DNA of 64,000 bases from Elsinoe ampelina (taxonomy: Eukaryota): positions 349,433 through 413,432 of the forward strand of contig ML992505.1 of assembly GCA_010093995.1 (NCBI GenBank), in the 5' to 3' direction. The notes beneath the pieces are model-generated. The model did no database searches and was not told the DNA's origin. It was given only the letters and a program-made list of their open reading frames with translations. The translations under genes and the position numbers were made by a program. Below, one piece after another: positions 1 to 64,000 of this stretch. The stretch's first letter is position 1, and each line of letters starts with the position of its first letter.

Positions 1-560
1 TAGATTTATAAATCCTTATTATAATAACACTATAAGTAATTCTATTATTCTTATACTAGGTCTTATTCCTAACCTTATAGATTGCCTTAGTGCCTTTACT
101 AGCATCTAAGGCTAGTTCTTTAGGCTTTATAACTGCTAGTATCTAGTCGATGTTATAAATTACATATCTAAGTATATCCTTTTTAAGGAGAGCTACCTTA
201 AGGGTTAATCTCTAAGTATTATAGTTACTTCCTCTCTTAAGAATCTAAGTCTCGAGCATTTTTGCTAATCTAGATATAATAATAGTAATTAGCTAAAGGC
301 CTATTAATTTAATTAATGTAATTAGCTTGTTTAAGCTATTTAAGCTATTTAATTAAAGGGTTAATACGGGCTACTATAGGTGTTTGTCTTAATGTAGCTA
401 GTCTAGAATTTAGTGTAGGTAGCTTAGTAATCCTTTTTGATAATAACACGCTTAATTTGCTATAGCTTTAAGTGCTTTTAGAGAAGCGCTAGGCTTATAA
501 CCTGTTATAACTAGCAAATCGGATCGAGAGACGTGTATTTCATTTAGAGAGCTACAATAA
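1..560. mobile_element. AT-rich RIP-degraded repeat relic (family unassigned)
   Basis: Very AT-rich, TpA-rich and CpA/TpG-poor, no ORF >=60 aa; abrupt change to ~50% GC near 560. Confidence 0.7.
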
Positions 561-784
561 CCGATTTATCTACTGTGCGTGCGCTGACTCATCAGTGCCA
601 GTTCTTCAGTACCAGAGAAGCTGTACCAGCCTTCCATTACAACAGATAAAGTGGTTGCCGATCTTCGCCCGAAGAGGAAATGTGATTGGATCGACGCGAC
701 TTCGCGTGCTCCTCATCTTTCTTCGTCTTCTCTCCAACACCTTCCCTACCTTAGTCACTAATACTGTACAATCAGATAGCAGAC

Positions 785-2486
785 ATGCCTTCTGTTATCT
801 TGAAGGACGAGCGCGATGGTGCTGGTGATCGTCAGGAAAAGATCTTCCACGTTGTCAAAGACTTGCCATTCGAGCTGCGGCAGCATGTCTCTAGCTATCT
901 GCAGGAACAGCTCTGTACGGATTCTCCGATCATCTTGTTCCATTTGCTAAGTCAATGCAGATGCGCCAGCATTTGAGGCCTTACAGAACATGCTCATCTC
1001 GGGAGCCGACCATGCTTCTGGAAACCAACAGAGGACTTTCTTGCCTTCAGATCAGGTTCTCGCTTTAGCATCGACGCTAGTTGTGCACCCACTTACGACG
1101 ACGAGACTTCAGCCCTCCGAGAAGCCAGTTGCAGCTGATCTTGCGCTTCGATACCTACGACATCTCACGATCATCCCGCCTTTGCAATCTGGCTACGCCG
1201 ATGCATTCGTTTTCGCAAGCTCTGACCCGGAACGACAGAGCAGACTCCGGCGGCGTAGGAGTATCGGCGATGTCGCCGCCAACAGTCTGGGCGAGTTTGA
1301 TGGCCGACTGACTACCAGGATCTCTACGGACGATTCTGTATTTGCGCGAGCCGAGGACTTTTGGTCGGTCGTTGGCTGGGCATTCAACTGCTCGATCAAG
1401 CATCCTCGTAGATGGGAGCGATGGCAAATCTGGCTGGGAGTCATGCTCAACCTTCTCCAGCAAGATCTGGATGACCGCCTTGCCGAGACGAACCGTCAAA
1501 AGTCCGACAGCCGCAGCAATGACAAGCTGGATTTGCTACACGACGCCTTGCTATCGAAATACGTGAAATTGCGAAGTAATGGTCGTGGGGAGAAGAAGCG
1601 CATCATGCGAGCTATTCTGGCTGATGGTAGCAAGCGCAGCATGAACGAGTTCAAAGAGGTCTGGCACAACGAGACATTGCCACCGAAGCGCGAGGAAGGT
1701 GATTCGAATGACAAGATTCTTGACATTGAGAACGATCAGTGGGGCGACTACATGGACCTCGATCTTGAGGAAGAGGAGGAAGTTCCTGAACTCGCCACTA
1801 GGCGATCGAGTAGGCGAGGTGGAGCATTGACCCAGTGCGGCGACGATGAGGACTATGACGATGTCGACGAAACCGATCTCGCCCATACTGTTCAAGACTG
1901 GGGCGGCATTACATCAATCAATCTTCGTCGGCGCATCCTTGGTCTGCTGGTAAGGTACACAGAGGTTTACCCGATAGGTTTCGTCAGGGTCTATGAGCTC
2001 TTCGACGTCGCCAATGAGTTGATACGACCCTTGCCTCTGTCAATATTCACGCACTTTGTCTCTCCAACCAAAGCCTATATGAACAGCTCCGACGCTCACT
2101 GCTCTCTGGTCCTTGACCTCTTCCGCACGATCGTCGGAGACAAGGCAATTACTCATAGGAAGGGCGAGCTTGACCAAGATGATCTGGAGAAGTACTATCT
2201 TCCCGCTACCGCAAGCGGACCGGATCCAGTAGACAATGCGAAAGTAAGCATCATGGTCGAGACTCTGATGCGGTTGATGTGGAAGGAAGGTCGGCTCGTG
2301 GCAAGATCATCTTTGAGCAATGCTGTAGCACAAGGTCGGCAAGACCGATTAGGTCGCTTGAAGTCAGACAGCAGGAGGAAGACAGAGACCAGAACAAGGT
2401 TGGCGACTGAGGCTGTAGAGGTGATAGAGAATAGCGCTTTAAGAATGGCGGTGGTGCTGGATGTCATAAATGCCACCACCACATAG
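785..2486 (+). CDS. Fungal protein of unknown function (~550 aa, helical, acidic patch)
   Basis: Exon 785-914, intron 915-960 (GTACGG...GCTAAG...CAG) joins in frame to the 498-aa ORF (QEQL/YAPAFEALQNMLISG); motif FWSVVGWAFNCSIKHPRRWERW. Confidence 0.75.
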
Positions 2487-2555
2487 GTAGCTTTGAGATG
2501 AAAGATCCAACGTCTGCTGCTTTCAGAGTTCGCGATTCCAACTTCGCCAACGAGT

Positions 2556-3815
2556 TCATGCCCTTACTCCCAGTAGGGGCTCCCTCTCAACCTCTCCACT
2601 GTTCCTCCACCTCTCCATTCCCACGCCACCCCACCACCAAACCATGCCAACCAAAAACCCCACTCCTTCATTCTTGAACGCCAATGCCCCCGCCACCGTG
2701 ACCAACACCGCCTCCCACCTCCTTGCTTTCTCCTTCTGCCCCAGCTTCTCCTGGTCACCCTCCACATCCCCTCCGACTCTCGCAAGCTCCACCCCAGCCG
2801 CAACAACCATAACCCCCAACAGCGACTTCGGAAAGCCCCTTAGCACTGCCACTGCCTTATTCCCTACGAACAGGCCCAATAGCAACTTCACCGTCCCAAG
2901 AATGATCACACTTGCCCCACTCCTCGCCCCAAAGCGATACTGCCCCGCCAAACCCCCCGAGCCATGACAAACCGGCATGGCCCCGAACCAAGGCGCAATG
3001 AGATTCGCCAGCCCCACTGAGATACCCAAGGACTTGGGCGAAGGGAAATCGAGATGTAGAGCATGCGCGAGAGAGGACACGGCCAATATAGAATTCAGCG
3101 TCGTGAGAGGCAACTGAGGCAGACCCGCCTGCAGCGTACCCTTGAGGAAGTCCTCCGATGAAGGGACTAGTGTAGTAGGATGCCAGATCCATGGCCCTCT
3201 CGATCCAGCCTGAGACGAAGACAGCGCCAGAGCCGAGAGCAGGACGCCGAGCAGCGTCACCACCAACGCGAAGGGTATCGCTGGACGGTGAGACGAGAAG
3301 AACAAGCCCAGAAACGCAACGATCGTGAGGAGGTAGTTATCCCACACCGGGGCGATCCAAGATAGAGGACGCAGGAGAGTCGTACCAGCAGATATAACCA
3401 ACGACAACCCAGCAGAAAGCTGAATCCCCCGTACAATCGGCACGGGGACTACACGAGCAAATGTATCCAGCAGACCTGTGATCGAGAAGACCAGTACCGC
3501 CCCTCCAACGAACATCCCCGCGCTCGCCGTCTCTTCGCGCGAGAAACCCGACGTGAGCGCCACGGCAGCGATGGCTTTCATGGGCTGCACGGGGAGGGGG
3601 ATGCCGTAGTACATTCCTGTGAAGATGTTGGTCAGGCCGGAGAAGACGAGGGTGGAGGTGAAGGAGATGGAGTTTTGGAGTGTCAGGGCGATGAGGAGCG
3701 GGAGGAGGGTGCCGAGGTCGCCTAGGGAGCCGGAGAGTTCGGACAGGGGAGACGTGCGGAGGGTGAGGAGGTTGTGCGAGGTTGTGTGGCGGAGGTGGGA
3801 GAGGAGGGTGGACAT
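2556..3815 (-). CDS. MOT1-family molybdate/anion transporter
   Basis: Intronless 419-aa hydrophobic ORF with SELSGSLGDLGT, PLPVQPMKAIAA and AMPVCHGSGGLAGQYRFGARSG motifs. Confidence 0.88.
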   Translation of the reverse strand: MSTLLSHLRHTTSHNLLTLRTSPLSELSGSLGDLGTLLPLLIALTLQNSISFTSTLVFSGLTNIFTGMYYGIPLPVQPMKAIAAVALTSGFSREETASAGMFVGGAVLVFSITGLLDTFARVVPVPIVRGIQLSAGLSLVISAGTTLLRPLSWIAPVWDNYLLTIVAFLGLFFSSHRPAIPFALVVTLLGVLLSALALSSSQAGSRGPWIWHPTTLVPSSEDFLKGTLQAGLPQLPLTTLNSILAVSSLAHALHLDFPSPKSLGISVGLANLIAPWFGAMPVCHGSGGLAGQYRFGARSGASVIILGTVKLLLGLFVGNKAVAVLRGFPKSLLGVMVVAAGVELARVGGDVEGDQEKLGQKEKARRWEAVLVTVAGALAFKNEGVGFLVGMVWWWGGVGMERWRNSGEVEREPLLGVRA

Positions 3816-4157
3816 GGGGGGTGGTGAGGGTGGGGGAATGGAAGTATGGTTGGTCTAGGGATGGAGGTGAGGGTTGATTATGTTAAGGGTAGGGATGTAC
3901 TGGAAATTTCATGTTGTTGAGAGGGAGGGAGTGTCAGAAATATCAAAGTTGATGGTGGTGCCGAACTCCGGCGGAGATATGTCATGTGGTGCATCTCAAC
4001 CACCAAGAGACCAGACAAGCCTCGGAATTGACGTCCGATGATGCTCCCGCTTGCATTCGTCGCTGCATCTCACTACTCTAGTATCTTACATGGCTCTCAA
4101 CTGGTCCTGTGAATGTCCCGATCCTGCCAGCCCGTTTGCACCATCTGGATACCAGCT

Positions 4158-6001
4158 TCAGATGTCAATGTCAATCCCCAAATCCATGCTCGCAATCACC
4201 TCATCATCCATCTTCTTTTTCGAGAACTGACCCAATGCCTTCTTCTCCTTGAGTCCGTTCATTGGAGTTCCGGCTCTGCTCCTACCCTTCTTCGGCGTTC
4301 CAGCTTGGCTGACATCGCTGGCGTCACCGAAGAGATCGTCGCCGGGTACTTTGAGCCCACCGTTGGCCTTGGCTGCCTCTTCGGCTGCTCGCTTCTTCTC
4401 TTCTTCCTCCTTGTGCTTGAGCGTGGCGGCAACGCGTGCGCGTTCCTGCTTCATCTTCTCGGCGATGAGTGCTCTGCGAATCTCGTCGCTGTTAGCTTTG
4501 CGATTGGCCTTGTTGAGCTCAGCAAGACGGCTCTGTTGATCATTCTTCTTGACTGGACTCTTAATAATTGGCACACCAGACTCGAGAGCAGCCAAGTCCT
4601 TGGTAGCGCGAGCGGCAGACTCCTCGTCTCCACGGGCAGCAGCCTCGTCGCGGCGGCGCAGGATCCGGTCGCGATTGTGATCCTTGTAGATCTGGCGCAT
4701 CTTGTTGGCGAGGTTGATCTTGACCTGGATCTCGGGGTCGGTGAAGCGATGGTCGATGAGCACGCGTTCGTCGTCACACTTGGCGGCCAGTTGACGCTTG
4801 GTAGGTAGGCGAATACCATCGCTGTTGAGGGTAGCTGCGTACTCATCGAACTCGGACTGGGTAAGTCGACTGTCTGAGCAGGCCGAGAATGGATACTCCT
4901 TCTCGTTCTTTCCGTTCGAGGCGAGGATGTACTGGTTGGTGTGTATCTTCTTGTTGTTGGGCCCATCGACCACGTAAGGGCGGTTCTCGCTGATGCCTGG
5001 GACATGTCAGATATGCTTGCTCGCGCCTCGCAGAAATACTCACGCTTGATCTGGCACATTCTGTACCTTGGCCCAGAAGACTCCATGCCGACATTGACTC
5101 GAACGTAGCAGTTCTTGAGCAAAGTGTCGAAGTTGGGGTAGAAGCAGTATTTGGCGAACTGCGATCGGCCGACTCGACAGCGCTCAAAGTCTCGAAGATC
5201 GGGTGGTGGGTCATCCTTGCGCGCAGGAGGCGATGCGCGGCGGCCGTCGTCCCATTCCACTTCGCTCTCGCCTTCTGCATCGCGATCAGAGTAGGAGTCG
5301 CCAGCAGATGGGGTGCGCTCTTTGCGACGACCCTCCTCGCCCCGAGCACGAGCAGCACCTTTGAGCTCACGTTGTCTCTTATACTCCTCGATCTTGCTGG
5401 TGACCTTGGTCTTTTGTCTGCTGCTCTTCCTCTGACCATCGTCCAGGTCAGCAGCGTCGGCTTTGCGCTTCTTGCCATCATCGTCTCCACGGCGAGATTG
5501 CAGGAGGCGCTTGAGTTGCTGATCTTGAGCGCGTCTCTGTGCTTCGGCGGCGCGTTCGGCGAGAATCTCCTCTCGGGCGATTTCGGTCATGCCCATGATC
5601 TCTGAACGATCAGCCTCGGACCTGAACTTCCCCTCGATGGGATATAGAGGGGCTTCGTCTTCGATTTCGTCGCCAGAACCTGATGGTAGGCGTGCTGGAG
5701 GTGGAGGCGATTCTTCTTCGGACTCGCCAAAGGCACTGCTAATGATAAGTCATGGCGATCAGGTCGAGGGGACCGTGGCGGCCTACTCTTCTTCCTCTGA
5801 TTCATCTCTGCGGGCTCGACGGGCGCGTCCACGAGACTTGAGCTTCTGTGCCACCCCACGCCTGGGCGGAGACTTCTCAATGGACTTCTTCGGCTCGCTG
5901 GCCTCCTTCTTTGGTGGTGAAGATGGAGCATTATCCTCCTCAGCTGAGGATTCATCGCCCTCGAGCGCGAGAAGCTCGGCATCGAGATCGTCGTCGGACA
6001 T
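4158..6001 (-). CDS. RTF1: Paf1 complex subunit Rtf1 (Plus3 domain)
   Basis: Start MSDDDLDAELLALEGD; YPIEGKF...REEILAERA region; Plus3-like RVGRSQFAKYCFYPNF...YVRVNVG...YRMCQIK; C-terminus MDLGIDIDI; introns near 5740-5786 and 4997-5043. Confidence 0.9.
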
Positions 6002-6402
6002 GTTTGCTGATGTTGAGTAGTGTTTTGCGAGAGCAGGTACTTGGAGTATGATCTGGATGCCAATTGAGAGGCTCAAAAAGTGGGAGGAAGGTAAAGTGAA
6101 TGCAGGGGAATGAGAAGTGTGGGCGGGAGCTCAACTGTCAGTAAAGACGTGAGAAATTGTGTAATGAGGCGCAGTACAGCTATTGTAACAAGGTGGCTGG
6201 CGCGATCGTCGGACAATAGGATTGATCGATACCAATAAAGGCACAATCAATAGCAAACAATGTGAAGTCGACACGACACGGGTGAACTTGAACTTTTGGA
6301 CCTCACAATACCTTGGCGTCGTGCGAGCAAATCTGGACAGCCGTAGAATATCTATGACTTCACATGTCGGTGATGTCAATCTCAGACAGTCAAGACACAA
6401 TC

Positions 6403-7183
6403 ATGTTACCTCTCAGAACAGTACGTCCTCTATCCCGTCGCTGGGCGCTATTAGAAGCGCCTCGGCATACGGCGACCATCACCTCGTCAGCTGCATCACC
6501 CGCCACTGAGCCAAAGCCAAAATCCGTGGAAGGGAAAACGACCCAGAAACGAACCCGGCCACTAAGTGACGAGCAAAGAAAGTTTCTTGATAGTGCTGTT
6601 AGTGGTCTCTCATGCCGCTCTGTAACTCGCGCTGACCACCATATCATAGCTTCGTGTAAACCATGCAGGAGAGCTCGCCGCGGTCAGAATTTATGCAGCG
6701 CAGACACCTCCGGTTGTCAAAGCTCACCCGCACTTGCGACCGTTGATGAAGCACATGTACGATCAGGAAGCGGGTCACTTCAAGAAGTTCAACGAGATGC
6801 TTGCCAAGCATCGTATCAGACCTACAATCATGTACCCAGTCTGGCAGGTTGCAGCAACTGCTCTGGGCTGGACGACCGCGATCATGGGTAGAGAGGCCGC
6901 CATGGCTTGTACAGAGGCTGTAGAGACCGAGATTGGCGAGCATTACAACGGCCAGGTCAGGGAGATACTGGGCTGGATCAAGGATATGGAGGACAGAGGA
7001 GAGGAGCCAGGCGAAGAACTCACAGAGCTGATCAAGGACATCCGGAGGATAAGGGACGAAGAGCTTGAGCACCTCGATCATGCTGTCGAGCATGACGCAA
7101 AGGAGGCACAGCCGTATGATGTGCTGACCAATGTGATTCGTGGTGGATGTCGAGCTGCAATCTGGGTCAGTGAAAAGGTATGA
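6403..7183 (+). CDS. COQ7: Demethoxyubiquinone hydroxylase Coq7 (mitochondrial di-iron protein)
   Basis: Arg-rich presequence MLPLRTVRPLSRR; after intron ~6598-6649 reads LRVNHAGE; AMACTEAVETEIGEHYNGQ and RDEELEHLD iron-ligand motifs. Confidence 0.95.
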
Positions 7184-7569
7184 GTAGAAGCCGCAACGAG
7201 AGAACCAAAGAGAAAACTCTTTATCGCGGCAGAATCAGCATGGCCAGCAAAACTTTCACCGTGACCTGGAGGGCCTTCTGGCAAGAGAAGACGAAGAGAC
7301 TCGCTACCTGCGAAGTGAGGACGACACCCGTCAACAAGTATTGTCAAGTGACAGAATGCAAACATGGAGGTAGGACAATGTTTCATTATCCAATTGTCTT
7401 GACAACCTCACAACTTCGTGGACTGTGTAACCTTGGTGTGATCCGTGCCTGACGCCAAAAAACTACCAGAAGCTTTCACGTGCCAGACAGAGAATCCAGA
7501 GGATCATACATGGTGGTCCCATCCTTCTGCTTTCCACCTTCCACGAGCGCTACAACATCCAAGATCGCA

Positions 7570-9223
7570 ATGTCGTCCGTGACTGGCGACCCTTCCGAGA
7601 TGCTGTCTCGTGATAACACACCCAACAGGCAGGAGCTACAAGGACAGCAGGCGCTTGCCAGTTCGCCAATGCCAGCGAATCCTCACAGCAGTCCAGATAG
7701 CGCCGTCTACATTCACCTACCCCCAAACATTACTCAGACCTCATCCATGCGCGCTATTGACGACTCATCCGATATGCTCGCCGTCGATACACTGAGCGAA
7801 ACCATGCTCCGCGAAAGCCGCCAAAAACAATTGCTGGCACTGGGCTATTCACAAACGGAGGTTTCACGTTTCCTCTCACGACCCTGCTTCGACCGAGCCA
7901 ACGAGCTGCTATCGTCCAAGATTCCTTCATCATCAGGCAGTCGTGGCAATACCAACGTAAGAGCCCAAAATTACAAGGCTCTGCAGATCAATGCTGGCAC
8001 CTCGAGCAACAGTGAAATTCTCTGTGAACAATTCTAATGATTCGACTGACATCTGTACAGATTGGGTCTTACTAGATCCCTATCAGCCTACACATATACT
8101 GCGCAGTCTGGCTGCCACTTCACAGGCCCCCTCAGGGCTTGAGCTGTGGAAGCCCAGTCAAGAAGTGGCGTTCATTCACATGCTGCAATATGCGTTCTAT
8201 GCCCCGCCCATACTTCTGTCTCCAACTACATCCAGCAGTCCGGACGCTGGAGCATCAAGAGCAGTGAGCTTGGCCGCCAGCGTCACCTCGTCCACTGCTA
8301 CTGAAATCCTCCGAGACTCGCCAGCCGCTTTGACAAAAGCGACACGCACTAGGAAGCACACTCCCACCGCGCCTGCTGCTCGCAAGACCCCACCAGTGTC
8401 TGCATCTGATCCGGTTGCACCGACGACATGCAATGGTGACGGCGCCTGCTCACCAACACATGCTGGCCAGAATCCAGCAGACCGCTTCCTTGAGTACAAC
8501 ATAGTGTCTCATGCCGTGAGGAATCGTGCCGGCTTCCAATCCCGCTTCTCCAAATCTGGCGAGATCAAAACAGTCGTCTACACCCTCAATGGCCCACGAT
8601 GGAGTGATAATCCTACCCTGCCTCAAGCCGATGCCATCCTCGGAGCTGAAGCCGGAAACGCCGGCATCAAGACTGAGCAGCGCCTCGAAGCCACCAAAGG
8701 GGCAAAGCTGAAGCTCACCAACAAACCCATTCCACCTGGTGAAGCAGCCAAACGTCCATCGCGCACGTCTATTTCTTCCAAGAAAATAGAAGAACCAGAA
8801 GGCAAGCTCCCCGTCGTTAAGAAGGCCCTGCCCACCGGCACGAAGACCCGCACCCGCACAGCAGCTCAAGCACGCGAGCCTCCGTTCGGCGTCTTCAGCG
8901 ATTCAGCCCCTCGTAAGAACAGCATCGACGCCGAAGCAGAAGCGCTGAAGCGACACCTGAGCGAGAGTCCATCTGCAGAGGAGCACTATCAGAGCGCTGA
9001 GGAAGAGCATAACAATGACGATGGAGAAGAGAGGCAAGGTCATAGTGCTAGGGCGGTCGCAAAGGGGACATTCGCGACAGAGGGCACCGCTAAGACGACC
9101 GAAGACGAGGGGTCCAAAGAACCCATGAGCATGAATGGAGAGGTTCCTGATAGCGAAGGGAGTGAGACGAGTGAGCTCACCGAGCTGGATAGCGACGAGA
9201 TGAAGACGCCCAAGATGTTTTGA
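7570..9223 (+). CDS. Hypothetical low-complexity protein (Ser/Thr/Pro/Lys-rich, acidic tail)
   Basis: Two long overlapping ORFs joined in frame by a putative 49-nt intron 8012-8060 (weak GTGAAA donor, CTGAC, CAG); no recognised domain. Confidence 0.55.
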
Positions 9224-9786
9224 GCGCTGGAGAGGGGTGGATTGTGTGTGCAGGTTCGAAGGGCGATGAGACGATGAGATAGTTGGCCGAAGAGACAAAG
9301 GAGCACGGCGACGGGATTCAACGCTGGTCATGTGTCGTGAAGAGCACTGGCACAACTCACAGAGTCTTAATGAAGCACACCACACAGCAGAGCACGTAGG
9401 GACCGCAGAGTGCACATGACAAAGCTCAGATGAAAAGCGTATAGACATATCATTCGTCTACCCAAAAATCCACAAAGGGCCCACACCGTAGTGCGGCCCA
9501 GAGAAGTCTCAATGTCCCGGCCCTGCAAAAGCCGGGGAGAAGAAGCCAAGAAGCTAATACCATCGCTTGAATCTGATCAAGTCTCTAAACCCCCCTTCTC
9601 GCGAAGGTATGAAGGGGTTCTCAAGTTGCGCTCGCTGCCCGTGGAATGAAAAAGACGCCTTTTGATCCCGTTCCCTATGCCCTGTCCGTCCCTAGTGGTG
9701 GTATAGTCGTGTCGCGTGAAGAAGAAGAAGAAAAACAAGATACAATTCACCCTTTGTCCCAAGAGGCAAGGGGCGTGGGGGGGATG

Positions 9787-11157
9787 CTACTCCTTCGTAG
9801 CATGCTCGTCGCCGAACGGACTCGTGTCCCGTCCGCCTAGACCTTTGTGGTCTGGCACCCGGCTTGCTCTCCGCGTCGCCTCCTCGATCACGGCGGACAG
9901 GTTCGTGGCGCCGGTGTACCGGCTGCTTGCGCTCCGCGTGAGGTCCGAGTCATCGGAGAAGGGGGATTGCATGGTGCTGGTGGCGGGGGAGGAGACGTTG
10001 CTCTCGCCGTTGTTGCGGAGGAGGCTTTGTCGGGCGCGGGCGTGGGGGTCTTCGTCGTCGTCTTCGGTATCCGTGTCGAGGCCGAGAGGGGAGCGGATGG
10101 AGGGTTTGCTGGAGGCGTTGGATTGTTGCCTTACTGGGAAGCGGGAGGTGGCGCCTTTTTTGAGGATGGTGACGGCGTTAGGTTTGACGAAGGAGGCATT
10201 GGATCGGACTGATGGGGTGCCAGAGGCGGGAATCATGACTCTAGGTGATTGGGAGGTGTGGGCGGAGGCAAAGTCCGAGTCGGGTGAGGCGGGCTGTGTG
10301 GTTGGTAATGAGGAGCCTGACTTGACGCTCACCATGTTGGGGCGTGTCATGACTACTTGTTGTGCGGGCATTGGGTTTGTGCCCGCGTCGTCTTGGTAAA
10401 TGTCCGAGGCGACTGATTCTCGTGCTAATGACGGCGAGATGCTTGGTCGGCCAATGAAGGTCTTTCGGTTATCCAAGGTTGATGTGCTTGAGTATGCTGA
10501 GTTTCGAAGATCTCCCGGCGAAAAGAAGATGGCATCGCCCCCGGAGTGTTGCGATGAGAGCGGTGAGGGTGAGAAGCTGCGTGCAGCTGGAATGGGTGGT
10601 ACTGGTGGTGTGCCTGCGGTCGTCATGGTACCGTCTCTGTTTGTGACACCTGGAATGAAGGCGATTGGAATCATGTTTGACGCCCGGCTGAGCACTGTTG
10701 AGGCAACAGAGTGGACTGTGTGTACCGAAGCCCTGGCATCTCGTTCCTCCCGGAATTGTGATTTGGCGTCCTCTTGATGTTCCTCTTCTTCCCACTCTTC
10801 CTCGTACTCGTCTAATTCTCTTCGCGGCCGTATCCAGAACCACCAGACCAGGAAAGTAGCAATCGCCACAAATACCACACCTCCAACCACTCCACCAGCA
10901 ATGGCGCCGACATTCGGACCAGATGAAGGAGTTCCAGTCGTCACACCAGTCGCTACGCATACCATGTGCGCGCATTCATCACACGATTGTTGTACAAGAG
11001 AACAGACCTGTCCACCAGGGCAGACTGGACATGATGGTGTTTCCGGGGGACATGCCAGACAGTCGCGCTTGAAGAGATAATTGCCTGCCGAAAAGTCAGC
11101 GCGCCGGTCACCGATATATATTCTCTCCTTTTCCTTACCATTCGACATGGAAGCCAT
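9787..11157 (-). CDS. OPY2: Opy2-like membrane anchor of the HOG/filamentation MAPK pathway
   Basis: Cys-rich CLACPPETPSCPVCPGGQVC...CDECAHMVC domain, single TM (GAIAGGVVGGV...VWWFWI), long Ser-rich tail with RASNMIPIAFIPGV. Confidence 0.88.
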   Translation of the reverse strand: MASMSNGKEKERIYIGDRRADFSAGNYLFKRDCLACPPETPSCPVCPGGQVCSLVQQSCDECAHMVCVATGVTTGTPSSGPNVGAIAGGVVGGVVFVAIATFLVWWFWIRPRRELDEYEEEWEEEEHQEDAKSQFREERDARASVHTVHSVASTVLSRASNMIPIAFIPGVTNRDGTMTTAGTPPVPPIPAARSFSPSPLSSQHSGGDAIFFSPGDLRNSAYSSTSTLDNRKTFIGRPSISPSLARESVASDIYQDDAGTNPMPAQQVVMTRPNMVSVKSGSSLPTTQPASPDSDFASAHTSQSPRVMIPASGTPSVRSNASFVKPNAVTILKKGATSRFPVRQQSNASSKPSIRSPLGLDTDTEDDDEDPHARARQSLLRNNGESNVSSPATSTMQSPFSDDSDLTRSASSRYTGATNLSAVIEEATRRASRVPDHKGLGGRDTSPFGDEHATKE

Positions 11158-12488
11158 GGCTGTATTGAGGCCTCAGGCCTCGCGACGATATTGCGGCGTA
11201 AAACCACTCCAATGTCGCGAGACTCGGGGTCAGGGTTTTGACTCGACGGTAACAAGCCCTCTGCCTATCGTCCTTGCATGAAGAAGAAGTTGAGAGGAGA
11301 AGTGTCAACGACGAAGAAGCCCGTCTGTGTCGATCAACGGATACTTGTCAGGCTGGTGAACCTGTGGCTCTTGCTGGTTCTGGAGTGCGTCGTCCCAAGG
11401 GGCGCGCGGCTAGATAGGAGGCCAGAGAGTTTGAATCGGTCTTTCGGGGGAAAAAAGGGGTGGATGACCGTTGAAGCGAAAGAATTCTGGTGGTTTAGCG
11501 AGTGACAAAGGCGTAGGCAGGTCGATGGTAGAGAATGAAAGGATAGTCGAGCAAAGGCGTCTTCACAAACCACAAGCCTGGCCGTGAGATGGAAGCAAGG
11601 GCGACAATCAGTTGGTCGAGACGGGTGATGGGCGGTCGTGTGGGAGAGACTTCTCGGGCAGGCAAGGTTGAGCCGGGAAAGCCCAAGAAAGTGTGGGTCA
11701 GTGGGTCTCAATCTCCGTGCGAGAGGCTGAAGGCGACGGCTTGCAGCTTTGGCGTCCCTGGCGTCGACACAAAGGGCAAAGCGGCCCTGCGCTAGGAGTT
11801 GATCGGGTTTGGCTCGCTCGTATTTTGGTCGACGACTTTTGTACGGGCCTGAAGACAAGCCCGGGCCGTGTTGAAGAACTGTTCTCGTACCCTCGTGCGA
11901 CGGCGTTTGGCACGAACGGAGCATGGACAGTCGAGATCGACAATCGTTGTTCGCTAACTTGCACAATAGGCAACGGACAAAGCACATATATCAAGACAGG
12001 AGATGATTCATATATCGCACCTGGTAGGATCTATTTTCTTTGTTGGTCTTACGGCCTCATCAATAGTCGTGCAGTTCATGTTTAATTAGATCCGCCAAGC
12101 CTCACCCATCAACAAAGTGCCCACAAGGCTAGTCCAGATCTGTCAACTCCGCATGTCGCTGTTTTAGCCAGACTTCTCATTCCGTACCATGTGACCGGGA
12201 TAGCTGAGCTGGCAGATGTGATGCTTTGCAGCTGCCCCTCTTTGATCGTCTCTGCTTGATCTCGAATTGTAAGGTGATGAAGTCCAGATGTGTTGCGGTG
12301 TGCAGACCTCTTCTACCATTAAATGCTTTCTCGGGTAGTAACACCTCTGAGACACTGCGAGGCTGCGTCATGCCCCTGACTCTCGAGCATCGAAGCAACT
12401 CATTCCGCAATGAGCCATGTCATATTTTGACTGGATCGAGGGCCGAACGTGCGGTCTTTGTACCTTGGATATTGGCTCCCATGATAAT

Positions 12489-13229
12489 TCATCTTCCATC
12501 CGACTGTCTTCTCGGATCCTGTGTTGGAGGCATACCTCCGGGAGGTCCACCAGGTCCACCAAATCCACCCGGGCCAGGACTAGGTCCTCCCATACCTGGC
12601 ATAGGGAAACCAGGCATACCACCTGGTGGTGGGAAAGGCATCCCGCCGGGAGGAGGGAATGGCATGCCTGCCGGTGGTGAACCTGCGGGTCCTCCTGGGA
12701 AAGGTGGCAGACCTCCGGGCTGGAAATGGGGCATACCATTGGGCATCGGGAAGGGTGGCATACCGCGACCTCCGGCTAGTGAAGAGTCAGCCTCTTGTGT
12801 ATATCTCGTGTTCGAACTCGACTTACGACCTGGTGGTCCTCCTGGAAAGCCGCCTGGTAGAGGAGGCATGCCGGGTGGGATCTGGAATCCTCCTGGTGGT
12901 CCATTCTGAAAGTATTGCGATGGCTGCATTGGCGGTGGCGCGCTTGAACCTGCTTCTGCATTTGCCTGAGTGATCGAGTCGATGACTGACTGTGCTCGTT
13001 CGTGTCCGATTTCTGTCCCTTGTCAAATTGTGCCTCCCAATTCCTCATCTTGATTTACGTACGTTGGTAGTAGTCTATGACATTGCGCAAATGATTTCGT
13101 CCAGAGTTGTGGGCCTTGCGGACAGACATTGAGTCGTGGGTGAGGTAGACATCGCAGTAGTCGCAAAAGTGTGCTGGGAGAGTCAGTAGGCGTCTGCATG
13201 GGTTCAAGGCAATACATATATTTCGGCAT
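12489..13229 (-). CDS. YHC1: U1 snRNP protein C (matrin-type zinc finger, Pro/Gly/Met tail)
   Basis: [50 protein letters not shown]; introns 13171-13219 (non-canonical AT-AC), 13013-13062, 12776-12826. Confidence 0.95.
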
Positions 13230-13818
13230 GTTGAACAACCAAATCAAGTGCGGTAAGATGACCTCTACACGGGAATGTGAAAAGATGTGGAATAGTAGTC
13301 TCGGAGGAGGTCGAAGAAATTGGCGTTGGAGCAACTCACTCGAGCTTGAAATCCATGCCGATCGCTGATTGGTTGCGGGACTGATATCCTTGGCATTCTG
13401 CACACCTCCGCCATCACCTAAGGACATTTCTTTCGTTGTCCGCCCTGACACGATTCCTGTATGCTCTCGGGATTTTCACATGTCAATTCTACAGGACATT
13501 TGTCTCGTTGAAAAATATGCTGGTAGTTTCGTGTGACCACGAGCCTCCAACTCTTGTGTGTCTGGCTCTTTCGCATTCGAGTCAAATTTCTCGTCCATGA
13601 TAATCGACCTACCATTATCGAACACAACAACCAATAAGCTGATGCTGCCTTCCACACGCACACACGACTCGCTCTACGTCCTGACCGTGTACCTGCATGT
13701 GCCAATATCACACTGAGGTAGCACAAGCCTTTACCGCCAGGGTCTCACATCCTCACAAACTTCATTTGTCCATACCTTTGTTCAATTCGAACAATCCAGC
13801 CTTTTCGGCAATCTCACC

Positions 13819-14272
13819 ATGGCGACTCACATCCCCGCCACCTCTGTCTGGCAAGCCATGTCCTATACTCCACCGCGAGGCAAGTGCAATTTCAAGTCCG
13901 GTCTCATGTCAGGTACATGTTCCTGCTTGCGTTTCATGCTGCACCCTGTCAAGGTACATTGTTTCCCTCCCTTATACAGTCCATGCACTCCTCTCGAGTA
14001 CTCACGTATTGCCTGTATCTCTGCGATTCTGACTAACCACATCTCAGGCTGCAACGTCCTTCGAGTGCGACGGCTGCTCCCACCACGCATCATTCCACCT
14101 GATGGAGAACCCGGAAGAGAATGCGATTATCGAGCGCTGGGCAAACGCCGAAGAGAACCGTGAGACAGCACTAGTGCCACTGGGCAGACGTGTGAACGTT
14201 GGTAATGCCAGTGAGGGAACCAGTGGGGGAGCAGGAACGAAGCGCAGGAGAGTGGCAAATGGGGAGTCCTGA
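13819..14272 (+). CDS. Small (119 aa) Cys/His-rich putative zinc-binding protein
   Basis: Exon 13819-13953, intron 13954-14047 (GTACAT...ACTAAC...CAG), exon 14048-14272: RGKCNFKSGLMSGTCSCLRFMLHPVK/AATSFECDGCSHHASFHLMENPEE...KRRR. Confidence 0.8.
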
Positions 14273-14663
14273 GCTGTGCCTCGAGCAACTTGTCAGGTAG
14301 AAAAGCTCAAGTGGTGCAGGGAAGTATCTGGGCTTGCGTGGCATTCGAGGCATATGACAGCGTCGGCGATTGGAAGGCTCTATACACACGAGCATCGAAC
14401 AACACGTTGGGCGCTCAACAAGGCTCTCCAATCGAGATCTCGCTGCAGCATGTGTGGTACTTCATAGCGAGCGACAGCACACAGCTGTACTGTGAGAACC
14501 TGCGGTCGTCTCAACCGCTGCAGGGTCGCCAGCCACCTCGCTCCACCGCATCGGTCCAGACAATTCTATCCAACGAGCAGACATATAGACACGTCCCCCG
14601 ATCTTAGATTAGCGCCTCTTGATCCATCTCTGTGACGTGCCTGGCCTCCGGTACCCAATCCCC

Positions 14664-15055
14664 TCCTCCGCTGGCTTATCGGTGCAGATACAGTTGAGCA
14701 CCTGCATACCTCACATGCCCATCATACAATTCCACATCCACTGCAGCGCAAGAGAACGTCTCATCGGCTCACCGGTACACATATGGTTAGACACCTGCGT
14801 ACTTCGCATGTCCATCCTGTGACTGCACATCGAATGCCGCATAGTGCTCTAGATAGATGATCCCATCATTCCATCGATGCAAGTACAGTCGATAATCCGC
14901 ATCCCTCACATGCCCTTCACGCAACTGTACATCCGGCGCAGCCCACTGCTCCAAACCAACCCTCCTCATCGGCTCAGCGGTGCAAACACAGTTAGACACC
15001 TGCATGCCTCGCAAACTCATCACACACCGCACATCCGATGCAGTAGTGCGGTCGA
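14664..15055. repeat. Degenerate tandem repeat, four units of ~100 bp
   Basis: Units start near 14664, 14760, 14862, 14965 and share a core like CTCATCGGCTCA.CGGT.CA...CAGTTAGACACCTGCAT.CCTC.CATG.CCATC...CACATCC. Confidence 0.7.
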
Positions 15056-16020
15056 CGACGCCGCATTCATATGGGGAAGCACGGCATCCACTCCTGCATG
15101 TACTGTAATGCTCGACCAGTGAACACAAAGCCCACCGAGCCCGACCGAAGCTGGCAACAACCCGTCAGGTGCTTCGCAAAGAGAGCGCCACATGTGCGTG
15201 CCTGGACGACGGGATCCATATCCCGGTCATTCGGGCGACGGGGGGGGGCAGCACGTCGACAGTAGCTGATCCTCCACGCGCCACGAGCCGCACGGTGGTC
15301 GTCGAGCGCCCTGCACAGCACGTCGTCGTGCCTGTAGTGTACAGTACCCTTTACAGTACCTCTCCCATTCCCAGATCCAGGAAGTCCGTACCGAGAACGC
15401 TGCGGCAGGACAATAATAATCAAGCATGAATATCCTCGCGACGATTTCTTGCGCCGCGATGTTTCCCACCGCGGGACAGGCTGTTTTAACGGCGGGGGGG
15501 GGGTTCGGCGATCCCGTGGCGAAGAGCAGCAGGTTTAACCATCGCTTGCAGGAAAGCTCGGGTCTTCGGGAGGGGGGCATTTTTTTCAACGACGTTCGAA
15601 CAAACTGTGGGCGGCGCGTGGGGCGCAAGGTTTTGGGGGACACGCGGTGGGCCACGTGGTGACGTCGCTGTTTGCGGTTGATGATCTTGGGTGATTGGTA
15701 AGGCGATGATGGGCGAGATGGGAGGGATGGGGAATTTTAAAACGGCAGGAGTGTGTTTGGTAGTATTCATTCAAGCCGTGTAAGAAAGTGGTAATGATGA
15801 GGCCCAGCTTTTTATCAAGTGGCTGTCCGGCAGCTTGTGAAATCAAGTGCAATATGCACATCGCGCCTCATGATAAAGATTGCAATAGCCGTCGTTCCCT
15901 CCCAAGACGGTACGCTATGCTTCGGAGTCTCCGCTGTACCCCTCATGCCCAATGCCCTGCCCGTTGGATATCTGATCATGAGTCGTAGATTGTCGTTGAC
16001 CGCTTTTGCATGTATGCTCG

Positions 16021-16713
16021 CTACCGAGTCCCTGGTCGCAGCATCTGTAATATAACGGCTAGTGATGGGTCTTCGACTAGCCACTTGCCTTGTGCCGTAT
16101 CTGCCGCTCGCAAGGTGTATTCAACGCGAGCATCTGTGATGGCAGCGATCTCCTTGGTCTATGGTTAGAAGGGTCATGGTAATAAAGCGATCAGTCTTAC
16201 ATTGCGATATGTTTGGCTGATCTGCGCAAGTGCTCTCGCATGTTCAGGCTTCGGTTGACCGCCTTTGAGGATGCTCTGCCTTGCTGATATCCATTTTCGA
16301 CAGGCGACGACGCGCATGTATATCTTTTGAGCCTTGAACCGACGAAGACTTGCATCCATGATGATCCTGTTGGCCATTAGCGACGTGTCAGACGTGATAC
16401 ACTCTACGACATACTGTCTGAGTTGTGCTTTCTCCCTCTCGACGTCGCCACGAGGATTGCTGGTCGTACTGCTGTATGGCTGATTGACGAGGGAAACCGC
16501 TTCACTGAGGCATTGACGAATGACAAGGTAGCCCTCCAGGTTGGCTTCTTGACGCGGTATCTGAGGTCGAACACCGGCGAGATATGTCTGCAATGTTCGG
16601 AAGTCCTGAATGATCTCTGCGACACGCATGGCTCTGACATGGTTGACTTGAGCAAAGGTCAGTCAACGAGCCCGTGTGCAGGCGTGTTATAAGTACGTAC
16701 GGCCGTCGGCCAT
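16021..16713 (-). CDS. Small fungal protein of unknown function (~165 aa)
   Basis: Spliced reading MADGRT/AMRVAEIIQDFRTLQ...AQLRQ/IIMDASLRRFKAQKIY...YRN/EIAAITDARVEYTLRAADTAQGKWLVEDPSL; three GT-AG introns. Confidence 0.78.
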
Positions 16714-17770
16714 GATACCTCACTCTGGTAGGAAGTCGACTGATATAGATGAGAAAGTGGCGGCAGGAAGGGCATTGGCCTTGTGTTGTCGCCCCTGTTT
16801 GCTCGTGATCATGTGGCCGGGCTGCTCATGATATATATCGATTGTATCCTTCTGTGTAACCTGACCACCAACGCTTACAAGGTGTAGACGTGCAGTGAAG
16901 ACGGCATATAAGAAACGCAAAAGGTGGCATGACAACACAACACGTACAAGGAAATATGGAAAACAAGCCTCCTGATTGAAAGAGAGTTCGCAGTGGGACA
17001 GCTGGGAATCATAAACCGCTGGCGAATGGGATTGGAGAAGCAGAAGACCAAGAGTCCAAACGAGCAATGCGAGATGTCCTAGCATAGCTGTCAACGACAT
17101 TGTGTGGACGCCATCTGTCTTGCATTCGTCAAGACTTGACCCATGTAGCGGCCTGATTGTCGACGATGCACGCGGACCGCATGGATCGAGGGTCGACTAC
17201 CGCGGACAGGCGTCTCTAAATCGGTTAGACCTGTGATACTTTTGTCGTGTTCAGCCTCCATCAACGACAAGGTTGACCGAAAGAGGTTGAGAAGAAAAGC
17301 CATCTGCTGAAACGGTCGCGTAGGTGTGCATGTTGAAGGTGGGCACGGATAACGGAGATGTGACGATATGGCTCGCTGACACTGACAGGAGCGTTACCGG
17401 CCGGCTGCAGTGTAGCCGCATGAGCTCAGACATACGGGACGACTTGCCAGGAACTGACGACGTGACTTCGCAAAGGTCAGATAAACGATAATTATGGCTT
17501 CCTAGGGCTGCGAGCTAGAGACAAAGTAGATGCGGCGTGGTTGGAATGAGACTTTGAGGCGCACGTCGCGCTGACTTTGACCTTTGCGGCTGACGCTTCC
17601 GAGCCAATCACACAATCACGACACACGAGTACCACGACTTGCACCTGCATGATCATGCCAGCGTACATGGCTGTGTGAGACATGACCATGATATCTGTGG
17701 CTTGACTTCGAGCGGCTGGTAGTTTGTTCGGGTGGTATACGGCATTCGTGACAGCTTTCGACCCTTTCCC

Positions 17771-18735
17771 CTAGTCCTTCTCGGCTATGGCTTGTAGCCT
17801 CTCGTCAATCTCTTCCTCAGTCAGCGACCGGAAGTTCGTATCCGTGCCCTCCTTCCCGTCCGTCCTAGGTCCACCGACGATACCAATCTCGATCTCTCCC
17901 TTCTTGAAGTCCACGCTGAGCACTGTGCTGAGTGCCGTAATCGCGAGCTCGACCACCTCATCCCAAGTTCCCTCTGCATGCTCCTTGTTCTTCAGCTTCT
18001 TCTCCAAGAAGTTGAGAGCTTCCTGCGCCTTTGGTCCTGACGCTGTGGCTTTGTAACCGACATAGTATCCTGCTGGGTCACACTTGTACAACTGTGGGCC
18101 GTATTCCGAGTCGACAGAGATAAGCGTCGTCGCTACACCAAGTGGTCGCATGTAAGCCTGTGGTCGATGTCAGATACATCATCGTTGCCTGCGCGGAGAC
18201 GTTCCTACCCTCTGTGTGTAGATCTGGGAGATGTTTGCGATCCTCTTGGACAGCACGTCGCACGGCATCTCATATCCATACTTGTACTTGAATTCAGCTG
18301 CCTCACTCCTTGCTCTTGTGACCGAAGCGCGCGCGTCCGCTATCGAGCCGGTCAAGACGCATCCGACTGAAGGCGAGATCTTGAAGATGTAGGAGACGGA
18401 CGACGGGTCGATGAGCTTGTCCTGCAACAGTGTATCAGCGTGGGCTTACGTAGAGCCTTCAAGTATCACTGACCGGAACCTTCTTCTGTGAGATGACCAC
18501 TGCGCAATTCTTCCCTCTCACGCCGACGGAAGTGATGTTTGCGGCAGTGATGGCCTTGAATGCATATTCTGGCTAGACTCAGTATCGAGGGGACATTGAG
18601 GGCGAGATCATGACATACCGACTTGATAGAGACGCCCTTGATCTGAGAAGATGGTGATGTGACGATCATACATGGAACCTTGATTGATTAGCTTATATGA
18701 TGAAGCTGTTGTATTTGCGAGCACTCACCCGACAT
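17771..18735 (-). CDS. SCL1: 20S proteasome subunit alpha-1
   Basis: [72 protein letters not shown]; four introns. Confidence 0.96.
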
Positions 18736-19046
18736 GGCGGGCAGCTACTGTCGCGAAGACCTCAGCTGAGTTGGAAGGTATCGTGTAAGGTGATGTGCAG
18801 TATTAGAATTCGGAGTGGTCGACGTCGATGATGATGGATGGTGGTCTTGCGTGGTTACGTGTAGCTGTCTGCCTTACTTCGCGAAACGGAAACGATCCAG
18901 GAGCTCTGTCGGAGCTCACATCAGTTCACGCCGACTTCGAGATCCATCGAGCCAATCAGCGTGTGGCATCAAAACCTTATTTGTGATCTTCCATAAATTT
19001 CAATGCTCAAATTGAAGTTGCATGTAATTTAGCACAACACCGGAAT

Positions 19047-20338
19047 ATGTCTGCCACACCCGATTCCGCCCGTGTACCTGCTTGGAAGCGATTGGGTTTG
19101 AAGCTGAAGAATCCTCAAGCCCAATCCCAGCCCAGTGTAGTGAATACCACACAGTCCTCACTGCAAGCAAGCACTCCAGCACAAGATTCTCCAACAACTA
19201 CGAATGGCAATTCGCATCTGAAGAAATCCAGTTCTCACGAGGTATTGTCTATGAATGGCCATGAGAGTGGTTCGAAGAAGCGAAAACGACAAAGCGAATC
19301 GACTTCCATATTATCACATGCCTCTTTGCCTCCCGACACAACCACAACGGCCGATTATTCCATCAAACCCTCTCACAAACAGTAAGCATATGTGCTCACA
19401 TTTCATGAGCATGGCAAGACTTTTGCTAGTCTGCTTTGCCGGACAACCATCGTTCATGTCGCTAACGATGGAGTAGACCAAATGATGAACGCAGCAACGA
19501 GTCGCAACCACGGAAGAAGCGCTCAAAGTCAGTGACGTTCTCCCAAGATACCAAGCCTGAGGACGGCGATAGTACGAAGTTGTTCGGCGCCCCATCAACA
19601 GATCCGGAACCAATTACCAACGGCGAAGTAGCCATATCAAACCAGAATCAAGCAGAATTTCCAGCAGAAGCTTCCGAAAAGAAGCCCAAAGAGCGCAAAG
19701 CCCGAAACAAAGACAAGCTCGCCACACTTCCGACGTATGTGCAATATCTCGAGCAATTTCACGCCGACCGAGCAAACTGGAAATTCAACAAGTCCAAGCA
19801 AAACGACATTCTCAAGAACATCTGGAACACCTACCGCATACCACCGTCACACAACAACGCTCTTGTCGCCTACATCAAAGGTCTTCAAGGCCAAGCTGCT
19901 CGAAAACGTATCTCGGACGAGGCAAAAGCTCGTCTCCACAAGATCATGCCCACCGCGGAAGAACGAGCGGCATGGGATCGCCGGGCTCTTCACCGCCGCT
20001 TGCACGCCAAAGGCGTGGATGCCACCGACGAGGAGATCGACGAAGTATACGCCAACCTCAATCAGGCCCAAATCGATGAGCTAGTCCGAATCGAGCGAGT
20101 ACTTAGAGAAGCGCTTGAAGAAGAATTAGGCCTCAACGAGCCCGAGGCCAACGGTAAAAGTACTACCAGAAAGGCCAGAAAGTCAAGGACGACGGCGGAA
20201 GACTCTGCATCCAGCTCCGAATCAAGCAGTGAATCCAGCGATGAAACTACCAGCAGCGAGGAGTCCAGTTCGGAGGAAGACGATTCAGACGACGATAGTG
20301 ACAGTTCTGGTAGTACCAGCGAGGGGGAGGAGGCCTAG
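19047..20338 (+). CDS. WKF-domain protein (DUF2373/C7orf50-like, probably nucleolar)
   Basis: N-terminal RVPAWKRLGLKLK; YLEQF...NWKFNKSKQNDILKN...YIKGLQG; intron 19382-19476 joins the ORFs in frame; Ser/acidic tail. Confidence 0.85.
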
Positions 20339-20630
20339 GAGGATGCTAAGGGTACGGTGAAGAAGGGGCACAACAGGTAGTTCTGGTAGTTACTACCCTC
20401 AATACCTACCAGACGAATGCACCGGAACCGCGTCGCACGACGAATCACTACCAGCTACCACCCAACCAGCCATGATCAAATCTTCATTTCGACCTCACTA
20501 CTACAGTCAAAAAGGGGTATACCGCTCCACCTCAGCACTCCCTCCCTCCTCTGCCCTCCCTGCGACCTCTTCCCTGTTCCCTTCGTCCCTCCCATGCCCT
20601 CCCCGTCCATCTCCCCTCCACCCAACCACC

Positions 20631-23600
20631 TCACGTCCCCGCCCCACCCGCCGTGCCCTCCTCCCTCCCACCATCCCTCTTCTCCTCCCGCCTCTCCCTT
20701 TCCCTCTCCCGCCCCTGCCCCCTCCTCCTCCTCACCGGCCTATAAACATCATTGAAATTCATCACCACCCCCAAAAACCGCATATCCGTGTCCTGCTGAT
20801 ACGCCAAATCCCCCAACAAAACATTCACCCTCGCTCTGAAATCAGTCTCCAGCTGCGCGAGCCGTCGATCAATCCCTTTCACCCCCTCCTCCTGATCCTG
20901 CCCTCCGTCGTCAGGCATAGGAATCAACGGCGCGCCATCCAACGCCTTCGACCCCGTGACTCTTGTCGAGGAACGGGACGGCGGGTCGAGGTCATCGATG
21001 CCCCACCTCCCTTGCACGGTTCGCGATGTGATGTCACGGCGATGGTCGGATGAGCGGGTGAATTCCGCGAGAGAGTGGGAGTAGAGGGCGTCGATGGTGT
21101 CTTTGTACGCCAGCATGAGTTTGAGGAGTTCGTGGAGTTGGGAGGTGAAGTCGGCGATGGGGTGGGTGGAGGTGGCGGTGGTGGGGTGAGAGGGGGCTAG
21201 GAGGCCCTTGCGCGTGATGTTGTGGAGGTAGGTGGTGTGGGCTGTGATGAGGGTGTCGAGGGTTGCGGAGGGCTGGAGGGGGGAAGTTAGTGGGTGAGGA
21301 TATAGGGGGAGAAGGGGGGTAAGGGGTACCTTGGCCATTTCGGATTTGAGCTTTTCCCAGCCGCTTTCGATCACTTCGAAGAGAATGTAGTATTGGAGTT
21401 GGCCGACGAGGTGGACCATGGCGGCTAGGCCGCCGCGGGCGCGCTTCCATGCTTCTTTGAGGTCTTGGGAGGCTTCGTCTTCGTCGTTGGGTTTCTTGTT
21501 CCGTTTGCCTTCGCCGACGAAGCGGAGAACGCCTCTGCTGCCGGTCATGCATCGGCCCCATACTTGGCCTAGGGTGAATTCGACCCGCTTGATTCTCCAT
21601 AGGAAGTTGAAGATCTTCAAATACTGCTTTTGTGCCCAAGGTCCGACGACAACATCCAAAGGTGAGTCCATGCGGTACTCGAGCGTGAAGACGTCCCATC
21701 CTATCTCGCCGTGGCTTAGCTCTAGCATTCTGGCATCAAGTCTTCTTGTGATGTCTGGCGCTTCATACTGTGCATTCGAGTTCCGGATCGAATGGTCGAG
21801 CGCTGACGTCAAATGATGGCGATACTGAGCATTTGCAGGAGCATCCAGATTAGCAGCCAGAGATTCCAGTAAGATGGCGATAAAATCTCCCTGTCCAAGT
21901 AGCAGGTACTTCTTGAGCGCGGATAAGTGGTCGAAGAGGTGGAACTTGTTAGACATGAGCTCTAATACACGAGCTGTCGTCTCCTTGTAAGCCGCGTTGA
22001 TAGATGATTGCAGTGTTGTAGGATCCGAGAATGACAGGGACCGCGATGAGCGAGCAGTGTAGGATTCAACCCACGTGGCGTCCAGACATGACGAGCGGAT
22101 GAAGTTGAGCGACTTGCCGATCAGGAACACCTGCGAGGCTTGCTCAGGCGCCATGATGGACGGGACGAGGGTGTTGTCAAGCTCATACTTGTCCGTCCAG
22201 ACTGAAGTGGGTGTCGATGTATCGATATCTGGTTTCTCCACGACGAAAAACTCCGAGAATGGGTCCTGAAGATCGCCGCTGAAGATCCAGTGTTGCAGCA
22301 TGATGTAGAAAGGCTCCGTGACTTTATGTAGCAGTCGATTTGCAAAGCTGTGTACAAATGGATCTCCGTGAGATATCGACAGGTCGTGGATCAGAGTAAT
22401 CAGATGCCCTCCTTTTTTGCCACTGGCCTCTTCGACAATGACATTCATCAGCCGTAATCCCAAGGTGGCATCTCTCGTCCAGACCACGCATCTCTTCAGG
22501 GTCACCCCTGCCTTTCCCAAGCTCTGTCTTGACATGCTTTGATCGACCTGTGCAAGCGCTTTTCGTATGTGATTCTCCAGAGTCGCTACCAGTCCGAGAT
22601 ATGATTTGAGCTCTTCACCGATCGCAGATCTCAGACTCTGCCCTACCAGTCCGCCTTCATCACCATCCACGAATCTCGCCAGCCTTCTGTACAGCAGGCC
22701 TGGCTCCGCGAGAGCATGTAGCAGACTCACCAGAGGTACTGGGAGACCTCTCGGCAGACTCAGCGTCTTTTCATCCTGAAACGGCAAGTGTGTGCTCTCC
22801 AGACCCTGCAGCGTGAAGGGTAAATCTCTCAACAGCTCTGCTTCTTTCGGTTCCGCTGGCGCCAACACCTTTGGTATGTCTTGCTCTTGACTCTCATTCG
22901 CCCTTTGTCCTCCTGGCCGCAGCGTATGCCTCTCCCTCCTCTCCCTCAGACGGGGGCTTTCTCCGCCCTCTCGTGGTATCCGTGTCGGGCCCCTCCTCGG
23001 GAACCCCTCTCTCGGCGCATCTCTTGACTCCCTACTCGACACTCTTTCCCTTAGTCTCTCCTGTTCTGCACCTCCGCGAACACCCTCCCCATCCTGCCCA
23101 CTGTCGCCTCTCACTCTTGTCCTTGTCCTTGCTGGCAGTGGAGCCGAGGCCTTCTCTAGTCCTTCCTTGACCTTGTCCACATCCATCTCTGCCAGGCGAT
23201 ATAGGAAGTACAAAATCCCCCACTTCTGACCCAGCACAGGTTGCGTCAAGAGCCTGCTGTATAAGCTCGAGAACTTGGTCGCTTTTTCCGGCCGTCCTGT
23301 ATCCCGCACTAGTTTCGCTCGTATCAGATCCGCGGCATGGGATGTGTCTTCTCGTGTCTGTTTCTCGGCGGGATCGACTTCTGTAGAAAGTGTTAGCGAC
23401 ATCGCCCTTACGCGCGCTTTCCACCCTATCGCGTGCACCCCCGCCAGCCCATGTGTCTTCGTCGCCGTCTCTACTACTCCATGGTCCGGCGCTCCTGCGT
23501 CCACCAGAGCTGTCCTCCTTGCGCCTGTCCCAAGACCCCCTGACTTCCCTCTTGCTCCTCCCAATCACAGGTTCCTCGGACAGCTCCTCCCACACTGCAC

Positions 23601-23972
23601 TTCTCCATCCCGCTCCCCTGCCTTCTCCGCGCCGCACCTGTCCCCTCCCCCTCCTCTTCCCTGCCCCTCCTCCCCTCCCCTCTTCCCCATCCTATCCTCC
23701 CCTCCACCCCTCCCTCCACATCCCCCTCCTCCACCATCCTCCTCCCCTCCCCTTCCTCCGCGCCAAACCCCCATGTCAACCCACCACAACCCCCCAAATG
23801 GAATATCCTTACCTATAAGCCGTCTAGCCAACCCCACCGCCTCCTCCCACCTCCCGTCCTCGTTCCCCTCCTCCTCCTCCTCCTCCTCCTCTCCTCGGCC
23901 CGTCAAAGGCGGCACCAGCCGCGACACAAGCTGCTGCAACGCGTCATCTACGCGCTGTTCTCGTGAGCCCAT
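20631..23972 (-). CDS. SPC98: Gamma-tubulin complex component GCP3/Spc98
   Basis: LLRDLPFTLQG, HGDPFV, LKKYLLLGQGDF, GWDVFTLEY, YLKIFNFLWRIKRVE, QYYILFEVIE; introns 23381-23812 and 21273-21329. Confidence 0.93.
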
Positions 23973-24719
23973 TCTCGTGGTTGTTTAGTCGCATGGGTGC
24001 GGCGCGCGAGGTGAAAGGTGTGGTGGATGCGCGACGCGATTGTCCGGGAGTTTTGTGGTGGTGTTGTGGAGCCTTGCGGGCGGGCTTGAGGTCGCGGGCC
24101 TGGGGCGAGTTTGCGCCGGATTTGCGGGGCCGTGAACTACTTCACAAGCTGCATGGAATAGTTTTTGTCGCGAGAGGTGCAGGACGATGGATAGGCGCAA
24201 GACACTCAAAGACAAGGGCCGGAGATGGAAATGTCAACCTGATTAATTTAAAAACAGAGTAATCTACAACATCCCATTCTGGTCCCGCGTGAGCTTACTC
24301 CACGAACACATCCACCCATTCAGTATAGAAGCTTTGGTAAGATAGAGAGAGAATGAATCCATGTTCTTCGTCACAAATACATCAAGGACAGTGTAAGAGA
24401 CTGTGTTTCGGTAGCCACCCATGTGGTGACGGTCGAGAGGAGTCTGCTCTGCAACCGTCATTGCCACTCCCCGCCATCTTCCTTCCCCCAGTCCTCTGTG
24501 GGTATGCGTGTGTGTACTGTGTTCTGGTAGTTTTTCGGTGTTTGGTACTACCAACCTGCGCGAGACTCCTAGCCAGAACTCCGGTGATGAGCAAATGGTA
24601 ACAAAACGCCTTGACTGCGCCTACTCCCGTGTTATGTACAACGTTCCCTCTCCGCTGCGACCCTTGTCGTTGGATTATGGACCAAAATTGTCGGCCCAGT
24701 AAATGTCGGCGAGGGGAAT

Positions 24720-26529
24720 CTATCTCCTCTGCATGCCTTGCTGCATGTGTTGACCCATGCCTTGGGGCATTCCCATGCCGTATGGGTTGCCGTAGCCCTG
24801 CGCATCGCCGGCGATGTTCTGCATGGCCATTCCACTGATACCCTGCGCTTGAGAGACCGGACAATCCTTGTGTGCGAGCAGAAGCGTTTTGAGTCCGACG
24901 ATTTCTTCTCTGAGCTGAGTAACCGTTGCTGCGAGGGCATCGTTCTCAGTTGAGTAGATCTCGACCTTTTGCTGCAGATTGGCGAGCCATTGCTTCTTGC
25001 GTTGACGACACTTCAGAGCAGCAATCCTGTTGCGCTCCAGGAAGTTCTTACGCTTCTCTTCGTCAGTGAGCTTCTTGCCGTCGGCCCCGACCTCCGGTTC
25101 CTCCATGTCGGACATGTCGTCTTCTGGCACTGGCATGGCATGGCCGTTGTTGCTCTTCTGCTTCTTGTTGGTTGGCTTGGTTGATGTGTCATCAGACTTG
25201 GTACGCTTATTGTTCTTGGCGGCGGCACCCTTCTTTCCCTTGGCAGAGTTGCGGGTAGAGGGCTTCGTATCGCTGCCGCCGGACTCCGAGTAAGCGTCCT
25301 CGCCGTTTTGAGTACTACCAGACATGTTGCTACCAATGGAACCTTTGCCGCCACGCTTGGTCGTCGGCGAGTTGTCGTTCTGTTGCATCTGATTCGCCAT
25401 ATAGCTCATCTGGTTAGATTGCTGCAGCGGCGGGTACTGCTGACCCTGAGCTTGGTTGCCACCACGTGACTGGGCAAGCATGAAGAGACCATTGGCAGCA
25501 TCGTTGGCATCGTGCTGCTCGAACTGGTCGCGCTGGGATTGTTGCTGGTTGGCGGCGGTGAATCCCTTGTTGTCGAGGTTCGGCTGGATGTTTGGTTCCG
25601 GCGCAGACGTGGTCGCGTTGGTGGATGGCATATTATAGGTACTTGTCTGGTTTTGCGACGCGGCGCGGGCATGCATGGCCGTACGATGGAAGTCGAGGGT
25701 TCCTGGTGTTGCTCCGCCACTTTGGATCGCATTAAACATGGCCTGTGAGTTGGGGCTGGGCTGAGGGAACATAGACCCGCCTCCACCAGGCGTGAGTCCA
25801 GTCCTGAGGGATGACTCGTTTGGTGTTGGGAAACTACCAGCAAAGTGATGATCACTGTTGAAGTAGTCGTTGTTGGTAGGGCCCGTCAACATGGCAGGGC
25901 TGAGTGGACCTGAACGAAGGGAACCTGGCCAGCCAGGGGTAGATCCACCAAGGAGAGGAGCAGGCGATGTCAGACTTGTCACACCCGGGAGTTGGGTTTT
26001 ACCCGGCGTGTCCGAGCCGCCAAAGGCGCTCTCGAATGGGTTTGGCTCTTTGTTGAAATAGTCCTTGCCCTCCTGTTTCTGTCCGTTTTGGCCAAAATAG
26101 TCTTGATTATTGTTGTCTCCGTTCTGTACTGGTCGCGGCGGTGGGGCGAGGGGAGCATTGGTAGGTTGAGTCGAGTCCTTCTTCTCCTCTTTGACCTCCT
26201 CTGGCTGGACGATGGACGGCACCTTCTGGTGTTTCTCTGTAATGTATGTTAGTATTGTTGGGAACGACGAGGTCTAGTCATGTGCGCCGGACTTTATGAC
26301 AGTGTGTAGTAGCGACGTGATGGTGATCCTATGCGAGAGGTCGACGGTAGTGCGCCGGTGTAGAGGGGAGAGTGTGTGGTAAGAGGCAATCACATGAACG
26401 CGGCTAACGATAAAGCATCGACGACGAGGTGATATAGTACTAACCTTCAGACTTTAGTTGTGTCTTCTTTGTTTGAGGCGAAGGCATAGTGCCTAGGGTG
26501 TCAGACATCCTCTGGATAGCGACCGACAT
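24720..26529 (-). CDS. atfA: ATF/CREB bZIP stress transcription factor AtfA/Atf1
   Basis: EPNPFE (OSA), SLRSGPLSPAML (HRA), RTGLTPGGGGSMFP (HRR), bZIP EEKRKNFLERNRIAALKCRQRKKQWL; intron 26237-26444; start codon could be 26529 or a downstream ATG. Confidence 0.93.
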
Positions 26530-26539
26530 GGTGGGAAAA

Positions 26540-27182
26540 TGACGTGGTGGAAGCGTGATGTCAGAGAGAAAGGACGGCGGCCAAGGCGTCCTGTTAAAAG
26601 ATCTGGCAGTCCGACCCTCTTTCTTTCTCAACCCGTGGAAACCCAACCGGGCTCGTCGCGAGCTTTTGTCGGTGATTCGACTTTGAATGCTTTGAACTTG
26701 TTAATATCACTTCTGTCCAGCTCAATTCAAGATTTCATGTGTTTGTGTGATGTTTTTTGGATTTGAGTGGCCGGCGCCTTACAATACCAGGCTGGAAGAG
26801 CAACGCGACGACAGGGTGGCGACAATAGACTCGAGACTCACCTTCAATGACTTGAAGCCGTGCTCTCTTTCTGCTGTTGTGGAACAATTCAGTTCCCAAA
26901 TCGCTACGATGTTGCAGTCGCTCTACTGAACACTGCTATACCAGACCACGCGTGAAAGCGGCTTCAGAAGGTGACGTGTGATCCCGTCGCAATCCGTCGC
27001 ACAGGCTCGCGTACTGGAGAGGCAGATGCACTTAGTGTAGATCTTCCAAGTCTGTGTGTTCTGATGCAGTTGATCTCTTCCGGCCGTCGTGGTCGTCCAA
27101 GCGGTCGTGGATTGCGGCGTATGAAGTCGTCGTGTCGCGATACGTCAGAGGAGAAATGAGAATGGTGACGTGGTGACGTCGA
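26540..27182. promoter_or_regulatory. Cluster of CRE/ATF-like sites upstream of atfA
   Basis: TGACGT cores near 26540, 26972, 27141 (reverse), 27166 and 27174, plus TGATGTCA near 26557. Confidence 0.5.
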
Positions 27183-27801
27183 CGGGTTTTTGAGAGCAAA
27201 AACGAAAAAACTGGATGGCGGCGGAACGTGGGCAAGGGTTGGACGTCCGAGAGAGCTCCACGTCGATCGACGCTAGTTAGTAAGCCTTGGCTTTCACAGG
27301 CGGGACAGACGCGTTCGGAAGCGGAAGGAGGGGGTGAGTGCCTCGAATAACGTCGATGACCCGCGCGATTGCGATCTCTGGCCAAATCCTGCTTCTAGCC
27401 TTTGAAACGGTCGACGATTGGCTGTTGGTTCTTTGCATACCGTCGATGGCGAGATCGAGCAAATCGACTAGGAGAATAAAATATTGTTGTTTAGGGCCTT
27501 TTGATCTCGTTGCAGTCAGTCGGTTGCGACGGGTTTCTTCTGGTAGTCTGGTACAGACTTGGATCTCATCGGCATCCAAGCAAAGATCGACAAGCTCGCG
27601 ATGCTCGGTGTGTTGATACGAAATGCCCACACTTGTCGGGAGTTTGACTGGTATTCTCTTACCGTCGAACATGGTGTGCTACCACACCTCAAAGCCTGCC
27701 TGTCCAGTTTGTAACGTGACTCCACCTGTTCCCTCGCGAAAGCACCCATGGACAGAATATGCTTGTCAGGTCGTGACATTGTGTGACTTCAGATCAGGTG
27801 A

Positions 27802-29028
27802 TTAATGTTCGTCGAATTCTACCTTATCCTCACTTATCCGCATTACGAATCTACCCCTGCTAGTTCTGGCGATCTGGTCCCTGATCTCAGGGTTCCAGCC
27901 TTCCTTGCCCTCCTGGTTGAGCACGACATCAAATGGAGCATTGACGACCGCACTGTTCCTGTCATTTGCGTCCCGAGCAGCTTCTATCGCACTTGTGGCT
28001 ATAGGGAACGGTCTCACTGGTCGTTTCTGCACCAGAAGTCGAATGTCTGGAAAAGTATGCCATGACTTTGGCAATGAGGACGGTAGGGATCGATTCGTCG
28101 TCTGCAGATGCTTAGGCTGCAATTCAGTAGCTGTATAGATAACTGGGCATTGAAGCTGTCGACTAGCTCTAGTGAGTGCGCTGCGAAGTGCTGGGTAAGC
28201 TGAAATTGCCCGTACACCTCTCCTTTGTGTAGCCTCTTCAAAAGTGTCTGGAACGTTCGCCAGATCTGTCTCGTGACGATCGGTCCAGTAAAATGCCGAT
28301 GCACTGTCGAGCATGATGGAGTGCATGCTGCGGTGCATCGACAAATGACGGCTCTTGTCCATGAGGTACTCTGTAAGACACTCGATTGATGAGATCAAGG
28401 AGTCAATGGTTTGCGGGAGGAAGACATGTAAGTGCTGCAGGGAGGTTTCTATCATGTCTTGGACCACTGTCTCTAGGTCGCCGGAAATCACTTTATTCGT
28501 ACGACCGGCGCAGGCTGCTACGTGGGCGATGACCACTTTGACAAAGCGAGCAATGGAAAAGTTGCCATCAGCGTCAAAGTATACGACCGCACGGTTCTGG
28601 CCCTGTAGAGGTATACCGGATGTTGAAGGCGGCAGGATGGCTCGGGCGATCACCGAGTATAGGAGGAGTGACTTTCCTTCTCCCGAGGATGTCGAGAGGA
28701 CTTCGAGACAGAGATGTCTATTCATTCTTGATACCGGTCGTGGGACATTTGAGGAAGTGTCATAATCTAAGGTTGGAGAAGAGCTTCGCTGAGCTGGTTG
28801 CGGTTGGGTGAAAATATTGGTGAGATCATCGATGGCGGGTATCCCGATGGTAGTCCTTGGATGAATAGCATTTATGTGACGAAGCTCGGAAAATACCTGT
28901 ATTATCGTTAGTTTGATCAATTTGACATAGTGTGCTGAATGTTAAGTATATAGATCTCGACCGACCTTCGATAAGTCTGCCTCCTCCACCTCACCTAGCA
29001 ATTTTCGCCCGACCTCTTGGGCACTCAT
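27802..29028 (-). CDS. Rad51 paralogue, XRCC2/Rlp1-like
   Basis: Start MSAQEVGRKLLGEVEE, intron ~28897-28965; degenerate Walker A STSSGEGKS, VVYFDADGNF, Walker B IMLDSASAFYW. Confidence 0.8.
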
Positions 29029-29150
29029 CCTGCATCATACGGATCCACGGCAGCAACATGGAGAAGCAATAAATGTTCTCGGAGACAGGCGATCTGTTGT
29101 CGTGGGGTTCGAGCTCTTAGGAAAGCAGTGTTGCAGCCAAAGACGTCAGC

Positions 29151-29456
29151 ATGCCGCCTCCGGTTGAAGCGTTCCCGGCCTGGCAACTCCCAGCACGGGT
29201 GCAATATACACCAGATGGAAAGAAAAGGAAAGAGACGATCGATTTGAGGGAATGCAAATTAAAGGAAATGGTGCAATACGCGTGCGATTTGAAAGGGCCA
29301 AGGAGTAACCCAAGGAGCATGGTGGTCTGCGAACCAATAGTGCGGCTCTTCAGGCAGTGAGTTTGCCGCATGTCAGAGACATATGACACTGACAAACACA
29401 GATGCGCAAATGGATTGACAGTAGAGACTACAGCAATAGAAGCATTAATCGAGTAG
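29151..29456 (+). CDS. SOM1: Mitochondrial inner-membrane peptidase subunit Som1
   Basis: MPPPV...IDLRECKLKEMVQYAC...CEPIVRLFRQ/CANGLTVETT; intron 29357-29401. Confidence 0.88.
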
Positions 29457-29501
29457 ATTGTTCGTATCATGCCATAACATTCGTCAACAGGGGTATCATG
29501 T

Positions 29502-30482
29502 CTACGTCCTCACGCTTCCGAATGAAGCTCCTTTCCTCCAATGTGCTCGGTCGTAATTCACCACCATAGCTGCACGATCATCTTGATCAAATGCGCTTGA
29601 CACCATCTTCTTGCTCTCGTTGGTCCCGTCCGTCATCATGTCAATATCTCCTTCATGCTTCGCATCCTGTGGTTGATCCGCTACTAGACTTGCCAATGCA
29701 TCTTGCCAAAGAGCCATCTTCTCTTTCTCCCGCTTGTTCGCAGTCCTTTGGGCCATCGATCTTGGCTTACTCGCAGCAGCAGCAAGTTTTCGCAAGCTCT
29801 TCTCCGCTAGTATACCTTCTTGTGTCGCTCGTTCACGTATCTTTCTAGGATCCTTCTCTCTTGCCGCCACATAAGGTGTGTGGCGCCACGCATGCTTGCT
29901 GGGCAGTGCTGGAAAGTGGACTGGTATCTGCGGGTACGTCTTTTGTGGTGGTTCGCACAGCTCTCCTCCAAGAACAGGCTTAAGATCGATCGGTGCAGGC
30001 TCGTCCGGAGCTGGACATGGAATTATCGGGCAAGCAATGTCACTCGGAATCGGTAGCGTAAGCTGATCTTCAAGCTGTGATGAAGAGATGCCGGCTTGCG
30101 AGAGCGCAAAACTGATGTCTTGAGGCGTAGGTGCAGTCCTCCTGGCTGTGAGCATCGAGGCGCATGTCGACTCGAGCAGACCCGTAATGTCTTGGTATGA
30201 TTAGCAGAGTTCTGACAAGCTAGCGCGACGCGACTTACACTCTTCCGCAAGAGCCTCCAGGGAATGTAAAGCAGCCCCAGTGACACTGTCGAACCCAGCC
30301 AGGGCAAGTACCGTCGTGACGCCCTTGTCGAGCTGACGCTGGACAATGTACGGATCCTGAGGTGCAGGTTCTGTTGCTGAAGGTATCATTTGCTTGGAGC
30401 TGAGGGCATGATGGGGACTCTTCCCAGTCCGCTGTCGCTTCGTAGACCGTACATCCTTATAGTCTCCGTTCGCCGCCATCAT
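29502..30482 (-). CDS. TAF8: TFIID subunit Taf8 (histone fold plus TAF8 C-terminal motif)
   Basis: LALAGFDSVTGAALHSL...ARRTAPTPQD histone fold; IPVHFPALPSKHAWRHTP...IRERATQEGILAEKSLRKL; one intron ~30192-30238. Confidence 0.88.
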
Positions 30483-31724
30483 GGGACGGAATAGATTGTT
30501 TGACTGGGAGAAGAGCGTCACTCGGATTGGATGTCGAAGAAGCTCCGCAGAGCCGCATGTAGATGCCAAGACGGGTGAGGCTCAACTTCACATGTAATCC
30601 AGAGATGGACACAGTGGGACTCAAAGAGCGACTCATTTTTCTAATGAATTCCGGATGAGCAGCAGACACTGATGTCGTGATATCTCTCCAGTCACTTATG
30701 TCAAGGAAGTAAACGCTCCGCGACGACACCTGTCAGATTAATTTGAGCTCAATGGTGGAGAATACACGAAGACTTGTACTTCTCTTGTAGACTGGACAGG
30801 ACGCCAAAACACGTGGTCTCCATCAGATCGGATGGGAATGGTCAGATATCCATACTCGTCAACCCGAGAAGGTTGCGTGATGCCCGACCAGTCAACAAAC
30901 GGATCTTAATCTTGACGCTTTAGGCAAGGTCCAGGACACACAGGAACTCATTCTTCCGTCTTCACATGCGAGTAGTATCATCTTGTCTTATCAGGATCAA
31001 ATTGCTGTGGCTCTGACATGATCTGTCTGTGGTAGAAATCAGCCGCATTCGGCCGTGCACTCGATCGGCGTCCGGGGATGTGAGGAGGAACACCTGGGGA
31101 CGGATGATCATCAGGCAATTGCTTTTGTCATGCATGTAACGATATGGACTGTTTTGTGCTCCCACTGACAATTCATGACGCTTGTTGTCAGTTCGATTGA
31201 TCGACAATTGGGCGTTTTTGTTGAGGTGACAGTTACAAAATGCGAGTCGGGCTGGCAGTGCTTAAACCGTGGTCGAGAGGGGAAAGAGGCTTTTGGTTAA
31301 AAATGGCACGTTGTGATTGGACGATTGGGGTCGGAGGAAGCAGGAATGCATTGCGAGACGGACACAAACGCGAGATTTAGCGCGGGAACAACAGCAGGGC
31401 GACGTCATAAACTGACTTTGTGGCCTTTAAGTTGCACAGACCCTCACTTTGACGCCAGCCGTGCATCGCGAGTCAAAGCCTCAAAAGGTGGGCTTTGCCA
31501 AAGGCCGTTTCATAACTACGCAATTCACTCCTCCGTTTCACCCTCATCTCATCATCTCGCATTTCAGAGACTTATATCTGCCTCTACCACCCTCCCTATC
31601 TGTGAGTACTATTCCTTTAATTGCAACCTCACATCAGCACTTCGACCGTTGTTCACATTTGCTCATACCGACCAGACATTCTCACAACACTTACACATCG
31701 ATTTCACACGTACCAACCGCAATC

Positions 31725-32515
31725 ATGCCAAAGGTAAGCAGTATGCCGACTTCAATTCCGGCCTTCACTGATGTCACTAGATCACTCACATCCTGTTCGA
31801 CTGCGACAACACCCTCGTCCTCAGCGAGGAGCTCGCCTTCGAGGCTTGCGCAGAATTGGCCAATGAGATTCTCGAGAAGAACAACAACCCGAAGCGCTAC
31901 ACTGGCCCGGAGCTCCTCAGCGATTTCGTTGGCCAAAACTTCCGTGGCATGATGGTCTCTCTTCAGAAGAAATACAACATCACCATTCCCGACGACGAGT
32001 TCGAGGAGTACGTTGCCCGCGAGCTAGGCAAGGTCATCGAGACTCTGGAGAAGAAGGCACAGCCCTGCCCAGGTTCCATGGAGGTCCTCGCCAAACTCTA
32101 CGAGGAGAAGAAGTATGGCCTTGCTGTAGTCTCCTCATCAGCTCTTCCTCGTGTCCAAGCCTCCATCAAGAAGGTCGGACAGGACAAGTTCTTCCCTCCC
32201 GAGCACGTCTACAGCGCTGCAACTTCACTCGAGAAGCCCACCTCCAAGCCTGACCCAGCAGTGTATCTCCACGCATGCAAGGAAATCGGCAAGCAGCCTG
32301 GTGAGTGCGTGGCCGTCGAGGACAGCAAGTCCGGTGCCACTGCCGCTATGCGCGCTGGCATTCCCCTCATCGGCTACGTTGGTCCATACCTTGCAGAGGG
32401 CAAGGAGAAGCAAGAAGCCATGGTCAAGCTCATGTATGAGGAATGTGGTGCCATTGCCGTCATGTACCACTGGAACGAATTTGAGGACTGCCTCAAGAAG
32501 GTCGAGGCTGCATGA
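31725..32515 (+). CDS. HAD-superfamily hydrolase (beta-PGM/CbbY-like)
   Basis: MPK, intron 31734-31780, then ITHILFDCDNT (motif I), AVVSSS (II), SKPDPAVY (III), AVEDSKSG (IV). Confidence 0.92.
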
Positions 32516-33844
32516 CTGGCCAACCTTTAGCCGCGACTTCTCCTCACCGATCGGTGTCTCCTCCACAGCACAGCGGCACAAGTGGATCATTCCACCACCC
32601 TTTTTCCAACGATTTGACGATTACGAAAATTACCCGGCATCACACCAGCGAGGCGAATTGGGCATCACGGAAACCATAGCATCGATTAGAATGCATGAGC
32701 TCCGAAATGGAGCAAGGCCAATCTTCGAGCAGTAGATTAGGCGCAAAACATACAATGGAACGAGCTTCTCCGTTGCCACATCGGTCTTTGTGAACATTTG
32801 CGTGAACTTGCCGAACGTGCCTCCATCTTCTCGCCAATGTCGATAGGCGACCTCCTGACTCTACTTGCTGCGGATCCTGACCGGCCTGTGCGGCAACCTG
32901 TTTCATCCTTCCATACGTGCCCTCGGGCTTCTTGCCGGCTTCTGTTCAGGGCTTCAACTTCCGTGTGATAACCCCGCCGGACAATGTTTTCTGCCTCTCC
33001 AGATCCCGAATTTTTCCGTCGGTTATCTCAAGCATTTGTTACCATCTCCTCTGGTCCATGTATCGATGACTCAGCACGTCATCTCTTTCTCCTTCCTCTT
33101 CCTAGATTCCTAGATTCAGTGGACGAACGACACAAGGAACAACTACACACACTTGCATCCTGCTCTTGGAGGCTGATCACTGCACTATTCTTAGGCTACG
33201 CATCATTCCTCTTCACGTCATGGTATCATTGAAGGTTACGGGACCGCGAAGAGCGGAACACCGTTGAAGACGGCTCGAGATCGTTCCCTCTACTAGCAAC
33301 GTTCTTGCTCGCGATCACCCACCCTCTGCGTGCTGCGCGCGGCATGCTATGAAGACACATGACTATGAATCACTGCCGCCTCCGATCTTATCGTCCAACA
33401 CTGGTCAATATCAACTTCCAGCATGCTTCCACCACGGCTCCTCGACATGGCGATGACTAGCCGGGACTAGGCTTGTCCAGACCTTTCGTCACTGACAGAC
33501 ATGTCTCGCTCCAAACGAGGAGTTGTGACTCCGTTGGGCCTTGTCTGCGGCACGGTAGGGATGCGTTGACACCTGCCATACCACTCATCGCTCAACGGCT
33601 CCGCGTGTTCCCTGAACGAGATCGACTAGACAAGCGTCATTCGCCTCACACCGAGTCCTGACGACCCCGGAAAACTGCCGTCGTGTTTCATCTTACTCTC
33701 TGGCTACGCAAGATACTGGCTTGTCATCCGGTACAGGTCGACACACGGCGTGCCAAGTCGGGAGAAGACCTGGCCTGCTGCATCATGTCCTGATACAATG
33801 TCGCAAGTCACCACGCCACACTAAGTCTCTGACTTGCGCAGGAC

Positions 33845-33852
33845 GTATATAA
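33845..33852 (+). promoter_or_regulatory. TATA box of the secreted-protein gene
   Basis: GTATATAA followed by a pyrimidine-rich leader, about 170 nt before ATG 34020. Confidence 0.45.
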
Positions 33853-34019
33853 CAAATGCTTGAGCTTCACCATTATCCACTCATCGGCACAACTTTTTCT
33901 CTACTGGTTAGAGCAGCTCTCATTCATTCATCCTTTTCTTCTATTCCTTTCTACTATCATCCGGTCTGGTACCGCTTCCATTCACTATACATTCTCTATA
34001 CCGTTTGCACCACAACACC

Positions 34020-35042
34020 ATGCACTCTACCCTGTTACTTGTTGCCACTCTTGCGGCACTTGTCGCCAGCAAGCCTGTCCCTCAGCCGACCAAATTCAAC
34101 ACTGCGAACGGTCTGCCGCCCGACCACATAGACAGCACAGGTCTGTTCAAGCGTCGCTCGTGCGAGCCTCAGCCTCTGGGTGCCGGTCCTGTCACAACAC
34201 CGGACGATGTCCGCACCTTTGCTAAGAATCCTTTCTTTGCTAGCGCAGCGCTGAGCGCTTCTACTCCTGATGGATACAATGTTTCTTTCACCAACTGGAA
34301 TGCCTCCAACCAGGCATATGGCTATCTTGGCTACCACCTCCTGGATGTTTACGACACTTCTGTCTGCGCTGCCAAGTGCAACGAGATCGACGACTGTCTT
34401 GCTTTCAATATTTACTTCGAGCGCGATCCAAGTGTCGACCCGCATCCCATCTCTTGCCCAAATCCGCCTTCCACTACCAACATCAAGTGCGTCTTCTGGT
34501 CCGGTCCCATCAACAAAGCCAACGCCAATAATTACGGTCAATGGCGGGCTGGCTTCCAGGTCGCCATTGCCGGATCCAACGGGTATGTCAGCTCCAAAAT
34601 TGCCACACCTCTGGGGTATTCCGACCCTGTCTACCTCGGCAATGCAGCCATCAATGCTCTCACCGACTGCAGCGAAGGCTACACCTACATGGGCGTCAAG
34701 ATCTGGACCGACTCACCCTTTGATGTCAACAGGTGCGCGCAGGCGTGCACCGCAAAGTCGGCTGAGAATCTTGCGTCCGCTGCTGTCAATGGTACTAAGC
34801 CACAGACATGCCAATTCTTCAACACCTATCAGTTGCTGGAGAACGATGAAGTTGTCGGGCAATATTGCGCCATGTACAACGCCACTTGGTCCGCTAGCAC
34901 TGCCAGCAACTATGGTGGACAGAAGGGCGACGACAAATTCACGATCAACTACTCCTTTGCTTACAGCAATATCACCGATCCTGGTCTTTATAAGGCTGTG
35001 AGCAAGACGAAGCAGACTACTCTCTCCTCGGCACCTTTCTAA
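34020..35042 (+). CDS. Secreted Cys-rich protein with two PAN/apple-like modules
   Basis: Signal peptide MHSTLLLVATLAALVAS, Kex2-like LFKRR, CAAKC...CLAFNIYFERDP...CPNPPSTTNIKCVFW, second module CAQAC...CQFFNTY...CAMY; several N-glycosylation sequons. Confidence 0.85.
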   Translation: MHSTLLLVATLAALVASKPVPQPTKFNTANGLPPDHIDSTGLFKRRSCEPQPLGAGPVTTPDDVRTFAKNPFFASAALSASTPDGYNVSFTNWNASNQAYGYLGYHLLDVYDTSVCAAKCNEIDDCLAFNIYFERDPSVDPHPISCPNPPSTTNIKCVFWSGPINKANANNYGQWRAGFQVAIAGSNGYVSSKIATPLGYSDPVYLGNAAINALTDCSEGYTYMGVKIWTDSPFDVNRCAQACTAKSAENLASAAVNGTKPQTCQFFNTYQLLENDEVVGQYCAMYNATWSASTASNYGGQKGDDKFTINYSFAYSNITDPGLYKAVSKTKQTTLSSAPF

Positions 35043-36774
35043 TGTCGACGACGGACATGGAATTAACACTGTAAATTTTAATCAACGAAGACAGTATACC
35101 TCGCGGCTTTACGACCCAGACATCTTTATGTATAGCTTACGACTTTACAACTTACGACTATAACGATAGTATATGCCGACGACCTGATGACCTTGCGAAT
35201 CCGACACGAAGCATAATCTCTAATTCACCATAACGAATAACGAAGTTTGCAATGCCGACCCAAGTCACTCCTTCCATACATCGAAACCACGTTCCTTCCC
35301 ACGCATCGACGAAAAGTTTCCACATATATCCATCCTTACTCTATCACGAGACAGAAGCACAATCTCGAAAAGGCACAAAAACAACACAAAAATCATACAA
35401 GGAAGCAAAATACATCAATACGCCCAACGTATACGACACGACAACAACGGAGAACAAGACATGCCTATTTAATGTCTACACCATTCAAACTTCCGTCGGC
35501 CGACTCTGCCATCATCATCAACGACAAAAGTCTGCAATATCGGCTCTCGAGTGTCTCTCCACTCGGGAGTCGGAGGGAGGGAGGGATAACGTTTCACGAC
35601 CACCACGTCACATCGCTTACGCTCTGACGAGAAGGTATGATCCGACGAGAATGAGGCACGAGCGAGCGATTTTCACGAGAGAAGAACACAGCATACGTGT
35701 CACGATGGACATGCGATGAACGAGTAGATAGATAGCATCACAGAACGAGTATGACTTGACGAACCACCTTCCCCCTATCTATGCTCCATCCCAGTATTGC
35801 ACGTGGCCCCATCGCTGCTCGTGCCGTCGGTTCGTGACTCCCAGATTATCTTACTCGTGGGGTTACCATTCCACTCGTAGTCTTCCCCCCTGCACACACC
35901 GCCACCCTTGTCCCCTCCTCTTCTTCACCCTGTCGATCCCCCGAGTCTCCCCCGAGAAACCTCGTCTGCCACACAGAGATAGGTGTCGGGACCGCTGCTG
36001 CCTGGTGGTGGATCTCCACACTGTAGATCGGTGCCCCTGTCCCGAGACTTGCGAAGGCTGAAGCACAACACATCCACTTTTATATCTTGGGTATGCTTGG
36101 GTATGCTTGGCTGTAGATCACTGACGCACACCGGGGACGTGGATCTACATGCCACGTCCACCTGGTTCGGCCCCGGCTGTGTGTCTGGGCAAGAGAGGAT
36201 GGGGTGCAGTCGGGATCTTCGCTTGGCTTCCGCGAGAGTAGAAGGTACGGTGGGGAGACATTCACGAGGGTCATGGGATCATGCTGGGTGGTCGTCGGTA
36301 TTGTCTGTGCTAATCTACGCTAGACGCTGCATGGGCTTTTGCCGCTCGTGTGTGTGCTCTCGTCGGGAGCTGTCGTGTCCTTCATGCTTGTATCCATGTC
36401 CATATCCGTGTCCGTGATTGTGGGTCGTATCGATACATGTCCCTTTTGTCCCTTGCTATGCCCTTCGCTATGAGAATTTGGAAAGAGTGTGGTGATGAAA
36501 TAGTGAAAGATTTGAAGATTTGTGTTCCCTTCCAAGGGGATCGTCGCCTGGTGTTCTTGCGGCAGTGTGAGTCTGCTCGCTCGCTCGCTGTGCTCTTGCT
36601 TGGACTCCAAGAGCGAAGTGTGATAAATGGTGTACAGTGGTGTACAGTGGATCGCTCCTCGCTATGCTGGAAAGTGACGGGTGACTATTGTTGTAGATTA
36701 TGAGCTTGGTGGGAAGGCTTTTGCGCTGCGTCAGGATTTTGAGCAAGTGTGATGAGGAGCTCCAGCGCGGCAAT

Positions 36775-37377
36775 CTATGCAGAGTATTGTGGGTGGTTGT
36801 AGACCTGGAATGGCTCGCTCTCAATTGTCACGATAGTGTCTGCGTCTCTCGACTTGCTTTTGGATTCCGGTAGTCGGAGCAAGGAGACCTTGACGCAGTA
36901 AGATCCTGGGTGAGTGACGCTGACGCTGGGGAATGAGACGTAGCCAATTGCAGTACTTCGGAGGTCTGATGGGAGACGCTCGCGGTAGTCTTCTGGCAGA
37001 TCATGGACCGAGGAGACCAGTCGTTGACCTCGAATCACGCCAGACGGGAGAGCGGCACCAGAGCAAGCAGAGACTAGGGATATCACTGCGACGATGCTGC
37101 CTGATCTCGACGAGCTCGAATGCTTCTTTGAAGAGCTGGACCGTTTGGTAACCAGGACCGAGGGCTGGAAGGGGTATCCTACGGGGACCAAGTTGGGAGG
37201 TTGACCCATGATCTTCAGGCTGTATCTCGAGGAAGATGAGGAGGAGGAGGAGCTGCTGGCTTCTGCATGGCGGGAAGAGTGGTGTGAATGACTGCTGCGT
37301 CGGCTCTTCTTGGGCGAATCTTCCTTGCGGTAGATTGGAGTGGGGCCATCCTTTCGAGAGCTGGTCTTGCGAAACAT
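36775..37377 (-). CDS. Short velvet-domain-like protein
   Basis: Basic/Ser-rich N-terminus, then YSLKIMGQPP...IRGQRLVSSVH...YVSFPSVSVTHPGSYCVKVSL...ESEPFQVY, matching the order of velvet-fold motifs. Confidence 0.7.
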   Translation of the reverse strand: MFRKTSSRKDGPTPIYRKEDSPKKSRRSSHSHHSSRHAEASSSSSSSSSSRYSLKIMGQPPNLVPVGYPFQPSVLVTKRSSSSKKHSSSSRSGSIVAVISLVSACSGAALPSGVIRGQRLVSSVHDLPEDYRERLPSDLRSTAIGYVSFPSVSVTHPGSYCVKVSLLRLPESKSKSRDADTIVTIESEPFQVYNHPQYSA

Positions 37378-39333
37378 GGTGAGAGATACAGAACTTGCAC
37401 GGGAACAAGTCGCAGTCGACAGGAAGAATAGCCTGTGCTATATGTACCTTTCGGAGATCAGCTTAGACTTTGAGGGTCTTTTGTAAGCTTCGTAACGGGT
37501 GATGTATGACAAGAAACGGAAACAGGATGGAACGAAGATCTACAGGGGATATGATTGGAAGGCAGATCGTCTATTCGATGAGGCATTGGGATGTGCTGCA
37601 TGAACAGTGCAGAGAGAATATCTTACCGGCAATAAGAAATTAAAAACGGAAGTGATGTGGCAGCAGTTGGCGATGAGGACGAATCGAGAGGGCAACGACC
37701 GGAAGTGGATCAGGTAGATGGCCTTTTGACTTCCCAAGTGCAGATGGGGTTGCCCAATTGGTTGACCTTGACAGGTCTTGGTGTCCGGATGTAGTGTGCA
37801 GAAGTGCAACGGTCGTAGGCTCGCCCGTTTATGGACAGCGGGTGGTGGACTGCAGCTTCGGTGATGCTCGTTGTTGCTCGTTGGGGCTAAGCGAAGGGGT
37901 TAACAGGAGGTCTATCTGAAGTTTGCGTCGATAAGATAGGTTGAATTTGAGAAGTGTAGGGACGGTCTGGAGTGATACACACAAAGGACTGCTTGTTCCC
38001 GAATCCTCGACGGGAAGGACGAACCTTTTGTATCTTGATCAATCGGTCAAAGCCGTGCAAGAGGCACGGAGAGGCAGAATGGGAGCAGGTCGATACGTCA
38101 GTCCCAATACGGCATGATGCAATGCCAGATTGAGGATGTTCGGCCGACGGTTGCAAGCCCTGTTCGTTGTTCGAGGATGTCGAGTCACGGAGTGGGGACA
38201 ATATCGATGTACAGTATACCGGGGGGAGGGATCACGGACGGGAGATGTGTGGAGGTGAAGATGCCAGCAGCCACAGGGTTGTTGAGCGTGAGCACGGAGT
38301 CATTTGCGTAGGTTCCACATGAGTAGCGGATTGAGAGATGGAGGACGGCTGGATTGCTCCCAAGCCGCCAGTGCCGTTGGAGAAGAGGCATGTTGATCGC
38401 CGTTCCAGGTAGTGGGAAGCTCAAGATGGTAAGGGACCGTGTTAGCGCGAAGAATGGGTAATGTAGGTGGTCAGAGCAGGGGAAGAGGTGAGGACCGCGA
38501 GGTCAGGCCGGGAGCGCCACGAGTTAGCACGACTCGAAGAAGCGTGATGATGGGACGCCGACGACATGGCCTTGGGTCGGTCCCCTATGGTAGTGACGGG
38601 ATTGGACGATCAAGCGTTCGCGCTGGACCAAGGACGGTCAGGGCCATGGGCCATGGGCCGGATGACCCAGCCATTCGGGGGCGGACTAGGGAGTAGCGTG
38701 GCTAGACGAGATCTGTGTCCCCAAGCCCGGGCTACAGCGATTGAGGGATCGATCATTGATGATTGACCGCCGCTGACGTTGTCCCATGGAGGTTGCTATT
38801 TTTGATGAGTTCTGGCAGACAATTGGCCAGTTGAAAGGAATCAACAAGGCCAAGACAGGGATGGCACTGTGTACGGTGCACGACAGCAAGGTGTCGAAAA
38901 GAAGATGCAAAACGGTGGTGCATGGCATCAAGACGGCCGAGTAAAGCCGACGCAGTGAAAAGGCAAGAGGTCGAATTCCAAATCATGCAATGTCGTGCAT
39001 GGATACTTTGACAGTGCCATGTTTGAACTGGCGCTGGACAGAGCGGTGGCTTAATGGGCTATTTTTGACGACGGTACTGAAGAAAAAGAGAAAAAGAGTC
39101 GGGGAGCTGCCGGATCGCGCCTTAGCCGTTGGCCAACAGCTATCTACTACGAGACTACGACTTCCCAATGCGGCCTGCAGGTGCAGGGGATGGGACAAGA
39201 CTGTCAAGACTGGATCCAATGACCTTGTCGTCGGGTTGACACGACAAGGCAGAATGACTCTGTCGTGCATCTCCCGTCTGTACGATTCCCGATGATGCGG
39301 CAACGAGTGTTTCTTTGTCCTGCTAGGGACGCT

Positions 39334-39357
39334 GTACCTGTACCTGTACCTGTACCT
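39334..39357. repeat. (GTACCT)4 microsatellite
   Basis: gtacctgtacctgtacctgtacct read directly. Confidence 0.8.
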
Positions 39358-40845
39358 GCACTACAACAACTCACAGTGGGGCACGTAGAGTCAGCCTCCA
39401 AGCACAATTGATTGTCACAATCACTAGGGCTTGTTGCCGCTGTTCCAACAAGCGAGAGACGACTTGTCCGGCTTGACCCAAATTATTACAAGCTTCAATA
39501 TCGTCTCCTCATCGTGTCCATGGTGTCTCCATGGTGTCTGCCACTTCCTCAGCCACGCGCCACGCCATACCGTCTGCAGTCATAGCTTAACAACGATTGA
39601 ATCTAAGACATGCAGCAGTAGTCACCTGTCCGGATCGAAGAGGCCGCATCCGAGCCAGAGCTGAAGCCGTCAGTCAAAAAAGCCCGTTTTCCATCAATCA
39701 CCCTTGATCCAGAGTTCAGACGGTCAAAAGACTACTCCACTTTCAATTCCTGATCGAGAGGGCAGCACTCGTCAATCCCGTCCGAATCCGTCCTTGTCCA
39801 GCTCGTATTGATAATCATGTTCCTCCCTTCACAAGTCATGCCACGCCCATCCCAACACGCCGGACCTCGGGATCGCGATCTGCACGCGGCCAGAGAAGAT
39901 CGTCTAGGTACCTTTCCGTCGGTAGACCTCACAATCAGGCACTGTGCACGACGAACAAGCCAAAAGTACTCATGTACCCATCAGGCACCTCATTCTCCCG
40001 TGCAACACACACTTACCCACACCACTCCACCGGTAACAAACACCCGCGACCACTGGCCCACGACACTACTGCACCTCGCGCCCACATCGTTCACGCCGGC
40101 AAGGCCCTCCATCCCGTGCCCCTGTACCTCCCCGTCGGGCGCCGCCCTGTGTCTCCTGTACACTACAGTATCACGCGAGATGCAACCTGCAGCCCAAGAT
40201 CTATTCCCATCCACTCATTCATTGCATCCCCAACCCCTGCCATTTGGACCGTCCCGCTGTCCTGGGTAAATGCCAACTGACCAAAGGGTACAACGACCAG
40301 GTGCGCGGTATCACTGCAGCGACGAGCACCATGCAACGCACGCACTCGTACAACGCAACAGTGCAGAATTATCCATTTGCAATTCGTCCAACGCGCGCGC
40401 ACGCTCCCGGCGGCGACGCGACGCAAGGCAAAGCGCGTGCACATCTCTTCCTCCTCCTCCTTGTTGGTTGGGTATCACAACGATCCAATAATGACAAACG
40501 GTTCCCCCGAAATGCACCTGTCCCAATTCCATCTCTACCGGCTTGTTGCAGACCGTGTGTGCGGCGGGATCCTGACCCTGCCCTGCCGCAATCGTCCCAC
40601 GACCCGATCCCCTTCCGTTCCGTCTGTGCCCTTCTGGCCACGTAGAGCCGGACTGACTCGTCTTCAGCCCTCGCCGAGCCGGTCTGGTATGCCTCGGAGC
40701 ATCGTCCGGTAGGCGCCAGAACATGGAGGTCTCTGACCAGAGTCTCCCAGATGCCCACTCACCATATCCAAATGCTCCTCTCTCCGACACTCGATCAGCC
40801 CGAGGCCTTCCTAAGCATCTTAGGTTCCTCCTCATTTTAAACCCC

Positions 40846-42942
40846 CTAAGCACTCGGGACATGAATCTCATACCCCAACAACGCCTCGTTGAAACTCCCC
40901 TCCCACCCTCTATTCCCCGCCGTGCTGATCATAAAACTACACGTCGGATCCACGTGCAACGCCGAAATCATCCCCGTCCTATGACCCGGCACGATCAAAA
41001 ACGGCACGGCAGAGTGCTTGCTCGGGTTCTGGTCCGCCTTGAGATCATACAGTCTCAGGATATCGTAACTCGCACTGTTTGACCCGTCAGCTTTCATCTC
41101 CCCAGCCCCCACAATCCACCAGTCCAAAAGAGCCTTGAAAAAAAAGGAATCAACATACCACACGAGTCCCCTCCCATTCGGCATCCCCCTCACAGCACTC
41201 ACCGCCCCGCTCCCGGCCGGGAACCTCAACGTCCGAGTCGGCTCCCCCATCCTCCCCCCGCGGTGCACAGAGTACTCGTCCACCGTCCCGTTCCGCCTCC
41301 CCGCGTAGAAAAAATTGCCGTCCGGCGACCAGCATGCCCCCATGCACCACGGGGGCGTGCCGCGTTGCGGGTGGATGGTTGCGATCGGGAGCGGGGCGCG
41401 GCGGTCCCACAGGCGTAAAGCCCCGTCGATGGCAGAGTCGAGGAAGGTGGATTCCTGCGAGGCGGCCGGGGTGGAGGTGGAGGCGGGGAGGGAGGTGGTG
41501 AGGGGGGCGTCGTGGGTGGGGTTGCTGGAGGTGTGGCCGTTTGTGAGGGGTTCAGTGGGGATGGATAGGTCGGGGACCGGGGCAGAGGGGTCTTTTTCGA
41601 CAGGGGGTGGGGGGTTCGGTGGTGCTTCGGCAGTGGACTCGGGCATGGCGGGTTCGCTGGTGACGTTCCCTGAGGCCTCTTCTGCGTCATGCTGGGAGAG
41701 GCCGTTGGCGAGTGCTTTGCTAAAGTCGTCGTCGTCGTCGTCGAAGCCGCCTCCGCCTCCACCTCCTCCGCCCTCGTCGTTGTCTCCGAACAGACTGCCG
41801 TGATCGTTCTCTCCGAATAGACTACCATCTGGTGAGCCGATCGCGTCTTCCTCTTTTCCCTCGCCCTTGACCGATCCTCCGTTGGTGAAGCCATTGGTCG
41901 TCACCGGTTTGTCGTTGTTCGTCCCGAATGTGTCGCTCGCTTCCCGCTCCGTCTCGACATCCAACGTTGGCACCGCCACTCCACTGGGCGGTCTTATTTC
42001 GATCGCTGAGATTTGTCCACCATTTCCTGGAAACGTTCGCTTGACCCGGCCAGTATTGAGATCCCAGTCCAGGATCCTCTTATCCCAACTTCCAGACAGG
42101 CAGCTCGTCTCATCTATACTCAGCTTCAACACACTGACCGCACTCGTATGCTCCCTCAATGTGGCTATTCGTGTCCCCGCTTGATGCCGACAAGTCTGTA
42201 GATTGATCGCCCCGCTCTCTAGACCGCTCAGCAACCACAGCGCCTGATGTTGTACAGCCAAAGAATAAACCGGTGATGTCTCCTTACTCTCATCTCCTGC
42301 TTGCGCCGGCGGTGTTCGTGAAGACGGCGCCACTTCTTCATTCTCCCAGTATGTTGTCAAAGATCCAGCCTTCATAACGCTGTCCACGAATGGATGCTTT
42401 TGTGCTACTGTCAAGGGCACTTTCCCATTGGCTGTTTCCACCCAGTTGTACATCCTTACGTAGCCATCTCCGCCTCCCGAGAAGACCCAGCGCATGTCCG
42501 GTGTGGCTGTCAGAGCGTTGATGCTGGTCCCTTGCGGTGCGGCCATGGTCGGAACAATATCGTATGTGAGCGCTGTAAGGGCTTCAGGACGTGGAGGCGG
42601 TATATAGTATGCTGCGCCGGTGTGCGGACCGCGAGAGGAGGCGGGGCGAGGAGACGGACTGGTGAGAAGGACAGTGGGGTTTTGGTTCGAAGGCGAGGGT
42701 CGAGAGCCGCGGCGTGGATTAGTTGGCGAGTCGGGGTCTCCTGGCTCGTCGTCGTCTTCGTCGTCCTCGTTCGCGTCGGGATCGTCGTCGCCGTCCGCAT
42801 CGTCTTGGGCATCGTCATCTACCATAGTCGCATCGGCTTCGTTGTCGTCGTCGTCTCCGTCCGCGTCGGCCATGGTCTCGTCTTCATCTTGCGATTCGGA
42901 CGAGTTGTTGGCTTGATCATCGTCGTCTTCGAAGGAGACCAT
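40846..42942 (-). CDS. SPT8: SAGA complex WD40 subunit Spt8
   Basis: Acidic N-terminus, YDIVPTMAAPQ, CLSGSWDK, PPWCMGACWSPDG, YAGRRNGTV, VPFLIVPGH, STAGNRGWEG; intron 41075-41158. Confidence 0.93.
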   Translation of the reverse strand: MVSFEDDDDQANNSSESQDEDETMADADGDDDDNEADATMVDDDAQDDADGDDDPDANEDDEDDDEPGDPDSPTNPRRGSRPSPSNQNPTVLLTSPSPRPASSRGPHTGAAYYIPPPRPEALTALTYDIVPTMAAPQGTSINALTATPDMRWVFSGGGDGYVRMYNWVETANGKVPLTVAQKHPFVDSVMKAGSLTTYWENEEVAPSSRTPPAQAGDESKETSPVYSLAVQHQALWLLSGLESGAINLQTCRHQAGTRIATLREHTSAVSVLKLSIDETSCLSGSWDKRILDWDLNTGRVKRTFPGNGGQISAIEIRPPSGVAVPTLDVETEREASDTFGTNNDKPVTTNGFTNGGSVKGEGKEEDAIGSPDGSLFGENDHGSLFGDNDEGGGGGGGGGFDDDDDDFSKALANGLSQHDAEEASGNVTSEPAMPESTAEAPPNPPPPVEKDPSAPVPDLSIPTEPLTNGHTSSNPTHDAPLTTSLPASTSTPAASQESTFLDSAIDGALRLWDRRAPLPIATIHPQRGTPPWCMGACWSPDGNFFYAGRRNGTVDEYSVHRGGRMGEPTRTLRFPAGSGAVSAVRGMPNGRGLVWYVDSFFFKALLDWWIVGAGEMKADGSNSASYDILRLYDLKADQNPSKHSAVPFLIVPGHRTGMISALHVDPTCSFMISTAGNRGWEGSFNEALLGYEIHVPSA

Positions 42943-43476
42943 TTTGCTGGATTAGGAGATTGCGGACAGGCGTCGAATGGTCACATAGTCGCCCAGAAGA
43001 CTAGTGATGTCGATTCGTCGCAGTAAACCCTATGCAGAGGGAGCAATTGGTGGCCGGAATAATATCGACTTGCTTGTCGAGGTCGAGATCGGGATTAGCT
43101 CATGCTCGTGATCGACCGGTCCGAGGAACCGCAGAGCCGCACATGTTACAACATGGAGAATCTCACGCCGTCCTGCTTTACGCTCTCCCGTCCCAACCAA
43201 CCATTTCTGTCTTTGTTGATAGGCTGACTACAAAGTCGTCTTTGGCTTGTTCGTGAACATTGGCATCTGCGCAAAGTCGCTACAAAGAGTTAAGTGCGTA
43301 CTGATGCTAAAGTAACTCTCTCTCCGGGGCCTCTTGGGTCCACTGTTCCGCCACATGCAAGTAGCCGGTCATGACATCGATGCAAACACTGCGATCTCGC
43401 GGATTTGAAGCAGATGGCCCACAGTCTCTTGAAAGCATTGCTCTCGCTAGATCAAGCTGTGAAAGGATGCACATAA

Positions 43477-43865
<389 letters not shown>

Positions 43866-44721
43866 GGAGGGACAATTAGTGGCAGGCAGCTCGTGGCTAG
43901 AAGGCCTAGGTACGGGCCATGGGTACGAGAATGTAAGTAAACAGCATCATCAATCTTCATTCCATGCCCAGAAAAGATCTAATGGCAAACCCCGGCAGAA
44001 GAGGTGCAAATGATGTTATTCAAGCGACCTCGGGAGGCGACTGATCCTCACGCGAGGCCTACCGGCTTCATAAACCTGTCAAGAAGGATGACACCATCAT
44101 CCTCTGACGACGGTCACTGGCTCTCTCTTCGTAGAGCTTCTCTACTCATAATCTCTCGTGGCCGGACTTACTTGGACTTCACCCGCAAAAGGGTTCGGAC
44201 CTAGAGACTCACGGTACCTACATCCAGTTTGTCCACTCTCCGGACATGGTCCTGAGTAAAGCATTGCATGGGTACCTAGGTAGAAATCCACATCAAGTCT
44301 GGGAAGTCTGGGCTTCATGAGAGTATCTTGCTTGTGCTACCTCAGTGGGCCCTTGTTTATGGGCTTGGGAGAGGTTGGGATTGGGCACTGACGCTGGTGG
44401 TAAGGGCAAGAGCTTTTTCGTCTAGCACATTTCAGCCTTCAGCCGTGTGGTATCGATTGATGAGTTTCAATTCGGGGGAAGGAGTCGTTTTGGATTAGGT
44501 AAAGGTTGAGTGGCCGCGTGGTGTGACTTGACTTGACTGGACTCAAGGGCAGCTGTCTCACATCCCTAAGAGCAGCGCTTCACCATGACACGAATCAATG
44601 GCTTTTGCTATATGCACGCTATTCAGTCTCATGCGGACAGTCTTTTCCTTAATCCCATTCACCCCTTCTGCGTCGCAACCCTCTCACATCCCATGCTCCC
44701 AAATATCAGTGGAGTCATGAC

Positions 44722-47486
44722 CTAATCCTCAGTCAAATCACCATACTCCCACATCCCTCTCCTCTCACTCTTCGCTTCCTCCTCCCTCTTCCTCAACCCA
44801 GCCAACACATCCGTCGCGCCCCTCTCCCACGCCTTCAACTTCCTCGGCACCATCGCCAATCCCTCCCCAACCACCTCCGCATTGACGCTCTGATCCGCCT
44901 TATCGCTCTTCTTAGGATCGAACAGCGTCACGTACAGCGTGCCCTCCTTGGAGTCGATAAAGTCCACGTTGGCAACCAGCTGCCTCCCCGCCGTTGTCTC
45001 CTCAATCATGTATGTGGCTTCTTGGAGGTACTCTTTGCTGCCGGAGAATTGGACGAAGGAGAGTACGGCATCAACAGCTTGGGGCTTGAGCTTCTGCACG
45101 CCGAAGCGGCCTTGGTCTAAGGGGCGAAGGCGGGTCCACGGGATGATCTCGCTATTACCGTAGTCAACGTAGACGACTTCGCTGGTCTTGGCGTCTCGGT
45201 CGTTGCGGCGGACGCGGGCGCGGTACCAGGTGTCGTCGGCGGTGAACTTGGCGGAGACGTAGTCGCCTGCTTTTGGTGGACCGTCGAGGCCGCCGGAAGA
45301 GGAAATGTGGAAGGAGCGGAAGGAGTTCATGAGCTCGCTGAGGGCGGATGTGCCGGTGCCGACTTGCTGGATCTTGAGCTTGGCCGTTTCTGGGTCGATG
45401 TGAGTGATCATCACGTCGCGGTAGTCCTTCCTGCGTTCTACCGGAGCAGATGAGTCTCCGTTCGTCCCATTTGTGCCGTTTGTGCCGTTTGTGTAGCCAT
45501 CTTCGCCGTTGGCCTCGGCGTCCTGTGATGGGTCCCAGTCTTGCCAGAGGTTCTTGCGACCTTCCTTAGCCTTTGACTCCGCAGCGAAGAGCTCGTTGGC
45601 GTTTCCAGACTTTTCTGCCGAGTATGCGTGAACAGATGCCAGACCCTCTTCGACAAGTGACTTGGCAAACGACTCGCGGTTGACGTATAGGGTACCAATG
45701 AATCCGCCCACCTTGTCGACATTCTCAACATCAATTTCGACATCACGTTGCAAAGCCCTTCGATTCGCAAAGTCGTGAGCCTCTTGGCCAAATGGCTCGC
45801 CTTTATCAGCGGGATTGCGAGCTGACTTTGGACACGAGATACCAGACAGGACGAAGGTGAGCTTTGCGTTCTCCCGAGGTACCAGTAGTGTGAAGCGGCT
45901 TCCAGATTTGACGAAGTCCACAATAGCAGGAACACGACGTTGGCGAGAAAAGAGAGTCATCTGTCGCTTGGCCTGGTCCAGAGAAGCGCTGTAGTCCACA
46001 TATTCGACCTTCTTTGGCGGCTTAGGATTCCACATACCCTTACCTTCTGTTTTGGCAGCCTCTTCTGCGGCAAGCAGCTCATCGTAAATGGGCGATCGAT
46101 CAGTATCGTCCATTCTATGCCTGATGACCGATGCGTATCCCTCCTCGACTAGAAGCAGTCCGACATTTTTACCCGATTGAGTGACGGTCGCCATTTCTCG
46201 CTCATCATAACCTTCGGTGGCGGGCCGCTTACCGTCGATGACAACCTTTACAGTCTTGCCAATGAGTCGCTTGCGGAGAAATTCCTTGGCCTCGGGTACA
46301 AAAGGTGCTTGTGCAGGATCTGTAGGCTTCGGCTGTCTGACGCTGCTGAGGTTGACGCGCTTGTCCAGTCCAGCCCGGTTGCGGAGGAAGAGAGTATCGG
46401 CTGAAAAGACACGACTGACAGTTGCTTCGATCTCACCTTTGGCTCCACCGCTGTTTGACGCCACTGCGTGGAACAGCCCCTTACGATTGTCCCTCGCTTG
46501 ACGTTCAGCTTGACGAAGCTTGCCCATGTCAGATCCGAGCATTGTCGAGTGGTGGTCAACGCAACGAGCCAGACCATCGCGAAGGATATGCTCTGCGATG
46601 CTGCCTTGCACCGGATGTCGCACATCACCTATAAGCTGTCCGTTTGGTGATACTCCCAAGAGTTTGATCTCTACACCTCGTTGATGGAGACGAGACTCGA
46701 TGAATGCAAGCGCCTCTTGTCCGTATGGCTCAGCTGGTTGTTCAGTGTTGTCTGCAGCATTGACGCGCTTCGTTGCAGGGGCTCTGATACCAGCTATGAG
46801 GATGAGAGTCTGCAGGTGCTTGTTTGGCTCGAGGAGTAGTCGACATATGACGCGGTCTCCAGTGATGACTCGCTCGATGATAGCTGATCAATTGTCAGCT
46901 TTGTGATATCTCCGGACCGTAGCTCTTACCGTCTATGGTCTTGCCCTTGTGCTCTTCCACGAGTGACTTTGGGTTTGCGACCTCTTGTATGCTCTCGATG
47001 CGGGAGAGGGATGGACTCCACAAGCCCTTCGAGTCTGTTTTTGCTCTTGCCTCGAGAGCTTGCAGCTTCTCTAGCAGTTCAATGCCCTGTGGGGAGTCCT
47101 CCTTCTTCCCAGCATCATCTCTCAGCTTGACCCAGCCCTCGCCGACCAGAACATCAGGCAGTTGCTGACCACTCTGAAGCTGGACGATACCATAGTCTCG
47201 AGAAGCAGACCCGGGAATGTTGTACAAAACGCTGAATCGGACTACCTTGCCGAGGACTAGCTTGCGTAGGAAATCGCGGGACTCGAAGGCACCTTGCTGT
47301 GGGATATGTCAGATCCTGCTCTTGACGTGTGGGAACGTGACTGACCTCGTCGCCTTCTCTTCTTAACCTCGGTGCGGTGACGAATGCCAGGCTAAGAGTT
47401 CGCTCCTGTGCTGGATTGCGGACGTTGTGTAAGATCAAAGTGTCCCCTGAAAGGACAGCTTTGACCTTTGCTTCCATGAGAGACAT
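44722..47486 (-). CDS. SND1: Tudor staphylococcal nuclease (Tudor-SN/p100)
   Basis: KVKAVLSGDTLIL; repeated SN modules (EAKEFLRKRLIGK, EPFGQEAHDF...LQRDVEI); Tudor AKFTADDTWYRARV...YVDYGNSE; C-terminal RGMWEYGDLTED; two introns. Confidence 0.96.
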
Positions 47487-48004
47487 GTCGACGGTGAAGG
47501 ACGTTCAAAGCAAGATTGACTAAAGGCGAGGACACTCGATGCCGGTCAGTGAACACTCCTCGAAGGTGGGATGACTGAGGGCAACGCAGGAGGTATGGAG
47601 CTTTGACTCGAGAGGCCTCGTGCTCATGCCTCGGGGAATATCACTCACCAATGACGGTACTTTTCGGCGCAAAATCCGAATCGAATGCAATTGATGATGC
47701 TTTTGTACTATCGAGGAAGCAAATGTGAATGAGAATGCAATGCTAATGTGGTTAGAGTCTAGATTCATTGCAAGCTGTCACTTTGATTTTGTCACCGCCC
47801 AAATGCAGTGTGGGGTAAGCTATATCATCATCATCACAGGGTCCACATCTTGAACAACCACGAGACGGCACGTTTGTGGTTGCACTTGAGCACAATGATG
47901 GCAGTGAACGATGGTATTGCTTTTCCTATGTACCTCGTACAGCCGCTTGTCCACAGCGAGTCCGTCTTTTGACCTCGTGTCTCATTGCTTCATTTGTGGA
48001 GCGC

Positions 48005-48823
48005 CTAGTTGGCGATACCGATGACACCTGCAAAAGTCAGCCAGCATCCAGCTTCCATTCTGGTATGTCCTTACCGCAAGCTGGGCGAGCACCAGCGTTT
48101 CCAGTCTTCTTGCTCTCCTCGTTACCTCCCTTGCCGAGGTCATCAGTGCCAGCGTGGACGACAATGGTGCGGCCGAGGACGCTCTCGGGTCCGATCAGCT
48201 TGATGAGCTTGTCAGTGACGGAGCCATTGGCGTTGCCCTGGCCGTCAGTCTTGAAGTTGCCTAGATCACCAACATGGCGATCAGAGTCGGAGGGAGCACC
48301 GTGGGTCTTGCCGTGAGGATTGACTGAGTGTGTCAGCATATCGTCCTGTGATACGAACGGTGTCTGAGATATCGCACAGTGAGGTCCGGCAGAGGTGCAG
48401 CCGTTGGTGTTATCGCCAAAGGCGTGGACGTGCATTCCACGCTCAGCGTTCGCATCATGACCAGTGATGTTCCATGAGATTGTGGTGTCGGCGCTCTCGG
48501 AGGCCTGCTCAAAGGTGACGGTACCCGAGATCTTCGAGTCACCACGGAGGACAGCAACTGGAACTCAGTCAGCTACCGGTTCGTTAAAATTGAGTATGAC
48601 GCTGAATGATGATTGGGCGGCTCAAGAAATGAGCTGGCTCAGAGAGGCATCATTGGTGAGGAAGGTAGCCTTGAGCACCGTGATGGACAGCTGATGGACA
48701 TGCTGAGCTCTCAATGGATGCAGAGGATCAAACATGCCCATTGATTGTTGCAGGGTAGACCGGACTAAGCTTTGTGGAGCCGCATATTCTGGAGAATCTG
48801 ATTGACTGACCTGCTTTGACCAT
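48005..48823 (-). CDS. SOD1: Cu/Zn superoxide dismutase
   Basis: [74 protein letters not shown]; three introns, the first ~250 nt. Confidence 0.97.
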
Positions 48824-49223
48824 TTTGACTTGTGTTGATGTTGTTTTGGTCGATTGAAACTTGCTTGAATTTGCTCAGTTGAATTGTAGACGGTGAAGAC
48901 TTTGGTGGAGGGGGAGACCGTCAGCCAGCCCACTTTCATGAGGAGCTCGAGGTGGGGTGCCTTTGCCGAGCTCGGCGACATTCTCGAATGTCATCATCGC
49001 TCGGCCGAGTCCACTGCGGAAATGAGGCGGGAGGGGTGGACCAGGGACCCCTCCAAACATTTGCAAACACCACACAGGGCGGCACTCACATGTGGAACCG
49101 GTCGTAGTTGAATTTCAAAGTCATCGGTCATGAAGCTATTTTATGCAACAAAGACTATGGCACACCCCATTGTCACTGCGACAGTCTGGGCAACACCGAT
49201 ACACCTTCCTTCCCACCAAAAAT

Positions 49224-50357
49224 CTACTTCTGCAGCTTCTCCTTCAAGATACCCTTGAGCGTGACGGCGTCTGCGGCAAACTTGCTGATACCCTCGCTGA
49301 GCTTGTGCACGCCCATGGTGTCCTCGTTGAAGTCGAAACGGAAGTCACCCTCGTTCTCGAGGTAGCTCTTCTTCTGGAGATCGAGGCTGCTTGCACCGGA
49401 AGCGTCAAGCTTCTTGGGGACTGCGTCCTTGCTGTTGTACAGCTCCTCCAGAAGGTTGGGCTGCGCTTTGTCAGAGATTTTTCGGGACGGGAATCGACAG
49501 CCAACTTACGGAGATGGTCAGATAATCGCAGCCGGCAAGTTCGGTGATTTCGCCAACGTTACGGAAACTGGCTCCCATAACAATGGTCTTGTAACCGAAC
49601 TTCTTGTAGTAGTTGAAGATGGCCTGCACGCTCTTGACACCAGGATCTTCCTGCGCGCTGTACTCCTTCTTGTGCTGAGCCTTGTACCAATCGAGGATAC
49701 GACCGACGAATGGAGAGATGAGGTAGGCACCTGCCTCAGCGGCGGCAATGGCTTGTGGGAGCGAGAAGAGGAGGGTCAGGTTGCAGTTGATACCGTGCTT
49801 CGATTGAAGGATGTGGGCGGCCTTGATACCTTCCCAGGTGGAGGCAATCTTGATCAAGACGCGGTCCTTCTCAATGCCCTGCTCCTTGTACAGCTGTCAT
49901 GGTGTCAGATAATCTCCTCGTACTCGCTATCTTCTTAAGACATACGTCAATGATGTGGAGCGCCTTGTTTACGGAAGCCTCAGTATCGAAGGAGAAGCGA
50001 GCGTCAACTTCGGTCGACACCTTGCCAGGAATGATCTTGAGGATCTCCTTGCCGAATTGTACGAGCAGGCTGTCGAGAGTTGCGTCGACCTGCTCGTCAA
50101 TGTTCTTGCCATGCTTCTTGCCATACTCGACAGCGGCGTCGATGAGCTTTGCGTATTCTGGCTTTTTCGAGGCAGCGAGAATCAGAGAAGGGTTGGTTGT
50201 AGCATCTTGCGGCTTGTACTTGTCAATGGTAGCGAAATCGCCGGAATCGCAGACAACGACCTGCCAATTGTTAGGGAGACTGCCCCGCGGAGACCCTGAT
50301 ATGGCCGGAAGAACGTACGGTGCCAGCGGCTTTCAGCTGGTCGAGACTGCTGGACAT
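49224..50357 (-). CDS. TAL1: Transaldolase
   Basis: [73 protein letters not shown]; three introns. Confidence 0.97.
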
Positions 50358-51059
50358 GATGATTGGAAGTGTGTGGTGTTTGCTTTGTGTAATTGAATGT
50401 GTTTACAGAAAATGTGATTGTTGTCAATGGCAGGAAGAAAGGCGGCGGTCAAGATGTTTTGTTGGGATGAGCAAAGAGCTTCGTCGTGGCGGGGCTCTGA
50501 CGCCGGAAAAAAATGGAACCCGCCGATGCAGCATGACATGGCTTGATGACAGAGGACCCCTTCTCCCTCTGTGATTTCCCCGCCGGAGAAAGCCAGTCGA
50601 CCTCTAGAATAGGCTGATTCAGCAGGATAGAAGACCAAGGAACCGCAAACATCCGGTCTTCGTGTCGGCTTGCACCAAAGGCCGACTGAGCCGACATTGT
50701 TTATCACAGGCGTGACCGTCCCGAGACATGGTCTGATGCCGCTCGTCCTGCCCTGGCGCTGGACTGGCTTGACTGTATGCCACTCAGGATGTCTGGCCTA
50801 AGTCCTCAAGCAGGTGCGGATGAATAGCCTCAAGTACTCTTCATCTTCTGGGTAGCCATGGACCGCGACCACTCTTTGCCCTGAATATTTTGCCAAGCAG
50901 AAGGAACCCAGGATCATCCGGGAAGGTTTTTGTGTTCAGACTGCAGCCCGCGACTAGACACCCGACGTCGAGCTGCCCGTAAGATACAGTCGAATTCGCT
51001 TCAAACGAGCCACCCCCGGGCTTGGCGATAGTTTATGCCGACCTCGCGTTACTAGAATT

Positions 51060-51990
51060 TGGTGGCTAGAAGTCTAGATAGAATACTGTCGAATTGAAGC
51101 TGAATTGAAGCTTAAAAAAGGTATAACAATAGCTATATTACTTAAATTAAGGTGTCACTATTATAGTTAACTATTAAATTGCTCTAATTAAGCTAGCGGA
51201 GGTACAATTCTTACTTGCTAAGGGGTATACTAATCGCAGCGTATATAGCACCACTAAGGTTACTAGAGCTACTATTTATTAGATTTATCTATCTCTTAAG
51301 TTCTTTAGTACTCCTTATCTACTAGTTAATACTTATGCCTTATAGCCTTATACTCTCTTATAATAGAAGAAAGATATAAGCCTTATCTAGCTAAGCTCTT
51401 TTAGTGCTAATCTTATAAAGGATATAATAGCCTACCTTAATAATATTTCTACTACCTATATTAATAAAATCTAAAACTTCTTACTAGAGATTTATAACTA
51501 CTAGATGTTAATAAGCACTATCTAGAGGACAATTTACTACTAGTAGTAGAGTTAAAAGGTAGCTAAGAAGGCAGTAGTAGAGAGAGATATAGTACTAAGG
51601 GAGAACTAAAGCTATTAGTGTAAGCTATAGCTAGTAGAGTATATTATCTATATCGACGAGTTGGCTTATAATAAACAAATAGTATAGAGAAGATATAGCT
51701 AGTTACTAGTAGGTAAAGAGTATATAGATATCTAGCTAAAGTAGTATAGTAAGAGGTAAAGCATTTTACTAGCTATATCTATTAATAGCTATCTTTCTAG
51801 CACCTTAATCTACTACGGATTAATTACTAGTAATATCTTTATTAGCTAGCTAAGAGATATAATATTACTAGAGTTACTAGCTAGTGTAATCTTAGTAATA
51901 GATAATGTATTAATCTACTAGTGTAATAAGGTAAAAGAGCTAGTATAAGAGTATAGAAGTTACTATTATAAACCGTCTAAATATAGCCTA
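51060..51990. mobile_element. Start of AT-rich RIP block; unassigned relic
   Basis: Sharp GC drop near 51060, TpA excess, no ORFs; GAATTGAAGCT occurs twice in tandem near the edge. Confidence 0.6.
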
Positions 51991-52425
51991 TGTTAGTAGT
52001 CTAAGCTAAGCTAAGAACGAGGTCGTTCTACTTCTATAGTAGTATAGCACTAAGGTAAGAGTTAGAGAAGGTATGTCTTATAGATAATAAAGTATAATTA
52101 GATAGTATTATAAAGGCTAGCCTTAGCAATACTAGTGTTTACTATCTAGATAAGGTTAACTATAGTACTTATATAAGGTAAGGACTATTCCTATATATAT
52201 ATGTTCTTTACTATGTGCTCTATATACTCTATATACTCTATAGCGAGAGTCGAGAGCAATATAGAGTATATGTCCACTAGTAACCTATACGCTCTATAGT
52301 TTTAGAGGTAGAGCTACTAGAGAAGATAGAGAACCGAGTAAATATTAGGCTAGGTCACGTAATAACCTTAGTAGTTTAATTAGTCCTAATATCTCTACGC
52401 TCTAGCTGTCCTACTAGTTTGTAAC
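51991..52425 (-). repeat. 3' LTR of the Gypsy element
   Basis: TGTTA...TAACA termini; 52243-52425 aligns with 58768-58950; left boundary inferred only from the terminal motif. Confidence 0.7.
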
Positions 52426-55400
52426 ATTACTCTCCTCCTTTAATTAAGTTGTCCTAATAAGTAAGTATCCTTTCTTGTCTTTATACGCTATATACTAAAT
52501 ATGCCTCCTAGTTGTTAAAGGCATAGTAAATCTAGTATATCTATACGAAAGAATCTCTTAGAGTTTATTAAGCTATTTAGAACTAATATACTATAGGCTT
52601 ACTCTTATTACAAATTAAAGAGGCTAGACTATAAGGTCTATGTTTAGTTAAGTATCTATAGCTAGTATATTACAAGTAACTACTTAGGCTATAATATTTA
52701 GGTAACAAAATTAGAATAGTAGCGTCTCTAGTCTAAGTATATTCGTTTACGAAAGGAATTAGTTATAGCTAAGGCTACTAGAAGGGGAGCTAAAGAAGCT
52801 TATAAAAAGGCAAAAGAGGCTTATTAAAGAGCTATAGGTAATAAGCTTTACCTACGCGAAGAGATGTAAAAGTTAGAGGACAAGGCAGAGAAAGTAATCT
52901 CTTTAGAGGAGACCTATATTTAAGTTCTAGAGTAGGAGAAAATACTATTATCGGTAGATCCCGTCCTACTATAGGATTAGTAATTATTTATACCTAACTC
53001 CGATTAGAGTTCCTTATTTAGCGACGATTAGGGTGCTTCTATTAGCTAAGTAGTCTTCCTTAGGCGTTCTCGTTTTTGTTTAGTGTTAGTAGCGTCTAGC
53101 CTACCTAGTTAGTTTACTTAGAATAGGTTTTTAGTTTAGTAATCTAGGATTACTTACAAGGTAAAGTGTTCCTCTAGTTCCTATATTGCCTTACTATACT
53201 AATGTCCTTTCTAGTAGATAAGATAGTAACGTTTTCCCCTTATAGATTTATAATATAAAACTCTTTTAATCTTATATTATAGCTCTTGTGTTTCTTTATC
53301 TAGTTTAATAGGTCTAGGTACTACGTCCTATAGTGCTTTCTCTAATAGTAATATATAAAAGACTAGGTAGATCCTTATATGTCTAGGTAGTTCTAGTTTA
53401 TATACGTTTTTATTTTTCTTTTCTAGGATCTTAAAGAGTCCTAGTTTAGTGTAGTTAAGTTTCTTACTTAGTTGTTTCGTTTTAATGTTTTTACTAAGGA
53501 GGTAAACCTTCTCTCTCTCCTATAGAATTAGTTCTATAATTCTCTTCCGGTTAGTAAACTCTACTATTCTCTATAATATAAATGCTATATCTTAGTGTAG
53601 CTAGTTATATAACTTCTTAATGTTAGCTACTAGTATATTAGTATCCTTAGATATTAGCTTAATTCTAAGTATGTTATAGTATAGATCCGAGTGTATTCTA
53701 TAGTTTATATAGAATAGTAAAATTCTATTTGCTAACTTTCTATTATTAATAGCGAGCTCTACGAGTAGTAATAGTATTACCTATAAGTCTTACTTATAGT
53801 TTAGGTAGTATCGTAGGTACTACTCTAGTACTTAATTTGCCTATTTAGTTTATCTATCTATTTATAGGTAAAAGGAAGTTAATAGCTTATATTTAACTCC
53901 TAGTAGGTCTATAAATAATTACTAGAATTGTAACATAAATAGCTTATCCCTATTAGTTATTAGGTCTCATAGTACTCTATATTATAAAACAATTATTTAG
54001 AGAAAGGTAAAGGCTATATCCTTAGTAGTTACTATTGTCTTATATAGTATAAAGTAGTAATACTTCGTAAACCTATCTACTAGGACTAGAATACTATTGT
54101 ACTTTATACCTATAAGAGGTTCTTCTAATAGTAGTAGAGGTCCTATAAAGTCTATCGTAACTAATTGCTATAGTTTGTCTAGTAGTAGTAAGGGTTGTAA
54201 TAGGCTATATAGCTTATGTCGTAAGTGCTTAGACTTATAACATGTATCGTATATAGTAATATACGTCTTAATGTTATTTCGGAGTCCTTTCTAGAGGTAG
54301 TTTTATATAATAAGTTTAATAGTCTTATCGATCCTATTATGTCCCGTAGTTAGGTTATTATAGTACATTTAAATAACTTCTTTTTTCTATTCTTACGTAA
54401 GCTCCTAGGTAAGACTATATAACTACTTTACCTTCGGGTGCTTATAGACTAAAGCGCCGTCCTACTACTTTAGTATAGAGGCCTCTATTATTGTTATATT
54501 CTTTAAGTAATTTAGCCGGCAGCTAAGAGCGTCTACTCTACTATTCTCTAATCCCTTAACATAGTAGATCTAGAAGTTATAGCTTATAAGTGTTTCTAAC
54601 TATCGAACCTATTATCTATTAAGAACCTTAGTTATTGTCTAATATAGAAGGTTCTTATAGTCGGTGTAGACTTATATAAGTAAGATTATCTCTTCTAGGT
54701 ATACTCTCTATTTACGGAACGCTTTTATAATTATAAGTAATTCCTTATCGTGTATATCGTAGTTAAGTTTAGGTCTAGTTATTTTTCGTAAGTAGTATAT
54801 AATTAGGTAGCGTCGTTCTTCTACGTCCTTCTACGCTAGACACGCTTCTATTATAAAGTCCGAGGCATTTGTTTCTAGTAGTGCTTATTAGTCTAGGTTA
54901 AAGAGTACTAGGACAGGTACTATTATAAGTCTAAGCTTTAGCTCCTTAAAGGCCTACTTATATCTCTTGTTAAAGATAAAGCTAGTTTTCTTTTTTGTAA
55001 GGTTAGATATTAGCGTAGCTACCTTAGAGAATTCTTTAATAAACTTATAGTAGTAGTTAAAGAACCTTAGTAGCGCTTAAACCTCCTTAACTATTATAGG
55101 TTCTAGCTAGTTATTTACTAACTTAATCTTCTTTAGATTAGGTCCGATGCTATTAGTAGATATAATATAGCCTAGAAATTATATCTTATACTTATAGAAC
55201 TTATACTTAGAGAGTTTTACTAGTAGGTCTTTCTCTTTTAGTTTCTATAGCACTTTATAAATATATCCTATATGTTTGTTATATATCTTTAAGAAGATAA
55301 TAATATTGTCTAAATATGCTAAGATAAAGTTATTAAGGTATTCTTATAGAGTGTTATTAATTAACTCTTAGAAGGTTACAAGAGTGTTAGTTAACCTAAA

Positions 55401-57936
55401 GAGTATAACGAAGTACTTATATAAACTCTATTATATTCTAAAAGCTATTTTCTACTCCTTGCCCTCCTTTATTTATACTTAATAATAGGCGTTTCTAATA
55501 TTAATTATAGTAAACTATTTAGCTCTAAGAAGTCGGTCTTAAAGTTTATTAATTCTTAGTAGAGAATAGCGATTCTTTCTAGTAAGTATATTAAGTTTCT
55601 AGTAATTAATATATATTTATAATATTCTATCCTTTTTAGGTATAAAAAGCACTCTATACGTAATAGGTAATTTTAATAGTCGTATAAATCCTTTAAGTAA
55701 GTACTTGTTAATGTAGTTCTTAAGGACGTTCTTCTCTTATTTCGATAGTAGTATAAGACCTTAATAGTGTATTAGGGATTTACTCTCTTTAAAGAGTATT
55801 TTATAATTCTATAGTTTATGTTAGGGTAAGGCTATAATGCCTTTTCTTTTCTTAAATAAGTTCTTAAAGTCTTTATATTTTAGCGGAAGTACTTAATTAC
55901 TTACGCTAGTAATAGCTCTAACTATTAGTTATACCTATACTGTCCTTATAGTTAGTATCCGCGGAGCTAATTATACTTCCTATATTTTATAATTATACTT
56001 AGGAAATTTAAGTGTTTCTTTAATCTAGTCTATGTCTAGATTATATTATTAAAGCTAGTCTATACTAAGTACTATATTATACTATATATCTACTATATCG
56101 ATCGATTGTTTTTCTATATATGTTTTAATTTTAATTATAACATTTTATAGTTCCTAAGTAACTTTCCTATTCTTCCCTATAGGGGTTCTATCTACTATAG
56201 TAAGTAGGTAAGGTAACTCCTTCTAGTGTTAATAAGGTTTAAGCTAATTAGCAACTGTTATAGAGATATAGCTATAGTTAGCTTCTAAATCTATTATTGC
56301 TCTTACCTTACTCTCTTATATTTTAACTTCTAGTATAAAGTAGTTTAATATGTAGATCTTTATTATATTAAGGCTTTAGCTAGTGTTGTTGTCTTGCCTT
56401 ATTAGGTAACAACTAGCTAGTTTTTTGTTATTATAGCTCCTTAGATAAGTAGCTAATTCCTTCCTATATGTATCTACTATTAATACTATATCTATTAGGC
56501 AAGTTATATTTTATTACTATTTAACATAGTAAGGTAAACTTCTAGCGCCTAAGTCCCTTAGTAACTATAAAGTCTAATAATTCTCTACTAGTTGTACTAA
56601 GTAGTGTTATATACCTATACGGGTATAACTATTTCTTCTAGGTGTAGCTAAGTGTTAGTATTAAAGACAAAAACAAGTTATATAGATTTATCTTATCGCG
56701 TCCTATTCTAGTAGTAGATGTATATTATTATATAATTCCTCTATATCTCTATAAGGTATGCTTTAAGTCGTTCGCCCGATAGTAGTACGTCGTTGTTGTT
56801 GTTAGATAAGTTCTTATCTATGTTATTAAATTGTAGTTGTTTAGTGTATTCTTCGTTATATTTCTCTTTATCGCTGCTACCCCTAGTATAGTTATAGTTA
56901 GTAAGGCTATACTAAGTATATTCTCTTACTTAGCTATAGGGGACAGTACTACCTATTTCGATTACTAAGAAGTCTATAGTGTATTTAAGACTAATAGCAT
57001 CTTCTCTAAGTATATTGTATAAGTAGATAGTATAGTACTATTCGCAATTTAGATTTATATATTTCTAGAGCGATATATAATATGTCTTTCCTTATAGTGT
57101 ACTATAAGGGCTAAAGGTAAGGCTACTATATTATTATATAGCACTTGCGTCCTAATACTTCGTCTTAATAATTGTATATTAGTAATTGTTACTAACTACC
57201 TTCTAAGGTTAGTTACTATTACTACTAATTATAGAGGGCTCTTCTAGGTCGGGTTTCTAGTCTAGCTATTTCGTTAGTTACCTACGCTTAGATAGCTTAT
57301 ATAGGAACTAACTAGATCTTTACTTATATAATAAGTAAATATAACAAGAGTTATTATAATATACTATTTATAATAGCGTCGCGTGTTAGCTTTGTCGTTT
57401 ACTATCGGTTATAGAGATATTAAGTATAACATCTAGAGAGAATTCTACTACCTCTTAAGTTATCGTAGACTCCTTCTATATTTCCTTACCTACGCTAAAG
57501 GTCGTTAGGTCTTCTATAGTAGTGTCGGCCTTTTTTTCTACTAGCCTAGCAACTATTATATATAATCTATTAGCTAGCGCCCTTTATTAGTAGTCCCTAG
57601 CCTAATACCTAGGTCTTTTATACTTAAAATATAGATTATCTCGTCTATACTTCTCTCTCTCTTTTCTACTAAGGAACTTTCCTCTATAGCTGTAGCCTTA
57701 TACCTATAAGAGGTAGCCTTCGTATATAGTATTAAGTTCTATAGGGTCTCTATAGTTTCGAGAGAAACGCGTATATCTAGTGTTTACCTTATATCCTCTA
57801 TAACGTTCTATACGTCGTTTGTAAAGTCTGTTATTAATAGTAATTATAGTGTCTACTAGTTCCTAAAGGCTATTAGGCAGCTCGGGTATTATTTAGTCTT
57901 TAACTAAGTCGCTTAGTCCTTAATAGAATACTAAGT

Positions 57937-58761
57937 NNNNNNNNNNNNNNNNNNNNNNNNNNNNNNNNNNNNNNNNNNNNNNNNNNNNNNNNNNNNNNNN
58001 NNNNNNNNNNNNNNNNNNNNNNNNNNNNNNNNNNNNNNNNNNNNNNNNNNNNNNNNNNNNNNNNNNNNNNNNNNNNNNNNNNNNNNNNNNNNNNNNNNNN
58101 NNNNNNNNNNNNNNNNNNNNNNNNNNNNNNNNNNNNNNNNNNNNNNNNNNNNNNNNNNNNNNNNNNNNNNNNNNNNNNNNNNNNNNNNNNNNNNNNNNNN
58201 NNNNNNNNNNNNNNNNNNNNNNNNNNNNNNNNNNNNNNNNNNNNNNNNNNNNNNNNNNNNNNNNNNNNNNNNNNNNNNNNNNNNNNNNNNNNNNNNNNNN
58301 NNNNNNNNNNNNNNNNNNNNNNNNNNNNNNNNNNNNNNNNNNNNNNNNNNNNNNNNNNNNNNNNNNNNNNNNNNNNNNNNNNNNNNNNNNNNNNNNNNNN
58401 NNNNNNNNNNNNNNNNNNNNNNNNNNNNNNNNNNNNNNNNNNNNNNNNNNNNNNNNNNNNNNNNNNNNNNNNNNNNNNNNNNNNNNNNNNNNNNNNNNNN
58501 NNNNNNNNNNNNNNNNNNNNNNNNNNNNNNNNNNNNNNNNNNNNNNNNNNNNNNNNNNNNNNNNNNNNNNNNNNNNNNNNNNNNNNNNNNNNNNNNNNNN
58601 NNNNNNNNNNNNNNNNNNNNNNNNNNNNNNNNNNNNNNNNNNNNNNNNNNNNNNNNNNNNNNNNNNNNNNNNNNNNNNNNNNNNNNNNNNNNNNNNNNNN
58701 NNNNNNNNNNNNNNNNNNNNNNNNNNNNNNNNNNNNNNNNNNNNNNNNNNNNNNNNNNNNN
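57937..58761. other. Assembly gap (N run)
   Basis: Continuous Ns. Confidence 1.
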
Positions 58762-58950
58762 CCGTAGCGAGAGTCGGGGGCAATATAGAGTATATATCCA
58801 CTAGTAACCTATACGCTTTATAGTTTTAGAGGTAGAGCTACTAGAGAAGATAGAGAACTAGGTAAACGTCGAGCTAGGTTACGTAATAACCTTAGCAGTT
58901 TAATTAGTCCTAACGTCTCTACACTCTAGCTGTCCTACTAGTTCGTAATA
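58762..58950 (-). repeat. Visible part of second (5') LTR copy
   Basis: About 185 nt colinear with 52243-52425; the differences read by eye are transitions. Confidence 0.85.
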
Positions 58951-61720
58951 GTTACCTTAAATACCTACTACTATATTTACTAGATTTTAATCTAATTAAG
59001 TAGTTATTTATAGTATTAAAAGCATAGGTAAAGTAACACTATAATCTTATTAATAGCTACAATAATTACGTCGATTTCTTAGAGCTAGTAGTAATAGCGT
59101 ATAGTAGATAGTATACTAAGATACACTTTAAGAGCTATAGATATAGTGTAAGATTATAGGAGATCTATATTAGCTTATAAGAGATTACTTATATTAAATG
59201 ATTTAATGCTAAGAAATAGTAAAAACTCTTTATAGCTATACTCTCCTCTCTATACTACCTCTATACCTCTCTAAGTTAAATTAATTAATCTATCTTAGTA
59301 GCCGAACTAGATTAATACCTAATTTACTAGCTAGTAGAGACAATCTACCTATCTTAGCTAGTAAAATAGCTATTTCGCTAGGCTATAAGACAGGTAGCTT
59401 ATCTATTTTAGCTACTAAGATAGGCACTAATATTGCCTATATTAATCTACCCTAGCTCTTTTAACTATCTTAGCGTAGTACTAGCGCTTAAAGAGACTTA
59501 TCTAGTATTAAATCTAGTAAAGGAGACCTTTATTAAAGGCCTAGTTATTCCTCTATCTATCTATATAAATGCCTCTTAATCTATTAAGATTATAATTCTC
59601 CTTTTTTAGCTTAAATTTAACCTAAGATAATAGCTTAATATTGCCTCTAAAGCTTCTCTTACTCTTTAGCTAATTAAAAGATTTAGTTAACACCTCGTAG
59701 GAATCGGCCTTAGAGGTAATAGGTAAGAATCTTAGATTAGTAGAAGAAGGCGTAGAGTATATATAAGAGTTTAGAGCAATTGTATTAGTGATATTAATAT
59801 AGTTAATAGGGGTCGTCGAAGGCGCTAGTAGTACTAGTAGCGCTAGTACTAGTATTAGTATTAGAGGTATTAGAGAAGTACTTAAAGAGATACTTCTTAC
59901 ACTATATAGCTTACTCTAATTAAGTAATAGAGTAAGGCCTAGAGGAGGTTACTTAAGTAAGGCTCTACTATTACGAATAGCACTAAACTAAGTAAGCTTA
60001 TCTATTATAGAGACTCGTTAGTACTTACTAGTAATAGTACGCTAGTAAAGGCCTTAATAGTTAGTATAGCTACAATTACTATAAATCTATAAGCTCTCTA
60101 AGTCCGGCTCCTTATTACTATTTACGCCTTTAAGCGCACCTTATAATTAGCTCGTTACTAACTCTTAGCCTTATAAAGATTATAACTATAGTAGTACTAA
60201 CTCGACTAGAGGTATAGTCCGCCTTACTAGAGCTAGTCTAAGGCTTAAAAACTATAAAGGCCTTAGTAGAGGTACTATTAAAGAGCTTAGAACTAGTATA
60301 GTTAAGGCTAGCTATACTACTTAAAGAGGTAATATAGAGTTTATAGTAGCTATAGACTTTTTTACCTCGGCTATAAGGCTAACTCTAAGTAACTAGCGGC
60401 CTTCTTTAAGCTACTCTATAAGCTTATTAATTAGCCTTTATATCTTAGCTAGCTAGAAGAAGGCTAATTTCTACACGTTACTACGACTAAGGCCTTTATA
60501 GGTAGTAGAGTACTTAATAATAAGTAGCTTAAGTTAAGCTTAAGTAATAAGGCTAGTCTTCTCTAGCGACTACTCTAAGATTAATAACTAGCTAATATCG
60601 ATAGCCTCTTTAAACATATGCTTATTATTAAATAGTATCTTACTACTAAGCTTTACTACTAATTTTACCTCTACCTTACAACTGTAATATAGAGTATCTA
60701 AGTCGTCTAGATCGCTCTCTAGTAACTCTAGTAACTACGATTAGTGTAACTATTAGGGCGGGGTTAGCCCCTTTAGGTTTAGTACTATACTAGGGTTTAG
60801 GTCGGCCTCTAGCTAGCGTAGTGCCGCTAAGGGCTTAGTAGCACTAGTACTAGCTCTATACTATAGCTATAATAGTACTATACTAGCACTAGGTATAGGT
60901 TAGGTCGTATATATTCTAGACGTAGTATAGTGCTAGGTTAAGTTAGTAGATAAGTAGTGTAGTACTATTAAGTCCTTAGCATACCCTTACTAGTACTATA
61001 CTAGAGTCGCTATTCTTATAGTAAATTCTTATAGCAACTACTATATCCTATAACTCTTGTTACTTTTCCGCTCTAAACGCTTAAAGTTATAGTAGGTAAA
61101 GAATACTAGAGAGAAGTAAAAGTTATTAATTATTAACCCTTATATACAATTATAACCTAATAGTAATTTATAGAAGATTAACCTAATTAACATTATCTAT
61201 ATAACTTCTACGAGTCTATTTTATATACTTAGCTAGTAAGCTATATACTACCTAGAACTAATACCTTATTATCTTATTATCTGCTTTATCTAGAGGACAT
61301 TCTATCCTTAGTAAGTTTACTCTTATATAAATTACAACTCTTAACTAGTAAACCGGAGTACTAAAGCTATTAGGTAGAGTCTAAGACTAGAATAATTAGT
61401 TCTAGGTAGTTTAGCCTTCCTACTAACTTATAGTACAGTTACAGATTGCCTTAATACTATTAGATTACTAGTTAATAGTAAGTATAAGGCCGTCTAGGGC
61501 CTTAATCTCTACCTAAAGGTTATTAATAAATTTATAGTAAGTAATATTAGCCTAATAAATAATAGAGAGGCAAGTAGTAGACATAGTAGTAGATTTGCTT
61601 AAATTCTAGCAACTATTAGTATAAGTTATACTATAGCAACGTAAAGGCATACTAGATAGTTGTTTAAATGTTTCTAAGGAGAGAAAGAAGTAACTTAGCT
61701 AATAATCTACTTATATTCCT
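58951..61720. mobile_element. RIP-degraded repeat, family unassigned
   Basis: Same RIP dinucleotide signature; no motif identified with confidence. Confidence 0.5.
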
Positions 61721-61815
61721 TAGTATAACAATAGCTATTGTTCGATAATAGCTATTGTTCGACAATAGCTATTGTTAGTATTGTCGTTTTTTTATAATAG
61801 ACAATAGCTATTATC
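61721..61815. repeat. Array of the palindrome CAATAGCTATTG (17-bp period), likely a DNA-transposon end
   Basis: acaatagctattgttcg / ataatagctattgttcg / acaatagctattgtt, plus a fourth degenerate copy at ~61801. Confidence 0.7.
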
Positions 61816-63369
61816 TATATTATTGTTCTTATAATAGGTAACGCCGGATATATATACCTTTTAGTCGCTATTTCTCCTTCTTTCTCTTAAACCTCTCTTT
61901 CTTATTATTTAATACTTCCTTCTATAATACCTCCTTCTTACGCTTAACTCTACCTCGACCTAGTAGATCTAATCCTCTTTTAGCCTTATAAGATAACTCC
62001 TAGTAACTACGCTAGGCCCTTACACCTACGTTAGTATAAAGCCTATATCTACTATATAACTCTTATATATCTTAACTTTAACAACAACTACGAAATCTAA
62101 GCTAAATATATCTATAATAACTATAGAGGTTCGGTACTTTACTATAAAGCCTACTATACTTATAATACCCCTTATAACTTTCTAGGTGTTTCTAATCTAA
62201 TCTTTCTCTATAATCTAACGAATATTAGTATAATATCTTATAGACTAATAATATCTTCGACCTAATTAACATATAGCGCGCTATTAATTGTCTTATTCTT
62301 AATAGAAGAGTAGATCTACTCTTACTCTTTACTATACGCTATAATGTTAAATATAAGTAAGAGGAGTTAGATTACGTTAACGACAGTAACAACGGTATTT
62401 CTTCTAATAACTAATCTAATTAAGGTAGCGCAGTTAAAGCGTCGGCAGGCTAATAGCTTTAGATAGTTATTAATAATATAGACTTATACTTTATAAAGAC
62501 TTAATTACGTTACCTCTTCCCGTAAGTAACTAAAATTAACTATAATAATAGCACATATAAGCTCTTAAAGTAGAAGTGTTTATATTACCTCCGGCTACAC
62601 TAGTAGTTATATTACTACTCTAGGTAGCACTATTAGTACTAGCGGTAGAAGTACCTCCCTTGTTATTCTCTTTACTATTAGTATTATTCTAGAAAGTAAC
62701 TTAACTATTATCGGGCTTAAACCTAGTAAGGAAGTCGGGAGTATAATAAGGTAGATGTTAGTAATAGCGTAGAGAGTAGCGTTAGTAATAAGTTAGCTAA
62801 GGTCGTAGGTGCCGTAGTAGAGGTAGTTATTAAGGTCGATAATAAGGAGAGTAGTATAGAGATTAGTTATAGCTTTAGCCTTTATATTATAGTCGATCTA
62901 TATAATTTCCTCGTTAATGTTTTTATAAGCGAATCTAGCATAACTAATATAGATATAAATATAGTTATATTAAAGATACTAGCGAGTAAGGGAACAAGCT
63001 TCCTTAGGGCGGCTAACGAAGGGAGACTATTAGTATTAGTAGGTAGGATTATATATAGTAATAGGGAAGATATATACGGAAGTACTTTAGAGTAGATATC
63101 GGTATAGATACTATAAGAGCGTTATTGCTTAGAGGCTATTAACTAGATATGCTTAGAATACTAGCCTCTAACCTTAGCAACGTTATATAGTAGATCTTCG
63201 TCCTTATTATACTCTTCTTCCTCGTTAACCTCTTTATTACTTAAACTATAGGTAGTAATATCTCTAAAGTCGTTACTTATACTATCTATCCTACTATTAG
63301 TATTATTGTCAGCGGTAGTAAAATTGTCCGTCTTAGCCGATTAGATGTTTTAAAGATTATTTTCTACTA

Positions 63370-64000
63370 GCTTAGAGACTATAATTTATCGAATTGTCTA
63401 CGGAAGTAGTCTATACCTTTAATTACTAATAATATTCTTCGCTACATTAAAAACACATTTAATACCTACGCTAGTAATTAGTATTATAAGAATATTACAA
63501 GTAACATAAGCTAGTTATAGGAATAAGTACTTATTTTCTTTCTACTAAGAAAGAATATTAAATTCTAATATTTCCTATATAGGTAAAGTTCTAAAGTAAT
63601 TCTCCTCTTCTATCCTTATTATATAGATATTACTCTACCCTTACGAAAGTATATTATCTTAGCTAGATACTAGAGGTGTAAAGCTACTCTCTATATTCGA
63701 TAAGGAAGGCTTCTTAAACTAGTAAGTAATAGACAAGGCTAGTAGAGGAGGTAGAAGAGTAGTTTAAGAAGGGTAGTTATTATTATAGCAATCGAGGTAG
63801 TTAAGGAACTATTTATAGTAAAGTAATTTAAAATATAGTTCCTACGAAGTATACTTATATATACTAAGTTTCTAAGTTAGATCTAAGATTATACTATAAT
63901 TAAACAGGAAACCTTAACCTTTACTCGTTTACTTATAATACTTAGAAAGCTTAGTATAACTAGCTTTCGCTATATTTTGTATAACTAATAGCTAGTCTAA
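63370..64000 (-). mobile_element. RIP-degraded hAT transposase, C-terminal dimerisation domain
   Basis: After reversing RIP-type changes the minus strand reads roughly DILSWWKENE.LFP.LA.VARNIL...TSVGIE.VFNVA...R.RL.P.TIR.IMV, the hATC pattern. Confidence 0.7.

What the first reader, a model, noticed from the sequence alone, without database searches (positions are those of the whole stretch)
13165..13229. U1-C gene appears to need a non-canonical AT-AC first intron that encloses a frameshifting GT-AG decoy: candidate splice-fidelity autoregulation
Seen: the minus strand reads ATG CCG AAA T|ATATGTATTG...CCTACTGACTCTCCCAGCAC|AC TTT TGC GAC TAC TGC. Removing 13219-13171 (49 nt, ATATGT...CAC) gives MPKYFCDYC, the conserved U1-C start. 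The only GT-AG option (GTATTG at 13215 to CCCAG at 13174, 42 nt) leaves 7 extra nt and frameshifts, as does retention. An AT-AG splice (to 13174) is in frame but adds a residue (MPKSHFC). The donor is fungal GTATGT with +1 G>A, and the branch (TACTGAC) is U2-type. Known: U1-C stabilises U1 pairing at 5' splice sites, AT-AC ends are tolerated as a pair by the major spliceosome, and filamentous ascomycetes are not known to have a U12 spliceosome. Inference: U1-C level or activity could set the choice between the productive AT donor and the unproductive GT donor 4 nt away, a feedback loop on its own mRNA. I am not aware of a description of this, but cannot check the literature.
Basis: partly seen in the sequence, partly recalled or inferred. 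Interest (0 to 1): 0.92.

Follow-up and report, generated by a model that had tools for sequence, protein, structure and literature searches.

The report
Real AT-AC intron in fungal U1-C gene

Summary
On the minus strand, a U1-C gene (zf-U1, E 2e-19) starts at 13229. It is interrupted after ATG CCG AAA T by a 49-nt stretch, 13219-13171, running ATATGT...CCCAGCAC.

Transcript contigs from three studies each join 13220/13219 to 13170/13169 with no mismatches. The joined message reads MPKYFCDYC and encodes 196 aa. They also remove two ordinary GT-AG introns. The 5' end lies near 13295, with no upstream ATG.

I fetched 80 related metagenome loci, and 35 have an intron at exactly this position. Of these, 28 are GT-AG, 3 GC-AG, 4 AT-AC and 0 mixed.

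The donors (ATAAGT or ATATGT) and the branch sites (ACTGAC) are U2-type, not U12-type. All five AT-AC introns are short, 49-53 nt, and the branch A sits 11-12 nt from the 3' end.

The "GT decoy" is only positions +5/+6 of the normal donor consensus. The AG before the AC is missing in 2 of the 5 AT-AC introns. No unproductive isoform was seen, although contigs cannot show rare forms.

Verdict: this is a constitutive major-spliceosome AT-AC intron that recurs across lineages. Autoregulation remains untested speculation. Six paper searches found no description of it.

The parts
12489..13229 (-). U1-C (U1 snRNP protein C) coding region: 4 exons, 196 aa, stop at 12491-12489
   Evidence: Pfam zf-U1 E 2e-19 on exon 2. 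Exon joints come from transcript contigs. Spliced model is 591 nt / 196 aa starting MPKYFCDYC.
13230..13295 (-). 5' UTR as far as the transcript contigs reach. It contains no ATG.
   Evidence: Contigs end at 13295 (X1, followed by adapter-like loose letters) and 13287 (X2, X9). No ATG in 13295-13230.
13220..13229 (-). Coding exon 1: ATG CCG AAA T (phase-1 split of codon 4)
13171..13219 (-). Intron 1: 49 nt, AT-AC termini, U2-type signals
   Evidence: Skipped in one contig in each of X1, X2 and X9. Orthologous AT-AC introns occur in L028, L029, L061 and L080.
13214..13219 (-). 5' splice site ATATGT, which is GTATGT with A at +1.
   Evidence: Donor hexamers of relatives are ATAAGT x4. The U2-type AT-AC consensus /ATAAGT is quoted in PMC5029451 (passages).
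13182..13188 (-). Branch-site motif TACTGAC. The branch A at 13183 lies 12 nt before the last intron base.
13174..13175 (-). AG 3 nt upstream of the used 3' splice site, not used in the contigs
   Evidence: The same YAGCAC arrangement occurs in L061 and L080 and is absent in L028 and L029.
13171..13172 (-). 3' splice site AC, the first AC downstream of the branch motif
13063..13170 (-). Exon 2: the zf-U1 zinc finger
13013..13062 (-). Intron 2: 50 nt, GT-AG (GTACGT...ACAG)
12827..13012 (-). Exon 3
12776..12826 (-). Intron 3: 51 nt, GT-AG (GTAAGT...CTAG)
12489..12775 (-). Exon 4 coding part (Pro/Gly/Met-rich tail) with stop. The contigs continue as 3' UTR past 12300.

Best explanation
This is the U1-C gene of a filamentous ascomycete. 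Its first intron (13219-13171, 49 nt, phase 1 in codon 4) is a constitutively spliced AT-AC intron of the major (U2-type) spliceosome. Shown: the mRNA joins AAAT to ACTTT, giving MPKYFCDYC. The intron sits at a position shared with many Pezizomycotina, where it is usually GT-AG or GC-AG. Whenever the first base is A, the last base is C. Inferred from established splicing knowledge: U1 and U6 read the otherwise consensus donor (A-TATGT or A-TAAGT), and U2 reads ACTGAC. In the second step, the A(+1)-C(-1) non-Watson-Crick pair replaces the usual G-G pair. That is why the AG at 13175-13174 is passed over and the first AC about 12 nt past the branch A is used. The state is probably held in place because reverting to GT-AG needs two changes, each harmful alone. 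The very short length, the perfect branch motif and the fixed 11-12 nt branch-to-3' spacing look like compensation for the missing AG, or like the way the 3' site is measured.
For: RNA evidence. One contig in each of X1, X2 and X9 (three studies) skips exactly 49 nt at 13169->13219 with 0 other letters. The same contig also skips the two GT-AG introns, and none carries a further upstream joint; only this splice gives the conserved N-terminus with C6, C9, H24 and H30 in register. Comparative DNA. Of 80 metagenome loci, 35 have intron 1 after ATGCCNAAR-T: 28 GT-AG, 3 GC-AG, 4 AT-AC, 0 mixed. With the window there are 33 distinct intron sequences (25/3/5); Fisher p = 4e-6, not corrected for phylogeny. 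Translated read-through ORFs among the 150 best of 992 protein relatives. 26 carry AT and/or AC signatures, 15 carry GT/GC/AG signatures, and none carry both kinds. 10 show both AT and AC; 10 show both G[TC] and AG. This is inferred from codons. U2-type character. Donors are ATAAGT x4 and ATATGT x1, and branch motifs are ACTGAC in 5 of 5. Passages of PMC5029451 give /ATAAGT as the U2-type AT-AC consensus and /ATATCCTT as the U12 consensus. Passages of PMC2846911 and PMC11347168 report no U12 snRNAs or introns in Ascomycota. Passages of PMC11585973 describe the A-C pair standing in for G-G at exon ligation. AT-AC introns versus the 28 distinct GT/GC-AG introns. Length is 49-53 nt versus 50-151 nt (Mann-Whitney p = 0.001). 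Branch-to-3' spacing is 11-12 nt versus 12-30 nt (p = 0.0015, or 0.0006 without one likely mis-called branch).
Against: The RNA joint alone is ambiguous by one base (TA..CA reads the same). The runs are labelled 'RNA? (a guess)', and their RNA nature is inferred from three precisely removed introns and an adapter-like end. Contigs cannot exclude minor isoforms, so 'constitutive' is not proven. Base 13219 was not confirmed in DNA reads, because no DNA run was laid. Dependence on U1/U2/U4/U6 and absence of a minor spliceosome in this organism were not tested, since no genome is held. The covariation counts are not independent: window and L061 are sisters, and the micro-exon AT-AC group may have one origin. 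The spacing and length pattern could reflect shared ancestry rather than constraint.
Confidence: 0.85

Rival explanations
1. The AT-AC intron is a sensor: U1-C level or activity sets the choice between the productive AT donor and an unproductive GT donor 4 nt downstream (with the AG at 13174), giving feedback on U1-C's own mRNA.
For: The gene is the one U1 protein known to stabilise U1 on weak 5' splice sites (PMC11585973 passages). AT-AC is about 0.03% of fungal introns (PMC4084796 passages), yet it makes up 5 of 33 distinct sequences of this one intron and about a sixth of 150 protein representatives. That coincidence with a 5'-splice-site factor is striking. The GT..AG product does shift the frame.
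Against: The GT is simply +5/+6 of the consensus donor and makes a poor donor in its own register (GTATTG). The AG partner is absent after the branch in L028 and L029, 2 of the 5 AT-AC introns. The intron holds no conserved sequence beyond splice signals: pairwise comparisons give 29-37 identical columns of 51-56. There is no stable fold (z = 0.51). No contig of X1, X2 or X9 shows the decoy or the retained form (a weak point, as contigs drop rare forms). If U1-C helps the weak AT donor, the loop would be positive, not homeostatic. AT-AC ends are generally well conserved once present (PMC7072748 passages), so persistence needs no regulatory role.
Confidence: 0.1
2. The intron is a fossil of an ancestral U12-type AT-AC intron. 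It was taken over by the major spliceosome when the fungal lineage lost the minor one, and some lineages later converted it to GT-AG or GC-AG. This concerns origin and is compatible with the best explanation of the present mechanism.
For: The AT-AC state lies on both sides of the best-supported split of the U1-C tree. It also occurs in three gene architectures: with a micro-exon, without one, and without intron 2. This fits an old state. Early-diverging fungi keep minor spliceosome parts (PMC11347168 passages).
Against: No U12 motif is left in any of the 5 introns. No U1-C locus from a fungus with a minor spliceosome was examined, because the 80 kept loci are all close relatives. The tree uses 74 columns and most forks are unsupported.
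Confidence: 0.1
3. It is spliced by a minor (U12-type) spliceosome.
For: AT-AC termini. The window's donor begins ATAT.
Against: Positions +5 to +8 are GTAT, not CCTT. Relatives have ATAAGT. No TCCTTAAC-like branch motif is present; ACTGAC stands in its place. The literature reports no U12 machinery in Ascomycota. Rfam finds no snRNA in the window, though 64 kb says little.
Confidence: 0.02
4. It is an assembly error or a decaying gene. On this view the true base at 13219 is G, or the locus is a pseudogene.
For: The donor is a single G>A away from a perfect GTATGT. No DNA reads were laid.
Against: With G at +1, the expected GT..AG splice would give AAAT-CACAC. The contigs of three studies instead read AAAT-AC-TTT. 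Four independent metagenome assemblies show the same A...C pairing. The spliced frame is intact at 196 aa, and contig depth reaches 295.
Confidence: 0.02

Closest known systems
U2-type ('type II') AT-AC introns of the major spliceosome. Examples: a few dozen metazoan cases with /ATAAGT consensus (Sheth et al. 2006, PMC1557818, seen as search listing and abstract, and quoted in PMC5029451) and the engineered yeast A1/C-1 pair of Parker & Siliciano 1993 (cited in PMC11585973; the original was not read).
   Same: AT and AC termini. The donor is otherwise U2 consensus (ATAAGT/ATATGT). The branch site is U2-type. The first and last bases covary.
   Different: It lies in a filamentous fungus, in the U1-C gene itself. 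It recurs at one orthologous position alongside GT-AG and GC-AG versions. The introns are very short (49-53 nt) with a fixed 11-12 nt branch-to-3' spacing. No snRNA dependence was measured.
The S. cerevisiae RPL30 nested AT-AC intron (Gould et al. 2016, PMC5029451; abstract and passages read)
   Same: An endogenous AT-AC splice in an ascomycete that lacks a minor spliceosome.
   Different: The RPL30 event is a 1-2% side product with an atypical donor and destroys the ORF. Here AT-AC is the only productive splice, the only form seen in the contigs, and has a consensus donor.
U12-type AT-AC introns (/ATATCCTT donor, TCCTTAAC branch)
   Same: The terminal dinucleotides.
   Different: The donor and branch motifs do not match. 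The host clade is reported to lack the machinery.
Autoregulatory unproductive splicing of splicing factors. The examples are recalled, not read here: yeast RPL30 and human U1-70K/U1C cross-regulation.
   Same: A splicing-machinery gene carries an unusual splice signal in its own transcript.
   Different: No unproductive isoform, conserved decoy or protein-binding element was found.

Membership tests
U1-C / zf-U1 (PF06220) | Match to the zf-U1 profile above the curated cut-off | tested here: met
   69.5 bits against a cut-off of 22, E 2e-19, profile positions 5-38 of 38
U1-C / zf-U1 (PF06220) | N-terminal C-x2-C ... H-x5-H zinc ligands in register directly after MPK(Y/F)(F/Y) | tested here: met
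   The spliced model gives C6, C9, H24 and H30. 63 of the 150 best relatives start M[PG][KR][FYH][FY]C[DE]YC. The ligand numbering is recalled from human U1C.
U2-type AT-AC intron | The intron begins AT and ends AC in the RNA-supported splice | tested here: met
   Joint 13169->13219 in three studies. The one-base ambiguity is resolved by L028, L029 and L080, where only AT..AC keeps the frame.
U2-type AT-AC intron | The donor resembles /ATAAGT, not /ATATCCTT | tested here: met
   ATATGT in the window; ATAAGT in 4 of 4 related AT-AC loci
U2-type AT-AC intron | A U2-type branch site | tested here: met
   ACTGAC in 5 of 5, with the branch A 11-12 nt from the 3' end
U2-type AT-AC intron | Splicing depends on U1, U2, U4 and U6 snRNAs | not testable with these tools
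   Needs snRNA depletion or in vitro splicing
U2-type AT-AC intron | The organism lacks a minor spliceosome | not tested
   No genome is held for the window. Only literature on Ascomycota is available.
U12-type intron | /RTATCCTT donor and TCCTTAAC branch 10-15 nt from the 3' end | tested here: not met
   Read directly from the sequence
Autoregulated unproductive splicing | An unproductive isoform exists in RNA | tested here: inconclusive
   None appears in the contigs of X1, X2 or X9, but contigs drop rare variants
Autoregulated unproductive splicing | The decoy sites are conserved among relatives that share the feature | tested here: not met
   No AG lies between branch and 3' end in L028 and L029. 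The GT is part of the donor consensus.
Autoregulated unproductive splicing | The isoform ratio responds to the protein's dosage | not testable with these tools
   An experiment is needed

The most novel reading that the evidence does not exclude
The AT-AC state of U1-C intron 1 is not a frozen accident but is kept by selection in many Pezizomycotina. It would couple U1-C output to the cell's capacity to recognise a mismatched 5' splice site, making it a built-in gauge of U1 snRNP function. Alternatively, or in addition, it is the last surviving trace of a U12-type intron captured by the major spliceosome after the minor one was lost. Either way, this one orthologous intron would be a natural series of GT-AG, GC-AG and AT-AC versions for studying how the major spliceosome pairs intron ends and measures the 3' site from the branch.
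Probability: 0.15. Interest if true: 0.85.

Novelty: new member of a known kind. Interest (0 to 1): 0.55.

Why it matters
Major-spliceosome AT-AC introns are very rare, about 0.03% of fungal introns (PMC4084796). Most are known from animals, or from an engineered pair in yeast.

- **Essential use.** Here one is the only productive splice of an essential splicing-factor gene.
- **Natural covariation.** The same intron position in related fungi carries GT-AG, GC-AG or AT-AC with perfect pairing of the ends. This supports the first-base/last-base interaction in species without a minor spliceosome.
- **Testable rule.** The uniform 11-12 nt branch-to-3' spacing suggests how the 3' site is chosen when there is no AG.
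- **Annotation.** Gene finders that allow only GT/GC-AG mis-predict this gene. Examples are P0002, P0003, P0058 and P0117 and the many read-through ORFs. U1-C models in many fungal genomes therefore probably have wrong N-termini.
- **Reporter.** Being in the U1-C gene makes it an obvious reporter for the still untested feedback idea.

Tried and rejected
- **Whole genome.** None is held for this window, so I made no genome-wide count of AT-AC introns and no search for minor-spliceosome snRNAs.
- **Word-indexed protein search.** I repeated it with a 43-aa window reference and got only 2 hits, both mis-predicted frames.
- **Sequencing runs.** No RNA holder is listed on record. The runs I used are labelled 'RNA? 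(a guess)'.
- **X6.** This relative (organism B) reaches only intron 2 and the start of exon 2, not intron 1. Uncovered parts are not used as evidence.
- **Tree.** It had 33 rows after dropping 4 of 81 with under 40 aa of exon 3 (L017, L026, L040, L069) and collapsing identical rows. It used 74 columns, and 16 of 28 inner branches are unsupported. It cannot decide between one and several origins of AT-AC. Intron-less rows hide the ancestral state, so its 'changes' count is not a count of conversions.
- **Synteny.** Only the divergent upstream neighbour (13717-14269) is shared, with 14 intron-less or MPKYF-type loci. This was no help for dating.
- **Cluster look-up.** Only one of 10 proteins carries an organism name (P0029, Friedmanniomyces endolithicus, an intron-less type).
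- **Rfam and folding.** Rfam found 0 matches in the window. The intron region fold has z = 0.51.
- **Earlier scan notes.** Nothing relevant came up.
- **Literature.** Six searches found no paper linking AT-AC to a fungal U1-C gene.
- **Supplements.** Additional file 12 of PMC3577648 lists F. graminearum genes with non-canonical sites including an AT-AC one, and I could not check whether that gene is U1-C.

Full report
**1. What is in the sequence**

Read on the minus strand, the window has ATG at 13229, then CCG AAA T, then ATATGTATTG starting at 13219. A TACTGAC motif lies at 13188-13182. CCCAG ends at 13174 and CAC ends at 13171, followed by AC TTT TGC GAC TAC TGC.

The stretch 13171-13059 translates to [37 protein letters not shown]. 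It matches Pfam zf-U1 at 69.5 bits, E 2e-19.

A script tested the four splicing options:
- Removing 13219-13171 (49 nt) gives MPKYFCDYC and an open 196-aa frame.
- AT to the AG at 13174 gives MPKSHFC, in frame and one residue longer.
- GT at 13215 to AG at 13174 (42 nt) shifts the frame.
- Retention also shifts the frame.

**2. RNA evidence**

No run is on record as RNA, and no genome is held. I laid four runs kept as contigs on 12300-13700.

In X1, X2 and X9, which come from three studies, one contig each matches with 0 other letters and skips three stretches:
- 12776-12826, 51 nt, CT..AC on the plus strand, which is GT..AG on the gene strand.
- 13013-13062, 50 nt, GT..AG on the gene strand.
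- 49 nt at 13169->13219.

Three precisely removed introns, and an adapter-like loose end at 13295 in X1, show that these contigs are transcripts.

The third joint is reported as TG..TA on the plus strand with one base of slack. On the gene strand that is either TA..CA (13218-13170) or AT..AC (13219-13171). Both give the same message, AAA TAC TTT.

The contigs run on unbroken to 13287 or 13295, and that stretch has no ATG. No upstream exon therefore supplies another N-terminus.

No contig carries the 42-nt skip or the retained intron. Contigs drop rare variants, however, so minor isoforms are not excluded. X6, a relative, does not reach intron 1.

**3. The same intron elsewhere**

A full HMMER scan with exon 2 found 992 relatives at E <= 1e-3, and the best 150 were listed. 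Many are read-through ORFs that carry a translated intron.

To see DNA, I scanned metagenome contigs with an 11-protein alignment. Of 474 matched stretches, 227 were relatives, and the best 80 were kept.

The corrected classification gives these counts among the 80 loci:
- 45 have no intron between the start codon and the Cys-6 codon. Some of these are clearly spliced transcript contigs; for example L018 and L020 encode the same protein as the intron-bearing L030.
- 35 have an intron exactly after ATGCCNAAR-T. Of these, 28 are GT-AG, 3 are GC-AG (L001, L009, L014), 4 are AT-AC (L028, L029, L061, L080), and none is mixed.

Including the window, there are 33 distinct intron sequences: 25 GT-AG, 3 GC-AG and 5 AT-AC. 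Fisher's exact test gives p = 4e-6. That figure is not corrected for relatedness.

In L028, L029 and L080, the base after the intron differs from the intron's first base. Only AT..AC boundaries keep the frame there, and this settles the one-base ambiguity of the RNA joint.

Translated signatures in the 150 proteins agree. This is inferred from codons, not read from DNA.
- 26 carry an AT-donor and/or AC-end signature.
- 15 carry GT/GC/AG signatures.
- None carries both kinds.
- 10 show both AT and AC, and 10 show both G[TC] and AG.

The window's AT-AC intron is therefore one instance of a state that is common at this one intron.

**4. Which spliceosome**

The five AT-AC donors are ATAAGT (four) and ATATGT (the window). 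The branch motifs are TACTGAC, GACTGAC or CACTGAC.

Passages of PMC5029451 give /ATAAGT as the strong consensus of major-spliceosome AT-AC introns and /ATATCCTT as the U12 consensus. Passages of PMC2846911 and PMC11347168 report neither U12-type introns nor minor snRNAs in Ascomycota. Passages of the yeast review PMC11585973 state that the first and last intron bases pair (G-G) at exon ligation, and that an A-C pair can replace them.

This explains why the AG at 13175-13174 is skipped and the next AC is used. It is inference from established mechanism; snRNA dependence was not measured here.

**5. Shared anatomy of the AT-AC versions**

- All five are 49-53 nt long. The 28 distinct GT/GC-AG versions are 50-151 nt (Mann-Whitney p = 0.001).
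- The branch A lies 11-12 nt from the last intron base in 5 of 5. The others range from 12 to 30 nt (p = 0.0015; 0.0006 without L005, whose branch was probably mis-called).
- All five have CTGAC, against 10 of the 28 others (p = 0.013).
- In four of the five, the AC used is the first one after the branch motif. In L029 an earlier AAC would give an in-frame one-residue insertion, and no RNA data decide which is used.

I read this as compensation for the missing AG, or as a distance rule for finding the 3' site. Shared ancestry is the alternative reading.

**6. The decoy and the feedback idea**

- The GT at 13215 is positions +5/+6 of the donor consensus. Every GTAAGT or GTATGT donor has it, and in its own register it reads GTATTG, which is weak.
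- The AG 3 nt before the AC (YAGCAC) is present in the window, L061 and L080. L028 and L029 have no AG after the branch site.
- The introns share nothing beyond the splice signals: 29-37 identical columns of 51-56 in pairwise alignments.
- The region does not fold better than shuffled sequence (z = 0.51).

The decoy is thus not a conserved element, and no unproductive isoform was seen.

What remains in favour of a special role is a coincidence. A class of intron that makes up about 0.03% of fungal introns (PMC4084796 passages) sits, in many lineages, in the gene for the U1 protein that stabilises U1 on weak 5' splice sites. AT-AC ends are generally strongly conserved once they exist (PMC7072748 passages), and reversion needs two changes. 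Persistence alone therefore needs no regulatory explanation. I put the feedback reading at about 0.1.

**7. Evolution**

The window and L061 are sisters (support 100/96). They sit inside a group of intron-less MPKYF-type loci that also share the upstream neighbour gene. L028, L029 and L080 fall in the other main group, together with GT-AG and GC-AG versions.

AT-AC occurs in three gene architectures:
- With a 6-nt micro-exon and a further GT-AG intron (L028, L080).
- Without the micro-exon (window, L061).
- Without intron 2 (L029).

Within the micro-exon group, the AT-AC members share a GTAGG donor at the next intron, while the GT-AG members (L077-L079) have GTAAGC. That suggests one old AT-AC lineage there.

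The tree uses 74 columns and most forks are unsupported. It cannot say whether AT-AC arose once or several times. An origin from a U12-type intron is possible but untested.

**8. Novelty**

Six full-text searches found no paper that links AT-AC to a fungal U1-C gene. A table of Fusarium graminearum genes with non-canonical sites, which includes one AT-AC intron (PMC3577648, passages read), could therefore not be checked.

The kind of intron is known. The instance, its spread at one orthologous site and its uniform anatomy appear undescribed in the library I searched.

**9. Verdict**

The decoy and autoregulation part is unsupported. Interest is moderate to good: it is a clean natural example with testable rules, not a new mechanism.

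Noticed in passing
L028, L077, L078, L079, L080 (about 60-180 nt upstream of the DYCDV codons): These U1-C genes carry a 6-nt micro-exon (TCTTCT, TCTTTT or TTTTTT). It encodes the end of codon 4, codon 5 and the first base of the Cys-6 codon, and lies between intron 1 and an extra phase-1 GT-AG intron. The recurring translated motif [HY]SSVG in 12 of 150 protein representatives is its footprint.
   Followed up: partly
L029 (1045-nt contig, intron at about 41-90): This contig looks like a transcript: it has a 30-nt leader, an uninterrupted 183-aa frame after the zinc finger and no other intron. Yet it still contains the AT-AC intron. It may be an intron-retaining mRNA or a genomic gene with a single intron; I could not tell which.
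   Followed up: partly
P0002, P0003, P0058, P0117 and many of P0004-P0153: Public gene calls for fungal U1-C are often wrong at the N-terminus. I saw frame-shifted reads through exon 2, models such as MPKCDYC that skip the micro-exon, and in-frame intron read-through. This is consistent with predictors not allowing AT-AC ends or 6-nt exons.
   Followed up: partly
L001, L009, L014: The same intron has GC-AG ends in three loci (GCAAGC, GCACGT, GCAAGA donors). This one position therefore shows all three known major-spliceosome end pairs.
   Followed up: no
window 13449-14269, plus strand: A divergently transcribed neighbour has its own transcript contigs in X1 and X2 starting near 13449-13457. 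Its ORFs at 13717-14160 and 14033-14269 have no Pfam match but are conserved next to U1-C in 14 metagenome loci.
   Followed up: no
runs X1/X2 versus X9: Identical spliced U1-C contigs occur under two different species labels, organism A and organism C. Organism C also has very large single-cell RNA runs, so the fungus may be present in samples labelled as another organism.
   Followed up: no
window 20634-23564, 40849-42951, 44725-46887 (minus strand): These are ordinary fungal housekeeping genes: a gamma-tubulin complex component, an SPT8-like WD40 protein and a Tudor-SN nuclease. Rfam finds no family anywhere in the 64 kb.
   Followed up: no
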